Shown here piece after piece: positions 1 through 64,000 of a DNA stretch of 64,000 bases (positions within the stretch are counted from its first letter, which is position 1; each line of letters begins with the position of its first letter). Source of the DNA: a phage; the sequence record PV730299.1. One strand, given 5' to 3'. The position numbers were made by a program, and so were the translations under genes. A model generated the notes under the pieces. That model ran no database searches. It was not told the DNA's origin and saw only the letters and a program-made list of their open reading frames with translations.

Positions 1-1821
1 AAGCTGCGCCTGCTCCAGCTGATGTTCGTCCTTGCTTACCGCACCAAGTCCAACTATGAGGACGGCCTGGGTACTGTGGCTCCGTGGCTGGCCATGTGCT
101 ACTATCGCCTGTACGAGAAGGGGATAGTACCTAAGATCCAGCGTGTATACGATGGTCCGACCGACTTTGAGGGTGCATACGTCATGGATGTGACACCAGG
201 AATCTACTTCTGGGTCTTCTCGGAAGATTTGAACTCCCTGTATCCTCACATCATTCAGCAGTACAACCTCGGTCCAGAGACTATCGTTGGCGACAAACAC
301 CAGCGCCGCGAGATTATTGAGGCTATGTGTGAAGAGCTGGCTGCTCAGATGAATAACATGGCAACGCCGATGCACAAACGTCGGTTGATGAAAGCCCTTC
401 ACGACAAGCTGTTGCGTGCGGTTGATGAACGCCTGCAGGTTGTTGATGAGTTGGTTGCCCTGGGTGAGTTCCACTTTGAAACCCTGCGCCGCTACAACGT
501 GTCGTTCACACCGAACGTTCAATTCTTCAGCAACGAGAAGATGTCGTTCCTGTCTGAAATCATGCGCGGTATCTACAGCGACCGTAAAGTAGAGAAGGCC
601 AAGGGGCTGAAGTACGAGCAGTGGGCTGGTTGGTGTAAAGAGATGTCGAAGGGCGACTTCCATCTTGAGTCTGCCATGAAGTCTCGCTACTATGACCCAG
701 AGTGGTATGAAGAGCACAAGAACATTGATCTTGATGCCCTGACCGAAGTGATGAAGAAGTGGGAAGACCTGGGCGTCGCTCAAGATACCCTTCAACAAGG
801 TCTGAAGATCTTGATGAACGCAGGTTATGGCGCGATCTCAAACGTCTGGTTCAAAGAGTACTTCAACCTCAACATTGCCGAAGCCATCACCACATCCGGT
901 CAGCTGATCAACAAGTGGAACAAGCGTTACACCGATGATTATCTGAACAAGCTGTGTGGTACAACAGGCCAGGACTTCGTCATCGCAGGGGATACCGACT
1001 CCAACTACATCTGCATTGAGCGTCTTGTCAAGCATTTGTGGCCTGATGTTACTGACCATCATGCTATGGTTGATAATATCGACCAATGGATCAAAGACAA
1101 CTACCAGCCGAAGACCAATGAGTGGGCACAGCTTCTGTGTAACACCATGAACGGATTTGAACAGCGCATGGTGTGGGAGCGTGAGGTCATTGCGTCAGCC
1201 GCTGTCTGGCGAGCCAAGAAGATGTATGCCATGGCCGTGTACGACAGTGAGGGTATCAAGTACGAGAAGCCGAAGATCAAGTTCAAAGGTCTGGAAGCCC
1301 GCAAGTCCACCACACCGGAATGGTGTCGTGAGCGTCTTGTCAAGTGCTATGAGAAGATCCTACTCGGCACCGAAGAGGAAGTGCAGACGCTCATCTCCCA
1401 GTACAAAGAGGAGTATATGAAACTCTCTGTAGACGATATCGCCAAGGCGTCAGGTGTGTCCGACATAGAGAAGTGTGTGGCTGCTGACGGATCGTTTATA
1501 TCTGGTGCTCATTTTGCTGCCAAGGCGTGTGTGGGCTACAACCGTCTGGTTGAGAAGAACGAAGATCTGGGTCTACCGATGATCGAGTCGGGTGATAAGG
1601 TACAGATGGTGTTGTTGAAGCCGGGCAACCCGTTTGGGCAGAACTACTTTGCATATCCTGAGTTCTTCCCCGAGGAGCTTGGTCTGGGCAAATGGGTGGA
1701 TTATCAGGCGGCCTTTGAGAAGTCCTTCATTGATCCGATTCAGTCTATCCTCGACGTGGTCGGCTGGTCACACAAGCGCCGTGTGAACCTTCTTGCCATG
1801 ATGCAAAAGAAGAAAGGTTGA
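1..1821 (+). CDS. 43: DNA polymerase, family B (T4 gp43-like), C-terminal part; 5' end lies upstream of the window
   Basis: Frame is open from base 1. Motif B-like KILMNAGYG and motif C VIAGDTDS seen in the translation; overall shape matches the palm/thumb region of T4-type polymerases. Confidence 0.88.
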   Translation, partial: KLRLLQLMFVLAYRTKSNYEDGLGTVAPWLAMCYYRLYEKGIVPKIQRVYDGPTDFEGAYVMDVTPGIYFWVFSEDLNSLYPHIIQQYNLGPETIVGDKHQRREIIEAMCEELAAQMNNMATPMHKRRLMKALHDKLLRAVDERLQVVDELVALGEFHFETLRRYNVSFTPNVQFFSNEKMSFLSEIMRGIYSDRKVEKAKGLKYEQWAGWCKEMSKGDFHLESAMKSRYYDPEWYEEHKNIDLDALTEVMKKWEDLGVAQDTLQQGLKILMNAGYGAISNVWFKEYFNLNIAEAITTSGQLINKWNKRYTDDYLNKLCGTTGQDFVIAGDTDSNYICIERLVKHLWPDVTDHHAMVDNIDQWIKDNYQPKTNEWAQLLCNTMNGFEQRMVWEREVIASAAVWRAKKMYAMAVYDSEGIKYEKPKIKFKGLEARKSTTPEWCRERLVKCYEKILLGTEEEVQTLISQYKEEYMKLSVDDIAKASGVSDIEKCVAADGSFISGAHFAAKACVGYNRLVEKNEDLGLPMIESGDKVQMVLLKPGNPFGQNYFAYPEFFPEELGLGKWVDYQAAFEKSFIDPIQSILDVVGWSHKRRVNLLAMMQKKKG

Positions 1822-1833
1822 TTCAATAAACCA

Positions 1834-1857
1834 AAGGGGGATATAATTCCCCCTGTT
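1834..1857 (+). terminator. stem-loop downstream of the polymerase gene (weak intrinsic terminator)
   Basis: AGGGGG / CCCCCT stem with AT-rich loop ATATAATT, preceded by TTCAATAAA; U-tract weak. Confidence 0.4.
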
Positions 1858-1883
1858 AACCCTTTGACAAACAGGTGATTGAA

Positions 1884-2225
1884 ATGAAACTCAATAAGAT
1901 TCTTCTGGTGTGCGCTCTGGCTTTCTCTACCACTGCGTGTTCCACCCTTCTGGACGTTGCTTCTACTGTAGACCTTGACGCGCCGACGTTCACCAATGAG
2001 CAGGCCGTGTCCAAGATGGAAGACACCATCAAGGCGCATGCAGCACTGGACAACACTACCCCAGGTCCGCTCCAAACTGTCTGCAACTATGACGATTCCA
2101 TCCAGGAAGACGAAACTTACCACTGCATCACCTACGTGAAGCAGGCCTCCGTCGTTCTGTATGCAGATTGTACCGAAGAACAGTGTGTTGCTACAGGCTA
2201 CGATAAAGTTGAGGAAGACAAATGA
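1884..2225 (+). CDS. putative lipoprotein / secreted small protein
   Basis: ATG at 1884 with AGGTGA 6 nt upstream (the track's 1875 start is GTG); N-terminal signal-like hydrophobic segment LLVCALAFSTTAC ending in Cys. Confidence 0.45.
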   Translation: MKLNKILLVCALAFSTTACSTLLDVASTVDLDAPTFTNEQAVSKMEDTIKAHAALDNTTPGPLQTVCNYDDSIQEDETYHCITYVKQASVVLYADCTEEQCVATGYDKVEEDK

Positions 2226-3001
2226 ACAACCTGGTTTGTATCTATGATATGAAATCAAAGGTCGGTGGCCTGTATCGCGTCCTCGTGGATGTTGACCTGA
2301 CGTTGGTCGACAGCCTCTCCCCTTGGGTGCAGTGGTTTAACGAAGAGAACATCGCCGCCGCTGCTATCGCTACGGGGGAACATAAGTCATACCAGTTCCA
2401 GCCGATTACCAAAGAGTGTTATATGTCCCATGCTGGCGACCTGGCTATTCTGATGCGTGAACGTGCGCATCCGGCGTGGCTATACCATGAAGTCCAATTG
2501 GGGATGCACAAACAACGTGTGCCAAGCGGTAACGATCCTATGGACTGGTGGCGTCGCCCTGACTTGTACGCCAAGATGAACCCACTTCCTGGTGCTTACG
2601 AGTTCCTGGTGAATCTGAAGAAGATTCTGCTCGAAGACTTTGACAATGTTGAATTCATCGCGGTGTCGAAGTGCGAGCCGGAACACGAGCGCAGCAAGCG
2701 TCAGTTTGTCTATGATAAGTTCCCTGGTATCTTCAACGGGTTTGTCAGCACCGACGAAAAGCATCTGCTGGCTGGCGATGTCCTGATTGATGACAATCCG
2801 AAGTATGTCGAGCCATGCGGTCTGAACAACATCTTTGTCATCTTTGTTCCTCAGGGCAATTATGAAAAACTGGATCTTTCGAATTCGGAAGACATGCTTT
2901 ATATTAAACCAGTAGAAGGCCAGAATCACTTCGACTTCCTGAACCGCAATATTGTTGAAGTGGTTAACCGCCTGATTAGTCATTATCAATACGTCCGATA
3001 G
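2222..3001 (+). CDS. HAD-superfamily phosphatase, 5'(3')-deoxyribonucleotidase-like
   Basis: HAD motif I-like VDVDLTLVD near the N-terminus and a C-terminal LIDDNP motif typical of the NT5C nucleotidase family; ATGA overlap with the upstream gene. Confidence 0.45.
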   Translation: MNNLVCIYDMKSKVGGLYRVLVDVDLTLVDSLSPWVQWFNEENIAAAAIATGEHKSYQFQPITKECYMSHAGDLAILMRERAHPAWLYHEVQLGMHKQRVPSGNDPMDWWRRPDLYAKMNPLPGAYEFLVNLKKILLEDFDNVEFIAVSKCEPEHERSKRQFVYDKFPGIFNGFVSTDEKHLLAGDVLIDDNPKYVEPCGLNNIFVIFVPQGNYEKLDLSNSEDMLYIKPVEGQNHFDFLNRNIVEVVNRLISHYQYVR

Positions 3002-3010
3002 GAGGACATC

Positions 3011-3316
3011 GTGCAAGAACAATCCAAGTTTGGGGAAACCCCAGACAAGCGTTCCGGTGATAGCGACATGGATAGCGTGATTAACCATGTGAACAACTTC
3101 ATTCGTCAGCAGGAGACTCCAACTCCTATCGGTGCAGCCAAGGCTCTTCATGATGTACTGGTGAAGATCGGCCAGCGCTCTGAAGCGGATGAAATCTTCT
3201 ATAACTTTGAAGACCAGTATAAAGTGAAGTTTGAAGAAAACGGTCGTCCGCAGGTTGCTGTGTTCTGGGCACCTTGGCTGGGCGGCGTGAGCTGGCGTAT
3301 TGAGGATGCTGTGTAA
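3011..3316 (+). CDS. hypothetical protein
   Basis: GTG start preceded by AGGAGG at 2999-3004; stop overlaps the next start (ATGCTG). Confidence 0.5.
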   Translation: MQEQSKFGETPDKRSGDSDMDSVINHVNNFIRQQETPTPIGAAKALHDVLVKIGQRSEADEIFYNFEDQYKVKFEENGRPQVAVFWAPWLGGVSWRIEDAV

Positions 3317-4002
3317 TGCTGTCGCTCTACCTGATCACGAATCTCGTCAATCATAAATTCTATATCGGTGTCACCTCAGAACCGGATAGGCGGTTGGCTG
3401 AGCATAAGTGTGGTCAGGGGAGCATTGCATTACAACGAGCGTTCAAGAAATACGGTGAAGACCAGTTCAAGTTTGAAGTTCTGTTCCGAGGGAAAGATTC
3501 GGTTATCCTTGAGATAGAGTCTGAACTGGTCTGCCAGGAGATCCTTGACTCTGGGTGGTGCTACAACATGGTCGTCGGGGGTGGGAAGCCTCCATTGGCC
3601 ACGCCAGAGTCATCCGCAAAGAGCGCCGCAACCCGCAAACGTTTGATCGCTGAAGGTAAGATTAAACCTCCACCAAGACTCACCCCTGAAGCACAAGCCA
3701 GAAAGGGTAAGATCATAAGCAAATTGATGTCAGAAGGGAAGATCCCCAAACCACCAAGACCTTCCTCTGAATCTCAAACGCGTGGAGGGGGAACTAGGAA
3801 GAGGCTGCATGCTCTTGGTCTGATAGACATTGGTCCTGGTCGCGATGAAAAGATTTACAAATGGCAGCACAAAGATGGTCGCATCGTTGAGTTAAGAAGA
3901 TGCGACATGGAACTTCAATATGGCCTCCCTTCCGGTAATATAACGAATCTCTTGAAAGGTAGGGCTAAAACATGTCTCGGTTGGAGAATATTAAATGGCT
4001 AA
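3316..4002 (+). CDS. GIY-YIG homing endonuclease
   Basis: N-terminal LYLITNLVNHKFYIGVT (GIY...YIG signature) followed by two basic repeats GKIKPPPRLTPEAQARKGK / GKIPKPPRPSSESQTRGGG resembling NUMOD-type DNA-binding repeats. Confidence 0.75.
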   Translation: MLSLYLITNLVNHKFYIGVTSEPDRRLAEHKCGQGSIALQRAFKKYGEDQFKFEVLFRGKDSVILEIESELVCQEILDSGWCYNMVVGGGKPPLATPESSAKSAATRKRLIAEGKIKPPPRLTPEAQARKGKIISKLMSEGKIPKPPRPSSESQTRGGGTRKRLHALGLIDIGPGRDEKIYKWQHKDGRIVELRRCDMELQYGLPSGNITNLLKGRAKTCLGWRILNG

Positions 4003-4912
4003 AATAATTGTAGTGAAAGGCACCTCGGCCACGGGCAAGGGTACGAGAGTGGTCCAGTTCATCGAATGGCTGCGCACTAAGCTGGAGCCTACCGAACTGA
4101 CCTACACCGTTGGTGACAAGACTCGCCCGTTTGGCCTGAAGTTCGGAGAGCTGAAGTTAATCTTCGTTGGGCAGTACACCGTGTCTAACAAATCCGGTCT
4201 GGCTTCCTGGACTTCAATGGATGCAATCCATGCTGCTACAGGCTCAGGCGATATTGCTCGTGATCTAATCAAGTGCTGGTTGGTTCAGGGATACACTCTG
4301 GTGTGTGAGGGCGAACCTCTCATGCTATCGGACAAATGGCGTCCTGAATGGATGTTCAAGAACTATCCGATTGAATCATTGGCGCTGCTGTACTTTGCGT
4401 ACCCCGACCGCTATCAGTACGATGCTCGTATCCGTGGTCGATCTGGTAAAGAAGCAGGGAACTCCGGCTGGTCGCGCAACGAATCTTACTACAAGGAGTT
4501 TGAGAAGTCGAAGGCCGAAATGCTGGCGCTGGGCTTCACTGTGGCTGTTGATGATTACAGCGGACAGGATATCCTGTATAAATCACCGGATGCCAACACC
4601 AAGGAGTTCACAACCAAACAGCAGTCTGAGTTGGCGGTACTACCGTTCGACGCCCCGCTGTGGGTTGTGGGTAATGCGATTTGTCATCAGATCCGCTCTG
4701 AACTGCGTGGTGTTGACATGCACACCAAAGACTTCTACGCCTACTGTGAAACCAATCCGATGACTCGTGAAATCGGCGGCCAGGATCCTTTGGCGCACAG
4801 AGTCCCTGAGAAGCCGCAGAAGGCATCCAAAACTAAAACCAAGGCGAGCGCCCAGCCAGAAGCACCGAAGGCAGCGTCGCGCTCTCTCCTTGACCTGATG
4901 AAGAAGGGGTGA
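3995..4912 (+). CDS. P-loop NTPase, kinase-like; function unassigned
   Basis: Walker A-like GTSATGKGT at residues 9-17 and a Walker B-like LVCEGE; 305 aa. No match recognised to T4 Pnk, Tk or gp1. Confidence 0.5.
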   Translation: MAKIIVVKGTSATGKGTRVVQFIEWLRTKLEPTELTYTVGDKTRPFGLKFGELKLIFVGQYTVSNKSGLASWTSMDAIHAATGSGDIARDLIKCWLVQGYTLVCEGEPLMLSDKWRPEWMFKNYPIESLALLYFAYPDRYQYDARIRGRSGKEAGNSGWSRNESYYKEFEKSKAEMLALGFTVAVDDYSGQDILYKSPDANTKEFTTKQQSELAVLPFDAPLWVVGNAICHQIRSELRGVDMHTKDFYAYCETNPMTREIGGQDPLAHRVPEKPQKASKTKTKASAQPEAPKAASRSLLDLMKKG

Positions 4913-5112
4913 TCATGAAACGGTTGTCTAATTATCTGTTGTTCATTGGTCTGGTTATGGCAGCCGTTTCAATGTGTACTGCCCTAGCCTATCATTTCAC
5001 CCCTCTGGACTTAACAACCTCAGAGAAGTTGAACGTGACTGTGATGTACTGTATTGGCGCGGTGATGTCTATCGGCGCTGCTGGTTACAAAATATTCAAG
5101 GAACCAAAATGA
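4909..5112 (+). CDS. small membrane protein
   Basis: Two hydrophobic helices (LLFIGLVMAAVSMC and MYCIGAVMSIGAAGY); ATGA overlaps with neighbours on both sides. Confidence 0.45.
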   Translation: MIMKRLSNYLLFIGLVMAAVSMCTALAYHFTPLDLTTSEKLNVTVMYCIGAVMSIGAAGYKIFKEPK

Positions 5113-5489
5113 AAATTCAAATCCCTCGCGATGCTGTGGCTGTTGCGATCGACTACACCGGAAACGCCAAGCACATTACTGCCGTGCGCCTGATTCCTGA
5201 AAAGAACTGCGTCATCCCTCAGTTCCAACTGAATGCCAATCCGTCGTCCAAAGACTTTGGCAAGTGGTTGCAGGCTGCTCCGTTCCGTACCCAGACGAAC
5301 GCTCAGATGTTCATCTCGAGTAAGACCCACACCGCAGCCCGTCTGTGGTTCGTGACCGCTGACCGTCGCTTTGTCGATATGTGGGAACGTCCGATGGGGT
5401 TCGTGAAGCCGGAAGATATTCAGCTGGCTCCTGAGCCTGAAGCTGTGGCTCCTGAAGAGGAAGCGAAAGATGAAAATCAAGCAGGTTGA
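5109..5489 (+). CDS. hypothetical protein
   Basis: In-frame ATG at 5109 overlapping the upstream stop (ATGA); the track's longer ORF from 4974 would overlap the upstream gene. Confidence 0.5.
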   Translation: MKIQIPRDAVAVAIDYTGNAKHITAVRLIPEKNCVIPQFQLNANPSSKDFGKWLQAAPFRTQTNAQMFISSKTHTAARLWFVTADRRFVDMWERPMGFVKPEDIQLAPEPEAVAPEEEAKDENQAG

Positions 5490-5655
5490 TTTTATCTTCA
5501 TGATGTTGATGTTCGTTATCTTTACGGTTTCGCTGGTCGGCGTCATGGTCACAGAAGGAGTGCAACAGCGCCCATTCTTGGTGATATGTCCTGTATCTAT
5601 CGCCACTTTCTTCTATCTGGCGTTCCGTGTTGAACTCGGGAGTAAAATCGGATGA
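5470..5655 (+). CDS. small membrane protein
   Basis: 61 aa with two predicted transmembrane segments; overlaps the downstream start by 4 nt. Confidence 0.4.
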   Translation: MKIKQVDFIFMMLMFVIFTVSLVGVMVTEGVQQRPFLVICPVSIATFFYLAFRVELGSKIG

Positions 5656-6887
5656 CACATCTGTCTAAAATGCCGCAGGGATATAAAGCCCCTGAAAAAT
5701 GGAAATACCCGATTGATCTGGCAATAGATTATCGTAAGCCAGAAAATCGCATGTACCTACTCAAGGCTTGGGTGGAGGCGCTGTCCTACACCGAAGAGCA
5801 CAACCAGCAGATGCGTCTGATGGACTATGCGATCGAAGTCACTGAAGGTATCAGCCTCGAACAGAAAGTCGAGCGCAAGATCTGGATGGCATTCCTGTGG
5901 GGTTGTTGCTATAACGCCGTCGGGCCGTGGACGATCTACAGTGAGTTCCCTGTACCACCCCAGTCCAAAGAAGGGATGCAGCGCTTCTCTGATTGGTATA
6001 ATCTGAACTTTGATCGCATGCGATTCGATACCGACTGTCGCTACCGCAAGTCCAAGATGATTCCGTGTGTTCAGTCCTATATTGACTGGCTGGCTGGCCG
6101 TACTCAATATGACGCTTTCCGTGGGATGTTGGTGTGCATCGATAAGACAGAACAATTCACCCAGCTGTGGGACACGGCGATGTCCTGGAAATACTTCGGT
6201 CGCCTGAGCGCCTGGAACTTCCTGGAAGCCCTGAACATGGTCTTCGGGAACGAATACACCATTGACGTCCCTGGCTTCATGCTGCGTGATCGTGATGGAA
6301 GCGAGTCCAACCGTAATGGCGCGGCGTTCTTGTCCAACCGTGACGATTGGGTGACTAAACACGGGAAGAAAAAGATCAACGGTTGTCCTATCACGGATGA
6401 AGAGTGTGACATCCTTGAGGCCGACCTTGAGCAGGCGTTCCAGGATTGTGTGGCTGAGTTCGGGCACCTGACGTTCATCAACCGCCTGAACTTTGAAACC
6501 TCCGGCGCTTGTTGGCTGAAGAAATTCTTCCGACTGAAGAATACCCGTTACATCGGGTGGGACGCAGAGCGTACCTGGGATGAGATAGACTACATGGAAC
6601 GCGTCTGGCCTGAATACTCCTGCGCAGAGCTCTGGGAAGCCCGTTCGCTCTGGCTGCCAGATACCCTGTTATGTGAAAAGGCTCCTGCAGGGCACGTTCC
6701 AGGCGTCCAGAAGTGGAAGATGCCTGTATTCTTTGAGACTGGTGTTCCTCTGCATATCTGGCACCTGCAAAAGGGTACGCGCTGGGAACCATCCGAGGTA
6801 TGTACGAACCTGAAGATGCCTGTGCGCAAGGTTGAGGACAAGTCGAAGTCCAGCAGCGTCAACCTCATGGCACTCTTGAAACGCTGA
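5652..6887 (+). CDS. hypothetical protein (411 aa), function unassigned
   Basis: Long uninterrupted ORF, translationally coupled to the upstream gene; no motif recognised. Confidence 0.65.
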   Translation: MTHLSKMPQGYKAPEKWKYPIDLAIDYRKPENRMYLLKAWVEALSYTEEHNQQMRLMDYAIEVTEGISLEQKVERKIWMAFLWGCCYNAVGPWTIYSEFPVPPQSKEGMQRFSDWYNLNFDRMRFDTDCRYRKSKMIPCVQSYIDWLAGRTQYDAFRGMLVCIDKTEQFTQLWDTAMSWKYFGRLSAWNFLEALNMVFGNEYTIDVPGFMLRDRDGSESNRNGAAFLSNRDDWVTKHGKKKINGCPITDEECDILEADLEQAFQDCVAEFGHLTFINRLNFETSGACWLKKFFRLKNTRYIGWDAERTWDEIDYMERVWPEYSCAELWEARSLWLPDTLLCEKAPAGHVPGVQKWKMPVFFETGVPLHIWHLQKGTRWEPSEVCTNLKMPVRKVEDKSKSSSVNLMALLKR

Positions 6888-6894
6888 TATAAAT

Positions 6895-6917
6895 ATCCTC
6901 GCCTATAAAGCGAGGAT
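6895..6917 (+). terminator. stem-loop after the 411-aa ORF
   Basis: ATCCTCGC / GCGAGGAT 8-bp stem with loop CTATAAA, followed by ATTATC; overlaps a TATAAATA motif at 6888-6895. Confidence 0.3.
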
Positions 6918-6923
6918 ATTATC

Positions 6924-7091
6924 ATGTTACAAGATCTGCTGGTTTATGCGCTTCCTGGCGCGGTTGTCGGCTTCATTGCTGGTGCTCTGGTCTTCCGTAA
7001 ACACGCGCAAGATGGTGAAGTGATTGTTCAGAAAGGCAAAGAGATTCTGGACCAGATCGAAGCCAAACTGGAAGAGCTGAAGAAAAAGTAA
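6924..7091 (+). CDS. small membrane protein (55 aa)
   Basis: Below the ORF-track size cut-off; ATG at 6924, single hydrophobic helix LVYALPGAVVGFIAGALVF, followed directly by a strong intrinsic terminator. Confidence 0.4.
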   Translation: MLQDLLVYALPGAVVGFIAGALVFRKHAQDGEVIVQKGKEILDQIEAKLEELKKK

Positions 7092-7117
7092 TCTGACTGG
7101 GGTTGCTTCCTTCAATA

Positions 7118-7158
7118 AAGGGGAATGGGTTATTATTAGCCCATTCCCCTTTCTTTTT
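7118..7158 (+). terminator. rho-independent terminator
   Basis: AAGGGGAATGGG / CCCATTCCCCTT stem, loop TTATTATTAG, then TCTTTTT; preceded by TTCAATAAA. Confidence 0.7.
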
Positions 7159-7259
7159 GCAAGAATATACATCATGGCAATGCAACGAATTGAAGATATG
7201 TCTCTACTCAACATGGAAGCGACTTTTGGCGCTTCCGTTATCGTCATGGGAGAATCCAA

Positions 7260-7478
7260 ATGATCAAGAACACCCGAACAATGAAGCGCGCAATCGCTCA
7301 CTGTGTCCATTCAGTGGCAACTATTATGTTCCGCCACCACATCACATTTGATGAAGCACTGGACCCACAGTACCATGAAGAGCGTTGGGATTTGTTGTTA
7401 AAGAACGGCGCCAATCCTGAGCATAAAGATCAACTCCTTGGTATGACCAAGGCGCAGCTCGTCGGTGAATCCAAATGA
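7260..7478 (+). CDS. hypothetical protein
   Basis: 72-aa ORF coupled by ATGA to the downstream membrane protein gene. Confidence 0.4.
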   Translation: MIKNTRTMKRAIAHCVHSVATIMFRHHITFDEALDPQYHEERWDLLLKNGANPEHKDQLLGMTKAQLVGESK

Positions 7479-8590
7479 TCTACCTCCTGTTTGGTGTGCC
7501 ATTGGTACTGGCTATCCTGTTTGTGACCTACCACCGCAAGACCCATGAGCCGAAAGAGACTCTGATAGCGACCGCGATTGTAGTGGTGCTATCCTGTCTG
7601 ATTCAGGCGGGGACTTATGCTGCGTTCTCCCTTGGTAGTTCAGGGGATGTTGAGATCCTGAACGGGTACGTCACTGCAAAGGAGCGGAATGAGGTGAGCT
7701 GTGAGCATTCATATGAATGCAACTGTTACTACACCACATCTTGTACAGGTTCAGGAAATAACCGATCTTGTACACAAACGCGTCATTGCAGCACATGCTA
7801 TGAGCATTCATATGACGTGGACTGGGATGTGTTGACGACTGTCGGTAATCTGACGATTGACCGCATTGATCGTCGCGGCCTTGGTCAGCCCCCGCGCTGG
7901 GCGCAGGTTCAGATCGGCGAACCCGCAGCCCGTGAGCATTCCTACATGAACTATGTGCTGGGTAACAAGGACTCTCTGTTCTCTCGCTCGGACCAGCAGT
8001 TTGCTGAGCGCTTCAAAGACAAGATTCCGAAGTATCCCGAAGTCTATGACTACTATCGCGTCACTCGTGTACTGAATGTGTCTGGTCTGGCGTTACCGAC
8101 CACATACTGGAACGACTATCTGAACAATACTCTGAAAACATTAGGCGCTTCACGTCAGGTCAATATCGTCTGGGTTGTGACTTCCGGTCAGCCAGTTGAA
8201 TACTTCCAGGGCTTGGTCTATGCTTGGGATGGTGGTAAAAAGAACGACGTTATCGTCGTGACCGACATCAACAAAGACCTGAAGATCAACTGGGGTAAGA
8301 GCACTTCGTTCGCTGATGGTATGCATAACCGTGAACTCCACTCTCGCAATGGCATGGCTCTCACAGGCCACGACATGGGTGTCGGTGTCATGGCTGATGT
8401 TGTCGCTAACATCACCAAAGGCTACAACCGCGTTGAGATGAAGGAAATGGAGTACCTGAAGTGGCGGGAACTCAAGACCTGGGAAGTTGTGATTGTTGTT
8501 CTGCTAGGCTGTCTACCGTTCACCGCAATTTTCATATTACAGCGAATGGAGTACAATGGTGGCCGTCGTCGTTATCCGTTTAATTTTTAA
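7475..8590 (+). CDS. Cys-rich membrane protein
   Basis: Two N-terminal and one C-terminal hydrophobic helices; Cys-rich segment CEHSYECNCYYTTSCTGSGNNRSCTQTRHCSTCYEHSY in the predicted external domain. Confidence 0.55.
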   Translation: MIYLLFGVPLVLAILFVTYHRKTHEPKETLIATAIVVVLSCLIQAGTYAAFSLGSSGDVEILNGYVTAKERNEVSCEHSYECNCYYTTSCTGSGNNRSCTQTRHCSTCYEHSYDVDWDVLTTVGNLTIDRIDRRGLGQPPRWAQVQIGEPAAREHSYMNYVLGNKDSLFSRSDQQFAERFKDKIPKYPEVYDYYRVTRVLNVSGLALPTTYWNDYLNNTLKTLGASRQVNIVWVVTSGQPVEYFQGLVYAWDGGKKNDVIVVTDINKDLKINWGKSTSFADGMHNRELHSRNGMALTGHDMGVGVMADVVANITKGYNRVEMKEMEYLKWRELKTWEVVIVVLLGCLPFTAIFILQRMEYNGGRRRYPFNF

Positions 8591-8608
8591 TCAAAAGAGG
8601 AAGTAAGA

Positions 8609-9178
8609 ATGTCTCAATCTAAGGGTATCGCAACAGGTTGGATAGTTGGTTTGGCTTTGCTGGGTATAATGATTCTCGGCATCGGTACAGTCATCAGCTA
8701 CTTCAACGACTTCAACCGCACTGAGCAGCAGGTCAAGAAGTTCAACAAAGACTCCGAGAACTACCTGAGCAACTACACGCTCAAAGTTCAGGAGACGGCG
8801 CAGATTCCTGACATGTATAAAGACGGCCTGAAGGAAGTGATCAAAGGCACGTTCGAAGGGCGTTATGGCGCTGATGGTTCCAAGGCCGTCATGCAGTGGA
8901 TCCAGGAGCAGAATATTCAGTTCGATTCCAGCCTGTACAAAGAGATCCAGGTGGTGATCAGTTCTGGGCGTGATGAATTCCGCATCAGCCAGACCAAGAA
9001 GCTGGATATCTGCACAATATACGAAACTAAGCTGGCTCAGTTCCCTGGTTCGTTGATTGCTGGCATGTTCGGCTACCCGCGTATCGACCTTGACAAGACC
9101 TGTCAGGTGGTGAGTGATACCCGTACCCAGGCCGCGTTCGACGCTGGTATTCAGAAACCGATTAACTTCAAAGGCTGA
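8609..9178 (+). CDS. LemA-family protein
   Basis: N-terminal transmembrane helix and the C-terminal signature FPGSLIAGMFGYPRI ... QKPINF characteristic of LemA proteins. Confidence 0.65.
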   Translation: MSQSKGIATGWIVGLALLGIMILGIGTVISYFNDFNRTEQQVKKFNKDSENYLSNYTLKVQETAQIPDMYKDGLKEVIKGTFEGRYGADGSKAVMQWIQEQNIQFDSSLYKEIQVVISSGRDEFRISQTKKLDICTIYETKLAQFPGSLIAGMFGYPRIDLDKTCQVVSDTRTQAAFDAGIQKPINFKG

Positions 9179-9182
9179 TGTC

Positions 9183-9596
9183 ATGAGCGTGAAACTCACT
9201 GAATCCCTGACACTGGACCAACAGCAGGCTTTGTTGGATGAGGTAGTGATCTCTGCTATCAAGCAAGGGATTATCAAAGACGACTTGTTGATTGACCGTC
9301 CCGAGATGATCCATCATCTGGTGGTGTGCCTGGGTGAGGCCAGCAACCCTCGCAAGAAGATCGTGCTGTTTACTGATGGTGTGATCCTTCCGAGCGGGAA
9401 ATGTGCGTTCTTGGATGTGGTTGAACATCCGAACACGAAAGGCAAAGAGGTCAAGACTTCTGTTCCGGTGACTCCATACACCGAGGGTGTTGACCATCTG
9501 TCTTGGTTTGAGACAATCAACACCATTTATGTGATGACACCGGACGGTAAACCAGTTCGGGATCTACGAGGCGGCAAAGTAGAATCTGAAGACTAA
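9183..9596 (+). CDS. hypothetical protein
   Basis: ATG at 9183 just after the LemA stop (the track's longer ORF from 9114 overlaps LemA); followed by an intrinsic terminator. Confidence 0.5.
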   Translation: MSVKLTESLTLDQQQALLDEVVISAIKQGIIKDDLLIDRPEMIHHLVVCLGEASNPRKKIVLFTDGVILPSGKCAFLDVVEHPNTKGKEVKTSVPVTPYTEGVDHLSWFETINTIYVMTPDGKPVRDLRGGKVESED

Positions 9597-9610
9597 TCGT
9601 TCTTCAATAA

Positions 9611-9646
9611 AAGGGGATAGGGTATTATTGCTCTATCCCTTTTTCG
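9611..9646 (+). terminator. rho-independent terminator
   Basis: GGGGATAGGG / CTCTATCCCT stem (two G-U pairs), loop TATTATTG, then TTTTT; preceded by TTCAATAAA. Confidence 0.65.
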
Positions 9647-9707
9647 TGGACAGGAACATGACAGACAAGCCAAGAAAGATGAAGAACAAACACCGGAGCA
9701 AACGCTG

Positions 9708-10163
9708 ATGACTACCAAACCAACTTATGAAGAACTGGCGCAGACCGTTCTGACCTTTGACAGCACCCTGAAGAATCTTTACAAGGTGCTGGGAAATAAC
9801 CCGACTTCAGAGTCAGGAGAAACAGTTAATCTTCTGTTACTGATGAACCCTCTGTGGGATATTGATGCCACTATTGCTGCCCTGAAAGATCCTGGGGCAC
9901 AGGAGCCGGAGCCAACCCCTGTATCCACTGGGATTCAGAAATACCTGGAGAACTTTGACGAGTACTCCTTCACAGATCTGCTCCTGCGTGATATGATCAA
10001 CACAGAACGCCGTCGCCAGGGGAAGAACTGTCCTGTGGTCCAGTCTGATGAAGAAATAGAGCAGAGTGTTCGGGAAGATCTGAACAGCACCTACTCGCCT
10101 ATCGATCTGGCTGTAATGATTGTTCAGGCGCTGTCCTACGCCGCCAAAGGAGAAACGAAATGA
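9708..10163 (+). CDS. hypothetical protein
   Basis: 151-aa ORF, acidic, ATGA-coupled to the downstream ORF. Confidence 0.5.
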   Translation: MTTKPTYEELAQTVLTFDSTLKNLYKVLGNNPTSESGETVNLLLLMNPLWDIDATIAALKDPGAQEPEPTPVSTGIQKYLENFDEYSFTDLLLRDMINTERRRQGKNCPVVQSDEEIEQSVREDLNSTYSPIDLAVMIVQALSYAAKGETK

Positions 10164-10363
10164 AGCCGAAGATGTCTTCAGTTGTTGTGGCTGCGGCTCT
10201 GGCGTTGTCAGAGAGCGTTCAGGTTGCCCAACACCGTGGTGATTTCTGGGATGAAAGTCGCTACGTCAACAGTGGTCCTGGAACCGCCGGACATGGTCGC
10301 CCGTCTGTAACCCGCAAGAAGAAGGCGAAGACCAATGGAAAGAACAAGCGCAAACGTAAGTGA
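10160..10363 (+). CDS. small secreted/basic protein
   Basis: Signal-like N-terminus SSVVVAAALALS and a Lys/Arg-rich C-terminal tail. Confidence 0.4.
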   Translation: MKPKMSSVVVAAALALSESVQVAQHRGDFWDESRYVNSGPGTAGHGRPSVTRKKKAKTNGKNKRKRK

Positions 10364-10504
10364 GGAGTGCCTGAAGGATCTTTCTACAGGCAATCCAAAG
10401 TTGGCCAGATCATGGGTGATGTTTGATGACCGACGAGATAATCTTCCTTCGAGCAGAGGTCGCTCGATTAAGTAAAACCGAACCCAAAAAGTAGAGGATA
10501 TGTT

Positions 10505-10852
10505 ATGAGTTCTATTGAACAGCTGATCACCCCACAGTATGTGTACTCCAACATTGTTGAGCACCTGCGCTCACAGTTGAACGTGGGAACCCTGAGCAGC
10601 ACTGACCTGAAAGATCTACAAATCGTTGAAGTCGAAGTGGCGGCCTTTGGTTCTCGCTATCACTTCAATGTGGAATACACGCGTGTAGAAGAGCAGCAGT
10701 CCTCTATCATCGCGCTGGCTACTCCAGTCAACCCACGCAAAGAGCCTGTGTCGGTCACTCGCACCATCATCGGCTATCTGGAAGAGAAGTTGGAACCTGG
10801 TGCCCAGCGCCCAACATTCGACTTCCAGGCGCGATTTGCCACCGAAGATTGA
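10505..10852 (+). CDS. hypothetical protein
   Basis: 115-aa ORF with GAGGA upstream; followed by the terminator at 10867-10891. Confidence 0.5.
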   Translation: MSSIEQLITPQYVYSNIVEHLRSQLNVGTLSSTDLKDLQIVEVEVAAFGSRYHFNVEYTRVEEQQSSIIALATPVNPRKEPVSVTRTIIGYLEEKLEPGAQRPTFDFQARFATED

Positions 10853-10866
10853 TCTGAACAAAGCCC

Positions 10867-10891
10867 TCAGTCGAGGGCTTTTTCAATTGAA
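10867..10891 (+). terminator. rho-independent terminator upstream of rIIA
   Basis: GCCCTC / GAGGGC stem, loop AGTC, then TTTTT. Confidence 0.7.
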
Positions 10892-10958
10892 GACACCCAC
10901 CGTATTATACCCACTCAACCAATATGTTCCCCTTTGACATTGATAGGATTTCTATACT

Positions 10959-13715
10959 ATGAAAATGCGCAAGTCCGAGCACTTTATCCGCTCGTCGTCT
11001 TCCATTCAGGGGCAGGCGTTCAACGTTAAAATGAACGATAAGATGTTTGAGACTCTGTTCTCATCATTGTATCGTTACAAAGAGGCTGCAGCCCTGCGCG
11101 AAACCGTCTGTAACGCCATCGACTCCCATGGCATGCGTGATCGTATGCACCGTGTGATGGCATCCCACTACGCGCCTCTCACTCCCCCTCCTGCCCGCCA
11201 CAGCAAATACCTTGCACCGAAGGGTAAGCAGGTTGTTGTGCATCTACCTGATGACTTTGAGCCATGGCTGGAAATCCGTGATTACGGCATCGGTCTGCCA
11301 CTTGAGAAGATCATTGGTGAGCCTATCCCAGCACAGGAAGATGAGGTGCTGCTGGAAGGCAACATGGTGGTCAAGGAAGATGAGATCCCTGACTCAGCTG
11401 AGGTCATCGGCGTGCCTGCGTTCTATAATGGTGGTCTAGTGTTCCGTCGCGAAGATGGTGAAATCATTCGTACGCCTGGGTTGTATACCACTCTCTTCCA
11501 CAGTACGAAGGAAGAAGATGATGATCAGATTGGGGCATTCGGTCTTGGCTCCAAATCACCATTTGCGGTATCGGATTCGTTCACTGTGGAAAGCCGCATG
11601 GACGGTAAACTCCATCGCTTCCTGATGTACCTGAATGCCAAGCGCATCCCGACTGTTGATCTGATCACCAAAGATCTTGAAACCCGTGATCCTAAGCCGG
11701 AAGACACCGATGAGTTCAACGGCATGACGGTGAAGATCCCGGTGAAGAACGCTCGCTTCTCCGCATTCTCCGATGAGCTGGTTCGCCTTGGTCGTGTTAT
11801 ACGCCCTGAACAACGTCCAATTGTTGAGAACGCTTCATACCGCTTCGGCTGGGAAGATATCAGTTATGAATTCAAGGTCAATAACACATACATCCAGCCG
11901 AAAGGCCAGGGGAACATCCATTATGCTGTAATGGGTGGCGTGTCGTACCCGATTGACCTGGACCAGCTGGACCCGGACACTGCTTCCATCATGAGCAAGT
12001 TTCCATCGTCCTATACGTTCTTCGAACTCGGCTCGCTGAACGTACCACCGTCGCGTGAAGACCTTTCATATGACGAATTCACGCGTGAGACGCTCTCTGA
12101 GGAGTTTAAGGGCACCGCCAATGCAATCTTGACAGAAAAGATGCGTGACCTGGAGCTGGCGTGTAAGCGTGGTCCTCTTGCCCTGTATATGGAGAAGGTA
12201 AAACTGAGTGAAATGTTCGGCAGTGGGTTCCGCAAGATGGTTGAAAAGGAATACCCGGCAGACAAGCGCTTTCATGATTCATATTACCGTTACCCGCTGC
12301 CTGTTGAGATCGACCGTGACTATGACCACACCGCGCCGTTCAATGAATTGTCATCGCCGTTCTCTATGGAGATCTTCTATGACTGGGGTGAGTCCAGTAA
12401 TTTGACCATTTCAGAAATCCAGAAGTGGATTGATCGCGGCCAGCATGTTACTGTGGTGATCGAAGATAGTGTTCGTGCTCGTAACCTGAAGATCAAGCAG
12501 CTGAAAGATACAGGGACGATAGTCATCGTGGCCAAGCCGAACACATCCTATGTCACCAAGCGCAACCAATCTAAGGACAACCCTGCGTTCAAGAATTCTC
12601 AGGCTCTCTATGATTTCTTTGAAACTTGGATTGGTAAAGAAGAAACGACGGTTGATTATCTGTGCTTCGCCGACAAGTTCGTCGATTGGCTGAGTGCGGT
12701 GTTGGAGCCTGCTGAAGTCAAGTTCATGAACGAACTGTCGTATGTCACGCCCCCGGTCACCAAAGACCCTGGCCTGTTTCCGTTCACGCGCAGCAACTTC
12801 GACATATACCAGTATGAAGAACTAACGGGCGACCAGATCTCAGATATCATCAACAAGGGCGAGCGCATCGTCTATATTGAGGTGTCTGGCCATGCGTGTA
12901 TCCATCAGGTGATGGACAGAACGTTGACGACTGCGGCGGCGCGGGGTATTCGTAAATCTCTGTATGAGCACGCAGTCAGTGTCGACGATGAAGGCAAGCC
13001 AGTGTACATCAGCGATATGTTGAACGTTCACAACCGAATCTTCTTGGCTCGTCGTAAATCCGTGCCAATGATGAAGAAGTTCCCAGAGGTCTTCATACCG
13101 ATCGATGAAATCCTGAAGATCATGTTGGAAAACGTGAAGCCTATGATGGAGCGCGATAGCGCCAGGCGCATACTGGAATCATACCGCCGCATGCGCCTTG
13201 GGGCGGATCGATTAAAATACGGGAGCCATCTGGTTCATCAGGCGTTTGGTGATGTTGAAGACGATCGTTATGGCAAATTGGTCAGCCGTTACAACAAGTT
13301 AATGAAAGTTGTGGACGATATCTTGGATGAGCAGACTGTACGTCATTACCAAAGCCTGGCGAAAGCCCCGGTTTCAATCAATGACAAGCGTCGATTTAGC
13401 CATTTCCAGGACACAATACATTCTCTTAACGTGAATTTGTACGCCAACGAGCGTGACGAAAAGATCTTCCGTTCAGAACATCAGATGCTACAGATCTTTG
13501 AATGCGCTTCGGATGTGTTGCGGTTTCATGGATTTACACCGTTTGATATATCGAGGACTCCGTCATTGAAAGCAAGGCGGGAAAACCGATTGACCATCGA
13601 GCGTCATCGTGTTGTCCGGTTCTTGAAAGAGAATTACAAACCAAGCGCCCTGAACCCGATTGAAAAATCTTCGGATTACTTGGACGTTATTTCAAATTCC
13701 ATTATCAGGGCATAA
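10959..13715 (+). CDS. rIIA: rIIA-like protein (GHKL-type ATPase fold, membrane-associated lysis-inhibition/exclusion protein)
   Basis: N-terminal FETLFSSLYRYKEAAALRETVCNAIDSHG and AFGLGSKSPFAVSDSFTV align from memory to T4 rIIA (FKILSSDLYTNK...MIDAH and GGFGLGSKSPFSYTDTF). Confidence 0.85.
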   Translation: MKMRKSEHFIRSSSSIQGQAFNVKMNDKMFETLFSSLYRYKEAAALRETVCNAIDSHGMRDRMHRVMASHYAPLTPPPARHSKYLAPKGKQVVVHLPDDFEPWLEIRDYGIGLPLEKIIGEPIPAQEDEVLLEGNMVVKEDEIPDSAEVIGVPAFYNGGLVFRREDGEIIRTPGLYTTLFHSTKEEDDDQIGAFGLGSKSPFAVSDSFTVESRMDGKLHRFLMYLNAKRIPTVDLITKDLETRDPKPEDTDEFNGMTVKIPVKNARFSAFSDELVRLGRVIRPEQRPIVENASYRFGWEDISYEFKVNNTYIQPKGQGNIHYAVMGGVSYPIDLDQLDPDTASIMSKFPSSYTFFELGSLNVPPSREDLSYDEFTRETLSEEFKGTANAILTEKMRDLELACKRGPLALYMEKVKLSEMFGSGFRKMVEKEYPADKRFHDSYYRYPLPVEIDRDYDHTAPFNELSSPFSMEIFYDWGESSNLTISEIQKWIDRGQHVTVVIEDSVRARNLKIKQLKDTGTIVIVAKPNTSYVTKRNQSKDNPAFKNSQALYDFFETWIGKEETTVDYLCFADKFVDWLSAVLEPAEVKFMNELSYVTPPVTKDPGLFPFTRSNFDIYQYEELTGDQISDIINKGERIVYIEVSGHACIHQVMDRTLTTAAARGIRKSLYEHAVSVDDEGKPVYISDMLNVHNRIFLARRKSVPMMKKFPEVFIPIDEILKIMLENVKPMMERDSARRILESYRRMRLGADRLKYGSHLVHQAFGDVEDDRYGKLVSRYNKLMKVVDDILDEQTVRHYQSLAKAPVSINDKRRFSHFQDTIHSLNVNLYANERDEKIFRSEHQMLQIFECASDVLRFHGFTPFDISRTPSLKARRENRLTIERHRVVRFLKENYKPSALNPIEKSSDYLDVISNSIIRA

Positions 13716-13746
13716 TAGTCCTGTTAACCAACGTGGGAACTACAAG

Positions 13747-15309
13747 ATGAACAAGATTGACGAAAAGATCCTGAAGTATTTGAAGGAAGGCAAAAGCCAG
13801 AGTGCAATTGCTACTCTGTTGGGCATACCCCGCTCGACTGTACAACGTGTTGCAGACACGGAACTCGGTGTCAACCCGTTATCGCTGAAATCTCTTACCA
13901 CTGAAGAGATTCAGCAGATTCAGATGAAGAGCAAGGCTGGTGAAAGCAACCGTGCCCTGGCTGAGTTCTTTGCTGTAAGCGCCAAGACGATCGCCCGTGC
14001 CCTGTTGGTCCGCATTACCGAGGAGGAAAACAAGGTAACTGTGATCTCTCCTATCAAGCCGGAAGAGCAGGAAGTATTCGAGGTCCAACCGGGCGGCACG
14101 GCCAAAGACAAAGATGGCACAGAATGGTATGTTGGGGCATATCTGCCGAACCACAACAAGTATCTGTGTCTCACTAACAACGGCAATTTCAAAGGGGCTT
14201 TCTTTGAAAAGTCTGAATTGACTCCTGTGGAAGGTGATAGTTGCGCTTTCGATGTTGAAGCTATCGGCGAGATGGCAGAAATTTCTGTGGCACTGTCAGA
14301 AGGTGCGGACAAAGTTCCGAGCAACGTTGAAATCAGCGTTGTGGTTGACGGGGAAACCTATCCTATCCGTGGATCCTTGGATGCCCGTCGCCGTGTTGGT
14401 TACTTTGATGGCATCCTCGGTCGCACCCTGCGTCTGGCTCTGTCTTCTGTAGAATTCGCCGTCGCTGTCAAAGACGTTGAAGAAGTGGCTGATGATAAGA
14501 AGACCAAGCAGGACTTCGGCGCGAAAGACCTGGACGTGTTCCTGAACGAACACCAGATCCTGATTCTTCCTGACAGCGTTGTTATCGCGATTGACGGCAA
14601 GCCGGAAACGATCACCACTTCACACCCGGCCTATGACCGCATCGTACAGGCGATCAAAGACAAAGACGTGAAGCTGGCATACTCGCTGATGCGCCCCCGT
14701 GAAGCCATCGCGAAGTACGCTGCTGGTCTGGTAGACGTGTCTGACAACCGTGTCCGCTGGTCTGGCCATGACATCACAGGCACATCCATCGCCAAGCGTG
14801 TACTGGCGCTGATGCTGAAGGGTGACTTCCACAACCTGGACCGCATGGCGAAGTTTATGGACAAAATGTTCCAGAACCCGTCAGCTTCTCTGGTTCAGTC
14901 TGGGCGCATCTATGAGTTCATGGCGTACTCTGACATCGAAATTGACGACGATGGTGACATCATCCTCTACAAATCGGTGCGCGGCAACTACATGGACAAG
15001 CACAGCAACACGATCAGCAACGCCCCAGGCACTATCGTGCGGATGGCTCGCTCATTCGTGAACGACAACAACTCTGAACTGTGTTCATACGGTTTGCACG
15101 TTTGCTCCCTGGCCTACCTGAAGGAGTGTTTCGGTTCTGTTGGCCAGCGCGTCGTTCGCTGTAAGCTGAACCCGCGTGATATCGTGTCGGTCACCGATGA
15201 TTTTGGTTCAAGCAAAATCCGCTGCTGTGAATACCTGGTGTTGGATGACTACACCGCTGAGTACAACCGCCAGCACAAGTCTATTGACGTGACAGGCCTG
15301 TACAAGTAA
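13747..15309 (+). CDS. rIIB: rIIB-like protein with N-terminal HTH extension
   Basis: C-terminal YKSVRGNYMDKHSNTISNAPGTIVRMARSFVNDNNSELCSYGLHVCSLAYLKECFGS..RVVRCKLNPRDIVSV matches T4 rIIB; the N-terminus has an HTH-like GIPRSTVQRV. Start set at ATG 13747 (track ORF from 13660 overlaps rIIA). Confidence 0.85.
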   Translation: MNKIDEKILKYLKEGKSQSAIATLLGIPRSTVQRVADTELGVNPLSLKSLTTEEIQQIQMKSKAGESNRALAEFFAVSAKTIARALLVRITEEENKVTVISPIKPEEQEVFEVQPGGTAKDKDGTEWYVGAYLPNHNKYLCLTNNGNFKGAFFEKSELTPVEGDSCAFDVEAIGEMAEISVALSEGADKVPSNVEISVVVDGETYPIRGSLDARRRVGYFDGILGRTLRLALSSVEFAVAVKDVEEVADDKKTKQDFGAKDLDVFLNEHQILILPDSVVIAIDGKPETITTSHPAYDRIVQAIKDKDVKLAYSLMRPREAIAKYAAGLVDVSDNRVRWSGHDITGTSIAKRVLALMLKGDFHNLDRMAKFMDKMFQNPSASLVQSGRIYEFMAYSDIEIDDDGDIILYKSVRGNYMDKHSNTISNAPGTIVRMARSFVNDNNSELCSYGLHVCSLAYLKECFGSVGQRVVRCKLNPRDIVSVTDDFGSSKIRCCEYLVLDDYTAEYNRQHKSIDVTGLYK

Positions 15310-15325
15310 CCAAACCCCATCCACC

Positions 15326-15348
15326 AAGGAGGCTCCGGCCTCCTTTTC
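15326..15348 (+). terminator. rho-independent terminator after rIIB
   Basis: AGGAGGC / GCCTCCT stem, tetraloop TCCG, then TTTT. Confidence 0.7.
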
Positions 15349-15534
15349 AGTTCGAAGGCGAGACCAGGGAATACTCCCACAAGAACTTTCCTCCCCGTGA
15401 AGTTCATGAACAACAGTTCGTGAAATTGTTCTGTCGCTGTGGTGGGTGTGATTTCACGGATGATGGTTACGCGATGCACGTATACTGCTGCAATTGCTGT
15501 GGTAAATACGTAACAGTCTATAGGAGAACCGAAC

Positions 15535-15960
15535 ATGGCGAAGAAACCTGAAGTCAAGAAAGTTGAAATTAAAACCGAAGCCCCAGTCGATGACATCCAG
15601 GCGAAGGAGGAAGGTGTGTTGCCTACCTACCTACAACGCGCCATCGATAACATCCCTCCAGGGGGAGACGGAGGCGTCGTCTACGCTGGCGGGTACGGTT
15701 GGGTGTGCGAATACCAAGACGGCACGAAGGAACTCCTCCAGGAGCTTCCAGGGCTGGCTGCGACCCTCAAGCGTTATGGTCGCGACAAGTTCGGCAAGCC
15801 GTTTGAAACCGGGGCTGTGATTGAAACTAACATCACAGTCGAGACTCTGAACCTGCTGGGTGAAGATGATCTCAAGTTGTTGGCTGCGCCGCTGGGTATC
15901 ACAGAAGAAGATCGCATTCAGCTGATTGCGAAGCTGATCGAAAAATTGCAGATTAAATAA
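15535..15960 (+). CDS. hypothetical protein
   Basis: 141-aa ORF with AGGAGA 7 nt upstream. Confidence 0.5.
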   Translation: MAKKPEVKKVEIKTEAPVDDIQAKEEGVLPTYLQRAIDNIPPGGDGGVVYAGGYGWVCEYQDGTKELLQELPGLAATLKRYGRDKFGKPFETGAVIETNITVETLNLLGEDDLKLLAAPLGITEEDRIQLIAKLIEKLQIK

Positions 15961-15990
15961 GCCGACGTACAACAGCTGAACTTATTCAAT

Positions 15991-16383
15991 ATGCCTATCG
16001 TTGACGAAAGCAACTTGATGGATTATGCACTGAGGCATTATATTGTAGATTCTGTCTCGTGGGATGAACTGCTGGTAGACATTCAGCGGATTTCGCTAAT
16101 TAATCAATCATTGAAGAGATTTGTCCCTGGTAAGAGTCCTCGGTTGATTCTCAATCAATTGATTACTGTCTTCAATACGTTCGAAACAGAGGCCGCTTGC
16201 CGTATGCTCGTTTTGAAGGTGGATAAGCCCCAGTTGCCACGCCTCAAGGCTGCTTTGTTGACATTAGGCGTATGGCGCGATGATTTATGTTCCGGTTCAT
16301 ACGAACCAGATAATGAGCTGATGATGGCTCTGAACAACGATTTGGATGAGTGGAGGAAACCATGCCAACGATCACTGTATTAG
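15991..16383 (+). CDS. hypothetical protein
   Basis: 130-aa ORF in the plus-strand gene train. Confidence 0.45.
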   Translation: MPIVDESNLMDYALRHYIVDSVSWDELLVDIQRISLINQSLKRFVPGKSPRLILNQLITVFNTFETEAACRMLVLKVDKPQLPRLKAALLTLGVWRDDLCSGSYEPDNELMMALNNDLDEWRKPCQRSLY

Positions 16384-17171
16384 TAGCACCGGAAGTTGTT
16401 CGCAACAAACCGGAAACTGAGCGTCTTCACACTGTAACAGGTACTGCTCGGGGTTGGGAAAAGACCAGTCTTAACCAAGACCCAGACGAGATCCTGACTG
16501 AGTGTAAAGGTCTGGATGCACTGCTGACCAAGAGCAATTTGCAGGCCGATGGCGTCACCAAAGTGGATCCAACCAAGCCCGTTGGCTTCCAGCTGTCTTA
16601 TGAAATCCACGACCCAAGCGCTGTGCTGACCACTGGCCTGACCATCACCCCTGAAACTGCTAATGGTGAAGTCGGTCAGGTTGTTGAACTGAAGGCGGTC
16701 GTCGCTCCGGAGAACGCGACCTACCAGGGTGTCAACTGGTACTCTGGCGATCTGACCAAAGCTGTGCACATCGGTGGTGGTAAATTCAAGCTGCTGGCGC
16801 CGGGTTCAGTGACTGTTTACGGTGTAACCATCGAAGGTGACCACACTGACTCTACCGTCATCACAGTGGCTGGCGCTCTGTCTCTGTCTACCGATCTGGC
16901 TGCTTCTCAGGATGTAACAACAGGTGAATCCGCAACCTTCACCATCGCTGCTACAGGCGGCACTACCCCATACACACATACTTGGTACTTCTCTGATGTC
17001 CCTGGTGGTGAAGGTGAGGTGATCGATGCTGGCACTAACCCCACTGCTGCAACTGCGAGCCTGGTTATCACTACAGTTGCTGCCGAAAACGAGGGTGAGT
17101 ACTGGTGTGTTGTTGAAGACGCTGACGGCCACTCTGTGACCTCTACTCGTTGCGAAATGGCTGCGGTCTAA
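16362..17171 (+). CDS. Ig-like domain-containing protein (possible virion surface/decoration protein)
   Basis: GGAGG 5 nt before ATG 16362; Big_2-like segment YQGVNWYSGD...FKLLAPGSVTVYG and an Ig-like segment ending EGEYWCVVEDADGHSVTS. Confidence 0.55.
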   Translation: MPTITVLVAPEVVRNKPETERLHTVTGTARGWEKTSLNQDPDEILTECKGLDALLTKSNLQADGVTKVDPTKPVGFQLSYEIHDPSAVLTTGLTITPETANGEVGQVVELKAVVAPENATYQGVNWYSGDLTKAVHIGGGKFKLLAPGSVTVYGVTIEGDHTDSTVITVAGALSLSTDLAASQDVTTGESATFTIAATGGTTPYTHTWYFSDVPGGEGEVIDAGTNPTAATASLVITTVAAENEGEYWCVVEDADGHSVTSTRCEMAAV

Positions 17172-17173
17172 TC

Positions 17174-17407
17174 ATGAAAGGCTTCCAGGACTTCCTTGAA
17201 GACTCAGTAGCCCCTGGAACCACGACCGCCGATGTGGGGAAACCCGAAGGCGGTATGGTGAAAGAGCCTGTCAAGAAGCCCAAGGATCTTGAGGAAGAAC
17301 AAGAGCAGACCTCCTTCCAAAAGATCTTTGGAAACATCTTCAAAGACCTCGACCTGAAGAATGCGCGAAAGTGGAACTTCAGGACAGGCAAATATGAAGA
17401 GGAATGA
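17174..17407 (+). CDS. hypothetical protein
   Basis: ATG 3 nt after the upstream stop; charged 77-aa product; terminator follows at 17436-17458. Confidence 0.4.
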   Translation: MKGFQDFLEDSVAPGTTTADVGKPEGGMVKEPVKKPKDLEEEQEQTSFQKIFGNIFKDLDLKNARKWNFRTGKYEEE

Positions 17408-17435
17408 GCCATGAACGCGATGATCATGGGTTAAC

Positions 17436-17458
17436 AAAAGAGGCTCCGGCCTCTTTTT
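17436..17458 (+). terminator. rho-independent terminator
   Basis: AGAGGC / GCCTCT stem with the same TCCG tetraloop as the rIIB terminator, then TTTTT. Confidence 0.7.
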
Positions 17459-17525
17459 CATTTCCAGCATTTGGTGTATAATGGACCCGTTCCCCATGAG
17501 CGGAACCTAACTGAGGATACACCAA

Positions 17526-18026
17526 ATGAAATCCATGGTCAAACGTAAAGTCGAAATCTCCCTGACTGCCCATATTGAAATGGTCCAACAACTTATCCTG
17601 GATGCGTATGAAATCCAGAAAGATCGCCAATCGAGGGGAGGTGTGACGGACCCCACCTGTCCTGGAAACATACTGTACTATCGCATGCTGCGCCAGACTG
17701 GGCACACCGCCGCGCTGAAGAAGATTCTGTCCTATGATTTCCAGACAGAGAACAACCTCAACATCATGGGTGTCTTCCATAGCGTTAGTGAACGCGATTC
17801 TTTCTTCCGCTCCCGAGCAGGCGCGGATGTATCATTACCCGATGTAGACAAGAAACAGCACACGACAACCATCTCCCATTACATGGGCACGGGCATCGAT
17901 AAAGCAAACATCATCGTGTTCTCTGATACGTTGCATGACCCCAAGCGCCTTGCATCTGCGCATGAAATGCTGCGGGAAGGCCGCAGCGCCCTCACTAATT
18001 TGACTTTAGTAGTGTTTCTGGGCTAG
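17526..18026 (+). CDS. hypothetical protein
   Basis: 166-aa ORF starting after a terminator/promoter-like region; GAGGA upstream. Confidence 0.5.
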   Translation: MKSMVKRKVEISLTAHIEMVQQLILDAYEIQKDRQSRGGVTDPTCPGNILYYRMLRQTGHTAALKKILSYDFQTENNLNIMGVFHSVSERDSFFRSRAGADVSLPDVDKKQHTTTISHYMGTGIDKANIIVFSDTLHDPKRLASAHEMLREGRSALTNLTLVVFLG

Positions 18027-18033
18027 ATAGTTA

Positions 18034-18056
18034 CAGGGGAGTTTCCTCCCCTATTT
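18034..18056 (+). terminator. stem-loop (weak terminator)
   Basis: GGGGAG / CTCCCC stem with loop TTTC; weak U-tract. Confidence 0.4.
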
Positions 18057-18075
18057 CCCTAACAGGAGGTGCGCA

Positions 18076-18273
18076 ATGTACAAGTTCAGAATTAACAGAG
18101 AACGTAATTCGTTCAAATTCGGTGTAATCGCTGGGGTGTGTTTGTTCCTGGCGCTCGAAAGCGTTATCGGCCTGCTTACAACACCACAAATGCAGGTGAC
18201 TCGTTACCTTCTTGCCATTATATTTTCTGTTGTCGGTTTACTCTGCTCCTATTTGGGGTGTGTGAAGAAATAA
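18076..18273 (+). CDS. small membrane protein
   Basis: 65 aa with two hydrophobic helices; AGGAGG 7 nt upstream. Confidence 0.45.
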   Translation: MYKFRINRERNSFKFGVIAGVCLFLALESVIGLLTTPQMQVTRYLLAIIFSVVGLLCSYLGCVKK

Positions 18274-18300
18274 ACTGGCTGCACACAGCAATACTTTGAT

Positions 18301-18804
18301 TTGAGAAACTACATCATGATGCTGTTAATGAGCGTTCCACAGAACAAGATGACCCCTGCAACAGAGGGTAAGAATCACTTCAACATCTACAGCCGGAGCC
18401 AGACGGAACTCGGGCGCTTCCTCTCGCATTTTACCCATCATCCAATGACTACCCATGAACATGGTGTGTTTAACTCCATGGAGGGGTACTGGTATTGGCT
18501 GAAGTATAGGGATGACAACCTGCGCCTGCTCGACGGTTATGAGGCCAAGCAATATGGACAGGGATTGGCGGCTTCCCGCGTCATTGTCCTGGATCCGTCT
18601 ACCGAAGAATTCAAGCGCGATATCCTATTTGCAACTAGCATGAAACTCCAGACAATGCCTGAACGTCTGAAGATCAGATTGGCTTACAGTCGCCTACCCC
18701 TGATCCATGCATATGTTCAGAACGGGAAATACAGTTTTCAAAACTCTATGGACTATATCATTGCCCACATTAATCGTCTCCGCATACAAGGAACTTTGAA
18801 ATGA
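18301..18804 (+). CDS. NADAR-domain protein (YbiA-like)
   Basis: FNIYSRS ... GRFLSHF ... SMEGYWYWLKY follows the NADAR/YbiA pattern (FYS .. G.FSNF .. SxEHYFQAxKF); size 167 aa fits the domain. Confidence 0.55.
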   Translation: MRNYIMMLLMSVPQNKMTPATEGKNHFNIYSRSQTELGRFLSHFTHHPMTTHEHGVFNSMEGYWYWLKYRDDNLRLLDGYEAKQYGQGLAASRVIVLDPSTEEFKRDILFATSMKLQTMPERLKIRLAYSRLPLIHAYVQNGKYSFQNSMDYIIAHINRLRIQGTLK

Positions 18805-19382
18805 AATTTCTACACACTATCGTCGACACTTCTTATGACTGCACTGCTCATACCCCAGACCGTTCGCCTGTGTTTGTTCTGAACAAACTAGGTGAAGAGA
18901 TCTGTGAACTGTCTGATGTGTTTCATGGCATAGTATCTTCCGAGCCGTTGAATGGCGAAGTTGCTGATGTCATTATCTCTGCTATTGACCTTCTGTACGT
19001 CATGGATTATGACGACGTCCAAATGCGCGGCTCTATGAACAAGGCCGAAATGATCGACTCTGTCATCAACCACATGGCGACAGTGAACGATATTTCTTCT
19101 AATCTGTTGGAAGAAGACTGGTTCCGTCTGATTGATCGTGATCCTCAAAAGCATCTGAATCTTATTCATCACTATCATGGCCGGATTATCCGATTGTGCA
19201 ACCAGCCTTATCGCAGTCAAGACAGATTGGATCATCTTGTCAATGACCTAATCAAGCATGTTGCGCGCATGGGGTGTGGGGAAGGGGCGATCCGTGGATC
19301 CTCTTTGATGGCCACTCGCATTAAAGTGGAGCACGCTATTGAACACAAGGTTGAAAAGTGGCGTAGCAAATTTGGTCTATAA
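18801..19382 (+). CDS. MazG-like nucleotide pyrophosphohydrolase (putative)
   Basis: Acidic helix motifs LGEEICELSDV and EVADVIISAIDL spaced as in the all-alpha NTP pyrophosphatase EExxE...ExxD signature. Confidence 0.4.
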   Translation: MKFLHTIVDTSYDCTAHTPDRSPVFVLNKLGEEICELSDVFHGIVSSEPLNGEVADVIISAIDLLYVMDYDDVQMRGSMNKAEMIDSVINHMATVNDISSNLLEEDWFRLIDRDPQKHLNLIHHYHGRIIRLCNQPYRSQDRLDHLVNDLIKHVARMGCGEGAIRGSSLMATRIKVEHAIEHKVEKWRSKFGL

Positions 19383-19431
19383 GCCGACCCCATACATAAT
19401 CTTGTGTGTTTACCATTGACGGGATAGGCCG

Positions 19432-21342
19432 ATGTCCAACAAAATTGATATTGAACGCAAGTACAAGAAGCTCACTCACGTTGAGCATATCCTACTCCGC
19501 CCAGAGCGTCATCTGGGCAGTATTCGTTCGTCTGTGGGGACGGTGTGGGTGTATGACCCAACTAAGGATAAAGTCATCTTCCGTGACAACTTTGAGTACT
19601 CCCCCGCGCTGATCAAACAGTTTGATGAAATTATCACCAACTGTGTTGACCACAGCAAGACCCCTGAGGGCAAATCCCTGACGGAAATCACCGTCACAGT
19701 TTCCCCGATGAACGGTCAAATCATCGTTGCTGACAACGGGGGTATCCCTGTGGTCAAGCATGGCGTCACCAACGAGTGGCTTCCTGAAATGTTGTTCGGC
19801 TCTCTATATGCGGGATCGAACTTCAACGACGAAGACGAAGAGTACAACAACCAGAAGTCCGGTGGTCAGAATGGCGAAGGGGCGTCCCTCGTCAACGTGT
19901 TCTCCAAATGGTTCCGCGTCACGACTAATGACGGCAAGAAGTCTTATACTCAGACGTTTGAAGACAACATGAGCAAGAAATCTAACCCAGTCATCAGCAA
20001 CGTGAACAGTCCTGGCACATCCATCGCCTGGATCCCTGACTATGCTCGTCTAGGCGTCAAAGGACTTGACCAGAACAACCTGCTGATGATCTATCGCCGC
20101 GCGTTTGAAGTGGCTGCGTGTAACCCGCGCCTGAAGATTGTTCTCAACGGGAAGCAAATCCGGATTGACCGCTTTGGCCACTTCGTTGATTACTTCCATG
20201 CTGGCTCGGCTGTTGACGAAACCGGGGATTGGTCTGTTGCTGTAGCCCCTTCATCCGGTACGTTCATGCACGCATCATACGTGAACTCTATTGCCACCCA
20301 CATCGGTGGTCCTCACGTTGATTATGTTGCCGACCAGATCGTGGCAGCGATTCGTCCCCAGCTGGTGAAGAAGTTCAAGACCGAACTGAAGCCAGCAATG
20401 ATCAAGAACCACATGTCCTTGTTCATCGCTGCCGACATCAACAACCCGCGCTTTGACAGCCAGACCAAGGAGCGCATGACCACTCCTGTCAGCCAGTTCG
20501 GTACGTCGTACAAGCCCAGTGATAAACTCATCCGCAAGGCGCTTGAGTTCGTTATGGCTGGTCTGAGCAAAGAACTGGCTTCCCTGCGCAATGAGCAGGA
20601 TGATGCTGAGTTTGAAAAGGCCAAGAAGGACATCAGCAAGCGGGATTATCGTGAGATTGAGAAGTATTACCCGGCGACCGCCCGTGGTGACCGCAGCGGA
20701 TGCTCCCTGTTGCTGACAGAGGGTGATAGTGCCTCCAATCCTATCCTGAACGCCCGCGACACCAAGAAGATCGGGTTGTTCCCGCTTCGTGGTAAGTTCA
20801 TCAACTGCCTGAACGCCCCGCGCTCAAAGGTGATGAACAATGAAGAGTTCAAGAACCTGTGTACGATCCATGGCGGCGCAGTGCCAGGCCAGCCCCTTGA
20901 TATCACCCGTTACCCACAGACTGTTGTGGCTACCGATGCGGACGATGACGGCATCCACATCCGTGGGTTGTTGATCACCCTGTATTGCACCTACTGGCCG
21001 GAGTACGTCCGTCAGGGCAGGCTGAAGCTCCTGCGCACCCCTTACATGCGTGTGTGGTGTGGTAAGGTGATGCATGAGTTCATGAACAACGCAGAGTATG
21101 AGGAGTTCCTGAAGACGCCTGATGCCAAGAAGATCACGAAGAAGAAATATCTGAAAGGTCTGGGTGGTAACAGCACTGAAGACTTCAAACGTATTCTAAA
21201 CAACCTGGATGCGTATACTACGACGGTCACGCTGGACGATGGTTATCAACAGTCACTGAAGAATGGCTTCGGTGATGAGGCCGCCGATTACCGCAAAACC
21301 TGGTTTAGCGATGTTTGCCTGTTTGAAACTGAGGATGAATAA
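19432..21342 (+). CDS. 39: DNA topoisomerase II large subunit (GyrB-like ATPase plus Toprim; T4 gp39/gp60 equivalent, unsplit)
   Basis: GHKL ATP-binding region (VADNGGIPV) and Toprim motif LLLTEGDSASNPI; 636 aa. Confidence 0.88.
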   Translation: MSNKIDIERKYKKLTHVEHILLRPERHLGSIRSSVGTVWVYDPTKDKVIFRDNFEYSPALIKQFDEIITNCVDHSKTPEGKSLTEITVTVSPMNGQIIVADNGGIPVVKHGVTNEWLPEMLFGSLYAGSNFNDEDEEYNNQKSGGQNGEGASLVNVFSKWFRVTTNDGKKSYTQTFEDNMSKKSNPVISNVNSPGTSIAWIPDYARLGVKGLDQNNLLMIYRRAFEVAACNPRLKIVLNGKQIRIDRFGHFVDYFHAGSAVDETGDWSVAVAPSSGTFMHASYVNSIATHIGGPHVDYVADQIVAAIRPQLVKKFKTELKPAMIKNHMSLFIAADINNPRFDSQTKERMTTPVSQFGTSYKPSDKLIRKALEFVMAGLSKELASLRNEQDDAEFEKAKKDISKRDYREIEKYYPATARGDRSGCSLLLTEGDSASNPILNARDTKKIGLFPLRGKFINCLNAPRSKVMNNEEFKNLCTIHGGAVPGQPLDITRYPQTVVATDADDDGIHIRGLLITLYCTYWPEYVRQGRLKLLRTPYMRVWCGKVMHEFMNNAEYEEFLKTPDAKKITKKKYLKGLGGNSTEDFKRILNNLDAYTTTVTLDDGYQQSLKNGFGDEAADYRKTWFSDVCLFETEDE

Positions 21343-21343
21343 G

Positions 21344-22675
21344 ATGGTTGCTAAGAGCATTACTGTAACGGACTTTGTCAACACTGACCATAAGCAGTTT
21401 TCTGTGGTCAACAGCATCCGTCAAATCCCTCAGCTGATTGACAGCCTCAAGCCAAGCCAGCGCAAGATCCTTTTCGCTGCTCTTGAGTACAACAAGGAGG
21501 AGATTGTTGACCGCCTTGGTATGTTCGCCGCCGCTCGCACCAACTACAAGTCTGGTGGGGAGAATATGAGCGGCACTATCGTGAACATGGCTCAGGGGTT
21601 CCCAGGCACGAACAACATCCCGTACTTTGACCGCGATGGCCAGTTTGGTTCTATCATGGGGCGTGATGCTTCATCTGCCCGATACATATCCGTCGCTGTA
21701 TCTGACGTTATCCGTAAGATCTTCCGCAAGGAGGATGAGGGTATCTTGGAATACAACTACCTTGGTGAAGAAAGGCTGGAGCCGAAGTTCTTTCTGCCCA
21801 TCCTACCCATGTTCCTGGTGAATGGGATCAATGGTATCGGCACCGGATATTCCACCGACACCCCGTGTCATTGCGTTAAGTCCGTGCTCAGTGCCCTGAG
21901 AGCGCTTCTCCGTGGCGAAGACCCGAAAGACTTAAAACCGTACTGGAACGGCTTCAAAGGAGAGACAGGCTATACTGAGGAAGGAAGAGCATACAGTCGC
22001 GGCATCTTCCGTCGCGTCAATGCCACGACCCTGCATATCACCGAAGTCCCAGTGGGTTGGTTCGCCAAAACCTATGAGACCAAGGTGTTGCTGCCTCTGT
22101 ACAAGGCAGGTATCCTCACCGAGTACGCCAACGACACGACGGAAGATGGCTGGGATATCACGGTTGTGTTTAAGCGCGGCGAACTCTCTAAGCTGAGTGA
22201 CGAGCAGGTTGAGCAGATGTTCAAGCTGTATTCAGCCACCAAGCCTGTTTGGACGGCATGGGATGAAGACGGTGTTATTCATCGTTATTCTGGTTGGCGG
22301 GACATGTTGCTGCCGTTCTTCAATTATCGCCTGTCACGGTACGAAGACCGTCGCCAGTATCTGTTGAAGGACATGGCAGACAGGATCCGCAAGCTGGGTG
22401 ACCGGGCGGTGTTCATTGAATGGGCGACGCGTGTTGATCTCCGCCAAAAGATTGACGTGCTGAAGTCTCTGTTCATGCAGGATTACCCGGACTTTGGTGG
22501 TGATCTTGACGAGTTGTTCAAGATGCCTCTGTCGTCTATTACTCTGGACGCCCGTGAGCGCCTACTGAAGCAGATTGAGAACCTTGAAGCACAGCACAAG
22601 GAATTAAGTAAGAAAGAGGATATCGATCTTTACACTGAAGACCTTGATGACCTTGAAAAGGCTCTTGGCCTATAA
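21344..22675 (+). CDS. 52: DNA topoisomerase II medium subunit (GyrA-like cleavage/religation subunit; T4 gp52 equivalent)
   Basis: ATG 21344 one nt after the upstream stop; 443 aa, same size class as T4 gp52; directly follows the ATPase subunit. Confidence 0.8.
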   Translation: MVAKSITVTDFVNTDHKQFSVVNSIRQIPQLIDSLKPSQRKILFAALEYNKEEIVDRLGMFAAARTNYKSGGENMSGTIVNMAQGFPGTNNIPYFDRDGQFGSIMGRDASSARYISVAVSDVIRKIFRKEDEGILEYNYLGEERLEPKFFLPILPMFLVNGINGIGTGYSTDTPCHCVKSVLSALRALLRGEDPKDLKPYWNGFKGETGYTEEGRAYSRGIFRRVNATTLHITEVPVGWFAKTYETKVLLPLYKAGILTEYANDTTEDGWDITVVFKRGELSKLSDEQVEQMFKLYSATKPVWTAWDEDGVIHRYSGWRDMLLPFFNYRLSRYEDRRQYLLKDMADRIRKLGDRAVFIEWATRVDLRQKIDVLKSLFMQDYPDFGGDLDELFKMPLSSITLDARERLLKQIENLEAQHKELSKKEDIDLYTEDLDDLEKALGL

Positions 22676-22680
22676 CATCG

Positions 22681-22698
22681 GAGGGGTTCGCCCCTCCT
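22681..22698 (+). other. GC-rich stem-loop after the topoisomerase gene, no U-tract
   Basis: GGAGGGG / CCCCTCC perfect 7-bp stem, loop TTCG; immediately precedes the RBS of the next gene. Confidence 0.3.
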
Positions 22699-22716
22699 CA
22701 CCTGGAGGGTTGCGCT

Positions 22717-23004
22717 ATGTTCTATCTCCGTTCTGCAGCACCTGTGGTATTCATCATTATCCTATTTGATTTCCTGGTTCCTCGCTTTATCAAAGAGGAG
22801 GTAGCGTTTGGTCTCTATGGTGAGACGGAAGACCCAGAGGTCGATGAATATTACCCAATGTGCGCCCTGAAAGATATCGAGGAAGGGGAAGATGTTTCAA
22901 TGGTCGGCACCATGCGTTCTTTCAACCTGTTCGGGATTGCACTCTTTCCGAAACTAGTTGGTGAACTGCGCCCCTACGTTCCTGAAGCCACTGTAGACGG
23001 TTGA
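22717..23004 (+). CDS. hypothetical membrane protein
   Basis: N-terminal hydrophobic helix AAPVVFIIILFDFLV; GGAGGG 6 nt upstream. Confidence 0.45.
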   Translation: MFYLRSAAPVVFIIILFDFLVPRFIKEEVAFGLYGETEDPEVDEYYPMCALKDIEEGEDVSMVGTMRSFNLFGIALFPKLVGELRPYVPEATVDG

Positions 23005-23039
23005 TCGTAACATAGCTTCTGAGTCCTAAACTTCTGCCT

Positions 23040-23318
23040 ATGGATGATTCCTTGTATTTTCATTGTCCTGGGTGTGGTATACTTCATCTATATCGCATTA
23101 AGGGCGAAGCCCAAGGTCCGATGTGGATGTGGAACAACAATGTTATTGAGCCTACGTTCACACCGAGCCTGCTGGTGAATGCAACCGATCCAGCATTATT
23201 TTGCCATCTGTTCCTGACCGACGGCAAAATACAATTCCTCGGCGACTGTTTCCATGATCTGAAGAACCAGACAGTGGATATGGTCGACATCTCTGAACCT
23301 GAAATTTGGATTGAATAG
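23040..23318 (+). CDS. hypothetical Cys/His-containing protein
   Basis: 92 aa with HCPGCG and CHLF...DCFHD motifs suggestive of metal binding. Confidence 0.45.
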   Translation: MDDSLYFHCPGCGILHLYRIKGEAQGPMWMWNNNVIEPTFTPSLLVNATDPALFCHLFLTDGKIQFLGDCFHDLKNQTVDMVDISEPEIWIE

Positions 23319-23321
23319 ATT

Positions 23322-23732
23322 ATGAAATTACTGGGATATTTTCGTGAACTCCCAACGGGCACTGAAGGCAAGTTGTTCTCACAGGTGAAGGGGGATGACA
23401 TCGGTGATACGATGATTCCATTGTACACTCGTGAACTTCCTGCCGAAGGTGCCTGGGAGCGCCGTGTGGTCGCTGCCGCCAACAAATATGGTGACGTGAT
23501 CGTCGTTGCTGACCGTCACCACAGCCGATTCATGAACAGCCAGCTCAAGATCCTGAAAGAAGCAGGCGTCATTAAATCCATCCATACCCGCGAACAGGGC
23601 TTCATCGACAACCAGGGCAACTTCCTCACTCGTGAAGAGGCGTGCATCGTAGCCCGTGAAGCTGGACAGATTAATCAGGTGCGCCTGAAGACAACCCCTT
23701 TCCGAGAACTCTTTTCCGAAGACCTCTATTGA
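23322..23732 (+). CDS. hypothetical protein
   Basis: 136-aa ORF; stop followed by the hairpin at 23739-23758. Confidence 0.5.
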   Translation: MKLLGYFRELPTGTEGKLFSQVKGDDIGDTMIPLYTRELPAEGAWERRVVAAANKYGDVIVVADRHHSRFMNSQLKILKEAGVIKSIHTREQGFIDNQGNFLTREEACIVAREAGQINQVRLKTTPFRELFSEDLY

Positions 23733-23738
23733 AGAAAA

Positions 23739-23758
23739 AGGCGGTATTATTACCGCCT
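23739..23758. terminator. hairpin with flanking A-run and weak T-run (possible bidirectional terminator)
   Basis: AGGCGGTA / TACCGCCT stem, loop TTAT; A-run upstream on the plus strand gives a T-run in the reverse orientation. Confidence 0.35.
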
Positions 23759-23782
23759 CGACCCCTTGTTTGGTAACATCAA

Positions 23783-24025
23783 ATGAGCCCAGAATTTGAA
23801 AATCTGTTCGAGCGATGCTTCGAACCAGGTTCTGTGTCCGGTTACATGGACCGCCTTTGCACTGCCATTGTAATACGCCTTGCTGCCAAGGGTATCGTTG
23901 TCAACACCATTATCCGCAATGGGAACAACTTTATCATGCAGATGACTGATTATCACCGCCGCACAGGCATCATCCAGGTGTCATGTGTTGACAACAGCAT
24001 TATTGAATGGAGACAGTACGCATGA
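23783..24025 (+). CDS. hypothetical protein
   Basis: 80-aa ORF whose stop overlaps the macrodomain start (ATGA), supporting expression; competes with an antisense ORF that I rejected. Confidence 0.4.
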   Translation: MSPEFENLFERCFEPGSVSGYMDRLCTAIVIRLAAKGIVVNTIIRNGNNFIMQMTDYHRRTGIIQVSCVDNSIIEWRQYA

Positions 24026-24621
24026 CAACCTATGTAATCAATGGCGGCGATTTACTGAAAGCCGCCTGTAGTTTCAATCTGATCGACATCTTTGCCCACG
24101 GTGCCAACTGTTGGTCTACCATGGGCGCGGGCATTGCTCTGCACATCGGTAACAACTTCCCAGCCCTGCGTGAAGTCGATGCGAACGACCCTCGTGGTCC
24201 AGAGCAACGCCTGGGTGGTATGTCCTATGCATTTGACCACAGCAAGGGCGTTTGGGGCGCGAACCTCTACACTCAGTTTTATCCAGGTCCGAACGCTCGA
24301 ATGCCGTCAGTCATCAGTTCTGTTCAGACCCTGTTTGAGCAGGTGCATGAAATTGTGGAAGCAACTAAAGACGAAACTGTCTATGTCGGCCTGCCTGCTG
24401 TCGGCTGTGGCATTGGTGGCCTGAACCTCTACAGTGTAGTGCGCCATATCAATCGAATCTCTGAAAGCGTGTATGAAGAGACCCGCCGTCGTGTCGTCCC
24501 AGTCTTCTATATCAGGGAAGGAGACGGGTTCGATGATGATCTGATGGAACTTTCTCATCTGGACACAGAAAGTATCATGATTGTCGAAGATGAGCAAGAA
24601 ATCATCGACGAGGAGGCGTAA
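24022..24621 (+). CDS. macrodomain-like protein (ADP-ribose binding/hydrolysing fold)
   Basis: AHGANCWSTMGAGIALHI resembles the macrodomain NAAN..L.GGGGV.GAIH block; GLPAVGCGIGGL resembles the second Gly-rich block. GGAG 10 nt before ATG 24022. Confidence 0.55.
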   Translation: MTTYVINGGDLLKAACSFNLIDIFAHGANCWSTMGAGIALHIGNNFPALREVDANDPRGPEQRLGGMSYAFDHSKGVWGANLYTQFYPGPNARMPSVISSVQTLFEQVHEIVEATKDETVYVGLPAVGCGIGGLNLYSVVRHINRISESVYEETRRRVVPVFYIREGDGFDDDLMELSHLDTESIMIVEDEQEIIDEEA

Positions 24622-25254
24622 ATGTACAAGTCTAATTTCCTTGCAGTTGCCGACAGCGAAACCCTGGGTCGCTGGGATGATGCAGTCATGTTGTCCTGGG
24701 CGCACACCATCGCTGACCTGACCAAGCGTTATACTCTTCAGCAGCTGGTTGAGGAGCGCACGACGTTCATTAAGCTGAATGTCAAAGAGCAGCTCGAACT
24801 TGGTCGCGTGAAGGACGCTGGGACAGTTGAATGGTGGCTGGGGGCGGGTAAACGTAACCCGTGTGATGCGGCTCGCGCCGTCAGTCTGTACCCGACTGAG
24901 CAGGACATCTCTATCTTCCAATTGGCCGATGAAATCCGCAAGGGTTGTCATCGTCTTGGGGTAGACCCGCGCTCGGTTGACTGGTGTGACCGTAACTTGT
25001 TCGATCTGCGCAAGGCTCAGCACATCATTGAGGTGACGTGTAAGCAGGACTCCAACGAGCCTTGGGATTACCACCACACCTTCGACATCGTGAGTTGGCT
25101 GAAGGGTGTTGGACAGCAGGATCGGTATGCTGGCATCAAGGCGTGGGAACTGGAAGGTATGGTCTATCACGACCCTCGTTATGACGCTGCGCTTGACTGG
25201 CTGCGTATTCAGAAGACCATGGAAGATCTGATGGGGCTGGAGGTTGTGGGATGA
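24622..25254 (+). CDS. DEDDh 3'-5' exonuclease (DnaQ-like; T4 DexA-like)
   Basis: Exo I-like LAVADSETLG near the N-terminus and Exo III-like YHDPRYDAALD (H-x4-D) near the C-terminus. Confidence 0.55.
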   Translation: MYKSNFLAVADSETLGRWDDAVMLSWAHTIADLTKRYTLQQLVEERTTFIKLNVKEQLELGRVKDAGTVEWWLGAGKRNPCDAARAVSLYPTEQDISIFQLADEIRKGCHRLGVDPRSVDWCDRNLFDLRKAQHIIEVTCKQDSNEPWDYHHTFDIVSWLKGVGQQDRYAGIKAWELEGMVYHDPRYDAALDWLRIQKTMEDLMGLEVVG

Positions 25255-25553
25255 TTGTATTCACTGTCATCGGTGTGATCGTAACAGCTGGGGTGTTCGC
25301 AGCCATATTGGGCTACCTGTACTTCATGTTCCTTCATCCGTTATTTCAGGCGTTCAGTCTCACGAATTGGTGCTTGGCCTGCCTAAAGGCCGACGGCGGC
25401 GTGAACACGGCCTCTCTTCCTTACTGGCGGCTGGTGGCGCATTACTACTCGGTCGGTGGCTGGCCTGGGGAAAGGACATGGAACTCTATCGGTGAGTGGT
25501 ATGGAATAGGTCGATGGCGTATATTCCCTGATGAAGACGATCAAGCCCCGTGA
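25251..25553 (+). CDS. membrane protein
   Basis: Two hydrophobic helices; the stop codon lies in the loop of the terminator hairpin at 25543-25565. Confidence 0.45.
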   Translation: MIVFTVIGVIVTAGVFAAILGYLYFMFLHPLFQAFSLTNWCLACLKADGGVNTASLPYWRLVAHYYSVGGWPGERTWNSIGEWYGIGRWRIFPDEDDQAP

Positions 25554-25565
25554 GGGGCTTTTCTA
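25543..25565 (+). terminator. rho-independent terminator
   Basis: AAGCCCC / GGGGCTT stem, loop GTGA, then TTTTC; overlaps the stop codon of the 25251-25553 gene. Confidence 0.65.
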
Positions 25566-25617
25566 TATCCGGGATAGAGTATCATTGGTTTCACCAACGA
25601 ATCCTCGGGAAACTGTT

Positions 25618-25830
25618 ATGACTACAGAAAGAAGTTACAGAAAGAACTTCAATATCGAAGGGATTGAGTTCTACCACCATTACGCCCAGGACACCCATGG
25701 CACTGTATGCAACACATATATGCTTGACGGTCACCCTGTAAGTTCCGATGAGTTCTATCGTGTTTTGCGCGAGTCTACAGAAGAATCCCTGTCTTACATT
25801 ATCAATGCCAACGGATTGATTAAACCATGA
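25618..25830 (+). CDS. hypothetical protein
   Basis: ATG 25618 downstream of the terminator; the track's longer ORF from 25531 would span the terminator hairpin. Confidence 0.4.
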   Translation: MTTERSYRKNFNIEGIEFYHHYAQDTHGTVCNTYMLDGHPVSSDEFYRVLRESTEESLSYIINANGLIKP

Positions 25831-26516
25831 TCAACGTATCAATAAACGACCGTGATTTCGTTCGCGATGTTATGACAAACAACAAAGACCCTCTTGCGTA
25901 CAACGGGGAGAAGGTTACTCTGTTCTGGTCAGGCGGCGTGGACAGCACGTACATGCTATTCTGGCTGTTGGCTCACGGGTACGAAGTTCACACGATCTAC
26001 TGCGAACTGGAGAACAACTCCTTCAAGGTGAAGCGTGAGAACTGGGCGCGCAAGAAGATCAGGGAGTGGGTGACCACCAATTCACCGAGGTTGAACACTC
26101 ATTGGCATCACAGGGAAACCCCGATCAGCAAAATGAGCATCCAGTCTGGTGGGTTCCGGCCTTGTCTGGCTCAAGCCCCTGTATGGTTAGTGAACACTCA
26201 ATTCGTGGGCGGCCATTTTGATCGAGGACTGCCAAGAACTTATGTGATGGCATACGTCAACGGAGACGACGCTCTCCACTGGATTCCAGCCTTCAACAAG
26301 ATCGTGGAGGGTTATAACATGTTGGCCAAAGACGGACATGAGATCACCGTTCTCTTCCCTCTCGCCAGCATGAAGAAGACATGGTTCTACGAAGCCCTGA
26401 AACCGATCTATGGCCTGATGACCTGGTGTGAATATCCCGTTCTGAAAAAGAACTGTGATTGCCCCGCTTGTGTCCGCCACCGTCATGAACTTTCCGTGTT
26501 TGAGGGGAAACAATGA
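25827..26516 (+). CDS. queC: QueC-like PP-loop ATPase (7-cyano-7-deazaguanine synthase family)
   Basis: PP-loop LFWSGGVDSTYML followed by GYEVH as in QueC; QueC-like PL..K.TW block; C-terminal tetra-Cys cluster TWCEY...CDCPACVRH. Confidence 0.7.
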   Translation: MINVSINDRDFVRDVMTNNKDPLAYNGEKVTLFWSGGVDSTYMLFWLLAHGYEVHTIYCELENNSFKVKRENWARKKIREWVTTNSPRLNTHWHHRETPISKMSIQSGGFRPCLAQAPVWLVNTQFVGGHFDRGLPRTYVMAYVNGDDALHWIPAFNKIVEGYNMLAKDGHEITVLFPLASMKKTWFYEALKPIYGLMTWCEYPVLKKNCDCPACVRHRHELSVFEGKQ

Positions 26517-26854
26517 AACCGTCTGTTGTGGTGAACGACATCACGAGATTGATAAACCTTGTCAAAGATGTGTTTCCACAACAGGTGGATGTCGAGTACG
26601 TGGGGAAGAACGGGAAGTGTTACCAGGTCGCTCTGTTGTTGAAGCACGTGTACCCTCAAGCAGAGATCCATTACAGTCAGATTGAAGGTCATGTGTATAC
26701 TCTGATTGATGGGCATTACTACGACATCGAAGGTATCCACTTCAGTGTCCCACCGGATACGTGTTTGCTCGAACACAACAGAGGCCATAAACCACATCGC
26801 TGGCATAAAGGGTTTGTGAACGTACCGATTTTAGAATGGTTGAGGAGACCATAA
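26513..26854 (+). CDS. hypothetical protein
   Basis: 113-aa ORF coupled on both sides (ATGA, TAATG) between the QueC-like gene and the phosphoesterase gene; His-rich. Confidence 0.5.
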
Positions 26855-27414
26855 TGGCGGGAATTGTGAAGTATCTGGGAGACACCCACCTCGGACACAA
26901 GAAGGTCTTCAAGCCCCGTGGGTTCGATACCCAAGAAGCGCATGATGCTGCAGTTATCGACAGTATCTTTCAGGGGCTGAAGTCCCGAGATGTCCTTGAA
27001 CTGGCTGGGGACATCTGCTTCATCGGGGCTGAGGGGGTCATTCGCCTGATGCGCGAGGGTGCCAAGCGGAATATTGATGAGTTCAAGCGCCGCCCGGTTC
27101 CCGATGACTGGCGACCGAACTTTATCATCAGGGTGGCGCAAGGCAACCATGACAGCTTCAAGATGTTGATGAAGCTGTATCAAGAGGGATGGATTAGCTC
27201 CTTTGGTGCGATGTATGAGCGTGATACTCCGGTTGGTCGTGTGCTGACCACTCACGTTCCTTATCAATTAGACCGCTGGGCGTATAATATCCATGGTCAT
27301 CTTCACAGTGAAATGCGTGAAGAGCGCGAATACCTGAACTGTAGTTGGGAACAATTCAAGCGCCCTGTAACCCTGTCTGAGTTGTTATACACCAATCTGG
27401 GGATTGAAATATGA
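26854..27414 (+). CDS. metallophosphoesterase (calcineurin-like)
   Basis: Motifs GDTHLGH, GDICFIG, GNHDS and IHGHLH in the canonical order for calcineurin-like phosphoesterases. Confidence 0.6.
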
Positions 27415-27611
27415 AAATTTATTTTTCTGGACAAAAAGTGCCTTATAAAGTGCAGAAGGTCACAATCACAGGCTACCGGAAAGGGGATCCATATCTGCGC
27501 TTCTCCTCTCCATGTATCTTGAAGCAAACTAAAACGGGTTATTATATCAGGCCGATTGTGTTGATTATTGGTGTGCTTTCCGTTTTAGCTCTGAAAGGAG
27601 TATTGTCATGA
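27411..27611 (+). CDS. small membrane protein
   Basis: 66 aa with a C-terminal hydrophobic helix; overlaps both neighbours. Confidence 0.4.
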
Positions 27612-27946
27612 AAAAGCCGCGTATTACAGGACACCAACTCTTGGTTCTCTACGGGATAGAGAACTTTGAGAAAGGTCATTACCGTTATGGTGAATGGTAC
27701 TTGCATCCCAAATCCTGGACCAATGACAAGGGCAACACCGTCTGGACGTTCCAGGTATGCCCGAACACTGGTGGTTTCACCTCCGTCAAAGGCGACCCAT
27801 GGGACACCCGCACAGGGGCTTCCCTGCTCGCCAAGGGGTTGATCGAACCAGCTGGCTCAATGGTTCATGACGGTTCTTACGTGAACTGGCCGAACACTGA
27901 GGTGACGTTCTATCGCCTGACCGAACTCGGTAAATCTTATCTCTGA
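27608..27946 (+). CDS. hypothetical protein
   Basis: 112-aa ORF followed by tandem hairpins/terminator at 27943-27998. Confidence 0.5.
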   Translation: MKKPRITGHQLLVLYGIENFEKGHYRYGEWYLHPKSWTNDKGNTVWTFQVCPNTGGFTSVKGDPWDTRTGASLLAKGLIEPAGSMVHDGSYVNWPNTEVTFYRLTELGKSYL

Positions 27947-27972
27947 ATAAAGATTCAGCGGTTATTGAAGAA

Positions 27973-27998
27973 GGGGGAGTATATACTTCCCTTCGTTT
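27973..27998 (+). terminator. rho-independent terminator (second of two tandem hairpins)
   Basis: GGGAGTA / TACTTCC stem then TTCGTTT; preceded by the short hairpin CTGAAT-AAAG-ATTCAG at 27943-27958. Confidence 0.55.
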
Positions 27999-28015
27999 AT
28001 TAAGAGGAACCGGAA

Positions 28016-28330
28016 ATGACCCCATTAAAAGAAATGTATGAGCGTCTGGCTGAACTACAGGCGAAGGAAAAGCGCTTCTCAGAAGAAGAGTCTGAAATTG
28101 CCGAGCTGAACAACCTGATCGCCACTCGTGAGAAGTACCTGCAGCGCTACATTAATCACCCGCCGCGCATGGTAGACCGCGTCAGCACTATCATGGACCT
28201 GGATGAAGTTACTCCTGGCAAAGAAATCATTGTCAGGGAAGTCCACCAGATGGTCGCCATGGGTCAGATCTTTGGTCGTGCAGACCAAGACGACATGATC
28301 TTCCTCCTTGAAAAGAAACTGGTGATGTGA
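28016..28330 (+). CDS. hypothetical protein
   Basis: AGAGGA upstream; coiled-coil-like N-terminus. Confidence 0.5.
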   Translation: MTPLKEMYERLAELQAKEKRFSEEESEIAELNNLIATREKYLQRYINHPPRMVDRVSTIMDLDEVTPGKEIIVREVHQMVAMGQIFGRADQDDMIFLLEKKLVM

Positions 28331-28836
28331 TGGCTATCAAACCCCGTATGTTATTTGCGCATATGCGCTCGGCTCATGCATACGCTCTGTCCAGCTATGC
28401 CCAGCGCCTGAAGGTCGGCTGTGTTATCGTTGACCCGCGTGTTGACCAGCCCCTGTCTATCGGTTGGAACGGGACTGCTCCTGGCGCTCCTAATGTCTGT
28501 GAGAAGGAAGTAGACGGTCAACTGGTATCGGTGGGTGTTATCCACGCCGAGGAGAATGCTCTGAGCAAACTCCCCCAGCACACCGAAGACTGTTGTGGTC
28601 TGGTGATGTTTGTCACTCATAGTCCATGCCCAGAGTGCACCCGTCGTATTATCGACAGTGGCAAGATCGCTAAAGTGTTCTATGACCGACCATATCGTAT
28701 CATAGACGGCATTATTGAAATGCTGGCTGCTGGGATTGAAGTATATCGCATGGTCGATCAGATTGTTGTAGTCCAGCATTCTGTGAAGAACGGCGAACTG
28801 GTATCCACCCCTGTTTTAGTGAACCCTGACAAATAA
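28330..28836 (+). CDS. cd: dCMP deaminase (CMP/dCMP deaminase zinc-binding family)
   Basis: Zinc-binding motifs HAEENAL (H-A-E) and SPCPECTRRI (PC..C); ATG 28330 overlaps the upstream stop. Confidence 0.8.
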   Translation: MAIKPRMLFAHMRSAHAYALSSYAQRLKVGCVIVDPRVDQPLSIGWNGTAPGAPNVCEKEVDGQLVSVGVIHAEENALSKLPQHTEDCCGLVMFVTHSPCPECTRRIIDSGKIAKVFYDRPYRIIDGIIEMLAAGIEVYRMVDQIVVVQHSVKNGELVSTPVLVNPDK

Positions 28837-28846
28837 GGAATTTATC

Positions 28847-29254
28847 ATGCGTTATGTAGATCGTATGCTCGGCAAAGACGAGCACGTTATTGCCTTCACC
28901 CGCCCGACTTGGTGGAGCGGTTTTTGGATTTACGTTCTGGTTATTTTAACGTTTATCCCAACATTTGGATTCAGCTTGTTATTTCTGATACCAACAATTT
29001 TAAATGTATTGACAACTGAATTCGCTGTGACTAACAAGCGTGTCATCGTCAAACGTGGTTTCATCCGTCGTGATGCTGATGAGTTGCGCATCGGTAAGGT
29101 GGAAACAGTGAAGGTTGATCAGTCCATCACAGGCCGCATCTTGGGCTTCTCAACAATCAGCGTGATCGGTACGGGCGGCACCCGCCTGCTGGCCAAGGGT
29201 TGTGCTGGTGGTAATGCGTTCCGTCAGAAGATCTACGATCACCTAGAAGACTGA
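28847..29254 (+). CDS. membrane protein with bacterial PH-like domain (YdbS/YdbT-like)
   Basis: Two N-terminal transmembrane helices followed by a soluble domain resembling bPH_2 proteins. Confidence 0.45.
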   Translation: MRYVDRMLGKDEHVIAFTRPTWWSGFWIYVLVILTFIPTFGFSLLFLIPTILNVLTTEFAVTNKRVIVKRGFIRRDADELRIGKVETVKVDQSITGRILGFSTISVIGTGGTRLLAKGCAGGNAFRQKIYDHLED

Positions 29255-29256
29255 TC

Positions 29257-29469
29257 ATGATCATTTCAGGTTACACCATCGATCTTTATTGTGAATGCTC
29301 AGATTGCAAGGCATGCAGTTGGGCTTGGGAAGAGCATCACCCCAAGTGCGGGTTCAAACAATACACTGGTGAGACTTGGGGTGAGTGTGTCAAACAGGCG
29401 CGAGCAGACGGCTGGCAAATTGGGCGCGACAGGCATACCTGTTACGCCCCTGGCCACAAGAGAAGTTAA
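29257..29469 (+). CDS. small Cys-rich protein
   Basis: 70 aa with CECSDCKAC ... HHPKCG ... HTCYAPGH; possible zinc-binding. Confidence 0.4.
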   Translation: MIISGYTIDLYCECSDCKACSWAWEEHHPKCGFKQYTGETWGECVKQARADGWQIGRDRHTCYAPGHKRS

Positions 29470-30080
29470 GGTAAGAGCAGTCCATCATCCCGCTCCGTTG
29501 GGGCGGGTTTAATCTCCTTCCGCATCTGTTCCTTCAGCACCCTGACACGCTCAGCATGGCGACGGTCTTGCATCTCCATATCCCGTTTCTTTTTCGACTT
29601 CAACTCAAACTGTTTACGAACATCCGGATCTTCACCCGGAACAAGATGCTCTTCGGTCCATATAATGAACTTCCAGTTCTTCTTGGCACACAGTTCGCGG
29701 GTGGCCTCCCACTTGGCAGAGTTGACCAACCAGGTTCGCATCGCATTGTTGAATGTCGACTCCTTCATGTTCGGAGTCTTCTTCGGCTGCTTGATCTGGT
29801 CTTTGGGCTTGATCTCAATGAGGGTGACCTGTAGTTCCTCTTGCCCTTCACGGCGCGTCCAGACCTTGAGGTCCATGAAGTAACGATGGGTGCGCCCGTC
29901 GACTGGGGAAATGTAAGGGATTACGGTCTCCTCACTAGACCACTTCACTATCGCGGAGTTCATATCACAGAACTTGAAAGCCACCAACTCCAACGAAGAG
30001 CGGAAGATGATGTTATTCACATTCCCCTGATACTTCTTGGGATTAACTGGGGTGTACTTCCCCTGAAGATAGTTGCTCAT
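29466..30080 (-). CDS. head completion protein (T4 gp4-like), putative
   Basis: Isolated minus-strand gene divergent from the structural block, as for T4 gene 4 versus 53; the N-terminus resembles gp4-family proteins as I remember them. Confidence 0.4.
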   Translation of the reverse strand: MSNYLQGKYTPVNPKKYQGNVNNIIFRSSLELVAFKFCDMNSAIVKWSSEETVIPYISPVDGRTHRYFMDLKVWTRREGQEELQVTLIEIKPKDQIKQPKKTPNMKESTFNNAMRTWLVNSAKWEATRELCAKKNWKFIIWTEEHLVPGEDPDVRKQFELKSKKKRDMEMQDRRHAERVRVLKEQMRKEIKPAPTERDDGLLLP

Positions 30081-30130
30081 AATCTAGTCCTAAATAGCCA
30101 TAACACTCTATCTATTTAAGGGCTGAGACC

Positions 30131-31099
30131 ATGGCCGACTTCAAGAAGACAATCGATAAGATCAAGGTTCTGAACACGAAGGGATTGTCCCAGGCTCAGA
30201 AGCAATTGTCTTATCCCCTGGACGTCACTGGGGGTAAGACATTAGGACACTATGTCCTATTCAACATCAACCGTATCTCCGGTTCATCTTATGGCAACAC
30301 GGCTACTCAGACTATCGAGAACCCAATACAGAACCCTCTGGGGAATACTCCTGTGGTCTATGGGTCCAAGTCTGGTTCCATCACCAAATATGCATGGGCG
30401 CGTCACGTTCGTTCAAACGAGTCTATCGTACTTTGTATGCCCGAGTCCATTACAACCAACTATGGCGTTGGCTGGAATGGTAGTGAGCTGGGGTTGGCTG
30501 GTATGGGGGCACAGTTCCTTTCCCGCGCCGCCCAAGACATGACTCAATTTAAACTGGGTGATGCGCTCAACGTCGGGAAGGAGATGGGGCGATTCGCTGC
30601 CACCAAGGCTATCCAATCTGCGTCGGAGGCTATTCCATTCCTGCCGAGCATTAACGCCCATGACACCCTTGAGTTGTTCACAGGCACCATGACCAACCCA
30701 TATGTGGAGATGATCTTCCAGGGTGTTCGCAACCGTGAGATTCCATTTACATTCAAATTCACGCCGCGATCTCAGAAGGAAGCCAAGATGGTCCGTGAGA
30801 TCATCCGCATGTTCAAGATGCACATGTACCCAGAGTACAAGTACAACAAGAATTCCAGCGCGTTTTACTTGCATCCTTCAACATTCGACATTACGTTCAT
30901 GGTCAATGGGGAGCGTAACCAGTGGCTGCACCGCATCTCCACTTGTGTACTTTCCAACATGTTCGTCAACGAGACGCCGGACAGTTCATACGCGGTTCAC
31001 AAAGATGATGGTATCGTGTCCACGCAGGTTGACATGACCTTCATCGAACTGGAGCCTCTACACAAAGGGCGCTTTGAAACCGAAGGCGATAGCTTCTAA
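30131..31099 (+). CDS. virion structural protein (baseplate/tail), putative
   Basis: First gene of the plus-strand block that ends with the tape-measure-like gene; no diagnostic motif. Confidence 0.45.
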   Translation: MADFKKTIDKIKVLNTKGLSQAQKQLSYPLDVTGGKTLGHYVLFNINRISGSSYGNTATQTIENPIQNPLGNTPVVYGSKSGSITKYAWARHVRSNESIVLCMPESITTNYGVGWNGSELGLAGMGAQFLSRAAQDMTQFKLGDALNVGKEMGRFAATKAIQSASEAIPFLPSINAHDTLELFTGTMTNPYVEMIFQGVRNREIPFTFKFTPRSQKEAKMVREIIRMFKMHMYPEYKYNKNSSAFYLHPSTFDITFMVNGERNQWLHRISTCVLSNMFVNETPDSSYAVHKDDGIVSTQVDMTFIELEPLHKGRFETEGDSF

Positions 31100-31110
31100 G
31101 AGAGGATGCC

Positions 31111-31665
31111 ATGAAATATTTTGAGAAGTTTCCACTTGTTTGGCATCAATTGCAAGATGTCCAAGAGAATGATCAGGTGCTGTTACAGAATTTAACGCGC
31201 CGGGTGATGATCTTACAGAAAATTAAGGACATCGAAGGGCTTCTCCTGCCGTATACGATCCAAGATGGGGAAACCCCAAGGTCTTTCGCAGAACGCGTTT
31301 ACGGATCCTTCGAGTTGTTTTGGATACCTTGTCTGATAAACGGCATCATGGACATCAATAAGGACTGGCCGAAACCGGAACGCCGTATTGTTGAAGAACT
31401 GACTGCAGATTACGGCATCGATGGTATGTGGGATACAGCCTATTATGTCGACCAGTTCAACAATGTGACCGACGCCCGTGCTATCAAATTTGCATATAAC
31501 CTAGACCTAGATGAGCCGTCCATAATTGCTAACTATGGTCTGACGGCAGTTTCATACCATGATGATGCAATCAGTAAGAATGAAGCCAAACGGAACATCC
31601 AAGTACTCGACCCAGATTATGTGTCTTCGTTTGTCAATCAGCTGGAGCAGGAGTTGGCGAAATGA
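31111..31665 (+). CDS. virion structural protein, putative
   Basis: 184 aa, coupled into the structural block; GAGAGGA upstream. Confidence 0.45.
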   Translation: MKYFEKFPLVWHQLQDVQENDQVLLQNLTRRVMILQKIKDIEGLLLPYTIQDGETPRSFAERVYGSFELFWIPCLINGIMDINKDWPKPERRIVEELTADYGIDGMWDTAYYVDQFNNVTDARAIKFAYNLDLDEPSIIANYGLTAVSYHDDAISKNEAKRNIQVLDPDYVSSFVNQLEQELAK

Positions 31666-33050
31666 TCGAAAACAGAGAGACCCAAGACGGTATTGTAACA
31701 CCGTCAACAACATTTGACCTGAAGTATATGGCGATACTCCCTCATACACCCCAGGGCGGATCACCAACGCCATATGACCTGACGGCGTTGTTTGAGGAGT
31801 TCAACGTCTTCCAGGATCTGGGTCTTGAAGGGAAGTCATCTCCATCACTTACAGCCAATGTCTTGATAAAAGAAGGGTGGGACATTCTTGACACAATGCC
31901 TATCTTGGGTGGTGAAGAAGTTGTGGTGTCATTCAAGAGTCCGGCGGCCTCGGAATATACCACTCTCTCCCTGCGCGTAGCGCGTGTTGGGCGCGTAGCT
32001 GATGAGTCCAACAGCTCGTCCAAGAAAGCATTCTGGTTGCACATGGTGACCACCGATGCCTATAAGGACAGCATGATCCGATGCTCCCTCGGTCTTGACG
32101 GTTCGTACTCTGACATGGCAAAGACAATCTTCAATCAGTTGGAGTCGCGCACCAAGTTCGAAGACATCGACCCGTCGTATGGAATTCAAGAGCGGTTCGC
32201 CACCCCGCTCTGGCCTGTGCTGCGATCTATTGATTATATGGCGAGCCGTTCTTATGACGAATTGTTCATGCCATTCGTGTTCTATGAAGACTTCAATGGC
32301 TATCACTTCAAGAGCCTGACGACGTTGTTCAACCAGGGTAGCCAGTCATTGACAGCAGAAGAGAAGCAGGAACTAGCTCAGCAGAACAAGTTGTTCCGTG
32401 ATCCTCAGGACGCGCCGCTCATGCAGGATAACAACTTCAATTCTGAGCGCTTTATGCGCACGATCATCAAGGCAGAGAAGAAGCTGGCGCGTGACCAGTT
32501 CATGGCAAACTACCGCGATGTCCTGGCGGTGAACGAGCGCGTCTACGACTTTGAGACCAAGACAGTCACCCCAACACAGCGCATCTATACTGAGTGGTTT
32601 GCAGAGACGGCTCACCTTGATCCGTTCCCGATGTTCTCAGATGAATTCAATCGTCAGAACGTCCGTTACATTGAAGCCCAGCCGGATGGAGCGGAGCAGA
32701 TTGATTATGCTCGTCGTGTTATCAACTTCAGTCTTGCCAGCACTGTGATGCGCGTGTTGCTCGTTGGTGATAACCGCCTGAACGTCGGTCAGGTGTTCTA
32801 CGTCGAAGACCAGTCCAACCGTCCTAAGAAGAACGAAAACCTGGCAGAGTTAAGTAAGCTATCGACAGGCCACTATATCGTGACCAAAGTGCGTCACAAG
32901 ATTTCCCGCCTGACCAAAGATTATCAGTGCATCGCTGAGATTGCCAAGGACAGTTTGCTGGAGCAGGTGCTTCCACCTCAGACCAATCAGACAACTGCTT
33001 CCACCACTACTCCTCAGGCGATTGAGAAAGGCCAAGCACAGAAGGTTTAA
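31662..33050 (+). CDS. virion structural protein (baseplate hub candidate), putative
   Basis: 462 aa, ATGA-coupled, immediately upstream of the tape-measure-like gene. Confidence 0.45.
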   Translation: MIENRETQDGIVTPSTTFDLKYMAILPHTPQGGSPTPYDLTALFEEFNVFQDLGLEGKSSPSLTANVLIKEGWDILDTMPILGGEEVVVSFKSPAASEYTTLSLRVARVGRVADESNSSSKKAFWLHMVTTDAYKDSMIRCSLGLDGSYSDMAKTIFNQLESRTKFEDIDPSYGIQERFATPLWPVLRSIDYMASRSYDELFMPFVFYEDFNGYHFKSLTTLFNQGSQSLTAEEKQELAQQNKLFRDPQDAPLMQDNNFNSERFMRTIIKAEKKLARDQFMANYRDVLAVNERVYDFETKTVTPTQRIYTEWFAETAHLDPFPMFSDEFNRQNVRYIEAQPDGAEQIDYARRVINFSLASTVMRVLLVGDNRLNVGQVFYVEDQSNRPKKNENLAELSKLSTGHYIVTKVRHKISRLTKDYQCIAEIAKDSLLEQVLPPQTNQTTASTTTPQAIEKGQAQKV

Positions 33051-33061
33051 CGAGGTGACCC

Positions 33062-35008
33062 ATGGCACAGGAAGCAACGAACAATGATGTTGTCAAAGTT
33101 CTAGACAAGATCAAGGCGGAGATGATGCAGCGCAAACAACTCCGCGCTCAGAATGAAACCAACAGACAGCTTGACCGGATGAACAAGAATCTGGCCAAGC
33201 TGGAATCTGCCACTAAACAGGGCACCAAGGCCGAGTCCAAGCCATTTGAAATCCGTATCCCGACAGTCAATGAGATCGTCATGGGATTCGCTCGCATGTC
33301 TCCGATCTTCACCCGCGACTTCAGCGTATGGATGAAGGATACTGTCGATGTGGGTAACGAAGGCAATCGGGAACTGGAGAATATCGCAGGCAAGATTGAC
33401 CGCCTCGGTGAGATCACCCGCATGCCAACAGATGACACGTCCCTGGAGTATCTTAACCTGATCTCAGACCAGCTGAAGTCTGCCAATGATGACACCCTCA
33501 AGCGCATGGACGAGCAGAGTGTGTCTCTGGTCCGCGTGGGATCATTCTTGAACATGATCGACGGAGTGATGATCGAGGTTCGTGACGATGTTGCTGAACT
33601 GAAAAAGAACTCCGATGACACCCTTACTCGCTTGTCTAGCATTGAAAACAAGATTGGACGCACGGGCGGTCATATCGTTGGAGTGTTGACACGCATCTTT
33701 GATGAAGACCAGAAGTGGCGTGAGAAGGACGAGATGCGCCGTGGGGAAACCGACAAAGAAACGGGTGGTCATCCTCAGGCGGGTTCTGTTATACCCAAAG
33801 ACGATGACCAGAAAGACGATTCCTCCGGTATCGGGGCTGCTGTGGCGGCCATGCTTGGCCTGAATGCACTGAAGGGCTTCTTGCTCAAGCCGTTCAAGAT
33901 CATCGGTGGTGTTGTCGGGACTTTCCTCGGCATGTTTTCCAAGCTGGGAGAAGGTATCACCAAACTTCTGGGTCCATTTGGGAAGGTGTTTAAGTTCCTG
34001 AAAGTCGGCCCACTGGCTCTCCTGTCTATGATCTGGGACTTCGGTAAAGGCTTCATTGATGCGAAGGAGATCCTGGGTAAAGGTGCTGTCACGATAGTTG
34101 ACCGAGTACGGGCGGGGATATCAGAACTGGTTGGTGGATTTGGTGATCTATTTGACTGGGTGTCCAAGATCTTTGGCTTTGATACCGAGGCGGGTGAAAC
34201 CCTGCGCAAATACACCCTCATGATCACTGAGGCTCCCTCTCGTTGGCTGAATGGTATTATCGACTGGATTAGCAACGACTTGTTTGCAGGGATCGGGAGA
34301 GACACGTCTCTTACGGATATCCCTGGCAAGTTAGCAGACAACCTACAGTCCGAGTTGATAAAGCTGGTAGACTGGATCACAGGGGGTATCAGTAGTGTGA
34401 TCGACGAGGGCATGGGTGTGGCCAACAAGGTCATTGACGATATCAAGAAGGGATTTGCCGAAAATGTGAAGAAACCTTTCTTCAACATGCTGAACACAAT
34501 CACCAATGCGATGTTCGATATCGTTGACAAGTTCGTCAGCATCATCCCTGACGCTCTGGGTGGACAGGCTGCGAAGCAGAAGATGGATGAGGCTCGCCAG
34601 TCTATGCTGATTGACACTGATGAGAATCCATCTCCTAATGTGACAGAGACCCAGCAGCCACAGACGCCAGCACAACCGAACATCGATCCACAAACGCTGA
34701 CTCCAATACCTTCTGGTGCGTCTTCGGATGACAAGAATATGACTAATGACCGCACCTCTCAGCTGAAAGCTGCGTATGGTTCTATCGGGGGTGGTACTCT
34801 GGGCGGGGCGATGCCATCACAAGGGAGGGCGCTGTCTAATATTGAACAAGTACAAGGCGGCTATTCACCGCCTCCAGCCAGCGTCGTGATGCCAGTACAG
34901 CAGAATGTGGATGCTTCTAAGAGGATCAACACGACCAATAACTTCAACAGCTCATATCTTGAGCCTGAGAACAAAACAGATAATTCCCGCATCCTGTGGG
35001 AATGGTAA
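33062..35008 (+). CDS. tail tape-measure / tail-length determinator-like protein (T4 gp29-like)
   Basis: Coiled-coil-rich N-terminal half, central Gly-rich hydrophobic segment (GIGAAVAAMLGLNALKGFLL ... GGVVGTFLGMF) and a low-complexity C-terminus. Confidence 0.5.
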   Translation: MAQEATNNDVVKVLDKIKAEMMQRKQLRAQNETNRQLDRMNKNLAKLESATKQGTKAESKPFEIRIPTVNEIVMGFARMSPIFTRDFSVWMKDTVDVGNEGNRELENIAGKIDRLGEITRMPTDDTSLEYLNLISDQLKSANDDTLKRMDEQSVSLVRVGSFLNMIDGVMIEVRDDVAELKKNSDDTLTRLSSIENKIGRTGGHIVGVLTRIFDEDQKWREKDEMRRGETDKETGGHPQAGSVIPKDDDQKDDSSGIGAAVAAMLGLNALKGFLLKPFKIIGGVVGTFLGMFSKLGEGITKLLGPFGKVFKFLKVGPLALLSMIWDFGKGFIDAKEILGKGAVTIVDRVRAGISELVGGFGDLFDWVSKIFGFDTEAGETLRKYTLMITEAPSRWLNGIIDWISNDLFAGIGRDTSLTDIPGKLADNLQSELIKLVDWITGGISSVIDEGMGVANKVIDDIKKGFAENVKKPFFNMLNTITNAMFDIVDKFVSIIPDALGGQAAKQKMDEARQSMLIDTDENPSPNVTETQQPQTPAQPNIDPQTLTPIPSGASSDDKNMTNDRTSQLKAAYGSIGGGTLGGAMPSQGRALSNIEQVQGGYSPPPASVVMPVQQNVDASKRINTTNNFNSSYLEPENKTDNSRILWEW

Positions 35009-35668
35009 TCAGATTCCGTGGGCTTGTATTAGCTCACGGAGTCTCTGTTTTGAATATGTGGTATCCTCATCCGGAACCACAGCATTCGTCTTCCTGAGCA
35101 AGAACGCCTCTGAGTTCCAGTAGATGTCATCACGCAGAATCGTATCGTATAGATGAATGAACCCAACGATCTTGTTCAGACCGACAAGGAACCAAATCGG
35201 GAACTTCTTGATGATGATGTCTGTCAGCAACGGTGGATGGCCTGTACCCGTCCCCTTGATGTACTCAATGAAGGTGCAGTTGCGCTCCCTTATGGCAGGG
35301 ATCATCTCCCGCTCGAACTCCTCAAGGAAGTTATATGTGAAGTTCTCGTACAGCTTACGGTATTCATCATAATTGGCCTGAGCCTGGCGTGTAAGCAATG
35401 TCGTCACCCAGGTCTTGGGTGATTTGATGAAGTTGGCAATGATGTAGTTCTCTACCACTTCACCCTGTGTTGACTCGAACCGACGGGCAAGGCGAGCAAA
35501 CTGTTTGCACACGGCCTCCTTCGCCAAGAACGTCTCGAACTTGTAATTCATAGGTCCATACAAGCTGTAATCGAAGTCCTTAGTGGTGAAGTGCAGCTTG
35601 ATCGCCATGAAGACACAGTAAACGTTGAACGCCCGCTCGAACTCCATCTTCTGCCACTCTGTTAGCAT
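35009..35668 (-). CDS. hypothetical protein (219 aa)
   Basis: Convergent with the tape-measure gene; a weak resemblance to T4 gp59 helicase loader was considered but is not secure. Confidence 0.5.
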   Translation of the reverse strand: MLTEWQKMEFERAFNVYCVFMAIKLHFTTKDFDYSLYGPMNYKFETFLAKEAVCKQFARLARRFESTQGEVVENYIIANFIKSPKTWVTTLLTRQAQANYDEYRKLYENFTYNFLEEFEREMIPAIRERNCTFIEYIKGTGTGHPPLLTDIIIKKFPIWFLVGLNKIVGFIHLYDTILRDDIYWNSEAFLLRKTNAVVPDEDTTYSKQRLRELIQAHGI

Positions 35669-35916
35669 TTGCGTTCCTCTTCTTTAATAAATTGCAATAA
35701 CTCTTCCATCAGCCCTTTCTTCTTGATGAACTGTAACACTAGGATGAAGCGACGGAAGGAGCGGGGGACAACACGATAACCCTTCGCCCAGTAGTTCACA
35801 ACATTAGAACAATCCAATAAACGAGCCAGCCCAGATTGTGACACCCCGAGGCTCAGTAGAACCTTGTACATGTACTTCTTGTCATTTACCGGAAGTTCTT
35901 TCATTCTTAAACTCAT
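35662..35916 (-). CDS. HTH DNA-binding protein (XRE-like)
   Basis: LGVSQSGLARLLDCSNVVNYWAKG matches the helix-turn-helix pattern of XRE/Cro-type regulators. Confidence 0.5.
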   Translation of the reverse strand: MSLRMKELPVNDKKYMYKVLLSLGVSQSGLARLLDCSNVVNYWAKGYRVVPRSFRRFILVLQFIKKKGLMEELLQFIKEEERKC

Positions 35917-36139
35917 GATACTTGTCCGCTAATGTCTTGTAATATTTGTTAGGATTATACTCCTGTTTGGAATAGTGAAGAGTAAGGGAAGCACTCAGAC
36001 CTAGGATAATCACGACAACGAGCGCCTTGTGGTTATTGATCTCGGGAATAGCTATCCACACCAGCAACAACACAAGCGAGCTGATAATCAAGGACAGTAA
36101 GAACGTTAATGCAATCACCAATGCGAATAGCTCGTCCAT
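35882..36139 (-). CDS. small membrane protein
   Basis: 85 aa with two hydrophobic helices. Confidence 0.4.
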   Translation of the reverse strand: MDELFALVIALTFLLSLIISSLVLLLVWIAIPEINNHKALVVVIILGLSASLTLHYSKQEYNPNKYYKTLADKYHEFKNERTSGK

Positions 36140-36143
36140 CAGA

Positions 36144-36365
36144 TCACACCTCTTTGTGTTTCTTCATCTTGCGGACAGTGCCCACAAACCCAAGATCCTT
36201 CCCGCAATGGGTGCAGATAGCATGGCAAGCATGGTTCTCACGATAGGTGCTGTGTTTGCAGCGCCATTGCTTGAACGCCGAACGGGCAACTAGGATCACG
36301 GCGATCAAGAAGACGATACCGGATATCTGAAGTTCAACCAAGAACTTCGCCCACCAGAAACTCAT
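36144..36365 (-). CDS. small membrane protein with C-terminal Cys/His cluster
   Basis: Start set at the second ATG to avoid overlap with the ligase; one transmembrane helix then CKHSTYRENHACHAICTHCGKD. Confidence 0.4.
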   Translation of the reverse strand: MSFWWAKFLVELQISGIVFLIAVILVARSAFKQWRCKHSTYRENHACHAICTHCGKDLGFVGTVRKMKKHKEV

Positions 36366-36369
36366 ATAC

Positions 36370-37800
36370 TCACCCATTACTCTTCTCCAACAGGAATGCG
36401 ATGTTTTCGATGTACGCTTTCTGTATCGCATAGACTTCATCCAGTGTGTTGGCCACTTTCTTGTCAATGCGGACTTCTACAAGGCGAGGCAGGAACAAAG
36501 ACTTCATCGCATCATCTGTCTTATCCTGTACGCCATTGGAGAGCACTGCGGCGATCTTGCCAATGTAGTCGCCCTGGTTCTCCCACATATGGCGTCTCAG
36601 CTCATCTGAGATCCCTGATACGCCAACAACAAGCAGGCTGTCGGAAGTTTTACAAATCAGTGAGCCAAAAGTCTTGGCGTGTTTACCCTTCTTGTCAGCC
36701 TCGTTGAAGCCCACGATTTCAAGGTCACACTCAACCTCCATCTTCAGCTTCAGACCTTCAGAAGAAGTCCCATCTTCCCAAGGCATGTCGGCGGCCTTAC
36801 ATATCGTGCCTTCTTCTTTGCGAGCCAGCGCGTCTTTGAAGTGGTCGACGGCTTCGGCAAATGAGTGAACAACGCGGGTTTCTTGAACCTGAACCAGACC
36901 GTCGTCTTCATCAAACAGTTGCTGGATAATATCGAAGCGGCGCTCATACGGGATATCCACGCGCTGGGCGTTGAACCAGTTGTCGTACGGGATAACATCC
37001 CACACCCGGTAGATCACCCGATAACGATCTTCCAGGGGTTCTCCTGTCTGAATCACGCTGTTGAGTTTACCGTTACCGACAGCACGAGGCAGGATGGTAT
37101 TCGACTTGAGGTCAACAACGAGAAGTTCACCATGGAACACACTCTCACCAATCCCCGCATCGTAGATCAGGTCTTTGAACACCAGTGAAAGGTTATCAAC
37201 CGAACCACCTGCGATAAGGGAACCGGAGCGAGAGCGAATCTCAGGCTCTTTATTGTACCGACATATGATGTTGGCGAACATACCGTCTGACTTCAGCTGG
37301 CTGTAGACGCCGCGCTTGAAGTCCATCTTCTTCAGCAGGTCAATCGTCATGTTGTCGTAACGATGATACGGAAGAATGTTGATCAGGCGTCCAGTGCCTC
37401 CGGCGGCGTTGAATGCAGCGTTGATGCCCTTCTCAGCGATACCCGCCTTGATATCACGGTCTAGGATCATCTGAATGAGTTCGTGGTATTGGGGATCCAT
37501 CTTCAGGGCGACAGAGGCCAACAGGGCATCAGCCTTTTGGCCACCGACAAGACGCTGCGCCATCTGGTCGAGGACGTCATAGACTTCGCTGATGTCATCA
37601 GTCTTCTCACGGACGAGCATGCGAGGATACGCGCTGAGCTTCAACTCAGTCCGATAGAACGACGTCATTGGGTCATAGACATACTGCAGGAAGTCTGCCA
37701 AGTCTGGGTTGTTCTTGAATGCTTCGGTCAGCACGGCTTTCTTCGCATTGCTGCCTTTGGTTTCGCGAAGTCGGTGGACTATTTCAAGGATAGGGATCAT
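36370..37800 (-). CDS. 30: ATP-dependent DNA ligase (T4 gp30-like)
   Basis: Adenylation-site KxDG motif in QLKSDGMF; 476 aa, similar length and N-terminal organisation to T4 DNA ligase. Confidence 0.8.
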   Translation of the reverse strand: MIPILEIVHRLRETKGSNAKKAVLTEAFKNNPDLADFLQYVYDPMTSFYRTELKLSAYPRMLVREKTDDISEVYDVLDQMAQRLVGGQKADALLASVALKMDPQYHELIQMILDRDIKAGIAEKGINAAFNAAGGTGRLINILPYHRYDNMTIDLLKKMDFKRGVYSQLKSDGMFANIICRYNKEPEIRSRSGSLIAGGSVDNLSLVFKDLIYDAGIGESVFHGELLVVDLKSNTILPRAVGNGKLNSVIQTGEPLEDRYRVIYRVWDVIPYDNWFNAQRVDIPYERRFDIIQQLFDEDDGLVQVQETRVVHSFAEAVDHFKDALARKEEGTICKAADMPWEDGTSSEGLKLKMEVECDLEIVGFNEADKKGKHAKTFGSLICKTSDSLLVVGVSGISDELRRHMWENQGDYIGKIAAVLSNGVQDKTDDAMKSLFLPRLVEVRIDKKVANTLDEVYAIQKAYIENIAFLLEKSNG

Positions 37801-37807
37801 GTGGTGC

Positions 37808-37844
37808 CTCCAGGGTTATATGTGCTGCTATTATAACCCTGGAG
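37808..37844 (-). promoter_or_regulatory. 13-bp perfect stem-loop sequestering the DNA ligase Shine-Dalgarno
   Basis: CTCCAGGGTTATA / TATAACCCTGGAG with an 11-nt loop; the minus-strand GGAG 8 nt before the ligase ATG lies inside the stem. Confidence 0.4.
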
Positions 37845-37923
37845 ACTTCAATATATTATCAGGGAACGAATCTCAGCACTCAGCGACGGTATACAGAACA
37901 ACCAGTTGATAAACTTTATCATG

Positions 37924-38139
37924 TCACTTCCTCATCAGTGAGAGCAGATTGACCGTAGCCGGGCGCGCATCAGGGGCGTAGAAGACGTCCTGAGAGTGCC
38001 TCTTACAGCACGGGCAATCCTTCGTGGCGATTACACAGGGAGCCTTGTCCACGGCAAATCCAGCGGCTTCGGCTTCCTTCACAGTGGTGAATGGCATGTA
38101 GGCACTTGTGCCCTGCCCTCCGCATGAACATTCCATCAA
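37924..38139 (-). CDS. small Cys-rich protein
   Basis: 71 aa with CSCGG ... CPCC. Confidence 0.4.
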   Translation of the reverse strand: MMECSCGGQGTSAYMPFTTVKEAEAAGFAVDKAPCVIATKDCPCCKRHSQDVFYAPDARPATVNLLSLMRK

Positions 38140-38248
38140 CGTTTCCTCTTAAAGGGGATGACCAGGGCTATGATGAGAAGCATAGCTGTAATCATCCCAC
38201 ATGCTATCAGACCAAAGGCGAACGACTTCAGAACAAACTCAATCAAAT

Positions 38249-39475
38249 TCATAATTTCCTCAATTTGGCTCTAGTGACCTGAGTTTGTTTAACGCCGTTG
38301 TACTCAGTCAGTTCTTTGACACGACCACGGATGATCATATCGCCCTGCAAGAACTCTGTATCCATATAAGAGGTCTTCCAGGTAATTGTATTGCCTTCTG
38401 CTGTTTTGAAAGTAAACAGGTAACTATCACCATATTCATTGGAGAAGAGAAAGGTGCGCTTGTCGAACCTGACTTGCACTTCCAGCATTTCACCGACTTC
38501 ACCCACCCATTTGTTCTCCACCTTGCGGTCAGTACGAGGACGATGGATGTAATCGTAATACTTCTTGGCACCCCAGCGGACTGTGTTGTTATCCTTGATG
38601 AGGTGATAGCCGGGTTCACACATGCGTTTCAGGCGAACATTGAACTCATTAGATTCAGACAGCGCACTGATGAAAAGCTTCATATGGTACATTTCCGACT
38701 CGGCATCTTCACGGTATTCGTGTGCCTTGTTTACGAAATACTCTTCATCGGAACCTGCTTTTGGTTTCTGGTGAGACCGGACATAGCCCAGTACTTTGTC
38801 AAACAGTTCAGACTTGATATCCACGCCTGCCAGCATCACCTGGAAGCATGCGCGCAGGTAACTGTGGGTGTCGACGAAGTGCTCATTTTGGACGCGATAT
38901 ATACCCTCTGGGTCGTCCTCGTCTGGCATGAAGAACTCTTGGATTTCCAGATAGTAAGACATAATCGCGTCAAGGGACTTCTGATGAGGCACATAATGAT
39001 GCATACAGGTGCTACCAATCAGCATCTGGGTATGCGTTTCCTCATTTTCAATCACATACGTGTTCTTGCGACGGATGGCTAGATTGCAATGCTGACACCA
39101 AGAGACGTTCTCTGTCTCGAAGCGACGGATGAAGTCAGGATTGATGTTGTCGGACAGGCGGTTAAGAATAACCTTTGGATATTCGTGATTGAACTGACCG
39201 ATGATCTTCCAGCCACCATAAGAGATGGGGCGGTCAATGCCTTCGCCTTCGAGAGTAACAGGTTTCCACCAGTGAGTAAGGATCCCACCAGTGAAGTCGC
39301 GGGTGTGGGTTTTGAAGGGTTCACCATAAGTCACAGTCGGAAACGGAACACCCAACCTTTCGGCAGTGCGCTCGAGCTTCTTCAGTCGCTCAACTACCAA
39401 CCCTTCATTGTCGATCGGAATATTGAATGTTTTGACGTTCATTTCCAGCCTCATGATGTAGTTGTAACTCTTCAA
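38249..39475 (-). CDS. hypothetical protein (408 aa) with C-terminal OB-fold-like segment
   Basis: Long ORF in the replication cluster; no Toprim or N-terminal zinc-ribbon primase signature recognised. Confidence 0.55.
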   Translation of the reverse strand: MKSYNYIMRLEMNVKTFNIPIDNEGLVVERLKKLERTAERLGVPFPTVTYGEPFKTHTRDFTGGILTHWWKPVTLEGEGIDRPISYGGWKIIGQFNHEYPKVILNRLSDNINPDFIRRFETENVSWCQHCNLAIRRKNTYVIENEETHTQMLIGSTCMHHYVPHQKSLDAIMSYYLEIQEFFMPDEDDPEGIYRVQNEHFVDTHSYLRACFQVMLAGVDIKSELFDKVLGYVRSHQKPKAGSDEEYFVNKAHEYREDAESEMYHMKLFISALSESNEFNVRLKRMCEPGYHLIKDNNTVRWGAKKYYDYIHRPRTDRKVENKWVGEVGEMLEVQVRFDKRTFLFSNEYGDSYLFTFKTAEGNTITWKTSYMDTEFLQGDMIIRGRVKELTEYNGVKQTQVTRAKLRKL

Positions 39476-39568
39476 TACAGATTAAATATTAGGCGATTAT
39501 TTCTTGAAAGTAAAGTTATTGAAGTAAAAAGCCCAGTACTTGACTGGGCTTCTTGGTGTTCGATTGAC

Positions 39569-39883
39569 TTATTCGCCACTGACATTCGGGTCTCGATCGG
39601 GCTTGGCGTTCGGGAATAAAGACTCGTATAAGTCTTGATATTTCTCGCTCGTTTCGATCGTCTTATGGTAAGTTCCATTGGCGCGGTCGGATACAACCTT
39701 GCGCAAGTCGCTGGCCTTGATACCCGTGTCTTTCGCCAGCTCGGCCAGAGTCTCAGTAATGAAAGTCTGTTCCGACTTGATGCGGACCTGGGCGGCACGA
39801 CAGTTTTCAATTGCACCTATCAGCTTGCGACGGGATTCAGGATCAGATGGTAGTACATAAAAACCGATTTGTTCTACAGACAT
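39569..39883 (-). CDS. hypothetical protein
   Basis: 104-aa ORF in the minus-strand train. Confidence 0.45.
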   Translation of the reverse strand: MSVEQIGFYVLPSDPESRRKLIGAIENCRAAQVRIKSEQTFITETLAELAKDTGIKASDLRKVVSDRANGTYHKTIETSEKYQDLYESLFPNAKPDRDPNVSGE

Positions 39884-39898
39884 TTGGTGTTCCTCTTG

Positions 39899-40234
39899 TT
39901 AAGATCTCATACCTCGTGGGATCAGATTAGTCCCGCAACGGCGTAAAAAGAAGTTTACGATTGAGTGATACTGGAACTTCGGGATGATCTCTACACCATC
40001 TTCCGTCGTATACCATTCCACTGTGTTGGTGCGCACTGGAAGGGGAAATGACGGCAGATCCAGCTGTACGAGTTCACCCTCTTGGCATATCATACCAATT
40101 CCATATTCCTCCCAGATTTTACGATTGTTGAAGAACTCCAGAGTCTGCTCCGGACTCAGCTCAATCGCTTGTTTGGTGTGGCACACCTGTTTGGCGGCCT
40201 GCACCAGGCCAGCCATAAAATCATTGTGTGACAT
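39899..40234 (-). CDS. hypothetical protein
   Basis: 111-aa ORF in the minus-strand train. Confidence 0.45.
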   Translation of the reverse strand: MSHNDFMAGLVQAAKQVCHTKQAIELSPEQTLEFFNNRKIWEEYGIGMICQEGELVQLDLPSFPLPVRTNTVEWYTTEDGVEIIPKFQYHSIVNFFLRRCGTNLIPRGMRS

Positions 40235-40298
40235 GATGTGCTCCTAGTTTACATTCAGATCATAGAATTATACCCTATGACCCGCTTTATTGAATTGC

Positions 40299-41723
40299 CT
40301 AGAATTTCCAATTATTGACTGTTTGGGCTTTCTGCTCATCGCTGGCAGTAGCCCCGGACTTGTTGAGGTCATGTTTGATGTGTACGTTTTCGACATATTT
40401 GGCCTCAGCCTCAGTCAGGTCCTTCTTAACTTCATTCCAGTCCAGGTCAAACAGGATCTGTTTGTCTTGGTCCATACCAAACAGGAATGATTTCAGCTTC
40501 TGCTTGTTGGCATAACGGTTCTTGAGTATTGAGGCTCGGGCTTTCTTGACCGCCGCCAGTTCGTCAGGAGCATAGAATGCCATGATGAAGTCGGCCACCT
40601 TCGGAATACCGATAGCATCTGCCAAATCACTGATTCCACCATCAGTGCTATTCTGATTCTCACGATTGAACTGCATACCAGTCCATACAGGGACATCAAA
40701 CTCAAATCCCAGCGCACGAAACTCACGAGCCACAGACGTGTAATAGACGTTCGTGTTCTGCATCAGGTGGGCAGGCAGGCGCGAGGAAGCAGCTTCGCCA
40801 AGATAGTCAATAACGATAACATCAGGAGCACGACCAGTTGCCTGGATGTACTCAAGGATATCGCGGCGGAATAAACCTGTGTGTCCAGTACCGGAAGGAT
40901 ATTCCTTGATGACGATATCACCCTTGGGCGCACCATCTTGGCGACTGCGGAGCTTCTCTATCGTTGCAATATACTCGTGCCTTGTGAGTTTCTCTAAAGA
41001 CTCAAAGTCGCGTCGCATGATACGGGCATCAAGACGGTGTCGCCAGACGTTCTCGGCCACTTCGAGGGTGAAGACAAAGACGTTCAGCCCCTGCTCCGAG
41101 TACCCTGCGGTCAGGTCAATCAGCGTTGTGGTCTTACCTGCGTTGATCGCACCTGTTACGATGTTCAGTGTCTTCTTACCAACGCCACCACGTGTCGCCT
41201 TATTGAAGATCTCAACTGCGAACGGGATCTTGGCCTCGTTGGAGTTCATGTGGTCATACTGCTCTGCCGCCATCTCCCAATAGATGTGACCGAGGTATGA
41301 ATCAAACCGGATCGCCAGGGCTTCCTGCAACATGGTCGGGATGTTGTTCATCTCGTCCTTGCGCTTCTCGTCACCGTAGATGTTAACGGCGGTCTTGATT
41401 GCGTTGTGTACGGCCTTTTGCCGTGCCCAAGCCTCGGTTTCCTTCGCCAGCCACTCTTCATTGAAGGTGTTGTCGTTGATGTTCTCCAGGGCAGATACCG
41501 CCTGGTCAAACACATATTCGTTCAGCTTTGTCCGTTCAAGAATTATAGATAGTGCTTCGACAGACGGGCGGGCATTGTACTCTGAGGTATAACTGTCAAT
41601 CAGACCAAAGATGACCTTTTCGCCTTCGTTGTCAAAATAATCGGCTTTCAGGTACGGCAGGATCTTTCTTTGGTAATCTTCATTGTAAATCAACTGTGAA
41701 AGCACGACAGATTCGAGTAACAT
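40299..41723 (-). CDS. 41: replicative DNA helicase, DnaB family (T4 gp41-like)
   Basis: Walker A TGAINAGKTT in the C-terminal RecA-like domain; 474 aa as for T4 gp41; sits downstream of uvsX as in T4. Confidence 0.85.
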   Translation of the reverse strand: MLLESVVLSQLIYNEDYQRKILPYLKADYFDNEGEKVIFGLIDSYTSEYNARPSVEALSIILERTKLNEYVFDQAVSALENINDNTFNEEWLAKETEAWARQKAVHNAIKTAVNIYGDEKRKDEMNNIPTMLQEALAIRFDSYLGHIYWEMAAEQYDHMNSNEAKIPFAVEIFNKATRGGVGKKTLNIVTGAINAGKTTTLIDLTAGYSEQGLNVFVFTLEVAENVWRHRLDARIMRRDFESLEKLTRHEYIATIEKLRSRQDGAPKGDIVIKEYPSGTGHTGLFRRDILEYIQATGRAPDVIVIDYLGEAASSRLPAHLMQNTNVYYTSVAREFRALGFEFDVPVWTGMQFNRENQNSTDGGISDLADAIGIPKVADFIMAFYAPDELAAVKKARASILKNRYANKQKLKSFLFGMDQDKQILFDLDWNEVKKDLTEAEAKYVENVHIKHDLNKSGATASDEQKAQTVNNWKF

Positions 41724-41729
41724 TGGCCA

Positions 41730-42059
41730 CTACCCCACCAAAAATTTATTATATTCCTGAGCATTACGCTGCATGATGTCTACAAGGATATCCCCTGACA
41801 CCTCAGTGAACAAGTCATTTTCTTTCAAATTCACAAACATCAGACGCAATGGTTTCTTCAATATATCAGTCACGAAAGACAGGCGGGGTTCGCCGTCCAC
41901 TTCGTTGATGGCCACCTTGCCGAACCGGAATTGAACACCACGGAATTTGCCAGAAGTGATCTTGATGATCGCCAGCTGATCAGCACCAGGGTCGATGATT
42001 GTGTAGTTATTGGGGGAGTCTCCTCCCCCTCCACTGTTATTCGCTTGTGTTGATAACAT
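41730..42059 (-). CDS. hypothetical protein (occupies the T4 gene-40 position)
   Basis: Start set at the internal ATG with GGAG about 8 nt upstream to limit overlap with uvsX; contains a Gly run SGGGGDSP. Confidence 0.4.
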   Translation of the reverse strand: MLSTQANNSGGGGDSPNNYTIIDPGADQLAIIKITSGKFRGVQFRFGKVAINEVDGEPRLSFVTDILKKPLRLMFVNLKENDLFTEVSGDILVDIMQRNAQEYNKFLVG

Positions 42060-43122
42060 GGTCCATTTGCTCCAGCATGTTAGCAGGCATAACAGTACCG
42101 TTAGAAACACCGAACATTTTCTTCACGTCATCGGCGAAGTTGACATTCTCCAGCAGCGGATACCAGAAATCATCACCCATCTGACGCTTCTGATATTTCT
42201 TTTCCTTCTCAGGATCGAAACCACCCTTGGCTGTACGCACATACCAGCCGGAAGACGGCATATCAACATAACCCAGAGCACGAGCGATCTCAAGCAGGCC
42301 GCTCCAGCGATCAATACCACCGTTGTACAGTACCGTCACAGGGAGCTTGGCTTTCTCTTTGACATGGCGACCTTTCATGATGCTTATGTTGAAGTTCCAG
42401 CCCAGCAGATCTTTGTCTTCCTTCACCTGAGAACGGGTGATAAACCAGATCAAGTTGGAGGATAAGAAGCCCTGTTTGCCACCTTTGATGTTAGGCTCGG
42501 CATATTGGTTGCCGATCTCATCGTAATAAGAGTTGATCCAAACACACACGAGATTTTTGCTGTTGATTTCGGGAGTCATGACACGCCAGAAGCTGTTAAG
42601 GGCACGGGCGCGGGTCATGTCCTGAGTGTCGTTCCCTTTGATCGCATCTTCAACTTCCTTGGTGGAGGGAAGTTGGCTGATAGAGTCGATGAAGATTATA
42701 ACATGGTCGCCTTTCTTGACTTCCTGTAGGATCTGCAGCAAGCGGATCTTGGTCTGTTCAACGTTGTCGATCGGTACGTACAGGACGCGGTCCATGTCAA
42801 TGCCCATAGAGGTCCAGTAATCGGCGTTGGCACCCTTTTCTGAGTCCGCAAAGACGCAGATAGCATCAGGGAACTTGTCCATGTACGCCTTGACGTCTAC
42901 CAGACCGAACATCGTTTTGAAGGTACGGGAATCACCCACCATCATCTTGATACCGGAGATCAGACCGCCGTCAATACGCCCAGACCATGCGATATCGATC
43001 AGGGGAATACCAGTAGAACAGATGATAGACGGTTCCAGAGCGTCGGATTTGGACAGCACTGAAGCCTGGTCATCGTGTTTCTTAGCAACCTTCAGCATGC
43101 GGTCCATTAATGAACTGGCCAT
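42037..43122 (-). CDS. uvsX: UvsX recombinase (RecA/Rad51 family)
   Basis: IPLIDIAWSGRIDGGLISGIKMMVGDSRTFKTMFGLVDVKAYMDKFPDAICVFADSE aligns from memory to T4 UvsX (IPMMNIALSGEITGG...GPSKSFKSNFGL...YPDAVCLFYDSE). Confidence 0.85.
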   Translation of the reverse strand: MASSLMDRMLKVAKKHDDQASVLSKSDALEPSIICSTGIPLIDIAWSGRIDGGLISGIKMMVGDSRTFKTMFGLVDVKAYMDKFPDAICVFADSEKGANADYWTSMGIDMDRVLYVPIDNVEQTKIRLLQILQEVKKGDHVIIFIDSISQLPSTKEVEDAIKGNDTQDMTRARALNSFWRVMTPEINSKNLVCVWINSYYDEIGNQYAEPNIKGGKQGFLSSNLIWFITRSQVKEDKDLLGWNFNISIMKGRHVKEKAKLPVTVLYNGGIDRWSGLLEIARALGYVDMPSSGWYVRTAKGGFDPEKEKKYQKRQMGDDFWYPLLENVNFADDVKKMFGVSNGTVMPANMLEQMDHVINTSE

Positions 43123-43649
43123 TTCACTTCCTCTTTATTGTTGATCGTCGTTAATAATTCTACACCCATAACCTTCTGGGACAAAATGTTAACCGCCTCT
43201 TGGATGCTCTTCAGGGACATTGTCTCAACAAGCGACGATGCGTCATTATGCCGGTCGGTTAGGTACATATTGCGCAGATTGTTGTAGTTCGTGCGGTTGA
43301 TGCACGCAGTGTTCAGTGCTATATTCAGGATATACATCATCTGTTCAATGGTTACATCCTTTGGCATAGCGTGGATGTAATAGATCGAGCCTTCAAAATA
43401 GACGTCTACCAGTTCATCTGGTATCTTGATGCCACCACCGGCATACTCTTCGATCATCCTGAACAGAGACTCTGGTTGCTCGCTGGCGATTTTATGCGTA
43501 ACAGTCGCCGAAAGACCGTCGCCCGGTTTAACAGGCCTGTTGTATTCAGTAAGGAATACATTATGTCCGCCGCCGATGATGTGCTCGGCGAATTTGGAAG
43601 ATGCCTGAGCAGCGTTCTCCGCATGGTATGAAACGACGACTGTAAACAT
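43107..43649 (-). CDS. hypothetical protein
   Basis: 180-aa ORF coupled to uvsX and the upstream gene. Confidence 0.45.
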   Translation of the reverse strand: MFTVVVSYHAENAAQASSKFAEHIIGGGHNVFLTEYNRPVKPGDGLSATVTHKIASEQPESLFRMIEEYAGGGIKIPDELVDVYFEGSIYYIHAMPKDVTIEQMMYILNIALNTACINRTNYNNLRNMYLTDRHNDASSLVETMSLKSIQEAVNILSQKVMGVELLTTINNKEEVKWPVH

Positions 43650-44203
43650 TAGAACTCCAGGGTCAGAGGGGTTTCTGCGGACTTATCGTAATCCGCGCCA
43701 CCAGCAGCACGCAGGCGATTGCGATCGTTCTTGCGTTTGTGTGCCAGTATGTAAGTCTCGATGTCGATCTCCATATAAGAACACGCAGACGACAGGAAGA
43801 ACATGAGAGTCTCAACGCAAGGATCGTTCATGAATTGCCCAAGGCGGTACGTAACATTGCGATGCCCTACAACACCCAAAGCAGATGGGGTGAATTCGCG
43901 ATTACTAAGGACTTCAAATTCTTCTTCGATCTCACCTTTGGTGCGGTCCACAAGGATGAAGCACAACATGAAGTGTACCACGTCCACCAGTTCATAAACT
44001 GCGTTCGTATGGTCAAACCCGATGTCGTTGCCATAGACCTTCCAGTCACGGGTGGTTTCATCAAGGAACTCTGCCCACTCACGATAGATAGAGTTGATGA
44101 CTGCGTTCTGACTCCATACATTCTTCCACTCTTCCCCAAAGTAGGCCACGTTAGTGGCCTTTTGGAGTTCGAGCAGGCTTTTGATATGCCCTGCTGTGAT
44201 CAT
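43649..44203 (-). CDS. all-alpha NTP pyrophosphatase (dUTPase/dCTPase-like), putative
   Basis: Acidic helical motifs WAEFLDETTRDW and YELVDVVHF; sits within the nucleotide-metabolism cluster. Confidence 0.35.
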   Translation of the reverse strand: MITAGHIKSLLELQKATNVAYFGEEWKNVWSQNAVINSIYREWAEFLDETTRDWKVYGNDIGFDHTNAVYELVDVVHFMLCFILVDRTKGEIEEEFEVLSNREFTPSALGVVGHRNVTYRLGQFMNDPCVETLMFFLSSACSYMEIDIETYILAHKRKNDRNRLRAAGGADYDKSAETPLTLEF

Positions 44204-44769
44204 TTACGTTCTCCGTAGAATTTAACGAACGGCTCCCAACCATCAAATGGATTGAGGAATTCGTAGTCCACTTTCATTTGGTCAATGAAAGCCTCTATAT
44301 CGTCCTCTATGATACCAGCACGGTCGGCCTTTGAAATACGGGTGATAGGACATTTCGTACTCAGCGCCCATTCATATTCCTGAGGGGTACGCAGATCGCT
44401 CACGATATAATGGACGTGGGGGTTCTGCTCTACCAGAGGAAGCTGGAAGCGCTTGAAGAATGCCAGGAACAGATCGGGTTGTACGTAACGCAAGCCCGTA
44501 TCGCTGCCTAGATGAAGCCAGATCTGCCGTGGAGTTAAGCCCTTGGGGTTATCAGGGTGCACGTAAGGAACGTCCTTCACGGCATCCTCTACCTCCGCTG
44601 GGAGCCATGGGTAGATGTAGTTGGCTACACGGCGCAGTTCATCCGAGAACGAAAGGCGCTGGATGTCCATATCACCCTGTAAGTGGTGATAACTGATCAG
44701 GGACTCCAAACAGAAGTCCTTACCGGAGCGCTTGCGCCCCGTAAAGAATTCAAGATTTGGATACATCAT
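44200..44769 (-). CDS. 1: deoxynucleoside monophosphate kinase (T4 gp1-like)
   Basis: N-terminal P-loop FTGRKRSGKDF resembling the T4 gp1 GVKRSGKDT loop; 189 aa. Confidence 0.6.
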   Translation of the reverse strand: MMYPNLEFFTGRKRSGKDFCLESLISYHHLQGDMDIQRLSFSDELRRVANYIYPWLPAEVEDAVKDVPYVHPDNPKGLTPRQIWLHLGSDTGLRYVQPDLFLAFFKRFQLPLVEQNPHVHYIVSDLRTPQEYEWALSTKCPITRISKADRAGIIEDDIEAFIDQMKVDYEFLNPFDGWEPFVKFYGERK

Positions 44770-45812
44770 ACTACACCTTCCAGGAACTTAGGATCAATGA
44801 TCTTGCGGTCAACCGGGGAATGGGTGAGCGCGGTGTTCAAGCCATGATCCTGAATCAGGTCCAGGTTAATGAGCTTTTCGTTCAGTTTGCAGTGCAGACA
44901 GTACGCCATCTGTACAATCAGGCCGCGATCCGCATCGTATTCCTTCAGGTGAGCAACCACAGTTTCCCACGGGCTACCGATATCACAGTGATGAAGCACA
45001 CCAGTGAACAGATTGCGGATATGGTTCTGGTTGGTCACGTTCGTGAAGTGAATCATGGAGTTGATGAACCCAGCTTCTACTTTGGTGTCCTTCGTGATCT
45101 TGCCCAGCTGCTTCTGGCTGACTTCATTGTTGTAGTAATGAAGATTGTTAGAGAATAGCTTGTACTGACCGACATCAACACCCAGCACCCGAGCAATCAC
45201 TTCCTGAAGAATAGAGAACTCAATGAAGTTAATTGAACTCATCCCCCACAGAACATCCTGTGAGCGATTGATGACCGTCAGGTTCAGACGACCTTCAACG
45301 ATGGCGAATAACAGAGCCAGGTTACACACCATGTCCTTGGTCTTCGCTTCGCCGCTCTCGCTGAACTTCGCCAGACCAGCATCCGAATCTAGAGCCGGGT
45401 CATAGATGGTGAGGTACGCCTGGCGAGTGTTTGGGTTCTTACGCAGGCGGTTGATAACGCTATCCAGCTGGTCATGGGCGTACAGACGCGGACCATAAGC
45501 AGCTCGCCATGTTACCCCATCATCCGAAAAGTTAGCAGCGCGAGGCAATACGCGTGACAGGAACTTTATGTCGTTGCGGCCTGACAACACCCAGAAGGTC
45601 TCGCCGATGGCAGCGATAGCCGATGAGTTGCGACCTTCAACGGAGAGCCAGCGGTCACGGATGTCGGCGACGGTTATGGTCACGCCATCAAGGAAGCGGG
45701 TGCTATCAGTATTGATTTCAGCATTACCAGGATCAGATTCGATCCCGAATTCACGGATAGCCAAGACAGCCTGCTTCAGCATGTCATTGTTGTTAATTGC
45801 TTTGATTTCCAT
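44766..45812 (-). CDS. thymidylate synthase family enzyme (ThyA or dUMP hydroxymethylase-type; not a dCMP hydroxymethylase)
   Basis: Catalytic block VCNLALLFAIVEGRLNLTVINRSQDVLWGMSSINFIEF aligns to the ThyA C...QFYV...YQRSxDVFLGLPFN region, with Asn (not Asp) at the pyrimidine-specificity position; HYYNN as in ThyA H.Y.N; 348 aa with a C-terminal extension. Confidence 0.75.
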   Translation of the reverse strand: MEIKAINNNDMLKQAVLAIREFGIESDPGNAEINTDSTRFLDGVTITVADIRDRWLSVEGRNSSAIAAIGETFWVLSGRNDIKFLSRVLPRAANFSDDGVTWRAAYGPRLYAHDQLDSVINRLRKNPNTRQAYLTIYDPALDSDAGLAKFSESGEAKTKDMVCNLALLFAIVEGRLNLTVINRSQDVLWGMSSINFIEFSILQEVIARVLGVDVGQYKLFSNNLHYYNNEVSQKQLGKITKDTKVEAGFINSMIHFTNVTNQNHIRNLFTGVLHHCDIGSPWETVVAHLKEYDADRGLIVQMAYCLHCKLNEKLINLDLIQDHGLNTALTHSPVDRKIIDPKFLEGVV

Positions 45813-46471
45813 CAGATACTCCCAAAATCACGACAGAGGAATGCCATCACAGCCTGGTCTACTGTTAGGCCGTGAGACTTCATCATACCCGCAGCCACCG
45901 TAGGGAACAAGCCTTTATGTCGTTGACGATGGTCATGAACTCTCTCCCACTTCTCGACCACCAGACTTTCATTGAAGTCCACACCACCGTTACGTGATTT
46001 AACGCGGGAGATACACGTTTCAAGGGGAGTGTCCATAAAGAGCACAACCAATTCACGTGGTGGGCGTGTCAGACGGGGGATCCAAGAACTCAATAATGTG
46101 GATGGAATGATACCTTCGAAAATCACATCATATTTCAAGTATTCTGGTTGGTCAGCAATAGACAACGCGAACAACATCTGCTCAGTGTCCTTCAGGGAAT
46201 CAACCCCCTTGGACTTCGACTTGTCATATTTACCGATACAGACCACGTTGAACGAAGGACAGACAGTCAGCATGACCTTGCCGTTATGGGTCACGACATA
46301 CGCCTGAGGATCCCTCTCCGCCAGCTGAGACGGCACAGTGGATTTACCGCTACCATTGGAGCCTTTGACGTAGTAGATTTGCCCTCGTGCTGGGTAGATC
46401 CCCTTTACGACGGGTGGTTTAAAGAATGTGTGGACGGGGCGCTTCATCAGCCCCTTCAGGGAGTAGGACAT
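45812..46471 (-). CDS. P-loop kinase, function unassigned
   Basis: Walker A GSNGSGKST; 219 aa; translationally coupled (shared base) to the thymidylate-synthase-family gene. Confidence 0.55.
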   Translation of the reverse strand: MSYSLKGLMKRPVHTFFKPPVVKGIYPARGQIYYVKGSNGSGKSTVPSQLAERDPQAYVVTHNGKVMLTVCPSFNVVCIGKYDKSKSKGVDSLKDTEQMLFALSIADQPEYLKYDVIFEGIIPSTLLSSWIPRLTRPPRELVVLFMDTPLETCISRVKSRNGGVDFNESLVVEKWERVHDHRQRHKGLFPTVAAGMMKSHGLTVDQAVMAFLCRDFGSI

Positions 46472-46546
46472 AAACTGCTCCGATAAACAAAAGGAGCTGC
46501 TATTATAGCAGCCCCTTCATCTATTGAACAGTTTCTGAACTTAAAT

Positions 46547-47383
46547 TTACACAGCTTTCGCTTCAGCCAGAGCCTGTGGAAGCCATTCATTGATCGCCTT
46601 AACCAGAGACTCAGCATCAGACTCTTTGATCTTCTGACGTTTGGTGAAGGACTTGCCGTTCACGTACAGACTGAAGCCCCAGCCACCGGAAACGATAGGC
46701 GCAACGTCGACATACGTATTGGTGCGGGCGTGAAGGTTTTCAGGGTTAGCCAGTTCGGTGACCGGGAACTGGAACCAACGCATGTCTGGGTTCACGTAGC
46801 TCAGGAACACGCCGGGGACAACACCAGATTCAATCGCCGCCAAGACCGGACCGTGATTAGAAGCGCGAGCCAAGTCAACCATTTCCTCACGTTTGGTGTG
46901 ACGGCGTTTACGCTCTACCAGCGCTGCCTGCGGGGTCAGGGTCTTACCCTTCGATGCTTCTTTCAGCATAGAAGACGCCAAGGAACCGATTTTCGCGTCG
47001 GACGGCTGATTGCCTTCTTCCAGCGCCGCGTTGACTGCATCTTCAACCGCGTCTACCGGGGCGTCGGACACTGGGGCTTCACATGCATCGGCAGAGATCA
47101 GTGCTTCAACATCAACGGTTTCAGCGACTTTCAGGGATACTTCAGCTTGGGCTTGCTCTTGGGCTTGCGCCAGAGCCTGCTGAGTTTCTTCCTTCTCTTC
47201 GGCGCTCAGACCTTCAATCAGTTCGAAGCCGTTGGCAGCCTGAAGAACACCTTCAACCATACGGCGTAGGGTAACGTTTCCGATGATCAGACCTGCTTCT
47301 TTGATTTCAGCCTGGATAGCCGCAACGTCTTTGCCTTCAATTTCAATTTTGGTTCCAGAATCCACATGAAGAATATATGACAT
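46547..47383 (-). CDS. hypothetical protein with acidic low-complexity linker
   Basis: 278 aa; central Glu/Ala/Gln-rich segment; candidate sigma70-type promoter upstream. Confidence 0.55.
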   Translation of the reverse strand: MSYILHVDSGTKIEIEGKDVAAIQAEIKEAGLIIGNVTLRRMVEGVLQAANGFELIEGLSAEEKEETQQALAQAQEQAQAEVSLKVAETVDVEALISADACEAPVSDAPVDAVEDAVNAALEEGNQPSDAKIGSLASSMLKEASKGKTLTPQAALVERKRRHTKREEMVDLARASNHGPVLAAIESGVVPGVFLSYVNPDMRWFQFPVTELANPENLHARTNTYVDVAPIVSGGWGFSLYVNGKSFTKRQKIKESDAESLVKAINEWLPQALAEAKAV

Positions 47384-47450
47384 AATAAAAACCCTTTCGT
47401 TATTAAGACCGTATCCGCGGCATATTGTTGTTCTGACTGTGTAGTGAGAA

Positions 47451-47480
47451 CATAATATACTGCATTTTCATAGATGTAAA
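47451..47480 (-). promoter_or_regulatory. sigma70-like promoter candidate for the 46547-47383 gene
   Basis: On the minus strand: TTTACA, 18-nt spacer, TATTAT (or TATATT with 16 nt), about 68 nt upstream of the start codon. Confidence 0.3.
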
Positions 47481-47572
47481 CTACTTTTTATTGAAAAGAA
47501 AGTTAACACCTTAGTGTTATAAGGTGCGCGACCAAGCGGAGCGCGAACTTGCGTGAATATTAACTTTCTACG

Positions 47573-47854
47573 TCAATATAGAAAAACCATTTCCGGCGGC
47601 CAACAATTTGTTAGCTCGACTTTTGCGAACCGTGGTTGGCAGTACGCATCAACCGACTCATCAAACAGACAGTGTTCTACATTTGCAATCATCAGATCAT
47701 CATCCACCACTTCAACAGAATGGACAATGATCTTGTGGTCATACGTCAGGCAACCGTCTAAATGCATGTTGTCGGCGCGGAGGTGTTGCATGATGAAATA
47801 CTCTATGATCGACTCAAGGACAGTCGTCAGCTTCAGATAACGTTTCATACACAC
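47573..47854 (-). CDS. hypothetical protein
   Basis: 93-aa ORF between two larger minus-strand genes. Confidence 0.4.
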   Translation of the reverse strand: MCMKRYLKLTTVLESIIEYFIMQHLRADNMHLDGCLTYDHKIIVHSVEVVDDDLMIANVEHCLFDESVDAYCQPRFAKVELTNCWPPEMVFLY

Positions 47855-47868
47855 CTCTCACAGTGGAG

Positions 47869-48618
47869 TTATTTGGACAAGTAGAAGTTTGGAACTTCAG
47901 GGAAATACTCTGGTGGATATTCCCCTAGAACATCCTGTTTCACCTTCCCTTCGATATCTTCGCGGATACGACGAATCACTTCTTCCTGTTGTTCTGCTGC
48001 CATCACTTCTTCCATGGCTGAGTACAAGTTTTCTAGAATGACACCTACGTAGTTGTGGATGGCACGACAGGAGTTCTGATCATACTCCATATCCGGATGA
48101 ATCGCCAGGTCGACCTGATCACGCCCTACCAGCAGATGCCCAGACACCAGATTTATCGGGTATTTGAATACTTCACTAGATTTGACAGCAACTCCGTCGG
48201 CTTGCTTCAGCAGGAATTCGGTTTCAGAGAAGCGTTCAAGCAGTTCCGATGGGAATACCATATCGAGATTCTGACGCTTGCGACCAAAGAAGTACAGACA
48301 ATGCGCCAGTTTCAGGCATGCATCGGTGGCCATCTTCATGTGTGCTTTAGCGTGTTCATAACCAGCGATCACATCACGGACATAATCGTACAGGTCGGAA
48401 TGACCAAAACGGATGTCCTCTTCGAAGCGGATTGCTGTTTCACTGTCCGGTTTCACACCCAGAACATCGAAAATATTTTGTTCACGAACTGATCTTCCGT
48501 TTCGATCGAAACCCAGAACGCAACCGACTTCGAATCCACTCTTTTCAAAATTTGGGAGTTTCATATCAAGGCGAGCTGGGGTAAACTCTAACCCGAACAT
48601 ACGATAAATTTGTGACAT
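47869..48618 (-). CDS. hypothetical protein
   Basis: 249-aa ORF in the minus-strand train. Confidence 0.55.
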   Translation of the reverse strand: MSQIYRMFGLEFTPARLDMKLPNFEKSGFEVGCVLGFDRNGRSVREQNIFDVLGVKPDSETAIRFEEDIRFGHSDLYDYVRDVIAGYEHAKAHMKMATDACLKLAHCLYFFGRKRQNLDMVFPSELLERFSETEFLLKQADGVAVKSSEVFKYPINLVSGHLLVGRDQVDLAIHPDMEYDQNSCRAIHNYVGVILENLYSAMEEVMAAEQQEEVIRRIREDIEGKVKQDVLGEYPPEYFPEVPNFYLSK

Positions 48619-48680
48619 GTTATAGCCTCATCATTTAGGATTACCTGTTCACGAATTATCCCTCGGAACGGGTTATAGAA

Positions 48681-49385
48681 CTATTTCTTCTTATGCATAC
48701 GACGTGCATCTTTCCACACAGACATCTGGCTCTGTTTCTGGAAGCGGGCAGTGCGCATGAAGAGAACGATCTCCCAGTACTGTGGCTCAATCTCGTAAAG
48801 CTGTGAACGGAACTGATCGGCGCGGTACAGCTTCACACAGTGATTGTACAGCGGATGGTTGGCGAAGCGCTTCAGGGCTTCCCAGGTGAGCTTCAGACGC
48901 GTCTTTGAGCGGTATGCCCGTTCGTTACGCAACTTGATCAGATCCTCAAACACCAACAGCCTGAGCTTCGGTGGCAGGTAGTGCATGTTGAGCCCCCAGA
49001 GGTATGTCACACCCTTCTCTCCAAAGGTGATACCATCACCCTTGACAAAGTTGAAGAAGAACACCAGAGGGTACATATCCCAGTAGGGTAGTTCATTCTT
49101 CGTCAGAGCATCATATTTGAAATAGAACATACGCCCGACTATATACCGCACACCTTGTACCGGACGTTTGTGATCAGCAAACGCCTGTTTCATATGGTTG
49201 GGGCTCAGGTTGGCGTCCTTAGACACACGCTCCATGAACCACACATGCGAACGGCGGATGTTACGCTTCGCCTCTGGACCGAAGTGTTGACGGTACTTGC
49301 GGATGTAACGCTTGACCAGCTCGGGGGCGTCCATCTCGGCCGGAAACAGCAACGGATCTTCTTCGCCAGCTGCATTCTTTGCCAT
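48681..49385 (-). CDS. hypothetical protein (basic, 234 aa)
   Basis: Divergent from the plus-strand gene at 49439; basic termini. Confidence 0.55.
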   Translation of the reverse strand: MAKNAAGEEDPLLFPAEMDAPELVKRYIRKYRQHFGPEAKRNIRRSHVWFMERVSKDANLSPNHMKQAFADHKRPVQGVRYIVGRMFYFKYDALTKNELPYWDMYPLVFFFNFVKGDGITFGEKGVTYLWGLNMHYLPPKLRLLVFEDLIKLRNERAYRSKTRLKLTWEALKRFANHPLYNHCVKLYRADQFRSQLYEIEPQYWEIVLFMRTARFQKQSQMSVWKDARRMHKKK

Positions 49386-49396
49386 TTGTCAACTCC

Positions 49397-49404
49397 TATA
49401 AATA
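49397..49404 (+). promoter_or_regulatory. T4-type late promoter-like motif TATAAATA
   Basis: Exact TATAAATA 35 nt upstream of the GTG start of the structural gene at 49439, in a divergent intergenic region. Confidence 0.35.
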
Positions 49405-49438
49405 ATAACAGTTATTTTATTTAAGTGGAGTCCTCACC

Positions 49439-50383
49439 GTGGAAGACTATCGCAATTTTATCACACAGATATTACAGCGGGGCTTGTCGCGCAAGAACCG
49501 CTTCAGAGTGACCATCCCTCTACCACCAGGGATCTTTGACTCCAATGCCACTCTGGCTAATGACGGAAAGGCGTACAGAACCAATTCATCTTTTGGTGAC
49601 TTGTTTAAGCAGTCAGCCCGTATTGTAAACGCTTTCTTTGGAGGGACAAACCAGACGTCCCGTTCCCTTCAGATGATGTGTATGGTTGCCTCATTGCCAG
49701 GGGTTGGTATCGACACCACTCCAATGACAAACAACGGTAATCACATCAAGATGCCGAACAACAAGTCCAACGTCGACCTCGACTTGTCATTCTTATTAGC
49801 CAATGACTATTATGAGAAGTCTGTGATGGACAAGTGGAAGAGTCTGATCTTTGATCCACACACCACCAAAATGGGATATTACGAAGACTTCGTGACTGAC
49901 ATATGCATTGAACAGCTTGACACCGAAGATCAAGTGGTCCACCGCGTCTACATCGTCGAGGCTCACCCAATAAATTTCAGTTCTATTGAGCTGGATAAAG
50001 GCGCCACAGACCAGTTCAACCAATACAACATTTCTTTCTCTTACAATAAAGTGCTTTCGGAGACAGAATATGAAACACGCAGCCTTTCCAGCGATTTTCT
50101 TCCTCTCGGCATTGCTGACGCTCTTACCAGTGGTGACTGGGAAACTGCGGCCTCAAAAGCTGGACAGCTTTATCGCAAGGTGAAAGAAGGGAACTTCACA
50201 GGAGAGGCTCTCCTGGCTTACAAACAGCTTGACCAACTTGTAAACAACCTGGCTGGGATAAGCATACAGGACTTCGAGCGCATCTCGGTAGGTATCTCTC
50301 GTGACATCATGGGTAACGATAACCTGACGGCGGCGGAGAAGACAAGCCTGTTGGGAATATTACAAGACGTGATGGGGAAATAA
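49439..50383 (+). CDS. virion structural protein, putative (late gene)
   Basis: GTG start with GGAG 9 nt upstream; TATAAATA motif 35 nt upstream; followed by a bidirectional terminator. Confidence 0.5.
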   Translation: MEDYRNFITQILQRGLSRKNRFRVTIPLPPGIFDSNATLANDGKAYRTNSSFGDLFKQSARIVNAFFGGTNQTSRSLQMMCMVASLPGVGIDTTPMTNNGNHIKMPNNKSNVDLDLSFLLANDYYEKSVMDKWKSLIFDPHTTKMGYYEDFVTDICIEQLDTEDQVVHRVYIVEAHPINFSSIELDKGATDQFNQYNISFSYNKVLSETEYETRSLSSDFLPLGIADALTSGDWETAASKAGQLYRKVKEGNFTGEALLAYKQLDQLVNNLAGISIQDFERISVGISRDIMGNDNLTAAEKTSLLGILQDVMGK

Positions 50384-50386
50384 AAA

Positions 50387-50404
50387 AGCCATCCGAAGAT
50401 GGCT
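50387..50404. terminator. bidirectional terminator between convergent genes (structural gene and gp32)
   Basis: AGCCATC / GATGGCT stem, loop CGAA; A-run upstream and T-rich sequence downstream serve both strands. Confidence 0.6.
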
Positions 50405-50410
50405 TGTTGA

Positions 50411-51421
50411 TCAGTTAGACTTGAGATACCGCTCGAATTCGTCAATGGAAGCCGTGTTTCTGGCATTCGGTTGAGCCTGAGCCTGCGACGGCGCGGCCTG
50501 TTGCTGTTTCAGGCTGTCTTGAGCAGTTGGCTGATGTGTAGTCTGGGTGCTAGGAGCATGAGCCATCGTGGCTGCACCACCTTCAACCAGAGGCTGGTCA
50601 TCAGGGATTGCCAAAACTTTGCGCAGGCGCTTTTCCAGGGAGTCGTAGTCTTTGAAGTTAGCCGGATTGAAGAATTCAAACAGGCTGTGCTCGCGAGACC
50701 AGACGTCTTCCATATACGCTTCGTCATCACTCAGCGGGGCAGGGTTCTCCCACACCACCTTACTGAAGTTTGCCACCAGACCTTCCCAGTTCCCAAACTT
50801 CTTCTGCTCGCCAAAGAGCTTCAGGTTCAGGTTGGCACCTTCCCACAGATCGAACGGATCGAATTTAGGGTCGGTTGGGAACTTAGGATTCTGCGCCTGA
50901 TCCAGGATTTTCTTGATGGCGTTACCAAATTCCAGCAGGAAGACCTTGCCGTTGTTTTCCGGTACGTTGACATCTTTGATCACCAGGATGTTAGCGTAGT
51001 ATTTGGTGTCGGGTAGACGTTTCTTCAGGATGTCCTTCAGCTTTTCGTCGTTCGTTTCTTTCTGCTGCGCCCACAGCGGACGGTCATGGTCGCGCACCGG
51101 ATCGTCGTTGCCGAACGTCTGAGGTGAGTTCTCAATGTACCAACCACCAGGTCCCTGGAACTGATGCTTCATGATCATGGCACAAGGGGTGAGGATCTGA
51201 TCTTTATCGATCGTTCCTTCTTCCTGTGCCTTGAGGTCTACCAGCGGGACTGGCAGGAAGCGGATGATGTTCTCGGAGATACCATCTTTGTTCCAAGTCC
51301 ATTTCCAGATGCGAGGATCCTTCTGGAAACCGGACTTCTGGCCTTGCTGTGCAAGACGCGCCTGCATTGCTTCAGTTTGCTGACCACGGGACGCTTTCAG
51401 ACGATCGAATAAATTACCCAT
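50411..51421 (-). CDS. 32: single-stranded DNA-binding protein (T4 gp32-like)
   Basis: IRFLPVP, GWYIENSPQTFGNDDPV, KYYANILVIKDVNVPENNGKVF and FDLWEGANLNLKL align to T4 gp32 core blocks; Gln/Ala-rich C-terminal tail. Confidence 0.85.
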   Translation of the reverse strand: MGNLFDRLKASRGQQTEAMQARLAQQGQKSGFQKDPRIWKWTWNKDGISENIIRFLPVPLVDLKAQEEGTIDKDQILTPCAMIMKHQFQGPGGWYIENSPQTFGNDDPVRDHDRPLWAQQKETNDEKLKDILKKRLPDTKYYANILVIKDVNVPENNGKVFLLEFGNAIKKILDQAQNPKFPTDPKFDPFDLWEGANLNLKLFGEQKKFGNWEGLVANFSKVVWENPAPLSDDEAYMEDVWSREHSLFEFFNPANFKDYDSLEKRLRKVLAIPDDQPLVEGGAATMAHAPSTQTTHQPTAQDSLKQQQAAPSQAQAQPNARNTASIDEFERYLKSN

Positions 51422-51520
51422 TTCTTAATTTCCTCTGTTTCCGCCCCTCAGGGCTATTCTGTTACATGTATTTTCAGTTTGCTACAAAGCGGGGTAATTA
51501 TACCCCGATCTTACATTGAA

Positions 51521-51760
51521 TTAACCTTTAAGCACTTGATTTGCTGGGTCAATTTCAATAATGTCGAACACGTCCGAAAACGTCTTCTTACCTTCGTCGT
51601 GCGTGTGATACTCAACGACATATGAGCGACCATCAGGGGTAACGTAACGAATACGATCCGTCTGGTCAGCATTCTCGTTCAGGCTACCCACACGCCAGCG
51701 CATTGCGCCAGGAAGAAACTCGGCAGCTTTCATTGCGCTGTAAATTGATTCTTTGCTCAT
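51521..51760 (-). CDS. hypothetical protein
   Basis: 79-aa ORF. Confidence 0.4.
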   Translation of the reverse strand: MSKESIYSAMKAAEFLPGAMRWRVGSLNENADQTDRIRYVTPDGRSYVVEYHTHDEGKKTFSDVFDIIEIDPANQVLKG

Positions 51761-51767
51761 AATAGAC

Positions 51768-52013
51768 CTACACTAATTTCTTGGACTTTAGCGCGTCTTT
51801 GATCAGGCGCGCATCGGAGCACTCAGCTGTCAGTCGTGACAACAATGGTGCTGTAATCATCTTTTTGACTTTGGTCTCGTCTATGTCGTTCTCTTCACAG
51901 ACAGCTGCCAGAGTCTCAAGGATACTATCCTTGGTTTGGGCGGCGCGTAGTAGGACGATTTCAGAAAATAATTCTGGTGTCATCACAAGCGCTGGCTGTT
52001 TTTCGTCAGACAT
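51768..52013 (-). CDS. hypothetical protein
   Basis: 81-aa ORF. Confidence 0.4.
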   Translation of the reverse strand: MSDEKQPALVMTPELFSEIVLLRAAQTKDSILETLAAVCEENDIDETKVKKMITAPLLSRLTAECSDARLIKDALKSKKLV

Positions 52014-52251
52014 CGATTGTGTTCCCCTTACCCGAACCCTTCTTTATCGTACGCAAGACGTCCTTGAAGCCGTCTGGAGCTGATTGTGGTCCCTTCACCC
52101 CAGAGACAATCTTGGGAGCACCCACGACCATTTTAATCTCCCCTCCGCACTCAGTGCAGGGGTTGGATTCAGGCTCATGGCGATCTGCAATAGATTTACG
52201 CAGTATCATCGCGTTACCACAGCCCTTGCATTGATAATCATACAGCGGCAT
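52006..52251 (-). CDS. FmdB-family zinc-ribbon protein
   Basis: N-terminal MPLYDYQCKGCG ... CTECGG matches the FmdB MPxYxYxCxxCG...CxxCG pattern. Confidence 0.5.
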   Translation of the reverse strand: MPLYDYQCKGCGNAMILRKSIADRHEPESNPCTECGGEIKMVVGAPKIVSGVKGPQSAPDGFKDVLRTIKKGSGKGNTIDV

Positions 52252-52552
52252 GGAACACCCCCACGGTTGTCAGTACGAAACGTACCATAATGATAACCAG
52301 CAACATCACTGTAGAAAACACTACACGCTTGATCATTTTATCGCGCATGTGGATGAACTGATATGAGAGGATAGCCTCGGCCTGTTGATCGGCACGAACG
52401 TTCGTGTCACGATGTGGGGATAGTGTGTAGAAGTTGATCTGGTACACATACGCATGAACCAGAGTGAAGAACGACTTCACCCAGACCAAGACAACCACTA
52501 ACAACAAAGCGAACGTCAGGAAGTTCGCCAACAACCAATAATCGACCATCAT
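52238..52552 (-). CDS. membrane protein
   Basis: 104 aa with three hydrophobic helices. Confidence 0.45.
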   Translation of the reverse strand: MMVDYWLLANFLTFALLLVVVLVWVKSFFTLVHAYVYQINFYTLSPHRDTNVRADQQAEAILSYQFIHMRDKMIKRVVFSTVMLLVIIMVRFVLTTVGVFHAAV

Positions 52553-53139
52553 ATACCTCTGTTGAAGTCTGGATTATTCTCAATGAAGTAAGAGCCACAA
52601 GCCATTATCGCAAACGAATCCACGAGGTCATCGATTGGCTTAGGATCCTTAACTTCCAACATATCCATTATACCGCGCATGCTAACATTGAACAGTGACT
52701 CGAAGTGAGCGATCATGGCGTGTTTATCCGCGTTGCCCTTGTCGGTGAACATCTTCTTCACATGGGATGGCGTCACGATCTGGAAGTCAAAATTGTTACG
52801 GCGCAGGGCTTGCTTCAACAGTGAGGTATTCTCTGCGGTCTGGCATATGTTGTTGGAGTTCTTAGAGTTGCCCATAGCATACCCTTCAAGAGTGATCACA
52901 TCCGGCTTCTCAGTCAACAGGACAGCCTCAGCCCATTTACAAATGTTATAGAAGCGTTCTTCTGGGGTCTCCCACTTCGGTTGCTTCATGATAAGGATAT
53001 TCTGACGAATCTGAGTGCAGTACTTCTCCACAGTATAATATGCGTAGAAGCGCAGATGATCAAAATCAAGAGGGTCTTTGTCATCCCAGAAGCACAGGGA
53101 TGGACAGCCATAGGAGTAGTCGATTCCGCAATATTTCAT
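52549..53139 (-). CDS. RuvC-like Holliday junction resolvase (RNase H fold), putative
   Basis: N-terminal CGIDYSYG and C-terminal DDLVDSFAIMACG resemble the RuvC first and last catalytic motifs. Confidence 0.45.
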   Translation of the reverse strand: MKYCGIDYSYGCPSLCFWDDKDPLDFDHLRFYAYYTVEKYCTQIRQNILIMKQPKWETPEERFYNICKWAEAVLLTEKPDVITLEGYAMGNSKNSNNICQTAENTSLLKQALRRNNFDFQIVTPSHVKKMFTDKGNADKHAMIAHFESLFNVSMRGIMDMLEVKDPKPIDDLVDSFAIMACGSYFIENNPDFNRGI

Positions 53140-53140
53140 G

Positions 53141-53183
53141 TAAATAGCCCATAACGAAGTTTCATTGGTGTATGGGCTATTTA
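53141..53183 (-). promoter_or_regulatory. 13-bp perfect inverted repeat filling an intergenic gap
   Basis: TAAATAGCCCATA and TATGGGCTATTTA separated by 17 nt, between the stop at 53191 and the start at 53139 of two minus-strand genes. Confidence 0.35.
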
Positions 53184-53190
53184 CGCCGGG

Positions 53191-53682
53191 TTAACGGGTG
53201 ATGATTTTGCTATCAGGCAGGATCAGACCAGGGTGGTCCAGGTTCTTCTGCATCTGTTGGATACTCTGCAGGATCACGGTAGTGTCGATGTGGCGTTTCA
53301 CTTTGCGCGCTTCATCACCGTAGGAGATCTGCCCCTGAGGATCGATGTAGTGGGCTGTCACAACCTGCAGATCATAACCACACTTGATCAGGTACTTGGC
53401 AATGTTGCTAACTTCGAGAGACAGGGACTCACCGTCCACACCGATGTTGGCTGAGTAGACGATTACGCCATTTTCTACTGCTTTTGGTTCAAACAAAACC
53501 ATACCAGCGATCGTCTGGATCAAAGGAACTCCCTCGGTATCGAAAGCCACCTGATCGAACGCACCGATGAACTCATCCGGCACTTTACCTTCGGCATCAG
53601 AAACTGTGTGTTTCATAAGGTCCAGGACGTGTTGTTGTACTTCCTCAATCGGAGCACGTTCAACGGGTTTTTCGTTTTGCAT
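53191..53682 (-). CDS. hypothetical protein
   Basis: Start set at ATG 53682 with GGAG 7 nt upstream; the track's 53793 start would overlap the upstream gene by 134 nt. Confidence 0.45.
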   Translation of the reverse strand: MQNEKPVERAPIEEVQQHVLDLMKHTVSDAEGKVPDEFIGAFDQVAFDTEGVPLIQTIAGMVLFEPKAVENGVIVYSANIGVDGESLSLEVSNIAKYLIKCGYDLQVVTAHYIDPQGQISYGDEARKVKRHIDTTVILQSIQQMQKNLDHPGLILPDSKIITR

Positions 53683-54190
53683 TACTTTTCTCCAGTTCAT
53701 AATCGCGCTCCACAACGTATTGGTAGACACGCATCTTAATATAGTCAGCACTGCCTGCTGAAGACAGTACCATCCATCCACTACTAAGGGCATTCATCTT
53801 ATATTGACCAACACCCTCTTGAAAATAACTTTTAATCTGTTCCAGCTTTCGCCCACGATGATAATACGAGATGAGTTCGCCGATGACAATACAATCTGGA
53901 TAATGCTTTTCCAATGTATTGATGTTGCGGTGAACATATACGGGTAGAACTTCTTCATCGTCGATAGGGCTGTAGTATGGGTCTACGATGACCACTTGTA
54001 GACCATAACGCAGCAGGTCTTTGACACCCAGCCGACAGAACTTATAATCTTCGTGTTTCATTGCCACATGGAGGATATTCTCTTTCTTGGCATAATCGGT
54101 CAGGAAGATAAAGAAGTCTGTGTTGGGATCGGGATATTGTATAGACAGTTCTTTGCCTATTTCACTAAAACAAAATCCGCGCATTTTCAT
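53660..54190 (-). CDS. hypothetical protein
   Basis: 176-aa ORF, first gene of the minus-strand group. Confidence 0.5.
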   Translation of the reverse strand: MKMRGFCFSEIGKELSIQYPDPNTDFFIFLTDYAKKENILHVAMKHEDYKFCRLGVKDLLRYGLQVVIVDPYYSPIDDEEVLPVYVHRNINTLEKHYPDCIVIGELISYYHRGRKLEQIKSYFQEGVGQYKMNALSSGWMVLSSAGSADYIKMRVYQYVVERDYELEKSNAKRKTR

Positions 54191-54233
54191 TCCTCGTTAT
54201 AATTACTCTTACAATATACCGTGGAGATACATT

Positions 54234-55040
54234 ATGAATTTACCATCATTGCCCAGAACAGAAAAGACATATAAAAGCGACTTTTGGCCTACTGTGATCA
54301 AATATCGCGCCTTTACTGCGGGGCAACAAACTTTATTACTTCAGGTGTCAGATCCGCAAACGCCGATTGAAGAACGCGCGGCCATGATGGAGAGTCTCTT
54401 TAGCGAGTGTGTAAATGCAGGCGCACCTTTCAGTAAACTGCCAATCGGCGTTGTTGAGGAAGTGTTCATCCGCATGCGCATGATCTCCATCGGTGAATTG
54501 ATGAAGATTCGTTATAAGTGCAATAATCAGATTGAAGAAACGATCGATCTGGGAGATGGTCAAGAAAAGCACCAGATGGTTCCCTGTGAGCAGGAACTGA
54601 CTCTACCTATCCCGTTGAACAATGTCAAATGCATTGCTCAGGACGGCTTCCGGGAAACATTTGACCTGCCAGGTGGATATCACCTCAAGATGCGCCAACC
54701 TTCCTTCTCGGACGCTACGGCACTGTCTGATGCTGCAAGTGTTGAGATGATGCTGGCCACCTTTATCGACTGTCTGTACGATGATGACGGTCAGGTGTGG
54801 AAGGTTGAGAATCCTGAAGAAATCGGAATCACTCCAGAAGAGGCTACTGAGCGCCGCCGTGTGAAAGAAGCGTTTGTTGAGTGGGTGAAGGATAACATCG
54901 AATCAGATGTTATTGACAGCATTACGAAGAACTTCTTCCACAAAATACCGCGCATCCACTACAAGAGTTCGATCAAGTGTCCGAAATGTGGTAAGGAGCA
55001 CAAAATCGAATTCAATAGTATTAATGAAATTTTCATTTAA
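54234..55040 (+). CDS. hypothetical protein with C-terminal zinc ribbon (possible baseplate-associated)
   Basis: GGAG 7 nt before ATG 54234; C-terminal CPKCGKEH; lies upstream of the gp5-like gene. Confidence 0.5.
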   Translation: MNLPSLPRTEKTYKSDFWPTVIKYRAFTAGQQTLLLQVSDPQTPIEERAAMMESLFSECVNAGAPFSKLPIGVVEEVFIRMRMISIGELMKIRYKCNNQIEETIDLGDGQEKHQMVPCEQELTLPIPLNNVKCIAQDGFRETFDLPGGYHLKMRQPSFSDATALSDAASVEMMLATFIDCLYDDDGQVWKVENPEEIGITPEEATERRRVKEAFVEWVKDNIESDVIDSITKNFFHKIPRIHYKSSIKCPKCGKEHKIEFNSINEIFI

Positions 55041-55189
55041 TGTTTGAAACTGATTTATTATCCTACTTCGTGATGTGTGATGAATTGAAGTTACACGGCT
55101 ATAGCATATTTGAAATCAACGAGTCGATGCCATGGCATCTTGACTTGTTAACCGAAGCCCTCAAGGTCAGGTTGTCTAAGAAACAGTAA
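55040..55189 (+). CDS. small ORF (49 aa), putative
   Basis: TAATG overlap with the upstream gene; the stop is followed immediately by the strong terminator at 55189-55212. Confidence 0.3.
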   Translation: MFETDLLSYFVMCDELKLHGYSIFEINESMPWHLDLLTEALKVRLSKKQ

Positions 55190-55212
55190 TCCCGCTTCGG
55201 CGGGATTTTTAT
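55189..55212 (+). terminator. rho-independent terminator
   Basis: ATCCCGC / GCGGGAT stem, tetraloop TTCG, then TTTTATT. Confidence 0.75.
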
Positions 55213-55256
55213 TGGCTTAACTGCAAAATAGGTTAACACGCGTTCTCTTTACCTAA

Positions 55257-55268
55257 AATTGTTATAAT
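55257..55268 (+). promoter_or_regulatory. extended -10 promoter-like element (TGtTATAAT)
   Basis: ATTGTTATAATG in the 340-nt non-coding region upstream of the gp5-like gene; no convincing -35. Confidence 0.25.
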
Positions 55269-55510
55269 GGGCTTGTTCCCGAGTCATTTGTTGGTGTTTG
55301 TCTGTTTTGAATCAGATTGTCAGTAAAATACCATTTTTCAAGGAGTGTTCTGGGGTGTACAGTTATTGCCTCGCCCTTATGCCTCCATGGCATTGGAATG
55401 GTGCTGCCCGCATAGGGCGGTTTGATGAGCGAAGCGAATAGGATCGAATAAAACAAATAAAATGAACGGAAGCAGAGCTTCCTATAGTATATAAGGCAAA
55501 ATCAGCTGCG

Positions 55511-55518
55511 CATAAATA
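55511..55518 (+). promoter_or_regulatory. late promoter-like motif CATAAATA (one mismatch)
   Basis: 35 nt upstream of the gp5-like start at 55553, the same spacing as the motif at 49397. Confidence 0.25.
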
Positions 55519-55552
55519 CCTTCAAATCCTTGTTTGACAACCGGAACTCAAT

Positions 55553-57163
55553 ATGTTAGACAATATGAGATGGTTTTACGGCACCGTTGAAGATGTCAAC
55601 GATCCAGACCAAAACGGGCGCGTCGCCGTCCGCATATATGGCGTACACACCGACGATCCCGTCCTCCTGCCTACAGACAAACTCCCATGGGCGAAGGTAC
55701 TGATGCCTGCTTCTAACGCCTCCTCTGCTGGTTTAGGTTGGTCTCCAACGGGTATCATTCCTGGTACTGAGGTTATGGGGTTCGCCCTTGACGAAGCATA
55801 CCAGAATTTACGCATCACCTGGACTTGGACTGGTTCAAGCCCTACTGATGGCGCCGACACAAACCCGCTGGCTCTCGGGCAGGTCGTTCAATCTGTAGAA
55901 CGTCAGGCGTACAACGCTGTCACTGACGTTCCTGTGAAACAAGAAGACGAACCACAACCAGATCCACAACCACCTGTTGGTGGGTATGATCCAGAGAAGT
56001 GGATGACAATCGCTCGTGGCGAATTGGGTATCAAGGAGTACGCCGGAAAGTTCAATAACAACCCGCGCATTATAGAATATCACAAGACAACCTCCCTTGG
56101 TGCTTCTGAAGATGAAGTGTCGTGGTGTGCGGCGTTCGTGGGTTGGGTTATGATACAGGCTGGATACACGTCTACACGCTCCGCTCTTGCCCGATCTTAC
56201 CTTACATGGGGCACTGCACTGTCAGCACCACAATATGGCGCTATCGTAGTCTTCCGGCGTGGTAACAACCCTACATTTGGACACGTAGCGTTTGTGCAGA
56301 AGTTCGATGCAAACTATGTCTGGTGTATTGGTGGCAACCAATCCGATTCAGTGAAGGTCAGTCGTTTCAGACGTTCTTCGGTCTTGGGATATCGTTGGCC
56401 TGGTCCTGCTAACACAGCCACAGCCGCGCCTGCGCAGCAGAATGGTAAATGGTCAGAACCTATCCCAGATCGTACTCCAAAGGAACAACCGACTCCGGCT
56501 CCTACTGGGCGAGTACAGGATATTGACAACACTGGAGAAACCATGGTTCCGGCTGCGGGTGGCTCTAAATACCCGTACAATAACGTCATGGTGTCCCGAG
56601 CTGGGCATATTATGGAAGTGGATGACACCCCTGGTGGTGAACGTCTTCATTGGATGCATAAGTCTGGGTCTTACAAGCAAATGTTGCCGGATGGTGATGT
56701 GGTCAACAAGTCCGTCAAAGACCACTATGACCTGACGATGTTCAACAAGCGTTATTATGTCGGCGGGGACCACAACCTGACGGTCAAAGGAACTGAAGTT
56801 CAGCGCAAGACAGGTGAGGTCTATCATTTGCATTCCAACAATTACTCCAACGTGGTTGCGGGCACAGCGCTGATGAAATTCAGTGACCTAGCCGAGTTTC
56901 AAGCGCAGAATATTCTGCGCATTATCTGCGAGACTCTGGAGGTCGGTGGGACATTGAAGGTTCCTAAGATTCTAACGACTGAGATCATCGCTGACAAACT
57001 GACTGTCGCTCAGACGATCAATGGTAACATCATATATGCCGAAGGTGCTGGTCGCGCTTCTTCTCTGTCAGGTGCAACCCCTGCATCCCCTACGGGTCCG
57101 GGTGAGATTGACATCAAGGCAGAATTAAAAGACAATGGTGGTAATTTCGGCACCAAAGAGTAA
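55553..57163 (+). CDS. 5: baseplate hub / cell-puncturing protein (gp5-like) with central CHAP peptidase domain
   Basis: N-terminal OB-like segment WFYGTVEDVNDPDQNGRVAVRIYGVHTDD ... LPWA; central Cys/His pair (SWCAAFVGW ... GHVAFV) typical of CHAP amidase/peptidase; C-terminal repeat-like region. Confidence 0.65.
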   Translation: MLDNMRWFYGTVEDVNDPDQNGRVAVRIYGVHTDDPVLLPTDKLPWAKVLMPASNASSAGLGWSPTGIIPGTEVMGFALDEAYQNLRITWTWTGSSPTDGADTNPLALGQVVQSVERQAYNAVTDVPVKQEDEPQPDPQPPVGGYDPEKWMTIARGELGIKEYAGKFNNNPRIIEYHKTTSLGASEDEVSWCAAFVGWVMIQAGYTSTRSALARSYLTWGTALSAPQYGAIVVFRRGNNPTFGHVAFVQKFDANYVWCIGGNQSDSVKVSRFRRSSVLGYRWPGPANTATAAPAQQNGKWSEPIPDRTPKEQPTPAPTGRVQDIDNTGETMVPAAGGSKYPYNNVMVSRAGHIMEVDDTPGGERLHWMHKSGSYKQMLPDGDVVNKSVKDHYDLTMFNKRYYVGGDHNLTVKGTEVQRKTGEVYHLHSNNYSNVVAGTALMKFSDLAEFQAQNILRIICETLEVGGTLKVPKILTTEIIADKLTVAQTINGNIIYAEGAGRASSLSGATPASPTGPGEIDIKAELKDNGGNFGTKE

Positions 57164-57236
57164 GTTGGTATAAGTTTAGTGGCAGAGGGACAGCACGTCT
57201 CTCTGCTCCTTATAGGCATCCTGAGAGGATCGCGAA

Positions 57237-57617
57237 ATGAAAGAGTATAAAGATGTCGATCTGAAGTTCGGCATGCATCCGGTGACCAAAGACGTCACTA
57301 TGAAATCAGGTGTGTATGCTGTCTTACAATCCGTGCGGAATATCGTCATGTCTTCAGTCGGGGACTGGCCCACTTATCCTGGGATCGGCGCGGGGCTTTA
57401 TGGGCTGTTGGGTGAAAACACGACACCGACTATCCAGGTAGATGTGAAGAACAAAGTAGAGGACGCTATCGCCCTGTATGAACCCAGAGCAGAGGTAGAA
57501 GAAGTCACGGTGAGTCTGTCAGAGGATTACCATTCTCTGGGCGTGACCATCACATTCTATGTGGTCAACAATCCAGATCCAATAACAGACACCGTGTGGT
57601 TGAAAAGGACGAATTAG
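57237..57617 (+). CDS. 25: baseplate wedge protein (gp25/GPW family)
   Basis: 126 aa; blocks DAIALYEPRAEVEEV and ITFYVVNNPDPITDTV align to T4 gp25 (RNYEPRIDKL ... SVIDNPDDIE). Confidence 0.8.
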   Translation: MKEYKDVDLKFGMHPVTKDVTMKSGVYAVLQSVRNIVMSSVGDWPTYPGIGAGLYGLLGENTTPTIQVDVKNKVEDAIALYEPRAEVEEVTVSLSEDYHSLGVTITFYVVNNPDPITDTVWLKRTN

Positions 57618-57964
57618 AATTTCGTCCTGAATGCCGGAGCCACGACTAACATGAAGTGGCTCAATAACCTGAACATCTCTTTACCGTTGAATTGGTAGAG
57701 GATAATCATCGGCCTGACGTCAACCACTGATCCCTCCAGCTTCTTGTTCAACACAAATCTGGAACCCACACTGACCTGTCCGCGCTCTTCGTCTCCTGGT
57801 TTGTCGTAGACCACGCAACTGGTGGCATAACCGATTTGAGATCCATCCTCAGACCGCAAGGGCAGCATATGCCCTTCAGACATCAGATGATGCAGGTTCT
57901 GGTATAAACCTTTGTCTGGTATGGGGACTGCCAGCTGCATTCTCAACTCTTTGTAATCTTGCAT
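57614..57964 (-). CDS. hypothetical protein
   Basis: 116-aa ORF convergent with gp25. Confidence 0.45.
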   Translation of the reverse strand: MQDYKELRMQLAVPIPDKGLYQNLHHLMSEGHMLPLRSEDGSQIGYATSCVVYDKPGDEERGQVSVGSRFVLNKKLEGSVVDVRPMIILYQFNGKEMFRLLSHFMLVVAPAFRTKF

Positions 57965-57969
57965 GAGGA

Positions 57970-58431
57970 CTACTCCGCCAGGGTGATCACAACCATATTT
58001 AAGACTGTGTCGATAGCTCGGCCTGTTTCCTCTTCATGGAGGGTTTCGGCTCGGAGGTGCACGTCGGTGATGAAATTGTCGATGTGCATTGAAGTCAGAT
58101 ACGGGCGGTGTTGACTGACCGGGCGGTTGACCAGAACATAATTGCGCAATGTGTTGAAGTCCTGATGAGAGCACCCCGTTGTATCGATACGAAGGAAGCG
58201 TTCGTTGTGACTTGTCTTCAACTCAGTCACCTTGCCAAGGTAGACCAGAGGTCCATTGCGACCGATACGGAACATGACATCAACAACAGACTTGAAGATT
58301 TCGCGTTCAATCAGTGCGGTGGGTGACCAGCAGATCTCTTCTTTGTCGTCGGCGTACAGGGTGTCGATCACCAGAGGGAGTTGAATGTAACCGAAGTTGT
58401 GCAGTGGGTTGGTGAGTACTTTGTTTGTCAT
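57970..58431 (-). CDS. hypothetical protein
   Basis: 153-aa ORF downstream of the nrd operon terminator. Confidence 0.45.
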   Translation of the reverse strand: MTNKVLTNPLHNFGYIQLPLVIDTLYADDKEEICWSPTALIEREIFKSVVDVMFRIGRNGPLVYLGKVTELKTSHNERFLRIDTTGCSHQDFNTLRNYVLVNRPVSQHRPYLTSMHIDNFITDVHLRAETLHEEETGRAIDTVLNMVVITLAE

Positions 58432-58510
58432 GATATAGTTCCTGCTTTTAATTTGTGGCGAATGCCAATGAATTACTGGGAAGTATAAGCGCAGGGATTA
58501 TAGAAGTAAA

Positions 58511-58527
58511 GCCCCTCAATGAGGGGC
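58511..58527 (-). terminator. terminator after the nrdA-nrdB-nrdH operon
   Basis: GCCCCTC / GAGGGGC stem; on the minus strand it is followed by TTTACTTCT. Confidence 0.55.
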
Positions 58528-58536
58528 TTCGGCTTG

Positions 58537-58761
58537 TCAGCGTTTAAGGCTGGCGGCGAGTCCATTAACGTCGGTCACGGTCTGGTCAGCGAGGACGATT
58601 ACAGGCATCGACACGCGCGGCTTACCCGTCAACTGCTGAAGTTCTTCCAGCCGGTAATCTTTGTCCAGCTTGAGGATCTTGTGTTCCAGCCCTTTCATTT
58701 TGCACAGATTTTCGGCTGTTACACACTGAGCGCAACCTTGTTTGGAATAGATCGTAATCAT
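58537..58761 (-). CDS. glutaredoxin/NrdH-like redoxin
   Basis: 74 aa with CxxC active site GCAQC near the N-terminus; directly downstream of nrdB. Confidence 0.7.
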   Translation of the reverse strand: MITIYSKQGCAQCVTAENLCKMKGLEHKILKLDKDYRLEELQQLTGKPRVSMPVIVLADQTVTDVNGLAASLKR

Positions 58762-58770
58762 TTCTCACCT

Positions 58771-59874
58771 TTAAGCGAATTTGAGGCCATCGGATACCGA
58801 ACCAGTCAGTACACCCATCAGATAATCAGGAGCTTCCGCTTCCTGCAACGCGTACTGCATTGCCTTATTATCTAGCCAGTCATTAATCCATGGGACTGGG
58901 TTCTCCTTGCGAGGTTCACCGGGATATGGATGCCCGATAGCGCCCATCCGGTGGGTTGCCAGCCAGTCTACCATCTGATGAAGGATCTTGGCGTTCAGCC
59001 CCAGGATGGAACCGTCTTTGAATAGGTAGTTCGCCCACTCCTTCTCCTGATGGACCACGTCCAAGAACATCTGGGTCATCTCACCACGCAGTTCCTCACG
59101 GATGATTGCAAAGTCGGGGTCCATACCAGGCAGGCGGTTTAGCAGCGTCTGGGTCAGGATCAGGTGATCCTGCTCATCACGGGCGATCTGTCGAATGATT
59201 TTGGCATTGCCTTCCATCTTCTTCTGAAACTGTGTGAATGCCCAAGAGCATGCAAAGGACACGTAGAAGCGGATGCCTTCCAGTGTGTTGGCAGCAAACA
59301 GAGCACGCCAGAATGCGCGTTTGGCATTCATCAGATCTTCTCGGGTGAAGATGCGTCCGGCCATACGCATGCCACTGTACTGTACCATGTCATCGTAGTA
59401 CACACTGATCTGGTGAGCACAGTCCACGATCTCCACAACATCCAGTACGTGGTCAAACACGATACCTGGATCGTTCACAGTATTGCGCAAAATGTGGGTG
59501 TACGATAAAGAGTGAATGGCTTCCTGGCGCGTCCATTCAAGGACAGCAAACTGCATTTCAGGGGTAGACGCCCATGGACCAAACGCCTCGAACGGAGCCG
59601 CACCCTGGATAGAGTCCAGCATGGTCTGGCGCTTCAGGTTGCTGAAGTAGACATGTTTCTCTGCTTCGTTCAGAGTAGCGAAGTCTGCCTTGTCCTTGGT
59701 GATGTCCACCTCTTCAGGACGCCAGAACTGACTGAGACCTTTCTCATACCACTTCTGTACGAATGGCCAGGCCACGACATCGTAACGCTGGATGCTCACT
59801 GGGTCACCGAAGAACGGTAGACCAGTGTTGTCCGAGCTTGGGTCGAATACGGAGAATTGTTTCTGTTCGCTCAT
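58771..59874 (-). CDS. nrdB: ribonucleotide reductase class Ia beta subunit
   Basis: Di-iron ligand motifs EAIHS, EGIRFYVSF and DEQDHL in the expected order; 367 aa. Confidence 0.85.
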   Translation of the reverse strand: MSEQKQFSVFDPSSDNTGLPFFGDPVSIQRYDVVAWPFVQKWYEKGLSQFWRPEEVDITKDKADFATLNEAEKHVYFSNLKRQTMLDSIQGAAPFEAFGPWASTPEMQFAVLEWTRQEAIHSLSYTHILRNTVNDPGIVFDHVLDVVEIVDCAHQISVYYDDMVQYSGMRMAGRIFTREDLMNAKRAFWRALFAANTLEGIRFYVSFACSWAFTQFQKKMEGNAKIIRQIARDEQDHLILTQTLLNRLPGMDPDFAIIREELRGEMTQMFLDVVHQEKEWANYLFKDGSILGLNAKILHQMVDWLATHRMGAIGHPYPGEPRKENPVPWINDWLDNKAMQYALQEAEAPDYLMGVLTGSVSDGLKFA

Positions 59875-59944
59875 GTTTCTTTCCTGATTAATAAGGGGTG
59901 ATCTCTCACCCCTGATGATATAACGGTAGTAGGTTTAGACCAAT

Positions 59945-62227
59945 TTATACAACACAGCTATCGCACTGAGTTTCCTCGGCCTGCTTCAGCTCTTCGTCTT
60001 CCTTGGCGTCCTTGTTTGTGTTGTAATACAGAGTCTTGCCACCCCACATATAGAACGACAGGATATCCTGCATCATCTTGGCGCGAGGGATCTTGCTGTC
60101 AGGGTACTTCTCTGGGTCATACCACGTGTTGGTACTGATGGACTGGTCAACCCAGCGCTGGATGACAGCAGCGGTCTTCAGGTACTCAATACAGTCCAGA
60201 TCCCACTTGAGGTCATACATCGGTCCAAGGGTCTCAACGTCCGGGACGACCTGCTTATAAGTGCCGTCCTTGCTACCCTTGATGCTCACCAAGCCCTTCG
60301 GTGGCTCAATGCCGTTCGTTGCGTTGAGGACCTGTGAGGAGCTTTCGGTAGGGGCTACTGCCAGCAGGGTGGCGTTGCGGATACCATAGGTCTTCAGATT
60401 ATCCTTCAACCCATCCCAATCCAGCCCGTATGCCATCCCTTCTGGCTTCTTGCCATTTGGTAGGATATCAAGTGGAAGCGGCTGAAGGTCGGCGGTGACC
60501 TGCCCATTATTGTGGATGGTTCCGCGTTTACACGCCCCGAACTTCATAGCCAGACGGTTGGACGCCTTGACCAGATAGAAGTGCAGGTGTGCCATCCACG
60601 CATCCAGCATTTCAAGACCAGCTGGTGAGCCATAGCCCGTGAAGTTCTTGGCCAGGAAGTGAGCCACGTTCACGATACCAACACCCAGAGGACGATAGTC
60701 TTCAACAGCCTTGCGAGCCTGAATCGCTGGATAGTCCTGATATTCCAACAGCATGTCCAGCGCAGACACCAACACGAACGCCACGTCTTCCATTTCGGTC
60801 GGGTCTTCGAATGCTGTCAGGTTGAAGGAAGCCAGGGTGCACAGAGCCACGCGCCCGTTTTCATCGTTGTACTGCTCAAACTCACGGGTCGGCAGGGCGA
60901 TTTCTAAACAAAGATTTGAAGAATAAATCGTGTCTAGGTTGAATGGACTGTATTCATTCATGTGATCGACAAACGCGATGTAGATGCGGCCTGTGTCTGA
61001 ACGCTGGTCTAACAGCATCTGGAACACCTCTTCTGCCTGCAACTTTTTAGCACGAACCAAACCAGCATCAGCGGCCTTGATCATGTTCTCATACAGAGTA
61101 CGGAACTTGTCAACGTCAGCGAAGTATGCTTCATACATTTCGCGGTTGTCTTTCGGGTCGAACAGATACAGAGGCTGCTTGGCAACCAGGCGCTCAAACA
61201 TCACGCGGTTGATCTGAATGCCATAGTCGATACGGCGTTCGCGGTTTTCTTCAGTACCACGGTTGTTCTTCAGAACAACGACGTCATCGAACTGGTAATG
61301 CCACAGAGGGATGTACGCTGTTGCTGCACCACCACGAATGCCGCCCTGAGAGCACGATTTGAGTGCCCCAGTGAGATACTTGATGAACGGGATCAGGCCT
61401 GTGTGAACCATCTCTCCGCCGCGAATAGGACTACCAATCCCACGGATTGCCCCGACGTCGAAGCCGATACCCGCACGTTTGGACACATAGTCAACGATGG
61501 TCTTGGCTGTTGCGTTGATAGAGTTCAGGGTGTCATCAGTCTTGATTAACACGCAGGAACTAAACTGACGAGTAGGAGTACGAACACCTGCCATAATCGG
61601 GGTGGGAAGACTGAACTTGCCTGTGCTGGCATATTCATAGAACTTTTTCACCATCTCCAGGCGGCTGTCTTTGTCCCAGTTAGAGAACAACGCCATGGCG
61701 ATGCCCATGTACATGACCTGAGGGGTTTCGTAGAAGATCTTGCTGTCTTTCTTGGAACGGTCGCGCAACAGGTACTTCTCAGTCAGCTGACCCATGGCCG
61801 CCCACGTGAAGTTCTTATCGCGTTTGTGATTGATGACATCGTTCAGCTCGTTGAACTCTTCGGTCGTGTAGAGATCAAGGAACTCACGATCATACACGCG
61901 CTGTTTGATGTTCTTGACGAAGATGTCCAGCAGGTGAGGCGGCTTGTACTGACCGTAGACAGCCTTGCGCAGATCATACGACTTCAGACGAGCAGCCACA
62001 TACTGGTAATTGGGTTTGTCTACAGAGATCAGTGAAGCCGCAGCCTGGATGAGGATATCCTGAATGCGATCTGTTCTCATGTTGTCGGTGAACTGAATCT
62101 TCGATGCAGCGATCACCTCTGACATTGACACACCAGACAGGCCATCACAGGCGCGGTCTACGACTGCGTGTAGTTTCTCAATATCAAATGGGACAGAAGA
62201 TCCGTCACGTTTTATAACGTTAATCAT
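59945..62227 (-). CDS. nrdA: ribonucleotide reductase class Ia alpha subunit
   Basis: N-terminal ATP-cone (VIKRDGSSVPFDIEKL), 760 aa, C-terminal CDSCVV Cys pair; RBS and candidate -10 upstream. Confidence 0.9.
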   Translation of the reverse strand: MINVIKRDGSSVPFDIEKLHAVVDRACDGLSGVSMSEVIAASKIQFTDNMRTDRIQDILIQAAASLISVDKPNYQYVAARLKSYDLRKAVYGQYKPPHLLDIFVKNIKQRVYDREFLDLYTTEEFNELNDVINHKRDKNFTWAAMGQLTEKYLLRDRSKKDSKIFYETPQVMYMGIAMALFSNWDKDSRLEMVKKFYEYASTGKFSLPTPIMAGVRTPTRQFSSCVLIKTDDTLNSINATAKTIVDYVSKRAGIGFDVGAIRGIGSPIRGGEMVHTGLIPFIKYLTGALKSCSQGGIRGGAATAYIPLWHYQFDDVVVLKNNRGTEENRERRIDYGIQINRVMFERLVAKQPLYLFDPKDNREMYEAYFADVDKFRTLYENMIKAADAGLVRAKKLQAEEVFQMLLDQRSDTGRIYIAFVDHMNEYSPFNLDTIYSSNLCLEIALPTREFEQYNDENGRVALCTLASFNLTAFEDPTEMEDVAFVLVSALDMLLEYQDYPAIQARKAVEDYRPLGVGIVNVAHFLAKNFTGYGSPAGLEMLDAWMAHLHFYLVKASNRLAMKFGACKRGTIHNNGQVTADLQPLPLDILPNGKKPEGMAYGLDWDGLKDNLKTYGIRNATLLAVAPTESSSQVLNATNGIEPPKGLVSIKGSKDGTYKQVVPDVETLGPMYDLKWDLDCIEYLKTAAVIQRWVDQSISTNTWYDPEKYPDSKIPRAKMMQDILSFYMWGGKTLYYNTNKDAKEDEELKQAEETQCDSCVV

Positions 62228-62258
62228 GGTGTTCCTCGGGTTTGTTTACGCAGGTTTT

Positions 62259-62264
62259 ATTATA
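62259..62264 (-). promoter_or_regulatory. candidate -10 element (TATAAT) upstream of nrdA
   Basis: TATAAT on the minus strand about 32 nt upstream of the nrdA ATG with an intervening CGAGGAA RBS; -35 is poor. Confidence 0.25.
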
Positions 62265-62310
62265 CGCCACCCTCGTAGATTGAAGGCGGCGGGGAGGGTT
62301 GGCGAGTTAC

Positions 62311-63153
62311 TTAAATGTCGTACAGATCGTTGACTTCCAGCATCAGGCGGGTGAAGTCGCCGCGCCCGTTGCGGTCAGACTTGTCGAACTCGATGATACT
62401 GAACGGCTGAACCCATTCAGGGTACTCATCACCGACGCCAACACCATCGATCTTCAGGGTTCCGGCCTCCAGCTTGGCGTTGAAGTCGCGGAAGGAACTG
62501 ACGTACTTTTCAAGGGCGCTGTCGCGCAGGCGCTTGTTGGACTGTTTGATGTCACCGTTGACAAAGATGTAAGTCGAGTCAGATGCGCGGGTCAGTAGGT
62601 TCTTCAGCTGCTCCATATCACATTCCTGCGCTTCTTCAATGATCAGGAAGGTGTCGTCAAAGGTCATCCCCTTGATGGTCTCCAGATCCTGGATCTCAAT
62701 GATCCGCTTCTCCCACAGATAGTTGAAGAAACCGTCGCTACCTGTGTCAGTCTTCAGCACCTTCTTCAGCGTCTGAATCAGGGGCATCAGATATGGCATC
62801 AGCTTTTCGTATGTGTCGCCAGGGCGGAAGCCTGCAGTCTGGCCTGTTGGCAGCGGAGAGCGCGTGATGACGATCTTACTGACCACTTTATCGATCAGGA
62901 GCTTGGCGGCGGCTGAGGCACCGCAGTACGATTTACCTGTACCGGCAGGACCGATTGCGATAGTGAGGTTTTCTTCAAGAGCAGATTGATATGCGAGGTT
63001 CTGATTCTCTGAGAGGCCATTGAACGGAGCGATTCTGAAGTCACCTTTAGAGAACTTCATCCAGTCATCTTCTTTCTGAATTGTCTCTTTCTTACGTGCT
63101 GACTTGGTCTTGCCCGCTGGCTTCTTACTTACAACTTTGGTGGCAGATTGCAT
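62311..63153 (-). CDS. phoH: PhoH-like ATPase
   Basis: Walker A IAIGPAGTGKSY and overall PhoH-family layout; 280 aa. Confidence 0.85.
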   Translation of the reverse strand: MQSATKVVSKKPAGKTKSARKKETIQKEDDWMKFSKGDFRIAPFNGLSENQNLAYQSALEENLTIAIGPAGTGKSYCGASAAAKLLIDKVVSKIVITRSPLPTGQTAGFRPGDTYEKLMPYLMPLIQTLKKVLKTDTGSDGFFNYLWEKRIIEIQDLETIKGMTFDDTFLIIEEAQECDMEQLKNLLTRASDSTYIFVNGDIKQSNKRLRDSALEKYVSSFRDFNAKLEAGTLKIDGVGVGDEYPEWVQPFSIIEFDKSDRNGRGDFTRLMLEVNDLYDI

Positions 63154-63255
63154 GGGAACCTTCCTATATCTCAGGGTGTCATCACCTCTAATTAAGGTGA
63201 CAACCCCAGCATACCTGAGGATTGGATAAAGAAAAGGCCGTTTCCGGCCTTTGAG

Positions 63256-64000
63256 TTAACTGAAACTCTTGTATGCTGCTGCGAGCTTCTTGTCGTACTG
63301 GTTCTTGGCATACGCCGGACCATTATAGCGCCGTGCAAATTCAGACCAGTTCTTGTCCTTCAGAGCCTGCCAGAGCTTGGCGTCAGCCTTGATGAACTTC
63401 ACGAATGCCATCAAATGAGCACGTTCTCCTGTCAGGAAGTCGTTGAACATCTCCTTGGCGTTGGCATATCCACAGACCTGGCAGTTGAATCCCATGATCT
63501 GGAAGAGACCGTAAGAGGCGCTCTCGTACGCACAATCCTCATCGATGTTGATGGCCGCATGAAGTCGATCCAACTCCGCGTCGCCTCCCGTGTACCCGCC
63601 TGCAGAAGGGTTGACCAACGTCGGGTACATATGTCCCATGGCATTCGCCCGAGCCTGTCCGAACTTCGCCATCAACTTCTTATACATGATGTGGCGCTCA
63701 AATAATGTCTTGATCTTACCTGACTTGGTGAAGCCCGTGCCGCGCGACTCAACCTGATTCACCGCCTTGACAGAGGCAAGGTCAACACCCAGATCGTTAG
63801 CAGCATCAATCAGGTCTGACTCAGTTAGATGATCCTGATGGGCGTCTCCAGCGTTGCGAATAGCATAGGAGGTCTTTGGACCCACGATACCATCAATGAC
63901 AAGCCCCGCACCCGCCTGAACAGTCTTGACGGCGTTCTCTGTTGCCTTGCCAAAGATACCATCAGCGACGAGGGTGAAGCCGATTTTGTTGAGGCTATCC
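63256..64000 (-). CDS. endolysin: N-terminal peptidoglycan-binding domain plus muramidase/lytic-transglycosylase-like catalytic domain; 5' end beyond window
   Basis: The frame stays open to the window edge; upstream of the GTG reported by the track it encodes DGIFGKATENAVKTVQAGAGLVIDGIVGP (PG_binding_1 signature). Catalytic-domain motifs ESRG, YGLFQIMG and YNGPAY. Confidence 0.7.
   Translation of the reverse strand, partial: DSLNKIGFTLVADGIFGKATENAVKTVQAGAGLVIDGIVGPKTSYAIRNAGDAHQDHLTESDLIDAANDLGVDLASVKAVNQVESRGTGFTKSGKIKTLFERHIMYKKLMAKFGQARANAMGHMYPTLVNPSAGGYTGGDAELDRLHAAINIDEDCAYESASYGLFQIMGFNCQVCGYANAKEMFNDFLTGERAHLMAFVKFIKADAKLWQALKDKNWSEFARRYNGPAYAKNQYDKKLAAAYKSFS

Follow-up and report, generated by a model that had tools for sequence, protein, structure and literature searches.

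Two adjacent genes of a ViI-like phage (family Ackermannviridae) very probably encode a LemA/TPM-type pair of membrane proteins. Both lie on the + strand of the window, i.e. the whole stretch of DNA analysed here (64,000 nucleotides, sequence record PV730299.1), and both open reading frames were found where the initial annotation of this DNA had placed them (7475-9178). The first, P1 (7475..8590, + strand), codes for a 371-aa membrane protein that is a full-length member of phrog_2087 (E 5e-163). The second, P2 (8609..9178, + strand), codes for a 189-aa protein that is a full-length member of phrog_1383 (E 3e-86), a family labelled 'virion structural protein'. Judged from its sequence, P2 is a divergent LemA homologue despite a sub-threshold Pfam score, and the C-terminal ectodomain of its partner P1 has the TPM α/β fold. 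LemA proteins and TPM-domain proteins occur very widely among bacteria, often with their genes side by side; to our knowledge, neither family has an established function.

Relationship of P1 and P2 to the LemA and TPM families

LemA proteins typically measure ~185–210 aa, have a single TM helix at the N-terminus and are all-helical beyond it, and P2 fits this architecture. It has a single N-terminal hydrophobic segment (aa 4–33, by hydropathy), a signal-anchor helix that is followed by a helical domain; its structural model is all-helical (pLDDT 81.9) and its 189 aa compare with 182–214 aa in genuine LemA proteins. The initial annotation had described the C-terminal LemA signature as clear. 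The motif itself is present: FPGSLIAGMFGYPRI (9041..9085, + strand; P2 aa 145–159) aligns with ..FPgvifAkmFGF.. of genuine LemA, and the stretch Y138-E-T-K-L-A-Q-F-P-G-S-L-I-A-G-M-F-G-Y156 aligns with YNtaIkkFPgvifAkmFGF and conforms to the LemA motif Y-N-x(3)-I-x(2)-F-P-x(5)-A-x(2)-F-G-F. The signature is nevertheless less than clear at the level of a plain Pfam search, where P2 scores 13.7 bits against LemA (PF04011; E 0.056) and misses the curated cutoff of 26.2, and an NCBIfam scan of P2 gave no LemA match.

More sensitive profile comparisons detected the relationship. With hhalign, the alignment of the P2 family matched that of 28 genuine PF04011 proteins over 141 columns (96.9% probability, E 1.6e-10), and an HMM built from genuine LemA proteins, run against the 761 ORF segments of the window, retrieved P2 as the sole significant match (E 1.7e-5; the next segment had E 2.9). 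The same HMM scored at least 10 bits with 60 of the 97 P2-family members and with none of the 120 P1-family controls. When the P2-family profile was compared with the PDB, the top match was the LemA structure 2ETD (E 0.0019, residues 29–158 against 9–155); a Foldseek search of the PDB with the P2 model placed 2ETD at rank 2, as a non-significant match. LemA is also the Pfam family that matches more P2-family members than any other (10 of 48 at E ≤1, best E 0.0016). The central LemA motifs QLQRRxDLIPNLVxTVKGYAxHE and ENYPxLKA, invariant in the alignment of genuine LemA proteins, are missing from P2; at the corresponding columns the phage family has N.LSNYTLK.QE.AQVP.MY and QWIQEQN.

In P1, hydropathy identifies three hydrophobic segments (aa 1–21, 27–54 and 333–358), and seven cysteines fall between residues 76 and 108 of the ectodomain, in agreement with the earlier description of P1 as a membrane protein of three helices whose external domain is rich in cysteine. 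The first two segments, TM1 and TM2, form an N-terminal helical hairpin (7475..7636, + strand; helices 2–20 and 26–54 in the model). The hairpin is followed by a Cys/His-rich β-domain (7643..7948, + strand; aa 57–158), recognized by its conservation and by β-strands in the model, which had no match in Pfam, NCBIfam or PDB sequence searches. This domain contains a conserved C76/H78/H111 cluster and two EHSY motifs that are encoded by a 19-nt direct repeat. Its sequence points to putative disulfides C84–C105, C90–C99 and C82–C108, the first of which joins cysteines that covary in the family (38 sequences with both, nine with neither and one with a single cysteine).

The TPM-fold α/β domain (8069..8464, + strand; aa ~199–330) has a conserved KQVNI..VV and AW.GGKKNDV core and precedes the C-terminal TM helix (8471..8548, + strand; aa 333–358), after which comes a basic tail, GGRRRYPFNF. 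P1 itself did not match Pfam TPM (PF04536). However, TPM_phosphatase is the Pfam family that matches more P1-family members than any other (12 of 48 at E ≤1, best E 1.8e-4). Where such matches were inspected, they scored 12–18 bits against a cutoff of 22.1 and always fell at aa ~207–263. An hhalign comparison of the P1 family with a shallow profile of just four bacterial LemA-linked TPM proteins gave a probability of 3% (E 0.015) and aligned the same core, in the expected segment 213–264. A similarly shallow HMM of four bacterial TPM sequences did not match P1, and a search of PDB sequences with the P1-family profile returned no TPM entry. Compared with TPM proteins and structures such as AtTLP18.3 (3PW9), Psb32 (8C7I), BA41/BA42, Rhom172_1776, PG_0361 and cg2496, P1 shows an identity of 10–16%, has no significant sequence-profile match to the solved structures and differs in being fused to a novel Cys-rich domain. 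Some TPM proteins are reported to have phosphatase, nucleotide-hydrolase or metal-binding activity, but no such activity of P1 can be inferred from its likeness to them. Pfam, NCBIfam and PADLOC scans of P1 and P2 gave nothing above threshold; a PADLOC LeoBC match (16.6 bits) and matches to Spore_III_AF and DUF948 all overlap a TM helix and were treated as compositional.

The TPM-like domain suspected in the initial annotation is thus present in P1, and through it the pair corresponds to the lemA-TPM operon of bacteria. In three of three bacteria, Thermotoga (TM0961, structure 2ETD), Neobacillus and Carboxydocella, the lemA gene is directly followed by a gene for a PF04536 TPM protein, so that P1 and P2 can be seen as the phage form of this pair with the gene order reversed. 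Common to both forms are a helical LemA protein of ~190 aa with an N-terminal TM segment, a LemA domain ending in the Y..x..FP....A..FG(F/Y) motif and a membrane-tethered TPM protein encoded alongside, the two genes being on the same strand and either adjacent or overlapping. The differences are considerable: in all but one of the phage-type loci TPM precedes LemA; the phage TPM protein has an additional N-terminal two-helix hairpin and a ~100-aa disulfide-rich β-domain; both phage proteins fall below the Pfam thresholds; and the central LemA motifs are not conserved. The phage TPM protein has a C-terminal TM helix and is without the Gly-rich tail, P1 ending in QRMEYNGGRRRYPFNF and not in the GGGRGGGG...SSGGGGA.RGW of three LemA-linked bacterial TPM proteins.

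Operon structure, distribution and gene context

In the window, P1 and P2 belong to a small operon bounded by two strong intrinsic terminators on the + strand. The upstream one (7110..7153), a 16-bp stem followed by a T-run, closes the preceding unit of small ORFs and marks the operon boundary (RNA fold −27.8 kcal/mol, z −5.6), whereas the downstream one (9602..9645; −24.2 kcal/mol, z −5.9) marks its end and has an annotated terminator at the equivalent position in phage LIMEstone1. The two form a 44-nt direct repeat with 75% identity. The first ORF past the upstream terminator (7174..7263, + strand) encodes 29 aa and is a shortened counterpart of LIMEstone1 ORF192 (71 aa); the junction repeat GAATCCAAATGATC found there recurs at the next gene junction. 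It is followed by a 72-aa ORF (7260..7478, + strand; phrog_16350), whose stop codon overlaps the start codon of P1 (ATGA), a coupling signal. P2 has its own ribosome-binding site (8596..8603, + strand; AGAGGAAG), with GAGGA located 8 nt 5' of the ATG, and the last gene of the operon is a 137-aa ORF (9183..9596, + strand; phrog_4236). The 72-aa and 137-aa ORFs are of unknown function and specific to Ackermannviridae, with no linkage to the pair outside that family, and no third gene linked to the pair across lineages was found. Expression signals, the lack of which would have told against the initial annotation, are therefore present in the form of the ATGA coupling, the ribosome-binding site of P2 and the two terminators. 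A search for a sigma-70-like promoter of the operon was negative, which we count against the explanation preferred below, and the only nearby T4-type late motif (6888–6895) is cut off from the pair by a strong terminator. We regard an antisense ORF (8591–9277, 228 aa, TTG start) as no more than a shadow of the P2 frame, and an Rfam P31 match of 31.4 bits, which is short of the gathering score of 40 and overlaps a terminator hairpin, was rejected.

The pair is kept at the DNA level in 236 related phage records and was found in all related phages examined, so that its absence from relatives, which would have spoken against a functional pair, was not observed; it also occurs in very distant phages. 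The statement in the initial annotation that LemA is unusual in phage genomes does not hold: phrog_1383 is present in 498 of 50,697 deposited phage records (~1%), spread over many lineages, and its partner family, that of P1, comprises 2,135 clusters at 50% identity in metagenomes. Carriers include Ackermannviridae, T4-like Aeromonas phages, T5-like phages and several groups of jumbo phages, among them such well-studied representatives as ViI/CBA120-like, T5-like, Rak2-like and Lak phages, ΦW-14 and some isolates of ICP1 (a DRC isolate has the pair, ICP1_2006_E lacks it). Nearly all carriers of the family are large virulent phages. Pair identity is 35–45% across phages of Proteobacteria, phages of Bacteroidota (Lak, Tenacibaculum) and CPR-binned contigs.

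The association of the two genes is very tight. A P1-family gene lies directly 5' of a P2-family gene on the same strand in all 80 viral loci, and among loci from assemblies of bacterial genomes or MAGs the partner is adjacent in 26 of 32. The two families also diverged together (r = 0.81 for 59 non-Ackermann loci, a value reached in none of 999 Mantel permutations). In deposited phage genomes the two genes are usually labelled "hypothetical" or "virion structural protein", and the PHROG entries phrog_2087 and phrog_1383 record neither the LemA/TPM kinship nor the obligate pairing. A search of the available literature found no paper connecting LemA to these phages; LemA and TPM proteins are mentioned together in transcriptome lists only.

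The gene context of the pair is non-structural. In the window it is flanked by genes for DNA polymerase, thymidine hypermodification, rIIA/rIIB, MazG and topoisomerase, and in 43 other lineages the flanking genes encode ligase, PRPP synthetase, NAMPT, PNK, RNR and RtcB; no enrichment of virion or lysis genes beside the pair was seen across these 43 lineages. In ICP1 (DRC isolate), the pair belongs to a block of genes on one strand, and the genes that flank this block are classified as 'Early' in ICP1_2006_E. The presumed timing of the pair in ICP1 is taken from these flanking genes, because the strain used for RNA-seq lacks the pair.

Topology and possible functions

Several features of the sequences bear on the orientation of the two proteins. 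The hairpin loop of P1 is short, basic and predicted to be cytoplasmic (family mean net charge +0.7), as is its basic C-terminal tail (+1.6), and the N-terminus of P2 is basic as well. Two cysteines of the P2 family are both present in 27 sequences and both absent in 21, never one alone, and in some P2 homologues a lipoprotein signal replaces the anchor. For P2 itself, a putative disulfide would join residues 135 and 165. This charge bias, the covarying cysteines and the lipobox variants together place the large domains of P1 and P2 in the periplasm, as far as can be predicted from sequence. One natural in-frame P1–P2 fusion, known from a single metagenomic contig in a single sample, has four hydrophobic segments, a topology that puts both large domains on the same side of the membrane. 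For canonical LemA, in contrast, an extracellular position of the small N-terminus has been predicted; this opposite orientation counts against the explanation that follows.

We suggest that P2 would be a LemA-like helical protein held in the membrane by a signal anchor in type-II orientation (N-in, C-out) and that P1, anchored by its N-terminal hairpin and its C-terminal helix, would display the disulfide-rich β-domain and the TPM-fold domain between them. The two proteins probably form a periplasm-facing complex, assembled at the inner membrane of the host on its periplasmic side. They would be made before the late phase, alongside the replication and metabolic genes, and the complex would maintain or adjust the inner membrane of the infected cell, or its protein complexes, until lysis, much as other TPM proteins assist membrane complexes as accessory factors outside the cytoplasm. 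On balance we lean towards this explanation as a whole. Its last part, that upkeep of the envelope or membrane is what the pair really does, is a tentative proposal made by analogy only. Among the points that we have counted against the explanation are the sub-threshold position of P2 in Pfam and NCBIfam, the lack of a significant profile match between P1 and four bacterial LemA-linked TPM proteins, the missing Gly-rich tail, the reversed gene order, the particle association of the ViI orthologue of P2 (see below) and the occurrence of the fusion on a single contig.

The initial annotation had considered superinfection exclusion, lysis timing and envelope stress as possible roles. T4 Imm/Sp and RI-type proteins are anchored in the inner membrane and act from the periplasmic side on the envelope of the infected cell. 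The pair resembles them, as a functional analogy only, in being phage-encoded, located in the inner membrane and periplasm-facing, and it might likewise block DNA entry or envelope attack by a second phage, as Imm/Sp do, or neutralize a membrane-acting abortive infection system of the host, as rII does against Rex. Taken jointly, superinfection exclusion and counter-defence appear unlikely to us. Inner-membrane anchoring and large periplasmic domains would suit such roles, as would the location of the pair ~1.8 kb upstream of rIIA/rIIB in the window (an rIIA-like gene lies downstream of it in three other lineages) and its status as an accessory element within the early block of ICP1, where this phage tends to keep host-takeover and counter-defence genes. 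Homology to known exclusion or anti-defence proteins was, however, not found, the sub-threshold LeoBC match being all that PADLOC returned, and none is detectable to T4 Imm/Sp or RI-type proteins. As a rule, exclusion proteins are small, evolve fast and are specific to one lineage, and T4 Imm/Sp and RI-type proteins are small and lineage-restricted, whereas the pair, which is of bacterial LemA/TPM ancestry, has two components, is large and is conserved very widely. Its conservation across phages of Proteobacteria, Bacteroidota and CPR-binned contigs suggests a universal target, and its origin from a widespread bacterial pair of the housekeeping type also argues against exclusion.

It is quite unlikely, in our view, that the pair is a phage-specialized periplasmic machine and not a borrowed housekeeping module. 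In that case the unmatched disulfide-rich β-domain of P1, with its C76/H78/H111 cluster, would be a metal or catalytic site and, jointly with the TPM and LemA-like domains, would remodel a universally conserved part of the envelope by chemical or physical means. Candidates for that part are a lipid carrier, a respiratory or secretion complex at its periplasmic face, and the route of DNA entry.

That P2 is a true structural or ejected protein of the virion, with P1 as its assembly or membrane-docking factor, we regard as very unlikely. The label 'virion structural protein' is carried by phrog_1383, by the ViI orthologue Vi01_204 and by the ΦW-14 orthologue gp87. As summarized in the CBA120 paper, such labels trace to 41 particle-associated proteins of ViI found by mass spectrometry (Pickard et al., 2010), and the ViI orthologue of P2 is reported as particle-associated. 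The LIMEstone1 orthologue, ORF195, is missing from the 39 virion proteins of that phage confirmed by mass spectrometry. For an Erwinia jumbo phage, the mass-spectrometry data come from crude lysates and the orthologue is not among the proteins listed, so that its 'virion' label was transferred by similarity. The terminator-bounded operon lies among replication and rII genes, outside the structural module, and metabolic genes flank the pair in other lineages too. Carriers include phages with contractile and with non-contractile tails, which makes a shared virion part unlikely. The signal-anchor or lipoprotein N-terminus and the putative disulfide-bonded periplasmic domain are in keeping with a membrane protein carried along with membrane fragments during purification. 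The 'virion structural' label of phrog_1383 is thus not supported by the gene context or by the LIMEstone1 proteome.

We give equally little credence to a role in lysis control, with P1 and/or P2 as a holin, an antiholin or a periplasmic sensor of lysis timing. The P1 orthologue Vi01_203 bears the gene name 'host lysis protein', for which no source was found; CBA120 has no identified holin although lysis inhibition has been observed; P1 and P2 are membrane proteins with predicted periplasmic domains, as are T4 RI and T; and the pair is close to rIIA/rIIB in the window and lies three genes downstream of the endolysin in ΦW-14. Against this, P1, with 371 aa and a folded TPM ectodomain, is unlike any holin class, matches to holin families are scattered, sub-threshold and confined to TM regions, and ICP1 has its own holin and antiholin (TeaA/ArrA), ICP1_2006_E doing without the pair altogether. 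Gene context argues weakly in the same direction: the operon has no endolysin gene, endolysin, holin and spanin genes are not enriched beside the pair in the 43 lineages, and the early block of ICP1 and the replication context in the window would be misplaced for late lysis genes.

Implications for phage and bacterial LemA–TPM pairs

P1 and P2 represent a distinct, tightly paired phage variant of the known bacterial LemA–TPM pair. Their recognition corrects a 'virion structural protein' label that has spread across many genomes on thin evidence and gives a fold to a large PHROG family of unknown function. Since the carriers are lytic phages with deletable genes, and ICP1 provides natural presence and absence of the pair, they offer tractable genetics for the role of LemA–TPM.

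If upkeep of membrane integrity or energetics during infection is indeed what the complex does, the pair would rank with rII and the SPFH-type genes of phages in a general membrane-management toolkit that large phages carry. If it were instead a phage-specialized machine, it would stand for a broadly conserved and so far unrecognized class of envelope-takeover or exclusion systems and would provide the first functional handle on the LemA and TPM families.

Layout of the operon

The source phage belongs to the Ackermannviridae (ViI-like, Aglimvirinae-type). Positions 7000–9700 of the window share 97.7% identity with Escherichia phage YX22 and 95% with RPN242; in total they match 236 phage records, whose hosts are Salmonella, Escherichia, Dickeya, Klebsiella, Shigella, Serratia and Yersinia. 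The two ORFs recognized at 7475–9178 by the initial annotation are real: both lie on the + strand and encode P1, a 371-aa membrane protein (7475–8590) whose ATG overlaps the stop codon of the preceding ORF, and P2, a 189-aa protein (8609–9178) preceded by a GAGGA ribosome-binding site. An antisense ORF of 228 aa (8591–9277, − strand, TTG start) that covers the whole P2 gene is unsupported and most likely a shadow ORF.

The pair lies within a unit consisting, in order, of a 29-aa ORF, a 72-aa ORF, P1, P2 and a 137-aa ORF, enclosed by two strong terminators with 16-bp stem hairpins at 7110–7153 (−27.8 kcal/mol) and 9602–9645 (−24.2 kcal/mol), each with a z value near −5.7. With 75% identity to each other and CTTCAATAAA(A)GGGGA at the start of both, the two terminators are versions of a single 44-nt element, which suggests a terminator cassette repeated across the genome. 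The Rfam match of the first copy to the Pseudomonas sRNA P31 is sub-threshold (31.4 bits versus 40) and probably reflects just the hairpin. The sequence GAATCCAAATGATC is common to two successive gene junctions, 7244–7265 and 7459–7480 (…GESK stop / MI… start). The first ORF past the upstream terminator (7174–7263) has 29 aa, compared with 71 aa for LIMEstone1 ORF192, so that deletion or recombination between the repeated junctions seems possible.

Directly 5′ of the upstream terminator is a 55-aa ORF (6924–7091, phrog_3879) with a TM/glycine-zipper segment; just upstream of it, at 6888–6895, is the exact T4-type late promoter motif TATAAATA, one of only two in the 64-kb window. Together with the terminator, this ORF makes up a very small membrane-protein unit beside the pair that may be expressed late.

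On one side of the operon, the window encodes DNA polymerase, a homing endonuclease, a P-loop kinase and an amino-acid:DNA transferase for thymidine hypermodification; on the other side are DUF7181, rIIA, rIIB, a Hoc-like protein, MazG and topoisomerase II. The transferase (5652–6887; PF18724, E 6.5e-60) and the P-loop kinase-like gene (3995–4912), both upstream of the pair, are thymidine-hypermodification genes characteristic of ViI-like phages. The polymerase gene (22–1821) is cut by the window start, and its match to the family profile is confined to the C-terminal portion. Its arrangement with the nearby GIY-YIG-type endonuclease gene (3316–4002) is consistent with the LIMEstone1 polymerase, described as intron- and endonuclease-split.

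Sequence relationships and domain structure of P1 and P2

P2 has a single N-terminal hydrophobic segment (residues 4–33), and the motif quoted as a LemA signature, FPGSLIAGMFGYPRI, sits at residues 145–159. By the curated thresholds the LemA assignment fails: the Pfam LemA model (PF04011) gave 13.7 bits (E 0.056) versus a 26.2-bit cutoff, and an NCBIfam scan found no match. More sensitive profile tests support it. A profile of 48 P2-family members had as its best PDB sequence match 2ETD, the sole LemA protein with a solved structure (E 0.0019, over almost the full length), and in hhalign it aligned with 28 genuine PF04011 proteins at 96.9% probability (E 1.6e-10) over 141 columns, from the TM helix through the FP...FG(F/Y) motif. 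Reciprocally, an HMM of the genuine LemA proteins recovered P2 at E 1.7e-5 as the sole significant match among 761 ORF segments of the window (next best, E 2.9), and 60 of 97 P2-family proteins, versus none of 120 P1-family controls, scored at least 10 bits. LemA was also the Pfam family that matched the most P2-family members (10 of 48). Because the sensitive tests match while the curated thresholds fail, we regard P2 as a divergent member of the LemA superfamily that by the curated definition is not a PF04011 member.

P1 carries hydrophobic segments at residues 1–21, 27–54 and 333–358 and seven Cys residues between positions 76 and 108, which bears out its description as a Cys-rich protein with flanking helices. 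Sequence-library searches (Pfam, NCBIfam, PADLOC, PDB sequences) assigned it to no named family, and in PHROGs it falls into phrog_2087, of unknown function. The confident AlphaFold2 model (pLDDT 89.3) starts with a helical hairpin at the N-terminus and continues through a β-rich domain (residues ~57–158), for which no match to anything was found, and an α/β domain (residues ~199–330) to a TM helix at the C-terminus. Within the P1 family, the cysteines of the β-domain covary in pairs: C84 and C105 occur together in 38 sequences, are jointly missing from nine and appear singly in one; C90 and C99 are lost jointly in one sequence, as are C82 and C108 in one. C76 never varies, and 47 of 48 sequences have H78 and H111. 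We infer from this pattern that the β-domain may contain three disulfides and, possibly, a site for metal binding or catalysis. A 19-nt direct repeat in the P1 gene (7698–7716 and 7797–7815, 18/19 identical, 33 codons apart) encodes both EHSY motifs (C-EHSY-E, Y-EHSY-D) and may point to a duplication inside the Cys-rich β-domain or to some nucleotide-level constraint.

Distribution and linkage of the pair

Relatives of P2 were found by tblastn in 498 of 50,697 phage records, including Ackermannviridae, T5-like phages (DU_PP_V, PSTCR5, phi 3 and AhSzw-1), T4-like Aeromonas phages, Delftia ΦW-14, an ICP1 isolate, Sinorhizobium phiN3, Erwinia and Rak2/GAP32-like jumbo phages, Lak megaphages and Tenacibaculum PTm5. 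With this many records and lineages, the view in the initial annotation that LemA proteins are unusual in phages is therefore wrong for the P2 subfamily. The phage groups carrying the pair differ in tail type.

The two genes are very tightly linked. All 80 viral contigs (5–407 kb) fetched via P2 relatives carry a P1 relative in the same orientation immediately 5′ of the P2 relative. Among 32 loci, mostly MAG contigs, fetched via P1 relatives from 185,579 species genomes, P2 is adjacent in 26, cut off by the locus end in two and missing in four (L105, L110, L118 and L119, where none was detectable within some 6 kb). One locus, from an Achromobacter isolate, sits among phage-like genes (a YqaJ-type recombinase, RecA and many ORFans). 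Across 59 non-Ackermann loci, P1 and P2 distances co-vary (r = 0.81; 0 of 999 permutations as high), and no third gene linked to the pair was found across the lineages compared. An exhaustive profile search yielded 2,135 P1-type clusters at 50% identity, nearly all of 340–390 aa and matched end to end. One of these clusters, P0370 (553 aa; L125 1012–2673, JGI metagenome 3300014198), is a natural in-frame P1–P2 fusion and comprises P1 (1–352), a linker of ~20 residues and a complete P2 (368–552) that keeps its own RBS (AAGGGAG) and ATG within the reading frame. Since it comes from a single contig in one sample, it is supportive rather than decisive.

The lemA–TPM link was checked in three bacterial genomes: in Thermotoga, Neobacillus and Carboxydocella alike, a TPM gene (PF04536) lies immediately 3′ of lemA. 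This makes the phage pair a counterpart of that bacterial module, with its two genes in reverse order; one of the 26 adjacent loci (L096 356–1980, a MAG contig) has the bacterial order, LemA-like and then TPM-like.

Across 43 other non-redundant lineages, the genes nearest to the pair are a mixed set in which nucleotide or RNA metabolism predominates (ligase, PRPP synthetase, NAMPT, PNK, RNR, RtcB and a ClpP-like protease), with rIIB found twice. No family occurred more than twice among the 150 neighbours scanned, and there was no enrichment of endolysin, holin or virion modules. In ICP1 the pair is accessory: it lies 3′ of ORF40 in the DRC isolate 2017_DRC_55 (L084 2387–3980) and is missing at the same position (ORF36–41) from ICP1_2006_E. 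The flanking same-strand genes ORF28–52 are all classed 'Early', which is indirect evidence for pre-late expression. This natural presence/absence polymorphism is experimentally exploitable.

Predicted topology and proposed role

P1-family proteins have a basic TM1–TM2 loop (+0.7), a basic C-tail (+1.6) and an acidic ectodomain edge; P2-family proteins have a basic N-terminus (+1.3) and, after the TM helix, an acidic segment. The two P2 cysteines occur together in 27 sequences and are jointly missing from 21, never one without the other; three or four P2 relatives have a lipoprotein signal in place of the anchor (e.g. LGGC in Vibrio phage phi 3), and the four-helix layout of P0370 puts both large domains on one side of the membrane. 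Together these features point to an arrangement in which the large domains of P1 and P2 would face the periplasm from the inner membrane.

The two proteins very probably represent a LemA/TPM-type pair, and they probably form a periplasmic complex, anchored in the inner membrane and homologous to bacterial LemA–TPM, that would be made along with the early/middle gene set. More tentatively, this complex might maintain or adjust the inner membrane of the infected cell, or its complexes, until lysis. That proposal draws on analogy with what is established for other proteins of the TPM type: photosystem II has TLP18.3 and Psb32 as partners, MOLO-1 acts with an acetylcholine receptor, and the mycobacterial respiratory supercomplex contains a TPM-like subunit (6ADQ chain J, which turned up when P1 was compared with solved structures). 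All four are extracytoplasmic-side accessory factors of membrane complexes. A universal target is also favoured by how widely the pair is conserved among phages whose hosts differ greatly.

Superinfection exclusion or counter-defence would be an unlikely function for the pair. A genuine virion component is a still less likely reading, despite the label 'virion structural protein' borne by phrog_1383 (the PHROG family of P2), many GenBank entries, Vi01_204 (the ViI orthologue of P2) and ORF195 in the LIMEstone1 GenBank record. According to the CBA120 paper, such labels were transferred from 41 particle-associated ViI proteins (Pickard et al., 2010). ORF195 is missing from the published table of 39 MS-confirmed LIMEstone1 virion proteins, and the Erwinia jumbo-phage MS, which used crude lysates, does not list the P2 orthologue. 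Carry-over of membrane fragments would explain a single detection in particles better than a structural role, given the signal-anchor, disulfides, membrane partner, non-structural context and spread across tail types. Lysis control is just as improbable. For the gene name 'host lysis protein' of the P1 orthologue Vi01_203 (L085 1376–2485) we found no source, and its product field reads 'conserved uncharacterised protein'.

Membrane proteins without known function are unsurprising in a large phage. The P1 and P2 sequences were already known as PHROG families, and automated pipelines have occasionally put 'LemA' on P2 relatives (RPN242 gp191; the UniRef name for Klebsiella phage May). Searchable literature and annotations yielded no earlier mention of a TPM fold in the P1-type partner, of its predicted periplasmic, disulfide-rich domain, of the obligate P1/P2 pairing and its correspondence to the bacterial lemA–TPM operon, or of the weakness of the 'virion' label on the P2 family. 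The P1/P2 family is large, cleanly defined and experimentally tractable, and could open up two old families of 'unknown function'.

Follow-up and report, generated by a model that had tools for sequence, protein, structure and literature searches.

What does the open reading frame (ORF) between the Ig-domain and topoisomerase II genes of this phage do? A first-pass annotation, made from the sequence alone, had proposed that it encodes a NADAR-domain protein that could reverse guanine ADP-ribosylation. The ORF is indeed found at positions 18301-18804 (+ strand) of the window, the 64-kb stretch of DNA analyzed here, and all three sequence motifs cited for the proposal (FNIYS, GRFLSHF, and SMEGYWYWLKY) are present in its translation. 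At 99% identity, the window matches Escherichia phages YX22 and AV101 as well as Enterobacter phage fGh-Ecl02 (Ackermannviridae, Agtrevirus type), and the source phage is an Agtrevirus-like member of the Ackermannviridae.

Counted from the TTG codon at 18301, as in the ORF list, the product would have 167 amino acids (aa). Its homologs range from 160 to 162 aa and begin with MMLL or MLLL, so translation probably starts instead at the ATG at 18316, leaving TTG 18301 as a less likely alternative. Most GenBank records annotate a protein of 161 to 162 aa, and few use the TTG. We annotated the coding sequence of the NADAR-fold, AdfN-like protein as 18316-18804 (+; 162 aa), and all residue numbers refer to this form. 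A weak Shine-Dalgarno-like element, GAGAAA (18303-18308, +), can be read 7 nt 5' of the ATG and may serve in initiation; the GAGA ahead of the ATG is kept in three orthologs. Comparison with three orthologs gave dN/dS values of 0.16, 0.10, and 0.07. The gene is under strong purifying selection and is not a chance ORF. A 75-aa antisense ORF (18325-18552, -) that lies wholly within it is probably spurious.

Curated profile collections did not recognize the protein. No Pfam match was obtained at an E value of ≤1, neither to NADAR (PF08719; gathering score, 35.1 bits) nor to Phage_30_3 (PF08010; 36 bits), and scans against NCBIfam and PADLOC, including the DarG model in the latter, were negative. 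Single-sequence and profile searches of PDB sequences returned chance matches only (E values above 0.1), and a precomputed Pfam domain (PF08719 or PF08010) was found in 0 of 42 close homologs. The sole family match was PHROG 652 (E = 2.4e-53), which is labeled “unknown function.” This is also the top family for T4 gp30.3 (E = 9.2e-51), and Escherichia coli YbiA matches it as well (E = 1e-7).

Profile-profile comparison with hhalign produced a clear result. A family profile of 189 sequences aligned with a 108-sequence T4 gp30.3 profile at 97.5% probability (E = 5.7e-12, 110 columns) and with YbiA at 94.1%. The 189-sequence profile was needed for these values, as a smaller, 26-sequence alignment gave 57% for gp30.3 and 73% for YbiA. 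Reciprocal HMM searches recovered 189 of 189 and 107 of 108 members. Our own gp30.3 HMM scored the window protein at 17.4 bits, and two distant relatives had subthreshold matches to PF08010, the best (P0123) reaching 27 bits. Because these more sensitive methods agree on NADAR, we attribute the negative curated profiles to a lack of sensitivity. Read literally, the outcome that the first-pass annotation had named as refuting its proposal, no significant NADAR profile hit, was obtained with PF08719 and PF08010; profile-profile comparison does detect the family.

Fold and domain architecture led to the same family. The predicted structure has the YbiA-like α+β fold, with a helical core and small flanking β-hairpins. 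Among 60 multidomain relatives, the domain is fused to DUF4326 (12), Macro (9), DUF488 (4), and canonical NADAR (1) domains, and there are approximately 14 matches to SLOG-type models (YAcAr, DprA-like, YpsA, and LDcluster4). Relative P0123 has a canonical NADAR domain in addition to a domain of the window protein type. The fusion partners correspond to the ADP-ribose-processing domain network that PMC9503650 describes around viral NADARs. From four independent lines, namely, fold, profile-profile comparison, the shared PHROG, and domain fusions, we conclude that the protein belongs to the NADAR superfamily, and the original family call stands. A chance resemblance of motifs in an unrelated protein would explain why Pfam NADAR, Phage_30_3, NCBIfam, PADLOC, and PDB sequences all fail to match, but it is refuted by the agreement of these four lines and the reciprocal HMM searches.

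The catalytic residues of NADAR enzymes could be located in the window protein, with the same correspondences in hhalign and MAFFT alignments. Glu56 (codon GAG, 18481-18483, +) aligns with AdfN E36, YbiA E48, and E43 of the P. nicotianae (Pn) NADAR. Lys63 (AAG, 18502-18504, +) aligns with AdfN K43 and with YbiA K55, the catalytic Lys. The Glu and Lys of the catalytic core helix (E43/K50 in the Pn reference and E88/K95 in E. coli C7) are therefore both present, and the substitutions E36A and K43A each abolish AdfN function (PMC11257639). His131 (CAT, 18706-18708, +), at the start of the C-terminal β-hairpin and just ahead of a predicted strand at residues 132-135 (DSSP on the AF2 model), aligns with AdfN H123 and YbiA E125. 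The identity of this last-strand residue varies by type: YbiA-type NADARs have Glu and DarG1-type NADARs have Asp, whereas His is the signature of the phage (gp30.3) NADARs (PMC11543638, PMC11125620, PMC11257639). Across 189 diverse family sequences, E56 is invariant, H131 is 99% conserved, and the set comprising E56, H131, K78, K110, and Y133 is conserved at 98 to 100%; K110 falls at the position of YbiA K104, the conserved Lys in the A-x-x-x-K helix. A C-terminal α-helix, which includes the conserved R156, is predicted at residues 146-158 (18751-18789, +; DSSP on the AF2 model). Loss of the corresponding helix inactivated the AdfN of RB69 (PMC11257639).

The residues that contact the diphosphate in canonical NADARs (Pn R79, W89, R93, D130, and W133) do not form a matching set in the window protein. 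Judged by alignment only, Q82 occupies the position of the diphosphate-binding Arg (Pn R79, YbiA R79, AdfN R66), V89 occupies the Trp position (W89), and the D-x-x-W-G motif (D130/W133) that follows the last strand has no counterpart. The Ackermannviridae subfamily as a group has Gln, Ser, or Glu at the Arg position and Val or Ile at the Trp position, and the loss of these two canonical residues suggests that the ligand pocket may differ. Candidates for residues that take the place of R79 and W89 are R88, K78, and K110. The expectation that conserved catalytic residues would survive alignment was borne out for E56, K63, and H131; what is missing by alignment is the diphosphate-binding Arg and Trp and D-x-x-W-G.

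Residue counts in a family-wide alignment (P0043-P0191) separated two groups. Among the Ackermannviridae-type members, 23 of 28 have K63, and the group lacks R82, W89, and W147. The 160 distant members have Arg or Lys at position 82 in 139 cases, W89 in 59, and W147 in 150, with K63 in only 8. The two groups show opposite patterns within this His-type NADAR clade: the AdfN-essential Lys is missing from 152 of the 160 distant members, most of which keep the Arg/Trp pair, and the Ackermannviridae subgroup retains the Lys and lacks the pair.

The window protein family and the gp30.3 family formed separate clades in a neighbor-joining (NJ) tree rooted on YbiA. NJ distances were 0.93 between the window family and gp30.3, 0.91 between the window family and YbiA, and 0.85 between gp30.3 and YbiA. 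As the window protein is about as far from gp30.3 as it is from YbiA, transferring function from AdfN is a long extrapolation. By its sequence features, the protein is a phage NADAR of the His type that falls outside Pfam Phage_30_3 as curated.

Homologs were found by tblastn in 576 phage records, which comprise Ackermannviridae of Salmonella, Escherichia, Klebsiella, Dickeya, Serratia, and Erwinia together with jumbo phages and Vibrio phages; none of these 576 records is from a T-even phage. Agtrevirus, Limestonevirus, Kuttervirus, Taipeivirus, and Erwinia phages phiEa2809 and Bue1 all have the gene. A profile search of 1.84 billion representative sequences yielded 1,838 clusters at 50% identity. 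Nearly all records read “hypothetical protein,” with one ortholog named “putative N-glycosidase” and one relative named “virion structural protein.” The neighborhoods of distant relatives (L004, L006, and phage 121Q) are accessory regions without a consistent partner. One of these, the metagenomic phage contig L004 with relative P0042, contains Thg1-like, NMNAT/CTP-transferase-like (weak match), and PTH2 peptidyl-tRNA hydrolase genes (1-1177 and 9703-10068), which hints at an RNA-repair or NAD-related accessory region.

The closest functional precedent is T4 gp30.3, or AdfN (anti-DarT factor NADAR; PF08010), the characterized prototype of the His-type phage NADARs, which defeats the bacterial DarT1 toxin by removing ADP-ribose from DNA bases. 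Both are stand-alone phage proteins of about 150 to 160 aa with a NADAR fold and membership in PHROG 652. Like AdfN, the window protein retains the essential Glu and Lys, has a His in place of the canonical catalytic Glu, and has the C-terminal helix, and its gene likewise belongs to an early accessory region in the genome of a large, DNA-modified myovirus. Unlike AdfN, it has Gln for R66 and lacks Trp at the W79/W89 position. Two further elements set it apart, an invariant H-x-N-x-Y-S motif near the N terminus and a W-Y-W helix. The DNA modification also differs, being 5-hmdU derived in the source phage and 5-hmC in T4.

Other NADARs are less similar in architecture or catalytic residues. DarG1 antitoxins (BC4488 family; E. 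coli C7 NADAR and G. lovleyi 8BAT) have Asp (D171) rather than His at the third catalytic position. They also carry an N-terminal DNA-binding extension, are 219 aa long, and adjoin DarT1, whereas the 162-aa window protein has neither the extension nor an adjacent toxin gene. E. coli YbiA (PDB 2B3W; PF08719 NADAR/DUF1768) acts on riboflavin intermediates as a housekeeping N-glycosidase, and its gene is part of a LexA-regulated operon; it is 14 to 17% identical to the window protein, and none of its Glu125, R79, W89, and D130-x-x-W133-G is kept. The window protein resembles NADAR-Bas32 and NADAR-Bas60 of T5-like and Vequintavirinae phages in being an orphan phage NADAR outside the T-even phages. 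Those two proteins, which were found by conserved-domain search and cluster with archaeal and bacterial non-YbiA NADARs, have been demonstrated to undo the modification made by DarT1 and to act against DarTG1; the window protein is of the His type, went undetected by the models tested, and is a candidate for such activity.

The genomic context agreed with the one first described for this ORF, with an Ig protein upstream, a MazG-like gene adjoining, and topoisomerase genes downstream. In 5' to 3' order, the region encodes rIIA, rIIB, two small genes, an Ig-domain protein (Hoc-like; Big_2 and Ig_3; 16350-17171, +), a histone-like protein (17526-18026, +), a small membrane protein (18076-18273), the NADAR-like protein, a MazG-like NTP pyrophosphatase (18801-19382, +; PHROG 1247, E = 1.6e-35), and the topoisomerase II subunits (19432-22675). 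Over its full length, the 166-aa histone-like protein matches PHROG 4164, “histone family DNA-binding” (E = 2.4e-76), with no Pfam or NCBIfam match; the MazG-like gene likewise has no Pfam match, and some records label it “viral tegument-like protein.” The stop codon of the NADAR-like gene and the ATG of the MazG-like gene overlap by 4 nt (ATGA), suggesting that the pair is probably cotranslated, and their synteny is conserved across the Ackermannviridae. A promoter and terminator scan returned weak consensus matches only. The best promoter-like site, TTTTCA-16-TATAAT (17455-17482), lies just 5' of the histone-like gene and, going by consensus and position, could drive the string of histone-like, membrane protein, NADAR-like, and MazG-like genes. 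Profile scans of the neighbors revealed no DarT or other ADP-ribosyltransferase gene near the NADAR-like gene and no Macro or SLOG gene.

Approximately 25 kb from the NADAR-like gene, a cluster on the opposite strand encodes a 5-hmdU DNA kinase (45812-46471, -; PF18748, E = 4e-109), a thymidylate synthase homolog (44766-45812, -), a dNMP-kinase-like protein (44200-44769, -; weak match), a dUTPase_2-type pyrophosphatase (43649-44203, -) to which the MazG-like gene is unrelated, and a phage ACT-like protein (43107-43649, -). These genes match the ViI-type thymidine hypermodification pathway (PMC5889632, PMC8989533), and the cluster (43107-46471) indicates that the phage carries a ViI-type, 5-hmdU-derived DNA modification.

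All NADAR clades tested to date hydrolyze guanine-ADP-ribose (guanine-ADPr) on DNA and RNA, including DarG1-type and σ70-linked enzymes, YbiA, T4 AdfN, and the unrelated Bas32 and Bas60 phage NADARs. On this basis, the window protein is most likely an ADP-ribosyl-base N-glycohydrolase that would repair phage nucleic acid modified by DarT1-type toxins. In the mechanism we envision, the gene would most likely be expressed from the early/middle accessory region that extends from rIIA-rIIB to topoisomerase II. Its product would act as a single-domain ADP-ribosyl N-glycohydrolase in which His substitutes for the third acidic residue of the catalytic set; Glu56, Lys63, and His131 would engage the distal ribose and break the linkage of ADP-ribose to the nucleobase, restoring the base. 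The leading candidate for the substrate is N2-ADP-ribosyl-guanine formed on phage single-stranded DNA by DarT1-type toxins, the removal of which would allow replication to continue. From residue conservation and precedent, we consider it probable that the protein is an active ADPr-base hydrolase used in counterdefense. That its substrate is specifically the guanine-ADPr made by DarT1 is, by analogy with characterized NADARs, a plausible proposal of somewhat lower standing. In one study (PMC11125620), the T4 NADAR did not relieve the toxicity of DarT1 in cells, so activity in vitro would be no guarantee of protection in vivo.

The same fold and chemistry could instead serve another substrate, such as small molecules derived from NAD+ or ADP-ribose (cyclic ADPR isomers or other ADPr-base conjugates that act as immune signals or toxins) or ADP-ribosylated RNA bases or cytidine. 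An Aravind-lab survey (PMC9503650) proposes that phage NADARs mainly target small ADPr-derived signals and reads fusions such as those to Macro, SLOG, and DUF4326, which recur among the relatives of the window protein, as a division of labor on diffusible ADPr derivatives. NADARs also act on guanosine-ADPr in RNA and on cytidine-ADPr, and the lost diphosphate-binding Arg and Trp of the subfamily suggest an altered ligand. However, all phage NADARs tested, from three clades, reverse guanine-ADPr on DNA and counter DarTG1, and no NADAR has been shown to degrade an immune signaling molecule in the literature consulted. The window protein, moreover, is a stand-alone protein that has no Macro or SLOG gene among the neighbors scanned. 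We regard a different substrate as unlikely, though deserving of real weight. A YbiA-like role as a nucleotide or metabolite N-glycosidase, working with the MazG-like pyrophosphatase to clean or reshape the nucleotide pool, for example for thymidine hypermodification, is improbable. The overlap and conserved synteny of the two genes would fit such a partnership, as would the 5-hmdU DNA kinase, thymidylate synthase homolog, and dUTPase_2 encoded in the window. YbiA itself is an N-glycosidase that acts on ribosylaminopyrimidine phosphates and thereby detoxifies riboflavin intermediates, and one ortholog in GenBank bears the name “putative N-glycosidase.” Yet the hypermodification cluster is distant and has its own pyrophosphatase, the pairing with MazG is not seen in the three neighborhoods examined outside the Ackermannviridae, and the protein has the AdfN-type His and not the Glu of the YbiA subfamily.

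More improbable still, the protein could lack catalytic activity and use its NADAR fold as part of the virion or for binding or sequestration. Packaging of some phage NADARs in the head is proposed in PMC9503650, and two canonical ligand-binding residues are missing here. On the other side, the near-complete conservation of E56, H131, K78, K110, and Y133, plus K63 in the window protein itself, fits an active site, and the gene is placed among early-type genes (rII, topoisomerase) and not in the morphogenesis block. The single “virion structural protein” label lends this alternative no support as evidence, since PHROG 652 has no structural annotation and the remaining records nearly all read “hypothetical protein.”

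Returning to the hydrolase that we favor, its divergence from AdfN could, speculatively, reflect adaptation to a different DNA chemistry, as T4 AdfN works best on the hydroxymethylated DNA of T-even phages. A more far-reaching version, which we put forward tentatively and consider rather unlikely, is that the Ackermannviridae subfamily is a rewired His-type NADAR in which the Arg and Trp were exchanged for other contacts, the catalytic Lys was regained, and the substrate differs from that of AdfN. Candidate substrates would be ADP-ribosylated bases in the phage's own 5-hmdU-hypermodified DNA, which would parallel the dependence of AdfN on 5-hmC DNA; another base-ADPr adduct; or a small immune signal derived from ADPr, on which the cotranslated MazG-like pyrophosphatase might act jointly. 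The Pfam-invisible clade, with at least 1,838 clusters that mostly lack the AdfN-essential Lys, could represent viral ADP-ribose hydrolases with a function of their own.

We found no literature that links NADAR or DarTG to the Ackermannviridae in substance, nor phenotype data for this family, and a 2024 review of the Ackermannviridae mentions neither ADP-ribosylation nor antidefense. NADAR enzymology and the role of orphan phage NADARs as anti-DarTG1 factors are already published; the gene described here refines annotation and widens the known distribution and does not add a new mechanism. If the protein is active, counterdefense by His-type orphan NADARs would extend from T-even phages to many jumbo phages and the whole of the Ackermannviridae, a family with wide use against Salmonella, E. 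coli O157, Klebsiella, and Dickeya. A function would also be provided for PHROG 652 and for a gene that is mostly annotated as hypothetical. Surveys that use the curated NADAR and gp30.3 profiles undercount phage NADARs, since a clade of at least 1,838 clusters escapes these profiles.

Several features of the surrounding region were noted in passing. An HNH or homing endonuclease gene lies between the MazG-like and topoisomerase II large-subunit genes in several close relatives, namely, vB_CECAV_050, vB_EcoM-RPN242, PH4, PC3, and LIMEstone1 (5376-6206 in relative L001), and the window has only a 49-nt spacer at this site (19383-19431). Approximately 50 N-terminal residues (15-65) of the Ig-domain protein weakly match DUF7440/PHROG 3795, the family of a gene two positions upstream of the Ig-domain gene (15535-15960, +), which suggests a shared N-terminal module. 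Downstream of topoisomerase II, a PP-loop ATPase-like protein (25827-26516, +) has a weak N-terminal match of the QueC/ThiI type (E = 1.4e-6), and the accessory genes in that region include a dCMP/cytidine deaminase (28327-28836, +; E = 4e-16).

Follow-up and report, generated by a model that had tools for sequence, protein, structure and literature searches.

BubE is encoded in bacterial Bub operons (Type I or II Bub, '6E') beside a ubiquitin-like protein (Ubl), an E2 and an E1, and removes ubiquitin-like conjugates (BubA-target) in cells by isopeptide cleavage (10.1101/2024.11.21.623953). The catalytic dyad of the Citrobacter protein is S92/H102, and its zinc cysteines are C57, C59, C61 and C99 (10.1101/2024.11.21.623953). 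Phages are known to carry orphan antitoxin-like erasers of their own, such as the NADAR protein AdfN, which acts against DarTG1 (PMC11825919). For Arn.3 the literature search returned a single relevant paper, giving the function as unknown, and the authors of the T4 arn.3 paper speculate that the protein has a counter-defence role; searches on DUF7234, Y16D and PF26092 returned nothing relevant. In mycobacteriophages the lysis cassette encodes, next to the endolysin, the serine hydrolase LysB, which cuts the covalent link between the outer membrane and the cell wall.

The cassette behind the topoisomerase II gene

The window (the whole stretch of 64,000 nucleotides that was analysed) belongs to an Ag3/A221-like phage of the Ackermannviridae. 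The four plus-strand ORFs that an earlier note had read from it were found again (O1 to O4, Table 1), as were the flanking genes that it had named, a gp52-like topoisomerase II medium subunit on the 5' side and a Tk.4/DarG-like macrodomain on the 3' side. The elements are co-directional and follow one another in the order hairpin 1, O1, O2, O3, hairpin 2, O4, Tk.4 and DexA. The block is probably a cassette of small accessory genes following the topoisomerase II medium-subunit gene, in which O1, O3 and O4 are real genes, O2 is a remnant and the hairpins are RNA elements.

Table 1. Features of the cassette and its borders, numbered by position in the window
Feature	Coordinates	Strand	Description
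Hairpin 1	22680..22697	+	GGAGGGG-TTCG-CCCCTCC; 5 nt past the stop codon of the topoisomerase II medium subunit
Shine-Dalgarno of O1	22704..22709	+	GGAGGG, read from the sequence
O1	22717..23004	+	95 aa; hydrophobic N-terminus, acidic C-terminal part; phrog_2241 at 9e-35
Relic of the ancestral O2 5' end	23007..23039	+	From DNA alignments
O2	23040..23318	+	92-aa frame from internal Met12 of a 103-aa DUF6527/BubE-type gene
O3	23322..23732	+	136 aa; probable member of the T4 Arn.3/Y16D family (PF26092); phrog_839 at 8e-51
Hairpin 2	23739..23758	+	AGGCGGTA-TTAT-TACCGCCT; between O3 and O4
O4	23783..24025	+	80 aa; Pfam PF23881 DUF7234 at 3.6e-40, full length
Tk.4-like macrodomain (DarG-like)	24022..24621	+	phrog_335; translationally coupled to O4

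The gene order topoisomerase II, O1, O2, O3, O4, Tk.4 macrodomain, DexA recurs across the Ackermannviridae; Agtrevirus, Kuttervirus and Taipeivirus-like phages share the cassette in synteny, and the start/stop coupling of its genes is kept between genera. The edges of the block are variable: several lineages have a decayed O2 or have it deleted, and the single Limestonevirus record examined (RC-2014) has a truncated O3 and neither O4 nor Tk.4. All four ORFs have strong matches to PHROG families (1e-32 to 1e-51) and two match Pfam families as well (DUF6527 for O2, DUF7234 for O4), and homologues of O3 carry PF26092; none of the four matched in the NCBIfam search. Homologues occur in 292 (O1), 303 (O2), 1,530 (O3) and 203 (O4) phage records. 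The earlier note had called the ORFs orphans, a term that does not fit genes found in about 200-300 phage genomes each, or about 1,500 for the core of O3. It had also called the block an island, for which composition gives no support: the GC content of the cassette is 0.45-0.52 and that of the flanks 0.50-0.55, a gap of about 0.03-0.05 at most, and a compositional island acquired by horizontal transfer was rejected. Its statement that none of the ORFs has a recognisable core function agrees with the searches, which gave no housekeeping match for any of the four. Synteny in relatives and housekeeping matches, which it had named together as evidence against its reading, come apart here, the synteny being present and the housekeeping matches not. 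The window itself holds an ordinary conserved block of poorly annotated genes, present in hundreds of Ackermannviridae genomes, with its most suggestive ORF decaying.

O1, O3 and O4 are real genes: they encode proteins under purifying selection, with dN/dS values of 0.12-0.25, 0.06-0.14 and 0.08-0.4, respectively, compared with 0.02-0.09 for topoisomerase II. The comparative coding signal, on which the earlier note had staked its reading, is therefore clear for these three (0.06-0.4), whereas O2 is open only from an internal methionine.

O1 is preceded by a Shine-Dalgarno sequence whose GAGGG is kept at the same position in relatives. Its family, about 78 clusters at 50% identity, shares the motif LDxLxPRFITEDVA...TMRSFNLFGxALFP and is unmatched in Pfam, NCBIfam and PADLOC. 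A holin-like membrane protein was considered and dropped because most homologues do not have the hydrophobic N-terminus. A few homologues carry a Lar-like zinc ribbon as a fusion, and linkage between O1 and O2 was found in none of the loci checked outside the Ackermannviridae.

O3 probably belongs to the family of T4 Arn.3. Its own Pfam search gave no match, apparently because the model is missing from the copy searched. The PF26092 (T4_Y16D) assignment is precomputed on 90 of 90 O3 homologues, one of them at 93% identity, and tblastn from O3 reaches genes annotated arn.3 in the T4-like phages RB32 and Bp7. Nine residues are invariant over 61 sequences (H66, Q92, G93, F94, R104, L130, S132, E133 and L135), and the conserved core motifs (RH, QGF, R-E and the C-terminal LFSEDLY) are all present; the N-terminal beta extension, about residues 1-45, is lineage-specific. 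Neither O3 nor its family profile matched a solved structure among PDB chains, and a Foldseek search of BFVD returned uncharacterised phage proteins and polyvalent-protein domains and nothing else. The earlier note had proposed structure prediction and a fold search for the four ORFs. AF2 models were obtained for the 92-residue form of O2 (pLDDT 90) and for O3 (pLDDT 83), but the searches gave no characterised match, and those for O1, O3 and O4 found nothing that would give a function.

O4 matches DUF7234 at 136.4 bits over profile positions 1-80 of 80 (cut-off 24.4 bits), and is the only ORF of the cassette restricted to the Ackermannviridae, where its nine clusters all lie on consistent contigs or records. 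Its alleles are mosaic, with 86% identity and a dS of 0.16 to Kuttervirus pertopsoe and 71% identity and a dS of 2.0 to Ag3. The stop codon of O4 overlaps the start of Tk.4 (ATGA at 24022, the start being fixed by homology to the Tk.4 of Ag3). Tk.4 matches the NCBIfam model antitoxin_DarG at 3.4e-8, which is below the cut-off, and the PADLOC DarG model at 3.6e-7. The GenBank labels 'anaerobic dehydrogenase', 'ammonia monooxygenase', 'C-N hydrolase', 'tRNA processing enzyme' and 'anti-restriction nuclease' on genes of this cassette are unsupported here, and BubE-like (DUF6527) and Arn.3/Y16D-like are possible replacements.

The GC-rich hairpin without a U-tract that the earlier note had described before the first ribosome-binding site is indeed there, followed by the Shine-Dalgarno sequence and ATG of O1. 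Its stem has 7 bp (centroid -14.6 kcal/mol), and its position is kept in all genera examined with compensated sequence changes: Agtrevirus-like phages have a GGAGGG(G) stem of 7 or 6 bp, Kuttervirus pairs GGAGGG with CCCTCC around another loop, and the stem of Taipeivirus-like loci is GGGGGC/GCCCCC. A stable GC-rich stem-loop straight after a stop codon resembles an intrinsic terminator. However, neither the window nor any relative has a T-run behind it, the consensus scan passes it over, and a strong Shine-Dalgarno sequence lies within 7 nt of it, followed by a co-directional gene. Hairpin 2 has a folding energy of -16.4 kcal/mol (z = -3.25 against shuffles) and a terminator-like score on the minus strand only. 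From their conservation we infer that both hairpins may be RNA stability or processing elements rather than terminators, with O1 to O3 forming a putative translationally coupled sub-unit between them. Consensus scans for promoters and terminators gave about as many sites as chance would (9 where 8.1 were expected, and 7 where 6.7 were), and the literature on Ackermannviridae transcriptomics offered nothing usable.

The DUF6527/BubE-type gene and its probable decay

O2 belongs to DUF6527/BubE, a family of predicted zinc-binding Ser-His peptidases. It matches Pfam PF20137 at 44.9 bits (E=1.1e-11, profile positions 2-62 of 63; gathering cut-off 23.6 bits), and all but one (P0119) of the 120 O2 homologues listed carry the same domain. 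The metal-type motifs pointed out in the earlier note (HCPGCG, FCHLF and DCFHD) are all present. S43 and H56 are invariant, both in the alignment with the two characterised BubE proteins, where they fall on the catalytic S92 and H102 of the Citrobacter protein, and in 76 phage-type sequences. C9, C12, C55 and H72 are likewise invariant and C70 and H16 nearly so, in an arrangement that differs from the four-Cys site of BubE. The copy in the window retains C9, C12, S43, C55, H56, D69, C70 and H72. Sequence searches of PDB chains with O2 and its family profile gave nothing significant.

The neighbours of O2 in the window are O1 and O3 and not Ubl, E2 or E1 genes. No Bub-type E1 was found in the Ackermannviridae or in other phages that carry DUF6527, and no E1, E2 or Ubl partner was found beside the homologues in metagenomic phage contigs and prophages. 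Lone phage-type DUF6527 genes with the catalytic dyad intact amount to 303 phage records and 253 loci in bacterial genomes. The intact phage relatives of O2 would be small, zinc-stabilised Ser-His (iso)peptidases which act alone, without E1, E2 or Ubl. Homology suggests that their target may be host ubiquitin-like (Bub) conjugates, and the prophage neighbourhood suggests a role in lysis. It is possible, as a tentative proposal, that the phage-type DUF6527/BubE proteins are an unrecognised class of stand-alone isopeptidases. They would serve either, in temperate phages, as an integral part of the lysis cassette, the fourth beside holin, endolysin and spanin, that acts on a covalent envelope bond, or as a viral 'deubiquitinase' of Bub-type conjugates; the Ackermannviridae copy would have been relocated, and the E. 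coli-infecting clade would be losing it. If true, a phage ubiquitin-like deconjugase or a new lysis-cassette enzyme would be new biology either way.

The first of these roles, that of a lysis accessory peptidase released at holin triggering, is unlikely when taken by itself. Such an enzyme might, for example, cleave an isopeptide-type bond of the envelope (an outer-membrane-to-peptidoglycan tether or a cross-link), which is consistent with the isopeptide chemistry of BubE (10.1101/2024.11.21.623953), but the choice of substrate is pure speculation. In prophages the gene is usually part of a lysis cassette, with the endolysin on one side and the spanin on the other. Of the 64 genes immediately upstream in bacterial genomes, 35 encode peptidoglycan hydrolases of eight Pfam families, tightly abutted to the DUF6527 gene; the genes downstream include Rz (three) and DUF2514 (four), and at least 18 of 62 are i-spanin-like, with an N-terminal transmembrane segment and a charged coil. 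In Aeromonas phage ST4 the gene is found four genes downstream of holin and endolysin. Against this, slots beside lysis genes are also common sites for cargo genes ('morons'), the gene lies among replication or early-type genes in the Ackermannviridae and in phage KLER1-1, and no signal peptide or transmembrane segment was seen in the homologue sequences read.

In the window O2 is most likely a decaying pseudogene relic. Alignments of the 5' end with Ag3, pertopsoe, RC-2014, 3HA11 and 11 clade members place the ancestral ATG at 23007-23009, where the window has GTA, and the ancestral third codon, CAG, at 23013-23015, where it has the stop codon TAG. The loss of the start (ATG to ATA or GTA) and the change of CAG to TAG are common to the window and all 11 of the other clade sequences examined, and 8 of these 11 have further independent frameshifts, at five or more sites. 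Sequencing errors were dropped as an explanation because the two substitutions are shared and the indels fall at different sites. The frameshifts after a shared loss of the start indicate that selection on O2 has been lifted, and this, with the clade-wide destruction of the start and of codon 3, is why O2 is most likely a dying gene. In the E. coli-infecting Ag3-like clade, which includes the window, the start and codon 3 are destroyed throughout, and independent frameshifts have since arisen in most members. Between the window and Ag3 the nonsynonymous and synonymous differences (Nd/Sd) are 17/10 in O2 and 6.5/26.5 in O3 (Fisher p=0.001), an excess of amino-acid changes in O2 that points to relaxed constraint; dN/dS among close intact copies of O2 is noisy, the counts being small. 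Gene callers give products of 63-65 aa or frameshifted ones in close relatives, and the annotation of O2 in relatives is inconsistent or absent. The metal-binding protein that the earlier note had suggested for this ORF keeps its Cys/His motifs and its place in the zinc-binding BubE family, but has most likely become a pseudogene here.

It is unlikely that O2 still yields an active BubE-type peptidase with a shortened N-terminus, made by ribosomes that re-initiate at ATG 23040 after O1. The frame of 92 codons is open and keeps every invariant residue, the model of the shortened form is confident, and at least one metagenomic homologue (P0105, 93 aa) begins at the equivalent methionine. However, no Shine-Dalgarno sequence precedes ATG 23040, 36 nt separate it from the stop codon of O1, the same loss of the start was followed by frameshifts in most of the other clade sequences, and the lineage of the window has accumulated eight derived nonsynonymous changes against four synonymous ones. 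The reading as a pseudogene relic is preferred, and O2 here is probably no longer functional, or barely so.

Counter-defence readings

It is quite unlikely that DUF6527 proteins of phages, where intact, serve as counter-defence deconjugases, in other words orphan copies of BubE, the negative regulator of the Bub system, which would take host Bub or other bacterial ubiquitin-like conjugates off their targets. They share the Ser-His dyad and a predicted zinc knuckle with BubE, and the phage copies come without E1, E2 and Ubl partners. Eukaryotic viral deubiquitinases and deISGylases, virus-borne enzymes that reverse a host immune modification, are an analogue. BubE itself takes off BubA-target conjugates in cells (10.1101/2024.11.21.623953), there is a precedent in the orphan antitoxin-like erasers of phages (PMC11825919), and hosts of these phages, namely E. 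coli, Salmonella, Klebsiella and Citrobacter, have Bub operons. A DarG-like macrodomain also lies near the gene. However, identity to characterised BubE is only 23-25%, the phage type has an extra C-terminal motif (D69, C70, H72), and Bub is itself only a suspected anti-phage system. A phage-encoded BubE was not found in the literature searched. The prophage copies are embedded in lysis cassettes and not in known anti-defence loci, so that a role in lysis rivals the counter-defence one.

The earlier note had gone further and placed the whole block among host-takeover and anti-defence genes. That all four ORFs are functional early genes of this kind, forming one anti-defence island with the macrodomain, is improbable. 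The genes are small and accessory, have no housekeeping matches and lie in a block with variable edges that adjoins a DarG-like macrodomain. The family of O2 stems from a suspected defence operon, the T4 homologue of O3 is part of the arn (anti-restriction) transcript, large polyvalent proteins contain O3-like domains, and some O1 homologues are fused to the Lar-like restriction-alleviation zinc ribbon. These features agree with the earlier suggestion, but O2 is decayed in the window and the prophage neighbourhood of its family points to lysis. Nearly all members of the phage family have O1 and O3, and both genes are under strong constraint, so that they resemble core accessory genes more than anti-defence genes with their fast turnover. 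PADLOC defence-system models, searched with O1 to O4 at E up to 1, gave no match other than that of the neighbouring Tk.4 to DarG, and neither PADLOC nor the literature gives direct anti-defence evidence for any of the ORFs. The promoter scans at chance level and the GC content also count against an island of early genes.

That all the ORFs are open merely by chance or are non-coding spacer has a negligible probability: they are small and have no NCBIfam matches, but the dN/dS of O1, O3 and O4 is well under 1 at saturating dS, which refutes this for these three, and the strong PHROG matches of all four, the Pfam matches of O2 and O4 and the coupling of starts and stops between genera are against it.

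Comparison with known systems

O2 resembles BubE in matching the BubE Pfam model above its cut-off and in being, by prediction, a compact all-beta domain with an N-terminal zinc knuckle of the CPxC type, an invariant Ser in a 'PS' motif and an invariant His beside a Cys. It is also without a close neighbour among solved structures, as the authors reported for BubE (10.1101/2024.11.21.623953). The phage type differs in its low identity (23-25%) to the characterised proteins, in standing alone without an E1, E2 or Ubl partner, and in the conserved C-terminal motif FLGDCxHxLKNQTVD, which includes D69, C70 and H72. The knuckle is CPGC in O2 and CPCGC in BubE, and a Cys directly precedes the catalytic His in O2, whereas it lies three residues before it in BubE. 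O2 does not have the long hydrophobic extension, and the copy in the window is a decaying gene without its original start.

LysB is a conceptual analogue of a lysis role for DUF6527; its fold is unrelated, as is its chemistry, that of an esterase with mycolyl-arabinogalactan as substrate, and the link of DUF6527 to it is one of gene position only. Erasers of the AdfN type are a conceptual analogue of a counter-defence role, as lone enzymes that reverse a host immune modification; for DUF6527, however, the role in phages is read from sequence, and an anti-phage role of Bub is only suspected.

The likeness of O3 to T4 Arn.3 extends over the whole T4-type protein, to which residues 45-136 align, and includes RRVVCAAN, GxRHxD, EQGFID..G.FLTREEA and the C-terminal LFSEDLY. 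O3 differs in its extra three-stranded N-terminal extension of about 45 residues, which is specific to the Ackermannviridae, and in the position of its gene, which follows topoisomerase II, whereas the T4-type gene lies in the arn-motA cluster.

Gene order and relatives of the cassette

The four small ORFs O1 to O4 lie between the gene for a gp52-like topoisomerase II medium subunit on their 5' side and, on their 3' side, the genes for a Tk.4-type macrodomain protein and then DexA. An earlier note listed four small ORFs here, a GC-rich hairpin lacking a U-tract before the first ribosome-binding site, and Cys/His motifs in O2; all of these are present at 22676-24025, with the ORFs on the + strand.

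Features of the cassette, with phage records matched by each ORF (in brackets, records at >=80% coverage)
Feature	Coordinates	Strand	Length	Records	Remarks
Hairpin 1	22680-22697	+			7-bp GC-rich stem, TTCG loop; 6 nt upstream of GGAGGG ribosome-binding site
O1	22717-23004	+	95 aa	292 (272)	
O2	23040-23318	+	92 aa	303 (261)	HCPGCG, FCHLF, DCFHD
O3	23322-23732	+	136 aa	1,530 (317)	
Hairpin 2	23739-23758				between O3 and O4; z = -3.25
O4	23783-24025	+	80 aa	203 (203)	
Tk.4-type macrodomain protein gene	24022-24621	+			start placed by homology

In the window, the O2 open frame begins 36 nt past the O1 stop, O3 starts 3 nt past the O2 stop, and DexA starts immediately past the Tk.4 stop. By homology, the Tk.4 start is predicted to be the ATG at 24022, which overlaps the O4 stop, and not the ATG at 24007 of the ORF list. 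This packing fits two sub-units, with the second hairpin dividing O3 from O4. The Tk.4 macrodomain protein has weak similarity to DarG (NCBIfam 3.4e-8, under the cut-off). Shigella phage Ag3 (L001 1497-1943) has an additional 149-aa ORF between the topoisomerase II large and medium subunit genes, where Dickeya phage RC-2014 has a different insert; this ORF is missing at about 21338 in the window, where the two genes overlap directly. A few genes 3' of the cassette, 25827-26516 encodes a 229-aa protein whose SGGVDS motif is PP-loop-like, and 26836-27414 is a Ser/Thr-phosphatase-like gene.

The window belongs to an Ackermannviridae phage that is closest by megablast to Escherichia phage A221 (98.2%) and other Ag3-like E. 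coli phages; DNA-level matches to the region occur in 192 phage records. The order from topoisomerase II through O1-O4 and Tk.4 to DexA is annotated in Ag3 and in Kuttervirus phages pertopsoe and 3HA11, and tblastn recovered it in 18 IMG/VR genomes, including Taipeivirus-like phages. A protein search of 50,697 phage records, 282 of which carry this topoisomerase II subunit type, returned 203 to 1,530 records per ORF, and all four ORFs match PHROG families (1e-32 to 1e-51). The description of the ORFs as orphans is therefore wrong. No compositional island was found at the cassette, which leaves the term island without support from composition. The original observation is real yet mislabelled. 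Kuttervirus-like copies of the cassette (78% DNA identity; O1 55%) also appear in OR844942.1 (Enterococcus phage Efm 3-10) and MN871475.1 (Pseudomonas phage Pa-sanjiao), which are named after unrelated hosts and are likely mislabelled or contaminated entries.

Hairpins and the O1, O3 and O4 families

The position of hairpin 1 is kept in all genera examined, with compensated sequence changes (phage loci L001-L032). Its variants include 7-bp and 6-bp GGAGGG(G) stems, the shorter produced within the window's own clade through the joint loss of a paired G and C, another loop in Kuttervirus, and a wholly different GC stem (GGGGGC/GCCCCC) in Taipeivirus-like phages. A U-tract was never seen after it in the window or the relatives examined. 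Hairpin 1 is thus a selected structure rather than a canonical terminator, and it may act in RNA stability or processing.

Pairwise Nei-Gojobori dN/dS between the window and up to 31 related loci is 0.12-0.25 for O1, 0.06-0.14 for O3 and 0.08-0.4 for O4 (topoisomerase II, 0.02-0.09; DexA, 0.02-0.06). These low values indicate that O1, O3 and O4 are real genes. O4 (Pfam DUF7234; 9 clusters) is the only one of the four ORFs confined to Ackermannviridae. Its allele in the window is 86% identical to those of Kuttervirus pertopsoe and maane (dS 0.16) and 71% identical to that of Ag3 (dS 2.0), although the flanking genes are much nearer Ag3 (compared loci L002, L021 and L001). This mosaic suggests that O4 alleles were exchanged between genera by recombination.

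O3 belongs to PF26092 (T4_Y16D, i.e. T4 Arn.3), and its matches under 80% coverage are chiefly core matches to T4-like arn.3. H66, QGF92-94, R104 and the C-terminal LFSEDLY are strongly conserved; unlike T4 Arn.3, O3 has a lineage-specific N-terminal beta extension. No solved fold like O3 was found, and in the viral structure library BFVD it matches only uncharacterised proteins and domains of uncultured-phage "large polyvalent proteins" 767-1,354 aa long (A0A6J5LG11, A0A6J5LI71, A0A6J5SNR6). The single paper found to mention Arn.3 gives its function as unknown and speculates on a counter-defence role. The GenBank labels "C-N hydrolase", "tRNA processing enzyme" and "anti-restriction nuclease" are unsupported in this analysis. 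O1 has about 78 relative clusters and the motif LDxLxPRFITEDVA...TMRSFNLFG. The hydrophobic N-terminus is missing from most of its homologues, making the label "membrane protein" insecure. In a few O1-family proteins (P0239, P0261, P0282) the C-terminus is fused to a zinc ribbon of the Lar_restr_allev type (best E=2.4e-10), which may hint that O1 belongs in the context of restriction alleviation.

Probable decay of O2

O2 is the most suggestive of the four ORFs and, in the window, most likely a dying gene. Intact O2 in Ag3, Kuttervirus and Limestonevirus encodes 103-104 aa and starts 2-3 nt past the O1 stop (TGAccATG). The equivalent bases of the window read TGAtcGTAacaTAG, so that the start codon is lost and codon 3 is a stop; the open frame begins at the ancestral Met12 and lacks a Shine-Dalgarno sequence. 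Both lesions are common to all 11 clade members aligned (A221, fGh-Ecl02, ZQ1, RPN242, PC3, LHE287, YX22, AV101, CECAV_050, one IMG/VR genome and the window). Eight members also have other indels, located at five or more distinct sites: +1 in RPN242, L005; -1 in ZQ1; -1 immediately before the catalytic His in PC3, LHE287, YX22 and CECAV_050; -1 in AV101; and +2 in CECAV_050. Because of these lesions, GenBank annotates 44-65-aa fragments or makes no call at O2 in the clade, and the protein database contains truncated and frameshifted products. The window's O2 differs from that of Ag3 by 17 non-synonymous and 10 synonymous changes, versus 6.5 and 26.5 for O3 (Fisher p = 0.001). The window lineage has eight derived amino-acid changes in O2, and the window's copy keeps all invariant residues; residual function is nonetheless unlikely.

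At 23044-23178, in the +1 frame relative to O2, the window encodes a hydrophobic peptide, MIPCIFIVLGVVYFIYIAL... (see also proteins P0108 and P0113). In the frameshifted relatives RPN242 and L005, this peptide runs into the C-terminal two-thirds of the BubE-like product; the fusion probably arose by chance as the gene decayed.

Erosion extends to other lineages. O2 is nearly all deleted in a Kuttervirus genome, leaving the last 18 codons (L017 3941-3994); the Limestonevirus record RC-2014 lacks O4 and Tk.4 and has O3 truncated to ~54-59 aa (L003 4350-4529); and O1 is broken into two short ORFs in phage 4HA11 (L032 266-552). The proposal that these are accessory, possibly conflict-related genes is supported in part. 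Any anti-defence role of the four ORFs would be putative, and O2 is probably dying here.

Intact phage DUF6527 proteins and BubE

O2 matches Pfam DUF6527 over the gathering score. A 2024 preprint (10.1101/2024.11.21.623953) found that the DUF6527 proteins of bacterial Bub ("6E") ubiquitination-like operons, termed BubE, bind zinc and act as serine peptidases through a Ser-His dyad; they cleave Ubl fusions and, in cells, remove Ubl-target conjugates. When O2 and its homologues were aligned with the two characterised BubE sequences from that study, P10, G11, C12, W29, P42, S43 and H56 were invariant, and S43 and H56 of O2 aligned with the catalytic S92 and H102 of BubE. No variation was seen at C9, P10, G11, C12, N32, S43, C55, H56, G62, D69 or H72 over 76 phage-type sequences.

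Scanning bacterial genomes for DUF6527 gave 253 loci, and 80 of these were retained (L040-L119; match near 5001-5300 of each). Peptidoglycan hydrolases of eight Pfam families (Phage_lysozyme, GH19, Muramidase, Amidase_2, Amidase_3, Hydrolase_2, GH108 and Peptidase_M15_3) account for 35 of 64 immediate upstream genes and abut the DUF6527 gene. On its downstream side occur Rz, DUF2514 and numerous genes of i-spanin-like architecture (N-terminal TM plus coiled coil). The temperate-phage DUF6527 gene therefore sits inside a lysis cassette, a position that suggests either a lysis-associated (iso)peptidase or a favoured cargo slot. The Aeromonas phage ST4 gene, four genes downstream of holin and endolysin, is in keeping with a peptidase of lysis; its counterparts in Ackermannviridae and phage KLER1-1 lie among replication or early-type genes. 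A role in lysis is conceivable but unlikely. That phages use a lone deconjugase against host Bub-type conjugation would accord with the homology to BubE and with the Bub operons recorded for E. coli, Salmonella, Klebsiella and Citrobacter. This proposal was not found in the literature searched, and its probability is similarly low. No E1, E2 or Ubl genes were found beside DUF6527 in the bacterial loci, and a Bub-type E1 was undetected in every phage carrying a DUF6527 gene. The occurrence of lone BubE-type genes in phages, together with their association with lysis cassettes, is the one lead here that merits experiment.

The AF2 model of O2 is confident (pLDDT 90) and no solved structural neighbour of it was found; BubE was likewise reported without one. 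The phage proteins differ from BubE in that their genes have no neighbouring E1, E2 or Ubl, in being only 23-25% identical to it, and in having an additional C-terminal motif.
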